Shown here: positions 1-45,842 of the stretch, one piece after another
How positions within the stretch are numbered: the first letter of the stretch is position 1
How the letters are laid out: each line of letters starts with the position of its first letter
Source of the DNA: Basidiobolus ranarum
Taxonomy: Eukaryota
NCBI GenBank assembly: GCA_040143965.1
Contig: JASJQH010000025.1
Location: forward strand, 1-45,842
DNA: 45,842 nucleotides
Direction: 5' to 3'
Made by a program: the position numbers and the translations under genes
Notes under the pieces: model-generated
Database searches by the model: none
The model's input: only the letters and a program-made list of their open reading frames with translations
Told to the model about the DNA's origin: nothing

Positions 1-625
1 CTTGTAATTCACTAAGATATTATTCATTATTCTCAATCGGAATTTACTTAGAATGCTTTTACCAACTTAGAAGTTCTCAGATATATAGATCTTTTCAAAC
101 TTGTGCTAGAAGCCCCAAACTTTGCGCACATGTTCCTAGGACCTTCTTTAATACATTCTACATGTTTGTTTATTTACATCCTGACAAAACTATATATGTC
201 AACTTTGTACTCAATAAATCAACAAGTGAAAACCACCAATTCCTCTAATTCCCCAAGCCACTTCCAACAGGCTCCCAAATACTTTAACAATATAAAAAAT
301 ATTCTCAACAAGCACTTTGTGAATTGTCAAGCTAAAATGTAGCCAGTCTACTCTTGGTAAAACTGAAATGCTTAAAAGCTTTCAGAGTCTGAAGGAGAAC
401 ATTGGCACTTTACTTTCCCAGAGACTTGCAAATTATTAAAAATTAAAAAATATTTAATATCTGAGAAACTTTTCAAAATTCATAAGTATTATAAAAGCTA
501 GAATAGGCTGTGTTATAAAGTTGGAAACAGTGTCTCTTCTTCAGATGTGTCAAAGGTCAGAGATCTGACCTTTGCAAAATTTGGGCAAGCCCAATTCTTC
601 CCATATACTAGTGACTTGAATATAT

Positions 626-774
626 TGTGACAGAAGGATGTGTATGGGGGATTGCATCCCCCAAACCCCTTGCTTTCTTTTTATACTGGGAGGACTGTGT
701 CCCCCAGAACCCCTCTTTTCATCCTTACCCTTACCAGAACATCTATACCCTAGATATGATCCAGTTTTGTCACA
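626..774. mobile_element. Short non-autonomous element (MITE-like or solo-LTR-like) with TG...CA termini
   Basis: Ends TGTGACAGAA (626-635) and TTTTGTCACA (765-774) are inverted repeats with 1 mismatch. ATAT flanks both sides (622-625, 775-778) as a candidate 4-bp TSD. Internally there are two degenerate GGGGG-n-CCCCC-AAACCCC hairpin units. Confidence 0.55.
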
Positions 775-967
775 ATATCTTAGAAGATTGATGTCTTGAT
801 TGTCACTTTGTTTAGATTAGTATATAAACTAAGTAAAGTCCACACCACCTGGTGCTTTTCATCCCCCTAACCTACGAGATCGTAACAAATACAATTATAT
901 GATCAAGTAATAAGCAATCTAGTTGAAGATATAAAGATGTTTAATCGTTATTTCCAAAACTGGCTAA

Positions 968-2068
968 TTATTCAAAGAGTACAATACAGCCCATAGCTAT
1001 GATACTAATCAACATCCAAGGTTTTTCAAGTAGAAAAAGTAGTAGTAAGATAAAACGATTAGCAAAATAGGCTTTTCCTAGTTCAATTAAACATAATGTA
1101 CTGTGTGCTATGGCTTCTATATTTATACCCAAAAAAGCTGCTATCATGCTCAAGGGGACAGGCGGTTCTGGAAAGATCCCCTCAACTCCAAAGTCCAGTA
1201 ATCTACCAGTTCCGTAAAATGCACCAAATTGTAAAAATAGGTAAAGTACGGAACCTAAGGCTTGTTCAATCTGATACCAGATCAATACCTTCCTGCGAAC
1301 AGAGTCTTTGGAATCAGTAATCTTTTCCAGGTAAATATCCTCATTAACTTGGCTCACTGTTCCGATTGTATTGAAATCCTTGTGCAACGAATGGGGGTCT
1401 GATTCCACGGTGACAAAAACTGGGGCAATGCACTTACCCGAAGAGTACAGTAATGGGATGAATATGCTTGGGGGAAACATGAACTGTGCCGTGTAACTTT
1501 CTGGTATATAGCGGAACATCCAAAGACAATAAGTATACTTACTGATGACATATGCCCAATACAGGGTAAAGATAATAAAGCACGTCTTGGTAGTAATGGA
1601 GGTATCCTTAGTGATACGACTCTGAGAGATGCAGATCTTGTGCTTTAGTAGAAGCGGCACATCTTCTTTGTGGATTTTAGTCAATACTTCGCATTGTGGT
1701 GGGACACAAACTATAGGCCTTTGGAAATAAGACAGAATGGATTTTTTCCAGGATGTTGCCTCAAGGCAGATTTCGTTTCTGTTGATTAGGTGAGCTGACC
1801 TGGTCTTTGGGCACACATTCACCCAATATCCAGTTCCATCGTAGGCTGATCTCAAGGCAGACTCCACATGACTTTGGTTATCTTTTGCCCACCTAATTTC
1901 CACAAACTTGATGATCATGTCTCTAACAGCGATCATTGGAAAGAAAAAGGCCATAAGGTATACAGTGATCAGCCTGCCTACACCAAAACCCTCTGGGACA
2001 TTCCAGATTCTTCCCAGTGTATACCACTCTAGAATTCTCACAGACAAGGTTAGAACAATAGTTATCAT
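968..2068 (-). CDS. Uncharacterised multi-pass membrane protein, intronless; possible 1-nt frameshift near the 5' end
   Basis: 366-aa ORF with several hydrophobic segments and no recognised motif. An upstream ATG at 2123 (MLYIIRLVVQLFLLPIFA) would join in frame if one C near 2069 were removed. Confidence 0.5.
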   Translation of the reverse strand: MITIVLTLSVRILEWYTLGRIWNVPEGFGVGRLITVYLMAFFFPMIAVRDMIIKFVEIRWAKDNQSHVESALRSAYDGTGYWVNVCPKTRSAHLINRNEICLEATSWKKSILSYFQRPIVCVPPQCEVLTKIHKEDVPLLLKHKICISQSRITKDTSITTKTCFIIFTLYWAYVISKYTYCLWMFRYIPESYTAQFMFPPSIFIPLLYSSGKCIAPVFVTVESDPHSLHKDFNTIGTVSQVNEDIYLEKITDSKDSVRRKVLIWYQIEQALGSVLYLFLQFGAFYGTGRLLDFGVEGIFPEPPVPLSMIAAFLGINIEAIAHSTLCLIELGKAYFANRFILLLLFLLEKPWMLISIIAMGCIVLFE

Positions 2069-2620
2069 GGGCGAATATTGGTAGTAAGAATAGTTGCACT
2101 ACCAGCCTTATTATATAGAGCATTAACTGACCGAGTATAACATGTACGTAAGATTAGCTACAGAGACGGCTACGGAGCAACAAATGATTATGGTGTTACT
2201 TTTCAGGACCTTGTGCAACAGTTTGGCCCCATTTCCAGAAAAGCTTCATGATTTGGTGTTAGACCTTAACCAATCAAGGTACTGGTAAACAAACATAAGG
2301 CTGGACTGATCAATTAATTATGTGTCAGTAAGAACATTCTCTCTGAGCACCAAGAATGTCCATAATACCATGTGATTGGAGACTGCCATATAGTACGAGA
2401 AATAACGCCTAATAACGATACTTCTGGTCACAATTCGGTCCACGATCTTACCAGTAGAGTTATCCATATTGAGATAGACAAAGGGTTAGGGTTCTGGTGT
2501 ATGGTTGTAAACAATGGGTTAGATGTTGGTAAACAAATCGCCGAGTACAAAACTATAGTGTGATATGGATGCAATGTAGAGCAGTTATATATATACATAA
2601 TAGGCAACATCAATTAACTA

Positions 2621-2654
2621 CACTAGTCATTCAAACCCACTAGTCATTCAAACC
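2621..2654. repeat. Tandem duplication of a 17-bp unit
   Basis: cactagtcattcaaacc x2. Confidence 0.8.
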
Positions 2655-4569
2655 CTGGCAGGAAAACTAATATCTCTTATTTCTTAATGTCATAACACCA
2701 ATACAGCTAACCATAACCATTTTGCATGCTAAAAGTATGTCTTCGTTTAGTGCGTTAAGTGTATAATTGAAGTTGATAATATATTTATAATATCACACTT
2801 AACTGTGAAAAAGCTAATGCTTGGTAAGACCAAGGTTTACCTCACATGAAGGGTTGGAATAATGTGGTTGAACTTACTTGCCATGTTCTTCTTGACAGAA
2901 TATTTGAAACCTATCCACCGGAGATACATAGTTGGACTACCGATAATTTATTAATAACTCATCTTGTTACATTGCTGCTATCATGTTTGTCGTTGGTCAG
3001 TCTTAGCACCAATTCTCTTTTTGTTCAGGATTTCAAGTAAATCACAATAGATAGCTATAGTTGATCTTTGCTATATTGTACTATTCAATTCCGCAAGCTG
3101 TCAATTTGAATACTATCTTTCAATACTCATCAATGTGCAGAAACAAAGAGGGTACAATTTAGCTCGTGTATATATGGAAAAGAAATGTCCTCATGCAATT
3201 TATGGAAAGGAACTTTATTGTTTTGCTGAATATGGGCCATTTCGGAGTGGAATGTTACATGATTGAGGAGAACCTGGTTGAGTTAAATGCAACTGTCATG
3301 ACAACTTATTAATTCAGAGATTACTTGTTAGCTTTAATGATACCTTCTCTCATTATGTTAGCCTACTGAATCCTTTGTCAGTAGCCTTTCATGCCTCGGT
3401 TCTTGTATACAATTCCTTGACTTCATACATAGCACTATTTGTTAATACTGGATAAACCGCGTTTATACTGTGCATACCCTGCTTGAACCCCCATCTTTCG
3501 ATGATTCTTGTGGTGCTAGGGAGTACCTTTTTTCATACGTGGAAATGAATATTCCAACAAGGGTAAATACTCTATCTATATTTTGAGCAGCACTCTTTTA
3601 GATTCCCTAGTGGGGGTAGGGTACTCCTACCAACTATGCAAGCAAGCAATAGAATACCATCATCATCATAGCAAAAATTTCCATCTTAATATTCCACTTG
3701 TCTTTTAAGCAGACTAAAGCTGCTTTGCTGAAGCATTGAAATTGTACCCATATTAATATCTGAGTTCATGGCCAAAGCCACAGCTTCAACTACTTATTTC
3801 TTTGCTTATGTCAGTGTACCAAGACTCAATCCTAAACGAAATTAAGTACTGCAATAAAAAATATGCGAACCATGTGAACATATGGAAGATATTATATAGC
3901 TGATCATAAACAGTTGCTACCTTAAGCCTGAAAGAACGCTAAAGCATTACAGTAGTGAAGCAGGTTTGTAAGCCTGATCAGATAATTGTTAAAAATGGAA
4001 ATAGATTTGCATTTTGCTCACTTCCATCTTTCCTAGTCATGTCAGATAGTATCTATATAGGATACTGTGCTACCACTAGAGCTAAATAGACACCTAACTA
4101 GACACCCGCTATCAACCTAATACATCGAAAAGCTAAATCCAAAAGCAAATTTAGTTTCTTACTTAATATGTTAATGTTGATAAGCAATTAATTCAAACAT
4201 CGCTTATCAAAATAGACAATGGCCATACTCACAATTATAATAACATTATACTCTACTACCCTGATCCGAAGGCTGATTCAAAGGATTTACACTCATGGTA
4301 GAGAAGCACCGCAAATTGCTAATTGGCAAATACTTACGGTAAATCTCTGTGACTCCATAATCAGCCACGGTAACTAGGAGTACTCTTCTTATCCTCTGTT
4401 CATCAATATGCAAACAAAGCTCAGTCTGTCACAGTTGCACAAAATCCACCAATTCGCACCACCTTCCACAACCTGTGACGTTTTTCATCGAAGCAAGACA
4501 AAGATGCACTTTGCAAGTAGCGGTATTTGTATTGTACATTAACACGCTTGCTAATTTTGTAGGTAAAGT

Positions 4570-6813
4570 ATGCTTGACCATGAACATACATCACTAGCAT
4601 TAGCGCAACGTTGCAGCGGAGTACCAGATGGTACACCATTATTCAGTTCTCTGTTGAATTACAGGCATAATGAATTACCATCAAATGGAGACACTATAGC
4701 TTCTGGTATCGAAATCCTGAGAACTCAAGAGCGTACGAACTACCCTTCCATGCTATCAGTCGAAGACTACGGCACTGCGCTGGGCTTAACAACTCAAATA
4801 GTACAGCTACTCAACCCGTCTCGCATGAGCGACTATATGCATCAGGCACTAAGCAACTTAGCTAAAGCGCTTGAACACACGCCTAACATACCAGTTCGAC
4901 AATTAGATATACTTCCTGTTTATGAGCGTGAGTTATTGCTCGAGACATGGAACGCCACGAAAGCACCATATTCAGATCGCCAATGCATTCATCAGTTGTT
5001 TGAGGTCTAGGTCAAATGCAATCCTGACGCCACAGCCTTAGTATATGAGAATGAAGTGATGAGCTATTCTGAATTAAACTCACGTTCCAATAGCCTTGCT
5101 CACCAGCTTATTGAGTTAGGTGTTCAACCAGAAGTATGTGTAGCAATCTGTGTTGAATGATCATTAGCCATGATTGTGGGATTGTCGGCTATCTTGAAGG
5201 CAGGTGGCGCATGGCCTCTCTCACTTGATGGTAGCAGTGATCTTGTTCCTATTGGCCGTCCAATCCTAAACACTTGTATTTACCTGCTGGACGCATATGG
5301 TCAGCCAGTTCCACTGAGTGCGGTAGGTGAGTTGTACACTGGTGGAGTTGGCGTCGCACGTGGATATCTGAACCGTCCTGAATTGACTGCTGATCGATTC
5401 CCGCGAGATCCATTTGATAATTGCAAGGACGCTCGGATGTGCAAAACTGGTGATCTGGCTCGCTACTTGCCCGATGGTAATCTGGCGTTCCTTGGCCGCA
5501 ACGACGAACAAGTTAAAATTCGAGGCTTTCGAATTGAGCCTGGTGAGATCGAGTCACGCTTGGTCGAGCATCCGCTTGTGAATGAAGCTATTGTTATTAC
5601 TTTAGGGGAGAATATAAACAAGAGGCTGGTTGCGTACATCGTTGCCAAACCCTATGAGAAACTCGCTAGTACACTTCGTGCGCACATTCTGGACCGGTTA
5701 CCCGATTATATGACGCCTTCTGCTTTTGTACGCCTTGATGAGCTACCGTTGGCACCTAACGGTAAGCTCAACCGACGAGTATTACCAGCACCGAATGATC
5801 AGGCCTTTGCCAACCAAACATATGAAGCACCGCAGGGTGAAATCGAGAATGCGCTAGCAGATATATATGCTGGGTTGCTCAATGTCAAACTTATCAGCCG
5901 TCACGACAGCTTCTTTACTGTTGGTGGGCATTCGCTACTTGCCATACAGATGATCGGTCGTATTCATACTACTTTGGGTATCAAGATCGCTCTCAGCACT
6001 GTTTTTGAGGCGCCTACCATCACGGAACTAGCACATCGTTTAGCAATGCCAAAAGCATCCGAAGGCGACTCATTTGCAGTCATGCTTCCTCTCAAACCAA
6101 AAGGTACTCGCTATCCTCTTTTCTGCGTTCATAGCGTTATTGGACTGAGCTGGAGTTATATTGGTCTATCTAAATATATCAGTGTGGATCAACCTATCTA
6201 TGGCCTGCAATCTCGTGGACTCAACGGTACTTCAGCACTTGCAGAATCAATCGATGCTATGGCATCCGATTATATCAGCCAAATTCGCCGTATTCAACCT
6301 AAAGGACCTTACTTCCTGTTGGGCCGGTCGTTTGGAGGCAGGGTTGCCTTTGCCATGGCTACACTACTCGAACAGCAAGGTGAGAAAGTGGCTCTTCTAG
6401 CTATGCTGGATTGCTTTCCAGAAGTCCCTCCGCTAAGTGAAGAGCTGGATAAAAACCAAGAGGCTGGTCTCATTAAGTTTCTTGATCGTTTTAGTAACGA
6501 AAGATTCCCAGATGCTGGTGAATATTTGTTGAATATAACCCTCGATATCATCAAAAATAACTTTCACATTGGAGAGAACTTTACCCCATCTGTTTATGGT
6601 GGTGACGTTCTTTTCTTTCGTGCTACGATAGTGCATGCTGAATTCGCTTCACTAACCCATCCTGATTTATGGAAACCTCACGTTCTCGGAAATATTGAAG
6701 TACATGATATCCACTCCACACACGTAGACCTGGATAGACCCGGGCCAACCGCAGAAATTGGGCCAATTCTAGCTCGAAAGATGGAAGACTTACAGAAGAA
6801 TTTCCTTATCTAA
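4570..6813 (+). pseudogene. Decayed bacterial-type NRPS terminal module (end of C domain, partial A domain, PCP, thioesterase)
   Basis: All parts lie in one reading frame. C-domain end HEHTSLALAQRCSGV...PLFSSLLNYRH; A1 MSYSELN; A2 ILKAGGA; A6 GELYTGGVGVARGYL; A7 KTGDL; A8 GRNDEQVKIRGFRIEPGEIE; A9 LPDYMTP; A10 NGKLNR; PCP FFTVGGHSL; TE GRSFGG. In-frame stops TAG 5008-5010 and TGA 5158-5160. Motifs A3-A5 are missing at ~5211. No introns. Confidence 0.92.
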
Positions 6814-7635
6814 GCTACTCTAGAATCCATGAGTTTACAATTGCGTAGAAATTAATGTGTGAGGTATCATATTTTCGAATATGAACAATGAGCAATGAAT
6901 GCCAGAGCTTATCTATTGATTCATAGTATATATTGCCACTAGATCAACATACTTCACTTTACATCGTATGTCATCAGCCACCGGCATTATAGTAATGAAA
7001 TAAAATTGAATTAGCGGATTTGCTTCAACAGAATAAAAGTACCTGTGTGTATTCTTTAAAATTCCTCAAAATTCTCTTATTATTATACTGAAAAGTCCAG
7101 TATTTTTTATGTATTTAATCAATTCAAAAAGGTGATGCGACCGAGATTTAGACAGCAATGAATATCGACTCTAGACGTAGCTACACAAGATTATTTCTTT
7201 TACCTCAATGATAGCTGTACTCCTATTTAATACTGGCATTATCTTCAAGCACCGCCGGATTAGAGCCAATTCCTACGATCACATCGAATCAGATCGTTTA
7301 TCATCAGATACTGCTCCACTTCGAACGTCTGTGGTAGCATCTAATATAGTATCTTAATATCATCAGTTCAGGGCCACAATCAGTTATAAAGAGCTCTTTG
7401 ATAACAACCTTATGTATTAGATATATGCTTAACTACTCCTAGTAATTTTAACAATTGATGACCCTACATACTATCATTATGGTGCCCTCCTCCAGTACAG
7501 CAATGGGTTTACTAACTGAATAATTAATGCGCAATAATGATAAAGTATGGTTTATAGTTGCCATGGTTACAAATTATTTATATTCATTCAAAAACTGCAT
7601 GATGTTGACATAAGTTGGAAATAAATAAAAATAAG

Positions 7636-7707
7636 TGCCTACTGCCGGGATTGAACTGGCGACCTTCAGTTTACGAGACTGACGCGCTACCACTGCGCTA
7701 AGCAGGC
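7636..7707 (-). tRNA. tRNA-Thr(CGT)
   Basis: Minus strand reads GCCTGCTTAGCGCAGTGGTAGCGCGTCAGTCTCGTAAACTGAAGGTCGCCAGTTCAATCCCGGCAGTAGGCA. It has a 7-bp acceptor stem, anticodon arm TCAGT-CTCGTAA-ACTGA, a TTCAATC loop and a downstream T-run. One A-C mismatch in the T stem. Confidence 0.93.
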
Positions 7708-7873
7708 TTGAATGAAAATGAGGTTTTAAAATTCAATGTAATCCCTACTTTTTATTAAACAATTATTGGTAATTATAACAGTTTATGGTAAGAAAAGATG
7801 ACATGTAGATTATTATTTTATTGACTAGTAGTTTAAAATACAAAGAAATAGTACAATACAGTTCTGTGGTCAT

Positions 7874-8743
7874 TTAGTGACGATTTCCAATCGTTGAACG
7901 CCATGTACGGGCTCGCTCGAAGCCATTGATTCCCATATGATAGTCGGTAAATGTGCGTTGGATATCACTCGCATGATTCATGACAAATGGTCCATATTGA
8001 ACAATTGGTTCCTTGATCGGCTCACCAGCTACGAGTACAAAATGAACCGCCTTCTCTTTGGTCTCTATGCTGACTGCACCACCCTCTTCACTGAGTGTCA
8101 ATGTGTAGTGTGCTTTCCCTAGTGTATTTTTGGAACCAAAGTAACCTTCCCCTTCCAATATATATAGGAAGCCCTGGTAACTCTCTGGGATGACTTGCTC
8201 AAATTTAGAGTTCTTCTCTACCTTAAAGTCAAGATACATGGTCGGTGTCTTGGTGACTACGGGACTACTAACTCCAAAGGAATTACCAGCAATCACTTTG
8301 ATCACTGCGTTAACCCCTGGTGGTGATATTCTTGGAATTTCCTTGTCCAAAAGCTCCTGGTAACGTGGCTCACACATTTTATCAGCGGCACTCAGGTTGA
8401 CCCATAGTTGAAGACCTCGGCACTTAGTTTGTGGCATCTCCGCATGCACAATACCACGACCAGCAGTCATCCATTGAAGATCCCCCGGTCCGATTTTACC
8501 TTGATGGCCTGCGAAATCTTCATGAGCAACTATTCCGTCGAGCATATACGTAACAGTCTCAAAGCCACGATGTGGGTGATCTGGAAATCCCGCAGGAGGT
8601 TCGACCATAAATTCGTCCAGCATTAGGAAAGGGTCGAAATTTTTGAGTGCACTAGTTCCGATGCTTCTTCTAACTCGAGCACCGTCTCCTTCAGATTGAG
8701 CAATAGCCTCTACTTTACTCGTAACATATCTTTGAACTGTCAT
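7874..8743 (-). CDS. Pirin (bicupin, iron-binding), intronless
   Basis: Motifs EGDGARVRRSIG, DPFLMLDEF, GFPDHPHRGFETVTY, QWMTAGRGIVHAEMP, LQLWVNL and EPIVQYGPFVMN. First ATG at 8743. Confidence 0.95.
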   Translation of the reverse strand: MTVQRYVTSKVEAIAQSEGDGARVRRSIGTSALKNFDPFLMLDEFMVEPPAGFPDHPHRGFETVTYMLDGIVAHEDFAGHQGKIGPGDLQWMTAGRGIVHAEMPQTKCRGLQLWVNLSAADKMCEPRYQELLDKEIPRISPPGVNAVIKVIAGNSFGVSSPVVTKTPTMYLDFKVEKNSKFEQVIPESYQGFLYILEGEGYFGSKNTLGKAHYTLTLSEEGGAVSIETKEKAVHFVLVAGEPIKEPIVQYGPFVMNHASDIQRTFTDYHMGINGFERARTWRSTIGNRH

Positions 8744-10802
8744 AATGTATAAGTGGGTGTGTAGAAATTTCAAGATTCGATTGATGAAACTTTGCTTTTG
8801 ATCCAAGCATTTTATACTTTTTCGGTCTCGGAAAAACTTCCTAATCAAGGTAATTTATCAATATCCAATTCTGGATATATTATTCCGTCACTTGATCCCC
8901 CGGAAAAATGAACATACTAAATTGCTTACAACGCATCGATGTAAAGCATTTATTTTTTGTTATGGCCCAACATATTATTAATCACTTTTAATATGTTCAT
9001 TTCTAAGAATTTTTTGAATCGCTTGTTAGATTATCAATTGATGTGTAACTAAATCCAAATATCATCTGGTCTACTGACGTTTAACATGAATTAATATTTT
9101 GCATTTCTATAGGTGAAGCATACTGGTCACTAGGTATTTTACTCTCTTCTACATGGTGAGAGATTGCTAGCAACGTTATGTAAATAAAGGCAAATCTATG
9201 ATTGGTTTCTAGCGCATTTGGTTAGTTTGTACGAAATTAAGTGAACCAACATCAAACATTAGTCATATGATTCTGGACAAACTATTTGTATATACTCTCC
9301 AGAGTTAACCCAACTAGCAATTATCAACATTAATTTGATACAAACATATTAGAAAACCTAAGTGAAGCTGATTTAATCGAAAATTAGGAATATGATCTAC
9401 CAGTTATCAAATGCATACCCTCTATATATCATTAGCATACTCCATGTTTGCGCCAATAAGTACTGCTGCATACTAATAATAAATAAGGCTTTTGGAAAAA
9501 ACTATGATAAGTAAACTATGGCAAAAATCAAATAAACTTGTACTAATTTTAGAGATGGGATTGCTAGCCAAGTATAAAGCAGTTGACGTACATTCAATTG
9601 AATATTTCCACGGTTTGTCAAGTATATTATCTTGGCTAAAAACGAAACATATGATATCTATGTGTAAACAATTGAGGTTATGATGCTTGAGAGCACTACA
9701 AGAGCCAGGCTTTAAGACAGGGATTTCTTACCATTTAAGAGGTAGACTTTACTAATTGTTATTTTCAGCCAATTTTTCTTTAGATAGGCCCCACGTGTGC
9801 AAAGAACTATCCGTGTGAACTAGTACTATCGCTAGGAGTTGATTCCAAAGTTTGATGAACGCGTCCGTACCAAAAACAAAATTCCTGGTAATACCCCGGG
9901 CTCTTTAGGATGTCCAATTAATGTCATGATTAATGTATAAATAATTGGCCATTTACAAAGGGAAGTGACATTTTCTGTGGATGGTCTGTGTATCCTATTA
10001 TGCTGTTACTGTCAGAGTATTTCATCAGAGGGATGGCGAACAAACTGCCGAAGAACTAGATCTGAAGAACTAATCTTCAGTCTCACGAAATGTATCCAAC
10101 TATGTACAACTAGCGAGCCATTCTTCCTATCAAAGCATTCTAAAGTCATCAAAATAGCTTGTGTTACTGCTCTGATTAGTTACACCAAGTGTACTTTCAA
10201 TAGACTTGGAAGGTCGCCATGCAACTTAGTTTGTTGCTAGGACTGGTCTCTCCGCATTACCTAGTGGAGTCTCTGACGTTACATATTTCATTAAAAATTC
10301 CAGTCCCATCTCAAGCGCAATATTAACTCTGAGCACGTGACACCTATAAAAGCAACATTAACTTTTAATACTTCTTGCTATATTTGTATATTCTCTACTT
10401 AGACTCTTCGCTTGTTACATTTCCCAGGCTATTCTTCATGTTCTGGATCGATATAGGAAAATCATCGACTGAGGTGGATAAATGGCTACTGTATATTGTT
10501 TATTTAGATGCTGCTTCGAGCCTTGGCTAATGACATCCATCATCTCTGATAACTTCCCCTGACCAGCATTTCTTAGAAGTGATCTGACCCCTCAGACCAC
10601 GATGTTCCTGGATCAAGTGCGAATTTAATTGGTAGGCACATAGAATGAAAATATTCTTCGGTCATTTGGCCTCCCCTTATTTAGGCATAACATTTCGCAG
10701 CCGTTATATTAATTTACTAAATTCAGCACTATCTACCTTAAAGCTGTTCAACTCTATTTGCCCTAAAGCTTTTCCACTCTATTCTAAATTTTTACCTTCA
10801 AA

Positions 10803-11578
10803 ATGGACAACGTAATGACAGGATATCAATATTTCCACGGAGGTAAAGCCTCTCCAGGTTCAATAATTATACTCGAAATGAAGGACATTCTAACCATGAA
10901 TTATCTAGATTATACCACGATATACTTTTTTTTCTCTAGCTTTAAACTTACCTCCATGAGTGGTCTGATGATAGCCTATATTTGTACAGCACTGATGTGC
11001 TTGGGGGAAAGAAGCTGCTCGTACTTCCTTGAAACATATCAATATAGGTAAATCTATTTCTAATTCAAGCATCAAATCACTCACACACTAACAAAAAAGT
11101 AGCGCTTCTTTTCGTAAACGAGATGTGATAATAAAAACAAGTGGTTATGTACTCGCTACCACTCTCCGTTACTTAATCATGTTGTTAATCATGAGTTTTC
11201 ATTCAGGTATTTTCATCATTACGGTAAGCAGAACCATATACTCCAAGGGTACTTCTTTCCATACTGAGGTAGTTTGTTATTTATTTAAAGGTTCTATCCC
11301 TTGGCTTGGGTCAATGTGTCATTGAATATATCAAGGCGAGGTAAATTCAAGTGTTTATAATATAGTGAACCTTCAAGTGAACTAAAATTGGTTAACTACT
11401 CAAGTAACACAACACATCTACCTATCCATGGCAGTGATGACAGACATTATCAATTATCTCCAAGTACGGATAATTTCCCAGAATTCAGTAAGAACTCAAG
11501 CATCGAAGGTAACGCAAGAGTAGGAAGAAATTTTACTCAGTATCTCCCATTAACCTTTACACTGATATAGCAGCATAA
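10803..11578 (+). CDS. Ctr-family copper transporter (spliced)
   Basis: Exons 10803-10842, 10909-11047, 11103-11223, 11291-11340, 11405-~11508 and possibly 11571-11578 join in frame. TM2 has the MxxxM motif (YLIMLLIMSF) followed by TM3 (VLSLGLG). The 3' end is uncertain. Confidence 0.8.
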
Positions 11579-12008
11579 CTATCACTCATTCATCTCGAAG
11601 TGAAGTATACTTTACAACATTTAACTACCGTTGAAAGGAATCTAGTTACAGTATAGTACGATCTAGATTTTGGAGTACCCATTTCGTACATCTGGAATGT
11701 ATTAAAATATTTGTATTTCTTCATCGGACTTTTTCATTTGTATAGTACTTGTGTACCAGATTACCAACTTTGTCACGAATGATCATTTTAAAATCACTTG
11801 CTCTATGAAGTCTTCATGAACTTTACCAAAGCCATTAGTATGATTAAATGAGGGTTATCATTAGCTCATCACACCATGCTTTATTACGGACAATATTTAC
11901 ATTGAAGTAGTGTAAGATTGCTTATATCTTTTAGAGAGATGTATTCGGTAACAAAGATTAACAGTACCCTAGTCTCCATCCGCTTTAAATACTATAATGT
12001 GGTGGTCT

Positions 12009-13176
12009 TTACATGGCAAAGAACCCGAGCTTTTTCACTATTTCTCCTCTAGATTCTTTATCGAGAATGTCTTCCTCTTCTCTTTCCAATTTCTTCTTTA
12101 GTTGTCCGATCAGTGCTTGACCTACGGTTTTTCCGGTCTAAAAGGAAGTGTAAGTGATATGACTTGAAGGCGATTAGGGCTATATATATTTCTCTTACCT
12201 GAACCATCTCCAACAGTAAGCTTGGCTCGATGGAACCTTCAGCACTCTTCTGAACACCACAAAGATTTCCGCTCTGATTTACAGCAACAGTTAAACGTGC
12301 CTCAGTACATAATTCTTCCAATGGTGAAGCATCTACGATATAACGTGATCCTATCTAGAGGTTCATGGATTTGATTAAAATGTTATACTAAAAAGATGAG
12401 ATTCCTACATGAAATGCGAACCTTATTGAGGGTTACTGCAATAGGGATATGTTCCCAGCCTTCAAGACGTTCAGCAGCTTCGACATCATCGATAATTTCG
12501 AATTCTTGTTGACCTTCACCTACATCCTGTACTTCGGTCATAGGAACACGAGTGTTGAATAAAGCGGCGCGAGTAGCGATAAACAAAGCATCCAAAATAT
12601 TTCCAGAGTAATCGAGAATCTTTGAAATATACTCCAGTTAGTTTATGAGACGCAAGGATTAGAGGTGTAGAGCTATGAAATTACCGTGGCGTCAATATAA
12701 ATCACCCAACATTGAGCTCCAGGAATAATACAAAGTTTTTCCAAATTTATTCCACCTTGGGGACCATCCAAGACCTTAGTTAAAAGCTGAGTGAGTTCAA
12801 TATTAAGCTCGTCAGCACCACGACCTTCAAATTGTTGTGAAGCACTAGGAGCACTATAGAGTAAAATCGGTCAGTTACTATTGAACAAACGAGGGGATAG
12901 ACGTGAAGTGCAAAGACTATACCATTCAACGTTACAAACTACTTTGCCCTGATTAATTTTTTCACTATCAACCAAGCCTATTTCTACTTTTACTCCTACC
13001 AATACATCTGTACCCTCTATCCGACACCTAGCACTACCACTGGCTTGAGAAATCAAACCGGTTTCCAAAACAATGTCACGATAATCTAAACGGGTTCTAC
13101 CGTCGGCGCGAATATCGACATCGATACCTTTGGTGATGTAATCACGTTCAGCTGGGGAGATTAAAAGAGCAGACAT
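12009..13176 (-). CDS. RRP42: Exosome complex RNase PH-like subunit Rrp42/EXOSC7 (spliced)
   Basis: N-terminus ISPAERDYITKGIDVDIRADGRTRLDYR...ASGSARCRI...DVLVGVKVEIG. Also CWVIYID, GNILDALFIATRAALFNT and the C-terminus KLGFFAM*. Confidence 0.9.
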
Positions 13177-13470
13177 CTTGTGAATCAAGTGAACCTAAAC
13201 CACCGGTGTATATTTTCCAACACTAGATTGATTTTGGTTTGAAATTCTATTCAAAGTTCAAAAAAAAAAAAGGATTTCAACGAAAAAAATCCAACACAAA
13301 TAAATATCTCGAATGTTTATGAATAGATGATTAATTAAATTAAAAGTATGCCCTATATTGAGGATTATTTACCTGCGAGAAATCTTTTGGTGTGTAAATC
13401 TCTATTAAGTGTTCATAAAATTGAACCTAGTCTTTACCTTCTTATTACAGTTTAGCCGACTGAAGTCAGG

Positions 13471-14715
13471 ATGTTTCACGACCTTAACATTTCGAACGAT
13501 TCAAAACTTAAAGCCGGAGAAACCCACCTAGACTCTCTGAGGAAAAGACTTGAGTTATGTTCTGAGTGTATGTGACTTTTCCTCGCTACGTGATTAGTCT
13601 ATATGAATCTTCTCTCATACTTTTCGTATCAGTAGGATACGAAGTTGTCGCCTTAAACAATACAGTGGTAGGAAAAATTGGACAAAACAACGTAGGTTTT
13701 TTAGACTCGCTTGAGGTATATCTGGATGATTCTTGAGGAGACGCTAATCCTGATATACGTCTAGGTCAACCCTTTCAGGAAGCTGGACATACCTGATGTT
13801 TCCGATAAAGGTTTCAGAAAGAGCTTTCGTGTTCTATCAAGACTAACTATAGTTGTTGAGGATATATCTCAGAATTACGAATTGGTAGCTACTTCTTTTC
13901 TTTCAATCTGTCAAATAACCTTCGCTTCTCTTTTGTGCTAAGAAATACTACTTGTTAGAATGCTAATAACCCCGTGGTTGCATCCTACGATATACTGGCT
14001 GTTCAACCTACAAGTGAAAAGTTATTTCAAGCTGCTTGCGGGACATTTGAAGTTGATATTATCTCACTCGAATTATCCACAAGACTACCATTTTACTTGA
14101 AGCATTCTACGGTTGGGTTGGCTATTGAGCGTGGAATCCATTTCGAAATATCTTATAGCGCATGTATCAAAGGTACAGTAAACTAGCCACATGAACCTTT
14201 TGAAGATTTTCCAAATTCACACAGGAATTGTATGTATTCTACAGACAGCACCGCACGAAGACATCTGATTAGCAATGCTATCAACCTAATCCGTGTAACA
14301 CGTGGAAGAAACATCATCATTTCCAGTGAAGCGCAAAAGGCCATGGAACTACGAGGCCCATACGATATCATTAACTTGTAATTGGAGAGCCATTTCTTCA
14401 TCTTTCCTTGGAATTCCACTTTAACGCTTCCTTTTGAATACTTAGATGTTCGCTATTTGGACTCAATCAAGCCTCAGCTAGAGATTGCCTTACTGTTAAT
14501 TGTCGCAGTGTAATATATCACTCAGGTAAGAGCGGGTTGTGAGCATATATGTACCCAGATCATGAATAGCATTCATTCACACATTGCATCTCTCAACAGA
14601 AACCCGCCGCAATGTCCATAAAGGGGTGGTATCCGTCAATGCAGTGGGGGATTTAAAATCGCATGAAGAATGGAAAACTGGTGAGGAAAGCTCAGTGATC
14701 GCTATGGAACTATAA
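13471..14715 (+). CDS. RPP1: RNase P/MRP subunit p30 (Rpp1/RPP30) (spliced)
   Basis: Starts MFHDLNI. Contains YDILAVQPTSEKLFQAACGTFEVDIISL, AIERGIHFEISYS and GRNIIISSEAQKAMELRGPYDIINL. Confidence 0.9.
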
Positions 14716-15039
14716 CTATCAACTTCATTGTGAACCAAAATCACTCTAGAAATATCAACCCAATTTGGCATCTATTGCCTGATGAACACCCGTTCTACCC
14801 CATCCATATTATATGTTTGTTCTAATTTCTATAGATTTCGCATGCCCATAAGGGTGTGAAAATAAATGGACATGTGGGTTTTTTTCTTGTATCTCGAATT
14901 TATATCAAATATTGATCGAATGGTTTTGGTTAACATGAGTGGTGTGAAAGTTTTTGTAAAATGGGGAAATTACATAGAATAAATGATGGACATGTAATGT
15001 GCGAAATATCATGGAAGCAAACTGGAGACTATCTATGGA

Positions 15040-18000
15040 TTAAGCCTTGGCCTCTTGTTGCTCGAATGCCACTAGAGATTTGTTTTCTTCAGCTAGATCA
15101 CCGGCATTAAAATGGACCTTGGAGATAATTCCATCGAATGGTGCTTTGATAACATGTTCCATCTTCATGGCTTCTAAAATTATCAATGGAGTACCCTTCT
15201 TAACCGAATCACCAGGTTGAACCAAAACTTGTGAGATCTTGCAAGGCATAGGAGTCTTGACGGATCCAGCAACATCCGATTTTTCAGCGCTGAGATAAGC
15301 GGGAACCTGAAGGCTAAAGGTAGATCTACCATTCTAACAAGTGGAAACGTTTTAGTTAGCCTTATGAGCAACAACATGAACAACTAAAATGATTCTCTAC
15401 CTCTCCGAAAACATGGAGTTGCTCTCCCTTGAGTACGATATTAGAGCAATATTTACGATCGCCAATAAAGGTGTTCAATTGATTTTCATAATCTGCGTTG
15501 GTAGCCACATCTACTTGATCAAAATCTTTGGTTGTTTCTCCATTGTTAACCTTAAGCTTATAAGTTCCGTCTGGGTTGTACGCAATCTCTACGGAGACTT
15601 CCTTCTCACCACTTAAAAGGGAGATCTTACGGCTACCCAAGTTGTTTAAACGTGCACCTGACAAGGTAGCCCAGGGTGAATGAGGATCATTAGTACCGTT
15701 GGTTCGCGATTGAGTTTGTTGTTTATCTTTAAGGACTAGGGAAAGAGCTGCTTGTGCAAGAACATCATGGGAGACGGCAGGTGCTTCTTTGAAGAGGTCA
15801 CTTTCGTATTTCTAATCGATATATCACATCAGTAAATGAGGTTTTAACTTTTCCTTTACAGCAAAATGTACAAACCTTGATGAATCCGGTTTCAACATCT
15901 CCTTCGATGAAAGCAGGATGACTAACAACATCTTTGAGGAAATCGATATTTGTGTTTAATCCAACAATCTGTGAAAAATTAAATGTAAGTATGAATTTGT
16001 TGAAATCAGTGTTCAACCCTATTTACCTCATATTCACCAAGAGCCTTTCTCAATACTCGGAGAGCATCAGTACGATCGTCTCCTCTTACAACCAACTTGG
16101 CAATCATGGGATCATAATGAACTGAAACGGCATCACCTTGTCCGACACCTGTTTCAATACGAACACTATCCGAGGGCTCTGGAATACGAACGTGAAGAAG
16201 TTTACCAGTGTCAGGAACGAATCCCCTAATTATTTAAGTCAACATTATTTAGTATTGCTATTATGCGACAATGGTAGTGTATGTGAAGATGAGCATACTT
16301 TGCGGGATTCTCAGCATAAATACGTGCCTCAAAGGCATGTCCAGTCAACTTTAGTTCTTCTTGGGTTTTAGGAAGTTTGTTTCCAGCAGCTACCTCCAAC
16401 TGCCAGTGAACGAGATCTGTTCCAGTCACCATTTCAGTGACAGGGTGCTCAACCTAACGTACATTGTATTAGACGTTGGATCAAACAAGGTGAATCTAAG
16501 GTATTGACAATACCTGAAGACGAGTATTCATCTCCATAAAGTAGAACTTTTGGTCCGTATTGTCCATGATGAACTCTACAGTACCGGCACCAACGTAATC
16601 CACGGCTTTGGCAGCAGCAACGGCTTTAGCTCCAAGAAGGGCACGAATCTCGGCAGAAAGGTTAGGCTATCAAAAAAGGCATAGTTCAGAAATAAGTGCT
16701 ATCAATCACAAGAATGGATAAGCTTACAGCAGGAGCTTCTTCAAGAATCTTCTGATGTCTTCTTTGTACACTACAATCACGCTCAAACAAGTGTACAGCG
16801 TTACCGAATTTGTCAGCAAATACTTGAACCTCTACGTGTCTATAAGTAGACTGTTAGCTACAGATACAACATGTTTTTTGAAGGTAAATAAGTAATTACC
16901 TAGGAGTGACAAGATACTTTTCAATGAGACTGTGGGTCAAGAAATAAGAGTTAATAAGAATACAAATTTCGACATTGAGTTCCTATCATGATGCATACAC
17001 TTGGTCATCGCCAAAGGATTTACGAGCCTCGTTCTTGGCAGAGTTCAACATCTCTTCAAAATCAGCAGGAGTTTCGACGATACGCATACCCTATAATTTA
17101 GGAACAGTTTAAACAGAAATTCACTTAAAAACCATCAACTTGATGTAGAACACCAAATACCTTGCCACCACCACCTAAGATAGCTTTAATGAGAATGGGA
17201 TAACTATTGTATGAAGAGGCCAGTTAGGGACTAATTACAAGATTCGAGGGAAGCTCATGTGTAAATAATTACCCAATCTTCTCAGCTTCTTGCTTCAAAA
17301 AGTTGACGTCTTGATTAGGTCCATGGTAACCAGGAACTACAGGTACTTTAGCAGCCACCATGATTTCTTTTGACTCACTAGTACGAGATTTACGAATGGA
17401 TTAGCATAGGCATTCATACTGGTTAAGTGGTTTGAACGAACCTCTTGGATCCCATAGAGATCATAGCAGATGCAGGGGGACCAATAAATGTAATCTTTTC
17501 TTTATCAAGAAGGTCAGCGAAAGATGAATTTTCTGACAAGAATCCGTAACCTGGATGAACAGCCTTTGAAGATGAAAAAAGACAATGCTTGTTAGCAACT
17601 AGATTTCAAAGCAGTGAGCAAATAGAACATACTTGAGAACCACTTCTCTTGGCGACGTCAACAATCTTGTCCATTCTGAGATAACTCTCAGCAGAAGCAG
17701 CAGGACCAATAAGATATGCTTCGTCAGCCTATTTTCAAGAAATATCCATATTATCAGTATTTTATGTTGAAGTCAAATATTCCGGGTGCAAAATACCATT
17801 TTAACGTGAGCAGAATGTCTATCGGCTTCACTGTAAACGGCTACAGTCTTAATACCAAGTTTTCTGGCAGTTCTAACAACACGGCATGCGATTTCTCCAC
17901 TAGAAAGGATCTTTAGTAGCTGTTGCTACAGGTGTAAAGACAAGACATAAATAAAAATACCGATTGGCAATAAGGATTTTGTCGAATAAAGGCTTTCGTG

Positions 18001-18170
18001 CTGATACGTAGGTTAGATTAGATGAGTGTTATAACAATTACGTATACGATACAATACATACTAGCAGAAAAGGAGGCAGCAGTAGAACCAAAAGATCTAG
18101 AAGTATAAGCTGTGCCAAAGCGTAACCGGAGAATAGGAAGCCCAGCAGTTCTAGTGTATGTATAAACCAT
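15040..18170 (-). CDS. MCCC1: 3-methylcrotonyl-CoA carboxylase alpha (biotin) subunit, mitochondrial (multi-exon)
   Basis: Arg/Ser-rich presequence [19 protein letters not shown]. Motifs [65 protein letters not shown] and the biotinylation motif EAMKM. Confidence 0.88.
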
Positions 18171-19110
18171 TGTCTCAAGAACGAAAGGCTGCAAAGAAGT
18201 GTGTTAGAAAGAGAGAAGGTGAGACGTTTAGTAAGGATTGATCTGACCAAAAGCTTCAATAATAAGCATACAAAAAGGGGACATTTCTACCGTGGGAAGC
18301 TTCTCCATAATATACGAAGATACACAATTGACTCAGATGACTTCATATTTGGTAAAACCAAAGTCAAGAAGTGTAACAGCAAAAGCCAATCATTGTGATT
18401 TACCCTCTTCAATTCCCACGAATTCACCAATGAATTGCGAGTGAGAACTAATGGCAAATTACCCGAGTATTATCCATAGCGTTAGCATTGAATGCTAGCT
18501 TTAATGCTAACTAGGAATGTTGGAGAATATTTCCACGCTTCAATCAGATAGATCGCTCATAGGGTTCCACAAGGAGTTTAGGAAGACAACCACCACCTCA
18601 TCTCACTAAAACTCCAGGTTCCCACCATTCACTCAGGTGATTGTGTCAAATTAGCTCTGTACCTGATTGGCCAATTGTTTTTAAATGGTGGACTCTAAAA
18701 TGGCAGCTTGTTGTTAGTGACCGAACTCAAGTTTCGTATTTTTTCTGTGGCTTCAGCCTCTTTCCCTTACTCTTAACTAGCAACACTTAGTAAGTAACAG
18801 TGCACAAATGAATAATAAACTAAGTACCCCTTACTCCAATTTTTCCCATAAATTTCCGATGATTTTCTTGATATTTTGTAGACAAAAATATTTGGTTAGA
18901 TCTGAAATTATTTTAGTCAATTTGTTTATCTTTATAGTTAAATATTATTAGAGATCTGGCAAAATTTATTCCATCTTTAGAACATGATATTTATTACTGA
19001 CGTGAGATTAGAAGAACTGGGCAGAAAACATTATCCCAACTAACGCGGAATCAAAGTGAAGTTGTTGTCTTCGTGTAAATTGCTTTAGAGAAGAACCGTT
19101 TTCGCCAATC

Positions 19111-20651
19111 ATGTCAGAGAAAAATCCCTCGTCAAGATTAGAACTACTAGAGGAGATGACTGAGACGGTTAGTAATAAGTGCTGATATATAATTTTCGAA
19201 ATACTCAAGTTTTCCCTCATATCCAGTTGCTCGAACTAAGAGCCACCGTCTCGCATGTCTTCACAAATCTCACAACGTTAAATGTCGATGACAAAGGTAT
19301 CCTGTCGATCTTTACCGTTATTACTTGTAGATATATGCTTATCTTTATTAATAATTTCTTTTCAGCTGACAATGTTATTGAGAATTTTAAACAGAACGCA
19401 CAACACTCTTTTCACTTAATAGAGAAACTCTCAACCATGCAACCTGGAGTCGAAGGTATATTTTTCAGAAAGTGTGGGTATCCAAACACTATTTAACTTT
19501 ATTTTTATCAGAAATGTACAACCACTTTGAAACCATCGGTATTTCTCGACTATTACAACAAAGATCGCAAAAGTAATATTTTAGATATACACTTCGATGA
19601 CCAACGCTTTTTTTAAGGAGAAAACGTTGATTGGTTCCTTCTTTAACACCGTTGCCTTTAGAGTAATTGAAGAAGCTGAAGTGAATGGAGAATTACAAGA
19701 GAATTTGATAGAAAAATACGCCGTTATTTCAACTCAAGGAAAGCGTGCACACAGGTATTTCATTGAGAACTTTGATCGCTTTTGAAAGATACGAATGAAT
19801 AGAGTTTACCTTCTAAATCTAGTACTTTCCTTGATGAATTGAAAAAGAACTTCCGTGGACTAGATAAGAACGAAGACATACATAGACTCAAGAAACAGAA
19901 AAGTGAAACGAAAAGGTAACAAGTTTGGATTAACACAATATCAAAGCAACGATAACCCATGAACTCATCGCTCTACTTAGATCCATTCAAAGCGTGATTG
20001 ATACATGGACAGAAAAGGCCAAGACCTTCCCCTTCAAAGTTCTAGTTACAGTATTAGAGCAATCACAAAGCTCAACCGTTGGTTTTACAGTATGTAATTC
20101 AGTTGTAACTAATCTCTACTTGCCATCGGCGGTTAAAATGAAGTTCCCCAACAGGTCACCGTCTCGAATATCATGAATGTGAAGTTAGTTGTCAAGCCCG
20201 GAGCGACGACCAATGAAGTCCAAAGGATCGTTATGTTCGGTATTGATGAAAAGGTAAGTTGCCGTGATTAAAGGATCTGTACATGGTCGTAGTTCATTTT
20301 AATAATATTTGATTAATAGAAAAACGCATGGGAAGACTCTAGCTATTTGGTATTCCAGAGAATCTCACAATTAGCCATCGGTGCAGTGGACTACATCAAT
20401 CGTACCAAAGGGGAAGATTCCTTGGAATACTTACTGGTTTGTTCTGGTTTAACTTCTCTCTGATAGACAATTACTAAGATACCTTTGCTCACCAGGACTG
20501 GCTAGCCTCTTATAACGATCTTTACTCGGCAGTTTGCCATCGCTGCCAGAAACACCTATACTTAGACTCCCAATACTTCAAATTACTGCCACCGACTTTG
20601 CGGGTCTATGACCAAGCTAAATCATATGCAACCCATCCCCAATGTGTCTAG
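19111..20651 (+). CDS. MED27: Mediator subunit 27 (multi-exon)
   Basis: WEDSSYLVFQRIS plus the C-terminal Zn motif WLASYNDLYSAVCHRCQKHL...LLPPTLR...HPQCV* match the recalled MED27 signature. Confidence 0.8.
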
Positions 20652-20841
20652 TCATTAAATATCAGTAACATCTAATATACATGCAAATAATTAGAAACAA
20701 ATCAATTAATGTGAGCCACGACTTGATATTTATTTTCACAAGTTAATGTTTATTAATAAAATGAAGGGATTTGCGATTGTCATACAACAGCAATAACACC
20801 TATTGATTCATACCAAAAAACGTTCAGATTCGTGCAATGAT

Positions 20842-21488
20842 TTATTGTTCCATGGCGTCAGTGGACTTGGTAGAGCGGTCCTTGCGGGCAAGGAGAGCCT
20901 TACGGTCTTTGTCCAACTTGATGCTGGTGACAACAACCTTGGAAGGATGAACACCGATGGCAGTAGTGGCACCGTTGACCTTTTCACGAGTAAGACGCTC
21001 GATGTGGATAACCCACTTCTTACGGTAAACTTGAACAATCTTGCCTTCACGACCCTTGAAGGAACCACGAACAACTAAGACCTCATCATCCTTGCGGACG
21101 GGGATGGAGCGAGCCTAAATTGTGACCAAGGTTAATAGAGTTTCCAACTGGTACAGGTAAGAGGATATACTAACGTTGTACTTCTCTCTCAATTCCTTAG
21201 AAAGAGCAGCGGACATAATCTTTCTACGGATGCTGGAAGGAGCGGCGAAGTGGGCCTTGCGGCACTTGCGGCGGGAAGAGGTGACGTCTAGAAGAAAACA
21301 ATAGCTTATGAGACACTATTTATGAAATCCAATGGTGATCCTATTTACAACATTTCTACTCCCAAGGTACCACACAATAACGGATTATTGTAGTGTACAT
21401 TCCTCAAGATTAAACTACTCTAACATGGATGGATGTGTTGATGTAATTATTCGGATTAGAAAAGGAAATTACCTTGACTGAACTTCAT
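20842..21488 (-). CDS. RPL26: 60S ribosomal protein L26 (uL24), 2 introns
   Basis: [55 protein letters not shown]...[19 protein letters not shown]. Confidence 0.97.
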
Positions 21489-22157
21489 TTTTAGCCCGTA
21501 GAAAAACTACACGAAATTTGGTAGTATGTTTGGAAGAGAAGGCTTCCAAATAACTTTTCTTTGGATATTTGATGCGATTCACCGCTCAAGTCACGTGCTT
21601 TTTTTCCATCCCTAATGAAGATTTTTCCACTCTAGAAAAATGTTGGTTTTACTTTATAACTATATAGATCGCATCTTGACCATCTCTGATCCCGTGACCC
21701 CTGTCGAATGGATTGAGTGTGTCTGAGTCAGTCCATACTCACTTTCTTTTTCTGCTACTTGGAGTGATGGAGCTTAATATAATGAGCCAGCCAGTTCGAT
21801 AGCATGAATGCCATCCATCCTGATACATCAGTTTTTATACTACAGGTCGTGTCTTGGATTTCTAGTGCTTGAAGCGAAATTCAGAAAATCATTACTTTAC
21901 TGATTTAACTTGAGACTACGTTGAGAATTTTGTTGTGTCCTGTGTTAAGCGTGAAGGCAACGAGAGTTTAATCACGAATAGCTCAGGTTTGTTAGATATT
22001 TTGCTACTTTTGGTTTAAGTTAACAAGCAATTGGAGCGTTTAAAATATTGTATTTAAGAAATTATTTTATTTATATACAATCATAATTATACGGATATTT
22101 TCTATAAGATAGAAGTTGGTTAATTTAAGCCGAATTATAAAAGTTGACATAAATATG

Positions 22158-22375
22158 AAGTATATGTTTCAAACACTAAGGGAATCTGGTGATCATATAT
22201 ATATATATAGCAAATTCTCAACTCTCATGAAACGTGAATCAACCCAAATTATGAGCTAACTTAAAACAAATCAAACTCAAGGCGGGTGATATTAATTTCC
22301 CACAGTTGTAACAAGACAAATCTTATAGTGTATATAAAATATATACAAAGAAGCGCTCTGACTTAAATGTGGGAT
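22158..22375 (-). ncRNA. H/ACA snoRNA, U19/SNORA74/snR191-like (copy 1)
   Basis: Three-hairpin layout with H box AAATTA. Pockets AGTCA...GTTAC and GAGAGT...TAGT are complementary to LSU helix 69 GUAACUAUGACUCUC. Ends in an ATA/ACA-type box. Lies inside an intron (GTAAGT at 22403 to TAG at 22102). Confidence 0.82.
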
Positions 22376-22521
22376 ATCGTGTATACTAAGTAGAAATACT
22401 TACCAATAGTAATTCCATAGTGAAACAGCTAATAATAACGTACCATTTCGGGCAACCTAAAGGTAGAACAATTGGTTAGTTCTGGAAGATAGTAGAGGGA
22501 AAAGGAAGATAGTAGAGGAAG

Positions 22522-22758
22522 AAATGTGTGTTTCAAGTACTAAGATCCGCTCTTATTCTCATGGAGAATCCATGATAGAACGCACCAACTCTCGAGAAAC
22601 TTCAAGCATATCCTAATTTGAGTCAACTTAAAACAAGTTGATACTCGAGGCGGAATGCATTGATCTCCCACAGTTGTAACAAGACAAAAGTTACGGTGTA
22701 AATTCATTCAACATAAAGTGGAATGAATAAAACTAATGCTCTGACTTAAATGTGGGAA
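22522..22758 (-). ncRNA. H/ACA snoRNA, U19/SNORA74/snR191-like (copy 2)
   Basis: Same guide pockets as copy 1. H box AGATCA lies 14 nt after the first pocket, and the RNA ends ACA-TTT. Lies inside an intron (GTAAGT at 22794 to TAG at 22457). Confidence 0.85.
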
Positions 22759-23036
22759 CAGTATATATAACATCAAACGAAAATCTCTACTTACTCTGAT
22801 GATGCTCGGTGTGGAAGGTAAAGTTCAGAGGAACAATTCACTTGGGATTTATCTAGTTTCTAAATCAGCCACGTGATATGGTGTCAGGGGTGTGGCTACA
22901 TTTTTTTTCACTATCCATGAATAGTATGAGGATGGCATGAAGGTGAAGTGATTTAGAGATATATTTGACTGAATAAAGACAGAATAGATTGGATTGGATG
23001 AGCAATTTATTTATTTTTGTCAACTTCTACACGCGT

Positions 23037-23743
23037 CTAGTTAAGAACTGAAGACACTGATCCAGGGGTGTTTGTTGCTGAACTAGCATTACTATCGATT
23101 TGCATTCTCTTAGGTCTGCCACGATTACCCACTCTAGCTGGGCTCGTGGCTCGAACTTTTGACAGGTGCTTATTACCAATGGCTGGTGCGAGTTGATGTC
23201 CACTGGGTTTAATACTGGTCAAATTAGAATTATTACTAGGAGGGGAGCCTGGATCACTATTTCCAAAAAATTCCATTATTTTACTTTAGTATGCAAAATG
23301 AAAGTACTACGTCAAATATTCTTACCGATTTAGGTCTTCAACCTTTACACCTGAAAAATACAAACCAGAGCCTTTATCAACTTGGTGCATCCGTGTGGAG
23401 GGATCATAAAACGGCCCTCTGGCTTTTCTAGCCCATAATAGTAATTTATTCCTACATTATAGTATTATTATTATTATAGAACACCTTCAATATGTTTATT
23501 GTCTCAAAAGGTGTAACAGTGGGTTTACTCTCGAAATGTGAAGCTCAAATAAAACTAAATAAATAAACGTACCATTCTATTCATTTATTTTGTTGTTGAA
23601 GGCGGAAGTGCAAAATAGAGAACAATAGTAAGGGTTATCTATTGGTCCATATTTTGAGACGATTCAAAGCAACAAGTTGTACCTGAAGCGGCTTTTATAG
23701 CGTTGTGGCGCTTTACTTCTTGTTTATCGTCTGTGGTGGACAT
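23037..23743 (-). CDS. 136-aa protein with a PHF10/Rsc7-like motif and a disordered tail; includes a 4-nt microexon
   Basis: Exons 23743-23683 (61 nt), 23576-23573 (4 nt, AATG), 23451-23326 (126 nt) and 23256-23037 (220 nt) total 411 nt in frame. Product: MSTTDDKQEVKRHNAIKAASEWNKLLLWARKARGPFYDPSTRMHQVDKGSGLYFSG... Confidence 0.65.
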
Positions 23744-24668
23744 TTGTAGGTGAACTGACACCAAAGGTAAGTAATATTAACGGGGTTCTTTAATAATTAG
23801 CGTGGTGAATGACCTATAAGGAGAGATAAAAAAAGAAAGGAGTATTCAAGGGCATAGTACTGTCGTAAACTGGTCTTGGGCTTATCAGGTGGCTATTAAA
23901 GGCAGGTAGAGTCAATTGAAGGAGGATTCATAAGGTATAACGTAGTCCAATTTCCAAGTATTGATTTCCCCATATTTTTAAATCAAATCCAACATCCTCT
24001 TCCCTCTAAATATTATCCATTTGGTAACACGCAACCCTTTTGATGGCAAGGTCCAGCTTAAAAATGGACTGTTAATCAGAAATGGCCCAAGCTCGCATGA
24101 ATTGAGCCAATTGCTAAGGATCTTCGCAAACAATAATCAATATCCGCGCAAGTCCCCTAGGGTCAAATAAGTATACGATTGGAAGCAAAAGCTCACGTAC
24201 ATCAAGTAATTTCCACGCATGGTCATTATAATGGGCTACGAAAGATCTCATCCATCTGGGGATGCTTTGAAATTCTCCTTCTGAAAGCCGATCAGATCAG
24301 GTGCAGTGAGTTGTGAAGTTTGGAGGTGTTGGCATTACTTAGTTGATATTCAGACATTCAGAAAGGTTTAGTGCAAAGAAGAGAGGCACGTAAGAGTGAA
24401 ATATACGTAGCGTCTTATACCAAGTGGTGACTGTGTCATTTCATGTATCTTTCCACGTTTAAAAAGTCATTTAACGCACAAGGATGCTCACAAGACAATC
24501 GACAAGTTCACGTACATTTTATTATGACATATGCGATGTCAGTCAAATCTCCGAAAAGTAACCTTCTTTATGCTAAAAATCCATCAAGAACTATAAATAC
24601 AAGATCCTTGTTGATCAGTTTCATACTTGCCTCATAGAACTCTCTACCCACCATCACCCTTGCCAACT

Positions 24669-25679
24669 ATGAAAAACATTGGACATTCCATCTTCCCGAA
24701 TGCAAATTACACCACTAAAGGCATGAAAAATACTCCATTGGTAGGAGGTAATGGTGCCCCGTTCCAGACACTGCGCGAAGATGTTGGATTTAACCTGTTC
24801 CCTTTGTCATACAACTTGGATACCCATTTCCTTCCATCCGAAAATTCAATTTACCCCATGTCTCCACCATTCCCAACCACAGCTACGCTCCAAAACCCAT
24901 ATCAGGCCAATGAAGAGGCTTATGAAGCCAGTTCGGATTCAAGTGAGCTGTTTCATCCAACAGAGGTGCGGGAGAAGAGTCCCCCACAGCCAAAGATCCC
25001 CAGACCAGCCAACTGTTTTTTTTTATTTCGTAAAGACAAACAAGCGGAAATCTTCGCCACCAATCCTGGGATCACCAACATGGAGGTATCTAGGATCATC
25101 GGTAAAATGTGGAAGAATATCTCAGTTGAGGAGAAAAGAAGATACCAATGGATGGCTGAGAAAATCAAACTTGATCATCAGGCCAAGTATCCCGACTATA
25201 AATACACTCCCAATAGATCTAAGAATAAACGCAAGAAGTCACCACAAGCAGGAAACGAGTGGGAGACGTGCTCTGAAGATTCAAGAGAGAATCCGCTGAA
25301 GCGACCAAATCATGATGACAATCTGGGATACGCTGGTCGTAAGCCACATGATTATCTCATTAATTCGGATATCTTATCAATATATCCAATATCCAGCGAC
25401 AACCATGGGCTGAGCAACAATCCACTGAATGCGTCTTCGTACGCTTCCTCTAATTACAACTCAGCCAGCGTGGAGTTGCCTTCCATAGATCGTTCCAAGT
25501 ATTTTCCTGGTACCGGTGATAGAAATCTGTACTCGTACTCAAACAATAATGGTTTGATGTACCCCGATGCCGTCCATTACCAGAATACTTCCCACATCGA
25601 GCCTTCTTCTTCCAATGTCTCTGGCCAGACTGGGTTCGATTTCAAATGGTTGCTTGGTGACGGTTGGTTGGAGAATTAG
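24669..25679 (+). CDS. MATA/SOX-class HMG-box transcription factor, intronless
   Basis: KIPRPANCFFLFRKDKQAEIFATNPGITNMEVSRIIGKMWKNISVEEKRRYQWMAEKIKLDHQAKYPDYKYTP followed by a basic tail. First ATG at 24669. Confidence 0.93.
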   Translation: MKNIGHSIFPNANYTTKGMKNTPLVGGNGAPFQTLREDVGFNLFPLSYNLDTHFLPSENSIYPMSPPFPTTATLQNPYQANEEAYEASSDSSELFHPTEVREKSPPQPKIPRPANCFFLFRKDKQAEIFATNPGITNMEVSRIIGKMWKNISVEEKRRYQWMAEKIKLDHQAKYPDYKYTPNRSKNKRKKSPQAGNEWETCSEDSRENPLKRPNHDDNLGYAGRKPHDYLINSDILSIYPISSDNHGLSNNPLNASSYASSNYNSASVELPSIDRSKYFPGTGDRNLYSYSNNNGLMYPDAVHYQNTSHIEPSSSNVSGQTGFDFKWLLGDGWLEN

Positions 25680-25934
25680 AGAATTCAGGGCGTATGATTG
25701 ATACCTAGATATATCCGGAATATTAGATTCGATTTCTACCAGCATTTCCCTATCTCAATCAATAGAGTCTTTACAATCACATCTGCTGCATGTCTTATAT
25801 TCAAAGATTTATTGCAAAGAATGTTATCTTTGGAATCAAGGGATATATCATTGGGTATATCATGGTTGTATAGTTAATAAATACCAAAATGCACTAAGCT
25901 AGGGAATTGTCTAAAATATGTCTACATGTTCTCC

Positions 25935-28117
25935 CTATTCTCGAGATATGTAGGTGGTTATAGTGGAGTTTGCTGACATATCTTGTGAATTGGGTTTCCT
26001 TAATTGGGGAATGCCTCCTAGGTTATCTTGGTAGTGCTGACCAATTCTTTGCTCCCAATGTCGGTTACGGTCCCATTCAAGAATGCGGATGCTCCAGGAG
26101 ATGGAATACCAAGTGTCTTTAAGCTCTTGTATTTTCTGTTTTAACAATACTATAACTCGATCCTTAGTCATAGCCCCGGGACGTCCATCATTAAGCTTGA
26201 GCTGTTTGACTGAAGATAGGACGCCTTTTTTGGCATCGTTCAGATGGTTCAAATAGTTTAGCATAGATCGACGGTAGGCCTCGTAGCTAGGATTGTACAT
26301 GTGATGGTGCAGGGCCTCAAAATGTTTGAATGAATACATGGTTAGTCTGGGGTGATGAGCATAACTTTCCATAATGTTGTTGTTTTCCAATAATCGCATA
26401 GGCTTCACAATGAAAATTATTCGAGAGGTTTCTGGATAAAAGGGAGGACGTTTGGAAATAGTTGGAGAGTTGGGCATTAAAGGCTCTCTGGGTAACTGGA
26501 GTTCAATAGTCTCAACATCGTATAAATCTTTCAAGCTAAGTTGAAGCCTGGTCATTTGTTGGAGTTTGATAAATCCCTGAAGGAAATGCAGGCGAAATTG
26601 TGCAATTTGAGTCAGATTTTTGGAGTTTTGTAAAGTGTATTGAATATCGTCAATGAAGCTTGGATCGATAACTTCTTCTCGTGAAGATAGAATGGCTTCC
26701 CATTCGTCCTTTCTTAATGTCGAATCATCTCTAACCTTAACCATCGGGGTCATATGCTTACGATCCTTTGGAATCAGAACATTTAGTCCCGAAGGAACTG
26801 CTTGTAAATGAATCAAACTAATGTACAACCCTGGCGAAGGTCGACTGTATCTTGCGTTGAGGAGGGTCCAAGCTTGGGAGAACACAGTACAGCATGAGGA
26901 GTAAACCTCAATATCTAAAGATTCAATAGAGCGCCACTTTAATGTCCCGTTCTTGATACTTTCAGTGGCAATCAAAGGAAGCGAGTCGTCAGTAACATAT
27001 TGTAAGGACATGAGCATCTTGGATGAGAGTTGAGAAATATCCAATGGGTGTTCGTACAGCAGTCCGAGCTTTGGAAGAGGAGTGATCTTCATCAGACTAT
27101 TAGCTGCATCACAGAAGGCCAATCTCAAGTCAACATCATGGCCTGGAATACGAGATTGCTTATGAAGTAATGGGTTGTAGGTTTCAGAGGTATTCGAGTT
27201 TTCCCAATCCATGGACGCTTTTAGAATCCACATAAATTCGTCACTTTTTTCGTTGAACTCCACCTCCCCTGTAACTGAGGAAAACGAATCGGTGACCGAA
27301 ACAGTAGGTAACAATCCGTTACCAGTCTGCAAGACTTTATGATCGCTACGAAACACTAAGGTTGATAAAAAAAGTGAATCCCGGCGAAGCTTGGTTCTTA
27401 GTGAAGTGTAAGATCTTCCAAATAGGTTGGTGAAGGAGTTATGTTTAGGTGGCAAGGATTTCATGACGTCTTCGGGATTTCTGGATAGGATAGGCTGGAT
27501 TTGTGTGAGTTACATTTGATTTAGCACCATCAATAGTTATTAGATTTACCAATTTTGAAGCCATTAATTCGAAATAGTCTGGCTTTTTACTGAGCAGAAG
27601 AAGTGACTTCTAAGAAATAACATTAGCTAGTTAATTCTCTTTGCATTATTACTACACCGTCTTACCCTGGTTTCGGGAGGGTAGGACTCGATGGAGTAAG
27701 CATCATTCAGCCAGCTATTGAGAGTTTGGCAGTAGCTGTGGTACAAGGAGAATGTTAGTAGTGGCTTAGCTTAGAGGCATGATTAAACGTACATTGCATA
27801 ATTCCACTCGTCCCAGTACTCGAAGTTTTCACAGCACTGTAAGTATAAATATTAATAGCTATTTATTCCAAAATTTAGCATTGGTTAGACTAACCAACTC
27901 GACGGCCTTTCTAATAACTGTCCCTTGAGGAATCTTTAGGTGAACGACTTTGGCTCGGGTTAAATCTCTGACACTGATGGTAACATTTGGGGAGCTGTTC
28001 AACGAACGTTAATTCGCAATCTAGATAATCTCTTGTAAGAGGAGTATCGAATTAGCATAACACATACTTGGAATCATCGAAGGTGGCACCATTCGAGGGG
28101 TTGTTATAGGTGTTCAT
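25935..28117 (-). CDS. ANKFN1/WAKE-like protein with an N-terminal ubiquitin-like (FERM-F0-like) domain (5 introns)
   Basis: Five short 5' exons splice in frame into the 509-aa ORF. Blocks LFLSTLVFRSDHKVLQTGNGLLPTVSV, EFMWILKASMDWE, PGLYISLIHL, VKVRDDSTLRKDEWE, LYDVETIEL, FEALHHHMY and WYSISWSIRILEWDR resemble the recalled ANKFN1 core. The gene itself is well supported; the family call is from memory. Confidence 0.7.
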
Positions 28118-29551
28118 TTATGTCAGTAGATATGTAAGTAATCAAAAATGCTGAAGCGAACCTCAAGCTTATATAAGAGTTTTAGAAGCATCTGCTATTC
28201 GATCGGCTTTAGGGTCCGTTTGCTCCTTTTTTTCTTGGACCTAAATGACTCTTGCTGCATACATCAAAAGCAGATTGGAATAAAAACAATTTAATCCAAG
28301 TTTATGCTAAAGAAACCAGTTCCTGATGAGTCAAGTGGCAGACTTGAAAAGTCTAAATGATCGGGAGTTCTGTTAAGAGGCAGAAATCAGTGTATAAGGC
28401 GAATAGTATTACAGTATAAATTACCAGCTAGTTGGTTAAAGCCACGAAGGGACGGGTAAAGGTGCATGAAACTCGTTTATATGGGCATTTTGACTTGAAC
28501 AACATTAGTTGCATTGATGAATTGCCATTTGCCTTTCTCCAATGTTAAGCATAAATTTCGTATCGCGATCAATCAGATCCAAACAGAGCACTTTATGCCT
28601 GTTCCCCTTCTCTTCTCTTTCCATCAAATTCGATGTGATTTTCTCCTGGCTCCATGTGTCTCTGATACGACTCAGACCGCCTTCCTAAAGCATCGACCGC
28701 GATATCTGAAACCGTTACGATGACATTGACTTGCATGAATCTATATATCGAATGTCTATAACCCTATCTCCAACAAATAAACAAGATTGGAATTGTACAG
28801 GGAAACCTAGTTTGGTTACAAATTCTCTGGTAAGGTTCAGGGAGTATTAGCATAGATTATAATCCATTCCACGTACCCTAGCCACGCTTAAATTGATTGA
28901 TATTTCCCAAAAACATCCCTTTTTTGAGGTTGAACAGGTATGAGTGAGAACAGGTGAAATGGGTGAATATCCTGCAAAGTTATATTCCTATCGACCCTTA
29001 TTCAATTCCTATAACATTCCAGTGCTGACCCAACCCTAACCATATTCGACCCAATTCCTCGCAAATATAGAAAGTTATGCACTCCTTTTATATCGAGTCT
29101 CATGACGATATACATCTGAATCTGAGCAATCTGAAATCAGATGCTTATGAATACATACAAGACATCCATGCGACTCACTCGCGACTTCCATTGGTATTAG
29201 TGAGCACGATCTGCTGATGCTATTTTGGATTAATGAGGCTATTTTGGATTGATTGTGCATTGTTTTTATCCTACTTTTAGGTGCTATTAAGCTAGGTCAT
29301 CTTAAGCGCGTAGGATTTATTTGGTCCTTACGCAGATCACACTTTATCAGTGTGGAGAATGCGATAGGATAGAGTTAGGGTTAGTTTGAACATTTGACAT
29401 CATTAACATTGACATCAGTTTGATCTAGGATCATGCTGTAAGTAAAAAATCTGGTTTCGTTTTTACTACGGTGTGCGTGAGTGCAAAGGAGGTAGCGTTG
29501 ACAATGTTGTGCGTATCCAAAATACTTTATTTTTGGCAAGTTAGTGGATTT

Positions 29552-29583
29552 CTTGCGATATACTAGGCTTGCGATATACTAGG
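29552..29583. repeat. Tandem duplication of a 16-bp unit
   Basis: cttgcgatatactagg x2. Confidence 0.75.
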
Positions 29584-30797
29584 TTTACATAGAAAATTAT
29601 CTATATGTTGTCACAGGTAACATTCTCGATAATGAATGTAATACTGGAGGAGAAAGATGAGGATTTTGGGCTGTATGTATAACAGATAGAATGAGGTAAA
29701 ATGGCTATGTATAGTACTCATATTTAAGACATGTATAATTGCGTTGGATCATGATACAATACAATAACAATGTAGTTGTGTATATTTTGTGATCCAAGGC
29801 AATTATACGATATAACAACAATCTGGTTGTTTATGTTTCGGTATGTATGTTTCATGGATAGCTGATAGTAGCTCACTAATACTCACTTTATGATAAGTGC
29901 TAGCTCCACAACAGGATAAAAAGTTCCAAGAGTGTCTGGAGTTTAAGCTAAAAGAGTACTTGTCACTTGATTATTAGCCAATACATCCATACTATGTGAG
30001 ATTAATTGTTCGCCAAGTGTTTTCCATCTCTTATATTGGGGCTTCAAAACGAGTACTTTACCCGAAAAACTTTTAAATGTTTTACTCAGAGTCAATTACA
30101 GTGGAATCAAGTTGGGAATTAAAACGTCGATATCTGTATCTGTGAAGTTGAACCAGAGGTTTGAAAGGCAAATAACTTCTTTGTATTCTATCCGAAGTTC
30201 TCCGACCAATAAGTCTTCTCTTGAAGGTCGAGAGTTGATTACCACAAGTGATGATGTTACGGAAATACGAAATCAACAGGAAAGCGTATTAAGGTAAAAA
30301 TCGAGTATCTTTGTATTGAGACTGAGTATGAAGTATCTCTAGAAGTGGCCTTAATACTGTAGAGAGGCGTTCTTATGCTATGGCTATTATAGAAGTGGAT
30401 TGAACTCAGGCATAGAACGTACTGGCCCATTTCCCCATAGCTTAATTCCTGTAAGAATCCGATCATAACATCCATTGGATCTAGAAAGGTCGAAACGCCT
30501 TGGATCGCGATTCCAATAAAGCACTTCACCAATTGTCGTTATCTCTAGCATCACACGTGAGGTGGTACTGCAAATCTAGAAAAGGAAACTAATAAATCGT
30601 TTTTCTTTTCCTTTTAATTATGAGTCAATTTCGTACGTACAAGACGATAAAAGAGCATCCATCAAAAGTAAATAATAAGACGAGATATATTTGGTAGGTG
30701 GGAGAATACGTGTATTATATAGGTTATTTGATACATTGTATATATTAACGGCTGTAATGCGGGTAGAAGCATTGTGGGTGAATAGGAAAGTGCTGAT

Positions 30798-32025
30798 TTA
30801 ATTCTTGAAGAGAAGAACGTCTCCCTCATCCTCGACATAACGGCACTTGGTCCAGCTGTTCCAAACAGCGCTCACAAGTGGTCTATTGTCGAACGAGTAA
30901 TAGTCACCAAGGACCTTCTTGATAGCTTCAGTGGCTTCTTCGGCGTGGTAATGTGGCATTTGTGAGAAGAGATGGTGAGCAATGTGGGTATCAGCAATAT
31001 GATGGAACGCAGTGTTGAGAATGAATCCGTAATCACGATCTATGGTAGCTAAAGCTCCACGAACGAAGTTCCATTCGTTATTACGATAGTGGGGGAGTTG
31101 AGGATCGGTATGCTGCAAGTATGTTATTAATACCAACCAAAAGTTTACCCAGAGATAAGGAATCAAGTAGAATTTCACAACAGCCATGGATCCGTAGACT
31201 TGAGATGCACCGATTAAAGCACCTATGGTTGCAAAAATACCAGCAACAGAAGCAATAATCTCCCATTTGTCTTTAGCATCAAAGATGGGTGACCAATGAT
31301 GGAAATGGGATGTCCATCTTCCATAATCTTGTCCAGAGGCATTCCAGAGAAGGTATGCAGGCCAACCAAAAGTCAACATAATGAAAATCCATCCCAAATC
31401 AACCAAAGGTGCAGCCATGATAGCTGAATCTTCATGGTCCTCGTCGTCATCCTTTTTAGGAGCCAAACCCATCTCGCTACGAGTTGATGGAACAAACACT
31501 TGATCTCTGGTCATATGTCCAGTTGCCTTGTGATGCTTAGAGTGACTAATTCTCCATGAATGATAAGGAACAAGTAGAGCAGTATGAAGAACAAAGCCAA
31601 CGGTATTGTTGATGGTCCTGGAAGGAGAGAAGGCTTGGTGTCCGCTAATAAATGGAAAGATGGTTACTTATCTGCTGAAAGTAACTTAACAATAGGAATG
31701 AAATTACGAACCATTCATGAGCGAGGACCCATACACCGGTACTGACAATACCTTGAAGGAACCAATACACAGGCCAGGCAACATAACGAAGAGTGATTGG
31801 AAGAGAATCGATAAAGGTAGCTGCGTAGAACAATGCTGCAATCAAGGACAAGTCCACAACCACGTAAACGAAGGATCTTAGAGTATCTCGTTCAAAACAG
31901 TGAGCTGGAACAGCATCACGTAACTCTTTGATAGTGAAGTTGGGCGGTATGAATGACTTGGGAGCAGACTTCTCTGACTTGCCATCGGTGTTCACTCTCT
32001 GCCTGAGGCCGGTATCTTTAACCAT
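30798..32025 (-). CDS. FAD2: Delta-12 (omega-6) fatty acid desaturase, 1 intron (31711-31645)
   Basis: PNFTIKELRDAVPAHCFER; three His boxes HECGH (across the intron), HSKHH and HIAHH; TYLQHTDP; GALATIDR. Delta-15 or bifunctional activity cannot be excluded from sequence. Confidence 0.88.
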
Positions 32026-32808
32026 TTCAGCGTGTGGGGTGAAGGAATTCGGGATGATGAATCGACAATAAAGAGGTCTCCGCATCCTATTAATATATGC
32101 AAACTTGTGAAAAAAAGTTGGGTGAAGCAATGCCCTATTGGGACATTTGAAAGCCGCAATTAGACATATATCAATTCAATAGAAGGAGTGATTGGGGTGT
32201 AGGTCAAGGCCTAGCTGATTCACCAAATGATCGCATGTTTAGATTCGTATCTTACACATATTCGGAGCAACCGGAAGACCATGAAACTAATGAAACTCCA
32301 GCTTCAACAGATTAGAGCTACACACCAGCAAGAAGCTGAGGTGTCTAGACATAGAACTGAACAGCCTGCATAGAGTGGTCACAGAGCATTTGCATACGCT
32401 GCATGTTCAGATAAGTGAAAGTGGAATATCGAAAGGTTCAGCCAATGTCTAATAGACAAGTGGAAGAATCCAAAATTGGAATACTTGAGTTTCTTAGCCG
32501 AACAGGGCATGGATTTGATTGAATATCGGTAAACGTGTGAGAAATCACTTGACACACTACACTAGGATATATATATGTGGATGTATCAATCTAATCTAAA
32601 TGAAGCTCATAATAAAACATACTTCGCAACCATGTTTTGCTGCTCTATACCAATCATCGACGATAGTACATTTAGTTCAGTTATCTAATCTCGCCGCGTA
32701 GTGCATTTGCTTCAGATATACTAGGGTTAGGGTTAAGGGGACAACATGGAAATATGACGGAATACTTTATTCTAGGATTAATATACAGGTCAGTCTACAT
32801 CTGAACCT

Positions 32809-33279
32809 CTAGGCTTTAAAGAATGTGACAAAAGCAATGGTGTTCTCTCTATCATCCCAAGAGGTGCCCGAAAAGTTAATCTGTAAACCAATAGGTTCGT
32901 AAAGTATCCATACAGGTACACCTTTGATACCTCCCCCCTTTTTGCTGGGTTCACCTAGCTTTTCAACCACCTCCCAGGCTTTCATATTTAAGGAAAGTTC
33001 TTCCGGCAAGGTTCCTCGAAACCCTTGATAATTATCTACATTTTCGTTGTAAAAATGAAACGCTCCTACTTTGGCATTCGAAGTAGGCTCGATGCTAGCG
33101 GAAACTTGATCAAAACAAATAGACACCCCTTCATCTCGATAATTCAGGTAGAAGCAATCTCGGAAAGAGACTCTCTGTGGCTCTGAAGAGAATTTTTGAA
33201 GATATTGTTGTACTTCAGGTGAGTCAAAGTCTTTTCCTATAAGAAGATAGTACTCCATCAAGTTCGTTAGGAAAGCCAT
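32809..33279 (-). CDS. Hypothetical protein (~150 aa), intronless
   Basis: Protein-like ORF containing YLNYRDEGVSICFD and VVEKLGEPSKKGGG...VWILYEPIGLQINF. Start could be 33279 or 33258. Confidence 0.75.
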   Translation of the reverse strand: MAFLTNLMEYYLLIGKDFDSPEVQQYLQKFSSEPQRVSFRDCFYLNYRDEGVSICFDQVSASIEPTSNAKVGAFHFYNENVDNYQGFRGTLPEELSLNMKAWEVVEKLGEPSKKGGGIKGVPVWILYEPIGLQINFSGTSWDDRENTIAFVTFFKA

Positions 33280-33446
33280 CAAAACATGGCTAGTGATTTT
33301 TTTGTCCTATACAGCGAATGATTTTGAGTAAATCTGATTTGTCCAATCAAGCTACCAATAGGAGTTACTTTGTTCTTTATTTGCAATGGTAAAAAGGAAA
33401 GTTTGTGTTATTAACAAAGATGTACACACAAGAACGCTTGAGTCAA

Positions 33447-34787
33447 TCAATAATCTTTTTCTCCTTTAACTTCATGCCACTGAAGCTTGGGAAGTTGGAT
33501 ATCAGGTAGAAGTAATACACGGTCGATCACGTGAATTACTCCATTTTCAACAATTCCATCTGCCAATATGACTCGTGCTTGACGATTGATAGTAATATCA
33601 ATGTTATCCTTATAATCAGTGACGATACGAAGTACAAGCTTCTCTCCACGAATCCATGATGGATAATCAATGCTATAGACATCAAAGTCCTCGAAATCTT
33701 CGTAGTCAGAATGTTTCTTGTTATGACGGCCTGTTACTTCGATGTCCTCGCTTTCTTGAGCGCGTTGCTTTCCATTGTCACGTCTATAACGTGACTCGTT
33801 ACCGTTATTGGTATCTGGGTTTCCTCTGCGGTTAGGCAAACGTTCCTCCAAGTCATTGTCACGAGGGATACTATTCTGAGCCACCCTTCCGTCTGCTGGG
33901 AGTTTCAAATCACCAGCGTAAATAAGTTCAGGCGATATGTGACTGAGTAAGATATCACGAAGATCCTCTCGTCCGTTAGAAGAAAACAAGTAATCCAAAG
34001 CAGTGCGTCCTAAACTCTTGAAAGCAAAGTTACTAGGAACGAAAACTGTCAATCCAGGTTCCTTGAATTCTTTCTCAAGTCCGGATTTTTTCAACGCCTT
34101 GAGGAAGATAGAGAATTGAGAAAACTCCTCCAATTGCTTTGGAATACTTTTTGGAAGCTCAAGGACTTGTTTGATGATGTGGACGATACCATTTCTAGCC
34201 TCAATGTTAGCTTCGCTTACTTTGGTTCCGTAATTTAAGTAGAGATGACCCCCTTTACGCTCAATCAAGACACGCTGGGGCTCATTAAATAGCTCAGGGG
34301 TGATATAGTTAGTGGCCAATACGTCGCTCTTCCTGATGTCTTCTTCATCAACGATATCTGAAATGATATGGTAATCGAGAATCTTTTGAAGTTTTTCACG
34401 AGAGACGTTGTGATGCTTGTTAAATGCTTCAAACGCCTTGTCAGTGGGAGCAAAGATAGTCACCTATAATCCAAATTATCCCATCAATAGACGTAACAAA
34501 GCTATATTTCAATGGGTGGTACTAACCTGATTACGTGGATCACTGAGGTCATTCTGAAAATTGCTGTTTGATGAGGAGAGCGATTTCAAAAGCTCTGAAA
34601 AGCGACCGTCACGGTCCAAAATCTCCAATACAGTATTGGATTTTCCGTAATTCCGGGTTTCCTTGACTTCATCTTCCTCGCTGCTCTTCTCCACTGAATC
34701 TGTTGGAGTGGAGATAGTAGCGTTCTTCTCCTCTTCTTCATGCTCTTTAGTCCCAGAAAAATCAAAGAAAGAACGAGCCGTGGACAT
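33447..34787 (-). CDS. Fasciclin (FAS1) domain protein; 5' end uncertain
   Basis: H1 motifs TIFAPTDKAF and TVFVPSNFAF, YHII, and H2 motifs NGIVHIIKQVL and NGVIHVIDRVL. An intron at ~34526-34464 joins the upstream exon. Confidence 0.88.
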
Positions 34788-35435
34788 ATCGATTTTATTG
34801 CTAAGAGGGAAATGTGTGGTTGAAATGGTGAGTTATGGTCTGAACACTCGAGTTATATACACCCAATACCTATTCCATTTGGATCTACTGAATAAGACCA
34901 GCGAATAGCCGCTTGATCTGAGTCTAAGCCACCACACCTTATAATAATCATTAAAATAGAAATAATATAAAAAGCACTGATTACGAAGGATTAGAAGAAA
35001 TAACGAAGTTTGTGGTGGCTTATACAAACTCTCAGTATCCAACACGCTTGTACAAAACGATCACGATAGGTGGTTAGGCAGTTATTCTGACTAAACAGAC
35101 TACAAAAGTATCGACTGGGGCATGTGGTTCAAGAAAGTAAAATTTATCGTCATTCACGTTAACTCTTGCACTTTTTTGGGACCAACCCTTGAAGTCAGCG
35201 TGAAAAAGAAACAGTGGCATGTTCGTAAAATTGTTGCTAATCAATGGTACAATGTTTCTGTTAATTATAGAGATTGTAAATATCTATGAATGTTTTTTAT
35301 TATCACAAATTACTCCAATATACTACATTAAAGGAATATCATTCCCCAAAAAAAGAAATCAAACTATATTTTCCATAATTTAATAATGAAAATAGAATAT
35401 ATGTTAATTTAAACTAAACTCTAAATGGAATTCTT

Positions 35436-37269
35436 TCATTCGGAATCTTGTTCTGCTACAACCTCCTCTTGGACTGTACGATCTTTCAACATGAAACTTT
35501 CGATAGCTGAAGTGAAGGAAATTAAAGCAACAAAATTGAAGACCAAATGGAAATTGAAAGGAAACGAATAATCGTGTGTAAGCGACCAACTCCATAGAGA
35601 GCCACCTACGGTTGGACCGATTGCACGTACTAATGAGCACCCAACTTGAGTAATCCCGTTTAGAGAACCAAGAACTCTTCTGGAAGGTGCAGAATTAGCA
35701 ACCTGTTCATAAATATCAAAAGATAAGTGACTGAATATTGAGAACTCCAGATTAGGAATAAGACTTACCAAAATATTACAATTCGTGAAAGAGAAGACAT
35801 TACAAGCAACTCTCATACTAAGCAAAGCTAGTAAAGCTACCCACACTAATTGGCTGGTATTATCGCTTTCCTTCTGTGCGACATACGATACAAACGGTAT
35901 TAAGAAGTGTACGGGAGTAAGAATAAGCATTGAAAGTCGTAAGAATTTCCGGGGTCCAAAGACACTATGTAACCAAGGATATAAAAACCACTGAATTGGC
36001 GGAGTGATGATTCCACAAAATGATAGGAATAGCCCAGTCTGCTTTGTAGTGAAGTGTAATCCGCCTTTAGCGATTGTGGTAGCTGCCCAGATTGGAATTA
36101 CCTCGTCAGTGATAATGGTTTGAAACGCTAGCAGCATGTATCCAATGATCACTGGTATCGTTTCTCTAGTAAAAACTCCTAATATACCTGGATCTGTCTG
36201 TGAATCATTGGAAACTTTGGATGTTCCTTCTTCGGTCAATAGAGGAGTTGCCTCTGTAGGATTGCTTTCGTTGACTTTGGTATCCAATGATTCTTCCAAG
36301 TATAAGTATGCCACGATAAGGCCGAAGAGACTTATCATAGAGGAAACAAAACATGGCAGAAAGTAGGGATAAGTGTGAAAAAATTCCCATTGTCCAAACA
36401 AACTGGGATATTGCTCAGCGGGCTGCGATAACAAACCTCCCAAAATCGGTCCAACTATTAAAGAGCTCTAATCAATCACCAAGTTCATTGTGCCAGTATA
36501 CAAAAACAACTTACTAATACTTCCAACGCCCCACATTAGCGGTAACAAACTAAAAGCGACGCCTGAAACAAGATCAGTATGAAGTGGGTATACTATGTAT
36601 TACAAGTAACTTACTCTGATTAGTCACATCAGTAATCTCTGCAACCATACTCTTGATGACGCCAACATTTCCGTTTAACAGGCCACACATCGAGCGTGTC
36701 ATGATAGCCCAGGTCAAGCTTTTGCTAAAACCGAACAAAAAGGTTCCCAGAAAAGTTCCGAAAAATCCCAATAAAATTACCGGTCGTCGACCTATTCTAT
36801 CCGATACAATGCCCCAAGGAATACCTATTATTACAGTTTAGTCTAGTAACATACGACCATTCTAGGAACGAAATGTAAAAGTACCAGTAAGAACTTGAGC
36901 CAGCGCAAAACTAGAAGCTATATACCCAGCGTAATATCCTATTTCACTTTCGTCTTCAACAAAGTTGAAATCCCTGACCTAAACATATTTTTTTGTGACG
37001 AGTAAGTCATCCGGGAATTTTTGCAGCGAATAATAGATATACTGTCAACGAACCATCTAAAATAGAGGAGGTAGAAACACGTAGGAAGGGTTATCAGTTG
37101 TTCTTTCAAAAATATGGGCAAAGGACGCTCATACATAATAAATGAACGGAAAGAGTAGTGTCATAGACACCGGTTCACCAATTCTAGCCACACATATGAT
37201 AAATAGTTGACGTTTAGGAAGAGGGGTAGGTAAACTATCCGTTTGTGAAGATAGTTTGTTTGAAGGCAT
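35436..37269 (-). CDS. MFS transporter (YCR023C/ZIFL-like) with a 3-nt microexon
   Basis: TPLPKRQLFII...EP; motif A WGIVSDRIGRRPVIL; GLLNGNVGVIKSMVAEITD; YPYFLPC; RAIGPTVGGSLWS. Confidence 0.92.
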
Positions 37270-38029
37270 TGTTGTCTAACAAGAAACTGTGATTGCTTAT
37301 CAGTGAGATGATTAGGGCTTACTTTTATTGAGATCCTTTGACATATTGTACAATGTATTAGTCATAACACATATGTGCAAGAAAAAATCTTCACCGAAAT
37401 GCAAATCATTTGGGCAATAACAGTTGCTAGTTATGGCAGTCCTTTACAGTATCCGCAGCAATGGAACCAGGCGCGAAAAAAAAACCTTTTTCAGGAAATA
37501 TATTCACCTTTTTAAGTTATTCAATCTCCAGAATTGTATATGCTGGTAGATGTTCTCTAGCGCCAATTTCCAAGAAGACGGTGTGGTGGTAGGTATACAT
37601 ATGTAATCTCAAGTTATTATGAATGGTTGAAAGTGGTCTGGAATTTCAAGATCCATCCAATCCAGTGAGAGAATTTACAGGCGAATTTATAGGCAATGTT
37701 ATGTTTCTTACAATGACCGACGATTAAGCTAGCCTGTATGGCAAACGTTGCAAATGAAATGACAAATGTTGGTGAAATTAAGTATTGCATGCCATTTGAA
37801 GAGTTTCTGCATGTCAACATTCAACTTATGATGCATCGGCAGATTTCATTTAGCTTGGGAAAGCAGTGCACATTAAGTATGCAGATTAACATGTAGAATA
37901 GGACTTAATGATCTACATCTTCGGCCTGCTGCGAGAGATCGATTATATTTAATGATTGACCGATCTAAAGTATATTTATTATATAATATTCGTGAACGAG
38001 GATTACGAAATATGATTGTTAGTGGATCG

Positions 38030-38390
38030 CGAGTGGATTACTGGTGGATGGTTGGTAGATTATCCAGACCAAAAATAGTCCCAGGTTTCGAGAGCCGGGT
38101 ACCCAGAGTCTATCAACAGTAGTAATAGTTAGATAGCATTCAGAAATAGCTAGAAACAAAATGCTCTCAAAGGCGTTTGTTCAGAATGAGCGCTTGGAAC
38201 AACGACTATCGTTGTTCACATGCATACAATCTATACGATATACCCTTTAAGGATAGACGGGGATTCAACTACAAGCAACGGGAATGAGGGAACATGGGAG
38301 GTTGCTCTGGGTACTCTACCGGTTCATTTCCGGTTCTAGTCAATGTACATTGGGGTTCAACCCGCTGGTCGAAAGGGGTACCTGATGCAT
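38030..38390 (+). ncRNA. Candidate structured non-coding RNA, class unassigned
   Basis: Several nested helices whose non-Watson-Crick pairs are G-U on the + strand (see findings). No ORF. Confidence 0.3.
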
Positions 38391-38998
38391 TTGAAGTGTG
38401 CTCGGCTGTAATCATGAAGATCTACTCGTGAAAGTGCATTCCAAGGTGTGATGCGTATTTCGAGTGATTGAACGGCCTAACAACAACGCTGACAGCGATG
38501 GTAATTTCCTGTTAGATGCTATATTTATGGGCAGGAATTAGTGATGGGCCAATTAGGTTATATGCCTTATTATACGGTTTCATCGGGAAGAGGCTTTGCT
38601 TGCGCTGTTTATAGTATTTTTCATCATTTCTCACTATTTTTCATGGTGGTTTCGAATGAGGATTGTAGATTGGCTAAACGAGTTTTAAGAATTTAATGAA
38701 AAGATTATTATGGAGTTGAGCATGTCCTAAACTTGTCTACCAACGAGCCTGATTTTGATTTGGTAACTGACCTAATTTTCTTCTTATTTATCTATAATTC
38801 TCCCATTCTGTCATCCTCTCGCTTCCACCTTAGACTGCCATTCGACTATCTTCACGCCAGCAACTAGACGTTGTTCTGTCACCTTTTCCTTGCACTTTGG
38901 AATATTTCTTACCTTTTCTTTCAAATCCCCAATACTTCTTTTGCAATCGTTCATAGCAAAATACATTTTTATTGGAGAAAACACCACACTTTTCTCTA

Positions 38999-41900
38999 AT
39001 GACTGCCCTTCTTAATACGAACCAAAGGTCTTTAAATATGCCAAGGCCTTTGGATAGTAATCGGATACATTCAAGCTTTGAATATATGGTGGAAACTACA
39101 GAGGGGAGGGAGATGAGAGATTCAGTTGTTGATTTAGATAGCGTACTAGAGCCGAACAAGAGCTCTTTCGGGAGAAGGATATCCAGATACCACGCCCTCC
39201 ACGTTCCAAAATATCCCATTAATCGTTTATCTCAGTTTATCAAGCAAAAGCTTCAACCAAGTCCCAAGCTAGTACACAGAACCTCTGAGTCTTCTATAGG
39301 TTCGGCAATTTCTTTTTCTCTTTCTGACGACGATTCAAGCCAGCTAGATGCGGCTCCAAGTGTCTTCCTCGACTTATCTTTCAAAGAGTTGGAAAAGTTT
39401 CCGGAAACTCAAAATGGTGATTATCTCTCTGACTCAAGCATATGTTAACCTCTAGTATTAATGTTCATACTCTCTTCTGTATATCCAGATGTTACCCACC
39501 TAGTTCTTATGCAAAATAATATCAACAGGTTCCCACTATGCGCTTTCTGGAACCTACCTCATTTGGTGGTACTGGACTTATCTTTTAACCAGATAGTGGA
39601 ACTGCCACCAGATATCGGTCAAGTGAAAACTTTAAAAGAGCTTTATCTTAAGAACAATGACATCGAAGCTCTACCGTCAACACTGTATAACCTGGAGAAT
39701 CTGGAAATCTTGGATGTATCTGAAAACCGCATCAAAAAACTAGGTACATCCCAGCATCTTATGCAACAAGTATGTTATGTGAAACTAATTCATTTCATAG
39801 ATGCGTCGATATGTAGATTGGTGTCTCTTTATCACTTGGATATACGGGACAACCAACTCTTCGAAATCCCCTTTTCTCTGGGATTGCTATCAGCAAATCT
39901 TACTTCATTTCTTGTTGATGGGAATCCTTTTATTTATCCATTTAGCGATCTCGTCGTACCCATTCTGTCCACACCCTTCCGCGGAAAACGCAGTTTTATC
40001 AAAGTTTCCAACACGCAGCGGGATAAAAGCCTGCCCCTGAATAAGAATGATGGATTAGCTGGCTACGGGTATGGCGATGATCCAATGTATAAGACTTTTT
40101 CGTTAGGCCGGTTCGGGCTAGGTCGTAAGCCAGCCGTGGTTACATTACTGGATAATGATGGCATGAGACGCAAAGAAAGAAAGATTAGCCCACCGTTAAT
40201 GCATCTACGTAGTAATCTTGCTCAACAGCATCAGCCACTTTTTGATACCAAATTAGGAGACGATATAGAAATGGAACTATCTCATACACAGTCGCTCAAC
40301 AATGTCAACTTAGAGAACCATAAGGAAACTCCCAAGGCTTTGGCTACCAAAGGATCTAAATTCAATTCCTTCAATCCTTTCAGGAATCGCAGGGATTCTG
40401 CTTCAAACTGTTCAGAATCGAAGGTTCCGGTAGATAGGATATTTAAGGATGAAAACGATGGCCCTGATGCGGATACAGCTCCCTCCAAAGGTCCTCAGAT
40501 TAAGGCTCTTCTAAGTCGAACCCTTCGACCACGCTTCTCATCTCCCAATTTGCAGAGAATGAAGCAAAACTCATTTGACGCAGGGAGTGAGTATTTGGAT
40601 GCTCGACGTAACAGTACAGACCACCAAAATAGGTCCATGTGGAATTTTCACAACTCTACCAGGTACGATTTGTTGGGTAGCTCTGCCTATTCAACATATT
40701 CAAGCTCCATGTACTCTCGACCGGGTAGTTGGAATTCGGGGGATGTTAGCACCTCCGTATCATCTGCTGCCATAAGTACATTTATGGATAAATTGCGTGA
40801 TCTGTACGACTTGGATCCAGAGACAAACGAACGTGATCTACTCAAAGTTGGTATTCAGAAGCGCGGGAATAACACAACATCAGACACCCATGGCTCGGAG
40901 AATGAGCCGACATATCGGAAAGCAGGTAGGTCATTTTGTTGCTTGATCATGGAAGATCCTATTGTAACTTTCTGTCCTTTCTTAGTCCACTTGTCAATGT
41001 ACGGGATGTTTGACCAGCGAAATAACATTATCAATGAAATCATTGCCACCGAAGAAACCTATGTGGCCTCCCTCGAAAATTTGATTGAGGTAAGTTGAAC
41101 GCGTTGCTTTTGTGTAGCAGATAAGCATTCTTATCCTTCCTTTTGTAGATTTATTTGTTTCCTGCGGAAACCAATAAAGTGATGAGTCCGAAAAAGAGCA
41201 AAGCTATTTTCTCCAATGTAGAGAGTATTCTTCTGTTCCACCGAGATCATCTCTTGCCTGCTCTCAAATTGTGCCTGAAGGAAGAAAATCAATGCATTGG
41301 TCAGGTTTTTGCTAAGCATGTACGTTGATTATCATTACGTTTCAAGTAATCAGCGGTCATTAACTCATTCATGGTACTCATCTAGAACCCGTATATCAAA
41401 ATGTACTCGGTTTACATTAATAATTTCGACTACGCTTTGTCTGAACTACAGGCTTTGATTGCCAAGCATCCCAAGAGAGCCAGCACTTACTTGAAGGTTG
41501 GTTGAAGAAATATGCAGAATTCTAACAACAAAAGCTTACCTTACTCTCTATACTAGTCTGCACTGCAACATCCCAACCACAACCAACTGAATCTTCAAGG
41601 ATACCTTCTATTACCGGTACAAAGAATTCCCCGATACAAGATGCTTCTCCAGGTATTTATTTCTGATTGATTGGAATTTACCACATCGCTGACGTTGGTT
41701 TGCGGTATAGGATCTACTGACCAATACCTTGCCGGATCACCCAGATATTCAAGATTTAAGACTAGCCTTGGAAGAAATCACGACACGAGCACAAGAGATC
41801 AATGAACGAAAGCGAGAGCACGAGCGCAAACATCGGGTGATTTCCATCCAGGCCAAAATTAAGGGAGCTTCAGAGATTCCCTTGGTCCAACCCCACCGTC

Positions 41901-42455
41901 GTTACATTCACGAAGGAACGTTACATTTGTACAGAATTGTTAGAACTTTCAATGCTCAAGTGAAAGACCCAGAAACACAAAAAACCCGAGATTGTCCATA
42001 TTTACACGAAATGGTTATCGATACCGATTTTATGTTTTATCTTTTTAACGATATCATGATCAAAGTAAGTTTGGAATAATCATCGAACTCTTGCCCTCTT
42101 CAATGGCATATTTATTTATTTACCGGATTTCTAGTGCAAACCCTCGAACAAGGAATACCGCAAGTTGCGGATTCTTCAACTTTCCTCACGTTCCAAACCG
42201 GCCACAATGATTGATAATAATAGTACGTGTTTGTGTGTGAATGATATGATCCAAATCCATTCAAAGCTGATCACATCTTGTTTATTAATAGCAATGCGCC
42301 TTGTTGATAATCAAACAATCCTGTATTTCACAGGGTCACCGGAGTCGGTATGTTGCATATTACTTTGAGATAGTTGCACTTGATATGTTGCTCATTCCTA
42401 TTTCCCACAGCTTAAGCAATGGACAGAACTGATCAATCATCGACTTGATGTATAA
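38999..42455 (+). CDS. Leucine-rich-repeat + DH (RhoGEF) + PH domain protein (multi-exon)
   Basis: LRRs such as LVVLDLSFNQIVELPPDIGQVKTLKELYLKNNDIEALP. DH motifs RNNIINEIIATEETYVASL and LQGYLLLPVQRIPRYKMLLQDLL. PH-like RRYIHEGTL...FYLFNDIMI. Confidence 0.9.
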
Positions 42456-43132
42456 ATCGCTCAATCCCATTCCATCCCCATTCTGCTCAATTCTTTACCC
42501 TTCGTTGTCATTCTATTCTCACCCACTCTGTCCTTTTTGTTGACCGAAAAATCCTTCTTATTCTGAGGGTTTCATGGATTAATGATCCTAGAGACTTTTG
42601 TAGTTCAATATATATATACATATATACTTGATTTTTAGACATTCACTTTCCTTCTTTACTCCTTTTACACAATACGTCAATTGTATAATTCATTTGTCAC
42701 CATCCAATTCATCCACCCAACATTTTCATTTGTTAAGTTTCAAATCTTGTTATAAATAATCGAATCTACCATTTTATGAGCAAATAGTGGTTCTGCTATA
42801 TTGATTATATGTTAATGTAAAGTAAGTAGCATTACTCTAAATCATTTGGACTAAAAAGAACTCTTTGGAGCTGATTGACTTGTGTTGATGGGTGGACCGT
42901 GTGAACTCTACTTATATTATATAAATGAATGATCGCTCTTGTTTATTGATAAAAGTATGAAACGATAATAGGATCAGGCCATAATTACATCTAAAAATGA
43001 AAATCTATGCTTTACCGGGGGGAGATAGAGACCAGTGAGAAGATGACTTCTGGGAGGGGAGATATTCTAAACAAAAACCGTAGTTGAATTACAAAGTAGG
43101 GTGTAGTAAATAGGGCACCACATGACATTCAT

Positions 43133-44932
43133 TTATGCATTTTGCTCCACGCTAACTACTACATCTTCTTTTCTACTCTTCTTTCCATCAGTGATCCAGA
43201 AACTTTGAACCAATGAGATACCACTGCATATTGTGAGTAAGATCCAAGCAAATTGATGATTGAAAGGATATGGTAATTCGGCTTTAAGAGACCAGCTCCA
43301 GGTCATTCCACCTAATGCAGGTGAGATTGCTCGAGTGAAGGCAGCTACGCATTGAGATGCGCCATTGATAGTTCCCAGATATTTCTCATTAGGAGTATTG
43401 TTATTCAACTGGTGATAAAGAGATGAATGAGTTTATGAACAATCGATCAGTCATGTGTTGTGTTCACTTACCAGGATAAAGATGTTGGTGTAAGCTCCAG
43501 CACCACAGAGTGTCTTCGCAGCTAAATCAAAAATAACAATAGCCCACACCCAACCTTCATTCCAACCTTCATATTCCACCTTCTTAGCAACCACCGATCC
43601 GAGTTGGAAAGTGGAGTACGTCACCATATAGGCAAATAAACTCCAACGATAGAATGGCAAAGTACCGAGCTTACGTTGGCATGGTGGATAAAATGCCAAT
43701 TGTCCAATTACAATGAAAGCACCACACATGGATAATGCAAGACCAACTTTGGAGATAGTAAATGAAAGTCCTCCAAAAGGAATGGGTGATGATGCCCAAA
43801 TAGGGAACAGCTCGTCGCAGAGAGTTGTCTGAAACGCCAACAAACCATAACCAAGAATGGCCATAATAACTGGGAATGTGAAAGGGCCGGATGGGGTTTG
43901 GACTTGCTCAACCTCAGTACTACTGCTGGAAACTGAATGTGCGCGTTCGGCCAAGAGTGGTGAGTTTTCGGTGGGTGCATTCTCGGTAGGTACAGTTGCG
44001 ACATTCTTGACTACCTTCTTAGATTCCAAAGTTTCTTCCAATACGAAGAAGCCCATCAAGAATCCAGGGATTGTAATGAATGCGGCGGTAAAGCAGGGAA
44101 GGAAATAAGGATATTCTTTGAGGAATTCCGAAGAGCCAAACAAGAATGGGAATTGTTCGACTGGGTTAGAGAGTAAACCAGCAATGGTAGGGCCAACTTT
44201 GAAAATGGTTTACCGGATTAATAAAGGTCATAAATATTGAAAAAAGAGTAACCAAATACTTACTGACAATACCGGCACCCCACATCAATGAGACAAGACT
44301 GAATCCTTTGGCTAGAAAGAGTAAACTTCAGTTAATTACATACTCATTATAAACAATGAACGTTATAAAGACTAACATTGATTAGTGTGATCAGTCAATT
44401 CTCCGATAACACTTTTGACAACTCCAACATTTCCGTTAAGTAAACCACTAACGCAACGAGCGAAAATAGCCCAGCTGTAAGATTTGCTGAGTCCGAACAT
44501 AGTACAACCGATAAAGCTGCCCAATAGACCCATTAGAATAACTGGACGTCTACCGATGCGGTCCGAAACCATACCCCAAAACAAACCAGAAATCATCTCT
44601 GCTATTGAGAATACCGCGGCTAATATGCCCACATAATAACCGATTTCTTTTTCCTCTTTTGCAATACCAAAATCACGAACCTATAGAAAATGGGTTAAGT
44701 AAAAGTAAACAATACGCATAAAGTAATAAAGAGTCACTCTACCATCTACAAAAGAAAACAAAGAAATTAGTATTGCTACGCAAGAATAAAGATAGTTCAT
44801 TTAAGCGTTGAAACTTACATAGTACATAAATGGGAAAATAACTGTAAGTACAACTGGCTCAGCCAAAAGTACACAGGAAAGAACGAAAAACTGAGCCTTC
44901 GGCAAAGGGGTCTCTGGAGTACCTGGCTGCAT
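43133..44932 (-). CDS. MFS transporter (YCR023C/ZIFL-like), paralog of 35436-37269, with a 3-nt microexon
   Basis: TPLPKAQFFVL...EP; WGMVSDRIGRRPVIL; GLLNGNVGVVKSVIGELTD; YPYFLPC; RAISPALGGMTWS. Intron positions largely match the paralog. Confidence 0.92.
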
Positions 44933-45842
44933 ATTGAACTGAGTGTGTTCTTTCAGGTAATAGAGTGAAAGACTAGCTTCTGTTAAAAGCAAGTTAATCC
45001 GATGCTTTTACACAACTACAGAGATCTAAATAAGGGTGAAGTTGTGTCAAAATCTGAAAAAAAAACGAACATAAAACGACGATCAATCAAAAATATAGAA
45101 AAAATTGTTACATAACAACTTGGTAAGTTTCCTAATTGGCCTTGAAACTTGAATTACAAAAATGCCCTAGTTGTACACCAATAAACACTACTTAAAATTG
45201 CCATAAATTCCCAATCACCTATCTTTTAATCTGTTGGATATTGGAAACGAAGAACATCCTTTAGCCAGAAGATTCCCTGATTTGTATATCTTACGCAGTC
45301 CAGTGGGGGAATCGATTACAATCAGATGACAACAAACGGCTTTCTTACGCAAAGAATTCTCAATCACCAATAATATTAGAACGTATATATACTAGAAGAC
45401 TTCATTCTAATCTATAGATGTCCTAGGCGTATCACTTCCGATACCAGTCCAAAAATATTTCCAGTTCAACTTGAGTTTATATTATGAGTTATTTCATTAA
45501 GAGATTAGAGTTAAACATGGGTTCTACTAATTATAAGGGACTTTTACAGTTAAACAAGGTGTATCGATGGGTTTGTACATAAAGCATTCTTATGTACAGA
45601 GTGAGCTGTAGGGCATGCGCTCGAATATTACAAGGTGAATTAAATTGAAAACTACGCAGGAGTTATTAGTAGATGCTCGTACGATAATAGTTATATTGGA
45701 GATCCATATGTAAACGGCTTGAATTGTGACACCAGTTTGAGGCAGAGTGTTGATATCTATTCTCTCTATGGATTCCATATCGATTGTACCAGACCTCCGA
45801 CTCAAGAGTTGCTGTGTTGGTTGAGTTGTTCTTGATGAATGA

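Follow-up and report, generated by a model that had tools for sequence, protein, structure and literature searches.

The gene described here lies on the minus strand of a 45,842-nt stretch of Basidiobolus ranarum DNA (contig JASJQH010000025.1; the window), where it runs from ATG to stop over positions 25935..28117; all features given below are on the same strand. Its six exons, joined across five short GT..AG introns, translate letter for letter into the 627-aa hypothetical protein K7432_001199 (72.6 kDa, hereafter P0002), in agreement with the spliced protein of about this length that a first-pass annotation had proposed from the DNA letters. Exon 1 (28068..28117) encodes residues 1-17, supplying the first two bases of codon 17, and forms a low-confidence N-terminal tail (AlphaFold2 pLDDT <50 across residues 1-15). 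Exon 2 (27895..27994) encodes the helix and the first two strands of a predicted beta-grasp domain and is followed in the same exon set by exon 3 (27793..27836), exon 4 (27666..27735) and exon 5 (27550..27609). Exon 6 (25935..27494, including the stop codon) corresponds to a 524-codon open frame and holds a linker and the entire conserved core. Intron lengths are 73, 58, 57, 56 and 55 nt from 5' to 3'. The 5' exons are predicted, and the conservation of the N-terminal domain in family members backs them indirectly. P0002 has no hydrophobic segment of transmembrane strength, the top 19-residue Kyte-Doolittle mean being 1.45. A tblastn search of the window matched the P0002 gene alone, with no second copy.

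Residues 123-588 (26055..27452) constitute an ANKFN1-type conserved core, colinear with the three post-FN3 'non-motif' domains of ANKFN1/WAKE. With hhalign, this region aligned to residues 367-789 of P0056, a protein of the Ank-FN3 type (fn3 218-302, core 373-668, RA 922-1009), at 99.7% probability (E 3.8e-27, 395 columns) and through all three conserved blocks. Searching 1.84e9 representative proteins with the last exon (phmmer) returned 73 matches at E<=1e-3, 29 of them at <=1e-10 and 15 at <=1e-30. Thirty-two of the 73 were scanned for domains: 16 carried Ank, fn3 and/or RA (RA in eight), and the matched region lay C-terminal to fn3. The top matches bearing these domains were P0044 (E 7.4e-9) and P0047 (E 1.4e-8). 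At the sequence level, the likeness between the P0002 core and the Ank-FN3 proteins exceeds chance by far, and the homology to the post-FN3 region of ANKFN1, WAKE and Banderuola that the annotation had proposed is borne out by a significant profile match.

We then compared the individual blocks in an alignment of 55 core sequences, from which the longest and shortest of 84 had been left out. All eight blocks named in the annotation occur in P0002 in the same order as in the Ank-FN3 proteins (19 of the 55 sequences displayed). For example, HKVLQTGNGLLPTV pairs with RVLVT..LPIVEV, EFMWILKASMDW with DFxWLxKVSCTW, PGLYISLIHLQ with GLYLGYLKLQ, VKVRDDSTLRKDEWE with KIRDNPNVSxEEW, LYDVETIEL with LYDxEVIEL, FEALHHHMYNP with FEMxHxxTYQP and TWYSISW..DRNR with WKxxRW..ARDK. 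P0002 thus keeps the GLY strand and the K[IV]RD..EW, LYD.E.IEL, FE..H..Y and W..W..R blocks of ANKFN1, and the entire post-FN3 region is homologous and colinear with that of ANKFN1/WAKE/Banderuola/Nmf9 from animals and unicellular holozoans. The octapeptide GLYISLIH (residues 330-337, 26808..26831) is the counterpart of GLYLGYLK in ANKFN1 domain 2; it retains the GLY triad but differs at five of eight positions. Conservation of G330, L331 and Y332 reaches 90% or more across the 55 sequences, and in the AlphaFold2 model they begin a buried beta-strand (330-341). In the mouse protein, a G-to-A change in the GLY strand is reported to abolish function (PMC9210315). The W..W..DR.R block falls in a C-terminal pair of long helices (552-573 and 575-599; residues 552-599, 26022..26165). 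One candidate member, P0060, was treated as a false positive, being a repeat protein with 14 short stretches matched to residues 251-299, and was excluded from alignments and tree.

The flanking architecture differs from that of ANKFN1. As the annotation had noted, ankyrin repeats and FN3 are absent: Pfam gave nothing above cut-off in P0002 or nine paralogues, and no match to Ank, FN3 or RA in P0002 (E<=1 for the last exon, E<=0.1 for the full protein, E<=10 for the N-terminal 117 residues), nor to Ank, fn3 or RA in any of 10 Basidiobolus members at E<=0.1. The protein ends 39 residues past the core, without the C-terminal RA domain of the ancestral ANKFN1 form, and has an N-terminal beta-grasp domain instead. 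Ross 2021 (PMC9210315) defines the ANKFN1 orthology group by ANK and FN3 motifs together with three conserved non-motif domains. P0002 has the three non-motif domains but lacks ankyrin repeats and FN3 before the core; it is not an ANKFN1 orthologue and belongs to the same superfamily in a separate, fungal-type branch. The core is not covered by any Pfam model in P0002 or in Ank-FN3 proteins, and a PDB sequence search gave 0 matches with P0002 and, with the 55-sequence profile, four irrelevant ones (best E 0.57).

Residues ~17-105 are predicted to form a ubiquitin-like (beta-grasp) domain (27559..28069, a span that takes in introns 1-4), and the AlphaFold2 model and fold searches agree with the FERM-F0/RA kind of fold suggested in the annotation. 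Foldseek matches to the full P0002 model were confined to this domain. SHANK3 SPN and RA domains were among the best-ranked fold matches, and ESM Atlas gave low-scoring leads to FERM_f0 (0.76) and PI3K_p85B (0.75), and no usable match for P0019. In structure comparison, however, ubiquitin, SUMO-like, FERM, RA and PI3K-ABD entries tied within 1 Z unit, so that the fold class does not point to GTPase binding in particular; the beta-grasp fold is common to ubiquitin, SUMO-like and FERM domains and is therefore no proof of RA membership. Sequence models placed the domain in no family: the N-terminal 117 residues matched no Pfam RA (PF00788), FERM, ubiquitin or other beta-grasp model even at E<=10, and hhalign gave no alignment between the N-terminus and the RA portion of the Ank-FN3 profile. 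The P0002 domain thus shares a predicted fold with RA, FERM-F0/F1 and SHANK3-SPN domains but, unlike them, falls in no Pfam beta-grasp family and scores equally with ubiquitin and SUMO-like proteins, and its GTPase binding is putative.

The first core block (residues ~145-324, 26847..27386) is modelled as a Nudix-like alpha/beta sandwich that carries no Nudix box. Nudix-type proteins crowd the fold-search lists for the core with grey-zone match strength, and Foldseek with the core model gave no match at E<=0.001. In the model, the block resembles the MutY/MUTYH C-terminal domain, NrtR, AraR and RppH, but at ~180 residues with extra helices it is larger than these targets (130-160) and has no sequence similarity to them. 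Residues ~325-600, a region barely probed against known folds, gave no fold match. We found no literature linking ANKFN1 with Nudix; the matches, judged by title, were expression or tracing datasets.

We next asked how P0002 relates to other carriers of the core. A homologue search from P0002 returned only Basidiobolus proteins (10/10), and a search with a 17-sequence profile returned 11 from Basidiobolus and two from Colias butterflies, without recovering the profile's other members. The same kind of search started from P0012 retrieved P0012 alone. The Basidiobolus members that bear names are all 'hypothetical protein', and with no Pfam model for the core we see no sign that the family is widespread and already annotated in fungi. 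Of 12 Basidiobolus family members, 10 keep the N-terminal domain; so do 15 representatives from outside the genus, some of them Mortierella-like, which share the beta-grasp plus core layout. The novel architecture claimed in the annotation therefore stands in part: a beta-grasp domain combined with the core does set P0002 apart from the animal proteins, but the layout recurs outside Basidiobolus, and core-only relatives have been published.

In an unrooted tree of the core (64 rows, 308 columns; a quick search, with several long branches flagged), a branch with SH-aLRT support of 95 separated 26 rows, comprising all 18 Ank-FN3 rows and eight others, from 38 rows, comprising 11 from Basidiobolus, 14 with beta-grasp plus core and 13 others. 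The Ank-FN3 side mostly carries GLYLGYLK, GLYLGYVK or close variants, the octapeptide ending in K or R in 24 of 26 scanned matches. Its place is taken in the 38-row clade by GLY[LVI][GAS][LV][FLY][HY], and the matched members mostly end in H or Y (motif scan). Basidiobolus rows form one group (support 99) with six sub-lineages, five of which contain both B. ranarum and B. meristosporus. Read from these sequences, Basidiobolus has at least six paralogue lineages, an expansion of the fungal-type branch, and that branch is one without Ank, FN3 or RA in which an N-terminal beta-grasp is usual; its label draws on the Basidiobolus evidence and a motif-level link to Mortierella. The P0002-type family is thus multi-copy in Basidiobolus, whereas ANKFN1 is described as a single-copy gene except in vertebrates (PMC9210315). 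What is new here is the set of at least six Basidiobolus paralogue lineages, the recurrent beta-grasp plus core layout and the existence of a branch apart from Ank-FN3.

The core has been noted in fungi before, and the annotation's unfamiliarity with the family from moulds does not reflect the published record. Zhang 2015 (PMC4488434) reports that Mortierella verticillata has a copy consisting of the core alone and suggests horizontal transfer, a proposal made because a single fungus with the core was then known; its supplement text does not mention Mortierella. Supplement file 8 of Ross 2021 (PMC9210315) lists as distant homologues M. verticillata, Hesseltinella vesiculosa (Mucorales; ORX58682.1) and Trypanosoma cruzi (XP_819238.1), which were left out of the alignment as possible transfers or poor aligners and for which it notes no N-terminal domain. 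Like P0002, these entries have the core without Ank, FN3 or RA (by SMART). With T. cruzi among the distant homologues, an opisthokont-limited origin of the core, as proposed in the annotation, is not established. GLYVGLYY, the octapeptide of M. verticillata, recurs unchanged in the Basidiobolus paralogues P0006 and P0084, and GLYISLIH in P0002 is a variant of it. FAWMFKTTLDW, an 11-residue motif of the published M. verticillata sequence, also occurs in P0016, P0022 and P0037, and the tree places Mortierella-like representatives in the clade that holds Basidiobolus. By eye, the N-terminus as published is similar to P0016, P0022 and P0028, and the printed Mortierella model seems to begin within the beta-grasp. 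Basidiobolus is a fungal lineage other than Mortierella and Hesseltinella, and we found no literature linking it with wide awake.

These data bear on whether the fungal gene was recently acquired from a holozoan (an animal, choanoflagellate or filasterean), in which case it would say nothing of an old origin. The suggestion made for the Mortierella copy (PMC4488434), the restriction of named fungal matches to the genus Basidiobolus and a patchy-looking distribution, with no match traceable to a yeast or other dikaryon, all speak for such a transfer. Nevertheless, we regard it as improbable. Basidiobolus sits in the 38-row clade, which the unrooted tree separates from every Ank-FN3 row and which has its own octapeptide signature and its own N-terminal domain; the P0002 core is just 17-22% identical to Ank-FN3 proteins in the alignment of 55 sequences; and the six paralogue lineages are older than the split of the two Basidiobolus species. 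Ross 2021 supplement file 8 (PMC9210315) adds two further early-diverging fungal lineages. A transfer of old date may still lie behind the fungal copies.

Other alternatives concern what the two folded parts do. The prominence of Nudix-type proteins in the fold lists could mean that P0002 is an enzyme and not an adaptor, with an active Nudix hydrolase as its first core block. The Nudix box has the consensus GX5EX7REUXEEXGU; the helix expected to hold it reads EFMWILKASMDWE in P0002 and DFxWLxKVSCTWDD in Ank-FN3 proteins, and the REx2EE glutamates are missing. Pfam found no NUDIX match in the last exon at E<=1, and AraR, NrtR and the MutY C-terminal domain appear in the same lists as the best-matching non-enzymatic Nudix folds, so that we consider catalysis by this block very improbable. 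A less drastic alternative, which we hold to be possible though doubtful, is that the Nudix likeness reflects a common alpha/beta sandwich arrangement and that the core has no meaningful relative among solved structures. The beta-grasp, for its part, may have no small-GTPase link at all and serve as a ubiquitin-like interaction or packing domain, contacting ubiquitin receptors or its own core. This has something approaching an even chance; against it, by analogy, stand the CRIB and RA domains found on the same core elsewhere (PMC4488434, PMC9210315), including the RA domains in 8 of 32 scanned matches, and the model-based placement of SHANK3 SPN and RA among the top fold matches.

Taken as a whole, the account we favour, and consider probable, is that P0002 is a soluble protein of the fungal-type branch that joins a beta-grasp domain to a full ANKFN1-type core, with an adaptor role as the best guess. 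The gene model, homology, domain layout, predicted folds and family split are documented above, and the mode of action is a proposal. As an adaptor, P0002 would use its beta-grasp to attach to a cortical partner, for which an activated Ras/Rap/Rho-type GTPase would be the obvious candidate, because other lineages join CRIB or RA modules to the core (PMC4488434 and PMC9210315). A small-GTPase-effector or polarity role of this kind, which the annotation had also proposed, is suggested by the fold class and by analogy with those modules. The conserved core would do the work of the protein, with a second block centred on the buried GLY strand and a helical hairpin at its end. The Nudix-looking fold of its first block would be catalytically dead and would serve to bind a macromolecule or a nucleotide-like ligand, as the dead Nudix folds of MutY, NrtR and AraR do.

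A broader reading, which we offer tentatively and think rather unlikely in its full form, is that the WAKE/ANKFN1 core is an ancient module of eukaryotes, older than animals and perhaps than opisthokonts, with a dead Nudix-type ligand binder as its first block. It would have been repeatedly rewired to different membrane- or GTPase-targeting heads, and its fungal copies would be vertical survivors. Choanoflagellates would have the CRIB head, animals RA and early-diverging fungi a new beta-grasp family, and yet other organisms would have an MHYT membrane-sensor, as in the MHYT-core proteins P0052 and P0076. Should these two be the 'MHYT domain signaling proteins' of Pezizomycotina, the core would be widespread in moulds. 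On the broader reading, the protein behind animal sleep and polarity would be a scaffold derived from a unit for sensing nucleotides or metabolites.

ANKFN1, WAKE and Banderuola have strong genetic phenotypes in sleep timing, asymmetric division and vestibular function, and we know of no activity for their core. The animal roles (sleep timing, Numb segregation, vestibular function) have no obvious fungal counterpart. The simple fungal form points to an ancient unit of beta-grasp plus core, ~600 residues long, soluble and multi-copy, and our findings weaken the horizontal-transfer account of the lone Mortierella copy. If the Nudix-like reading of the model is right, it would provide a first concrete biochemical hypothesis for the core, namely that it binds the end of a nucleic acid or a ligand of the nucleotide-diphosphate type. 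The small fungal proteins are suited to expression, structure determination and ligand screening, and P0002 could thereby aid in working out the core function of ANKFN1/WAKE.

By sequence comparison, P0002 (the 627-aa product of the gene at 25935-28117 on the minus strand) is related to ANKFN1/WAKE. No Pfam model covers its core, the region conserved after FN3 in ANKFN1/WAKE/Banderuola, and PDB sequences gave no useful match. When the last exon was searched exhaustively with phmmer against 1.84 billion representative proteins, 73 matched at E<=1e-3; 29 of these reached E<=1e-10 and 15 reached E<=1e-30. At E<=1e-4, Pfam assigned no family to 33 of 34 phmmer matches and fn3 to one (P0044); at E<=0.01, 16 of 32 matches, a set overlapping the first by three, carried ankyrin repeats, fn3 and/or RA. 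The domain order in these 16 was Ank, fn3, the region matched by P0002 and RA, as PMC9210315 describes for ANKFN1. The best matches bearing such domains were P0044 (E 7.4e-9) and P0047 (E 1.4e-8). BLASTP of P0002 against the Ank-FN3-RA protein P0056 gave E 1e-14 over 339 columns, pairing GLYISLIH with GLYLGYLK and LYDVETIEL with MYDVEVIEL. Profile-profile comparison of 10 Basidiobolus proteins with the 16 Ank/fn3/RA proteins gave 99.7% probability (E 3.8e-27, 395 aligned columns), with P0002 residues 123-588 spanning P0056 residues 367-789, the entire fn3-to-RA interval. The eight ANKFN1/WAKE blocks that the first-pass annotation had named were each present in the aligned columns and in the Ank-FN3 consensus, so that description was accurate.

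The gene model is likewise as first proposed. A protein search matched the last exon at 100% identity to K7432_001199 [Basidiobolus ranarum], annotated "hypothetical protein" (627 aa). The open frame of 524 codons at 25935-27509 (-) is preceded upstream by short open pieces, and a script trying splice sites found a single GT..AG exon set that, once translated, reproduces the annotated P0002 letter for letter: 28117-28068, 27994-27895, 27836-27793, 27735-27666, 27609-27550 and 27494-25935, all on the minus strand, with introns of 73, 58, 57, 56 and 55 nt. The first pass thus had the gene structure right, along with its coordinates, strand and length. The 45,842-base window, a B. ranarum contig, holds one copy of the gene only (tblastn). 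Hydrophobicity of transmembrane strength is absent from P0002, the top 19-residue Kyte-Doolittle mean being 1.45, in the GLY strand.

Ankyrin and FN3 domains had been reported missing, and Pfam bears this out: no Ank, fn3 or RA model matched P0002 or any of nine paralogues at E<=0.1, and none matched the N-terminal 117 residues of P0002 at E<=10. The N-terminus of P0002 is a beta-grasp domain, as the suggestion of a FERM-F0/RA-like fold implied; the fold-search rows were tied and single out no particular kind, and by sequence the domain fits no described family. An HMM built from the Basidiobolus domain (residues 17-105) detected it in 10 of 12 Basidiobolus models (E<=0.01, 86 proteins) and in 15 representatives outside Basidiobolus (P0012, P0014, P0016, P0017, P0018, P0019, P0021, P0022, P0024, P0025, P0026, P0027, P0028, P0032 and P0034), nearly always at the extreme N-terminus and followed by the core. 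Because of this distribution, beta-grasp plus core is a conserved layout and no peculiarity of the P0002 gene. Four long representatives, P0018 (2423 aa), P0026 (2277 aa), P0021 (1844 aa) and P0025 (1407 aa), hold both domains within their first 800-900 residues and continue after the core for 500 to 1,600 residues without a Pfam family at E<=1e-4.

P0002 is a soluble two-part protein of a multi-gene family, and it may act as an adaptor. In animals the protein's sites of action are membranes and the cell cortex. Numb segregation requires Banderuola, which binds Discs large (PMC9210315), and WAKE alters how much of the GABA-A receptor Rdl is at the membrane (PMC9076693). Elsewhere the core is joined to small-GTPase-binding modules, an N-terminal CRIB in choanoflagellates and filastereans and a C-terminal RA in invertebrates (PMC4488434, PMC9210315); RA after the core was also seen in our Pfam scan of phmmer matches. 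An N-terminal beta-grasp of the RA, SPN or F0 kind would fit this pattern, and on that analogy GTPase-dependent recruitment of P0002 through the domain is our first guess, a tentative one that we consider rather unlikely. That the domain instead serves for ubiquitin-like interaction or for packing is at least as likely as GTPase recruitment.

For the first core block, fold modelling points to a Nudix-like fold, which we think fairly probable and treat as a lead only, because the match strength lies in the tools' own grey zone. Neither the aligned columns nor the Ank-FN3 consensus shows the REx2EE motif of the Nudix box consensus in the helix that would carry the box, and the last exon of P0002 has no Pfam NUDIX match. 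If the fold is real, the block is a non-catalytic kind of Nudix domain. A literature search found no paper linking Nudix with ANKFN1. Residues ~325-600, for which a slight search gave no convincing fold match, contain the GLY hairpin and the K[IV]RD strand together with helices, another small sheet and a pair of long helices forming a hairpin.

Named family members come from Basidiobolus only, all annotated "hypothetical": seven are B. ranarum gene models (P0002, P0004, P0007, P0008, P0009, P0011 and P0084) and five are from B. meristosporus (P0003, P0005, P0006, P0010 and P0083). P0007 and P0009 (K7432_003366 and 003367) share one 29,891-base B. ranarum contig, and P0008 and P0084 (K7432_008513 and 008515) one of 13,579 bases; these neighbouring locus tags suggest tandem duplication. 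We built an unrooted tree of the first two core blocks (64 rows, 308 columns, quick IQ-TREE search), leaving out 22 of 86 proteins, namely P0001, P0084 and any match not spanning profile positions <=30 to >=250. The rows fall on two sides of a single branch (support 95). On one side are 26 rows, namely all 18 labelled Ank-FN3 (16 from Pfam, the two Colias proteins from length and position) and eight unlabelled; on the other are 38, made up of 11 from Basidiobolus, 14 that have beta-grasp plus core and another 13. Several branches were flagged as long, and on the 38-row side the deep branching order is not firm. The Basidiobolus rows form one group (support 99) of six sub-lineages, five of them with members from both species; judged from this tree, the duplications therefore predate the B. 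ranarum/B. meristosporus split. In a motif scan, the signature peptide divides the family along the same two sides: mostly GLYLGYLK or a near variant with terminal K on the Ank-FN3 side, and GLY[LVI][GAS][LV][FLY][HY] on the other, GLYISLIH being the P0002 variant. Among the phmmer matches, P0060 (1252 aa; E 4.6e-6) is probably a false positive: it is a repeat protein, matched by Pfam to "integron cassette protein", in which only 11-14 short repeats match residues ~251-299.

Fungal relatives of the core had been noticed earlier (PMC4488434, PMC9210315), and Zhang et al. took the core-only protein of Mortierella verticillata for a possible horizontal transfer (PMC4488434). Supplement file 8 of PMC9210315 lists Mortierella verticillata (GLYVGLYY, without SMART motifs), Hesseltinella vesiculosa ORX58682.1 and Trypanosoma cruzi XP_819238.1 (GFYVGFFL). 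The earlier remark that the protein is not known from yeasts or moulds was therefore too strong, and the restriction to opisthokonts implied by the proposed ancient opisthokont origin is not established. Basidiobolus is not mentioned in the supplement text of PMC9210315, and a literature search found no paper connecting it with "wide awake". The observation on P0002 is confirmed and its first interpretation partly supported; the parent family is known but biochemically unexplained, and the new elements are this arrangement of domains and an additional fungal lineage, with expansion of the gene. The function of the core becomes more testable through four additions: the conserved layout of beta-grasp plus core, the clean split of the family, the forms fused to MHYT and the lead to a Nudix-like fold.

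The fungal N-terminal domain has probably been overlooked in print. An 11-residue motif of the printed Mortierella sequence also occurs in P0016, P0022 and P0037 (motif scan), and the N-terminus of that sequence resembles by eye the second half of the beta-grasp in P0016, P0022 and P0028; hence their sub-clade is probably Mortierella-like. The manually curated M. verticillata model (PMC9210315, supplement file 1) begins, by eye, inside the beta-grasp: its first residues differ, and from "..KHGGWIHD.." it runs parallel to P0016, P0022 and P0028. The domain's first half thus seems to be missing from this model.

Two further phmmer matches, P0052 (839 aa) and P0076 (494 aa), carry an ANKFN1-type core behind an MHYT membrane-sensor domain at the N-terminus (Pfam E 9.4e-28 and 2.4e-16). 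A local core HMM matched them at E 2.7e-38 and 6.3e-19 in a search space of these two sequences only, and both keep the LPS/T, F..MLK.S.SW, LYVGLLH and FE.LH blocks. In Aspergillus fumigatus a protein is annotated as "MHYT domain signaling protein" (PMC3576715); were P0052 and P0076 related to it, the core would be widespread in moulds.

The neighbours of the P0002 gene, a convergent HMG-box gene at 24615-25679 (+; HMG_box E 2.5e-22) ending 256 bases from it, a fatty-acid desaturase in two open frames at 30801-32175 (-; FA_desaturase E 7.3e-21, DUF3474 E 1.9e-7) and a fasciclin-domain gene at 33450-34463 (-; E 1.2e-39), show no sign of a functional link. HMG-box genes are markers of sex loci in fungi of the zygomycete type; the desaturase and fasciclin genes flanking this one differ from the usual sex-locus neighbours.
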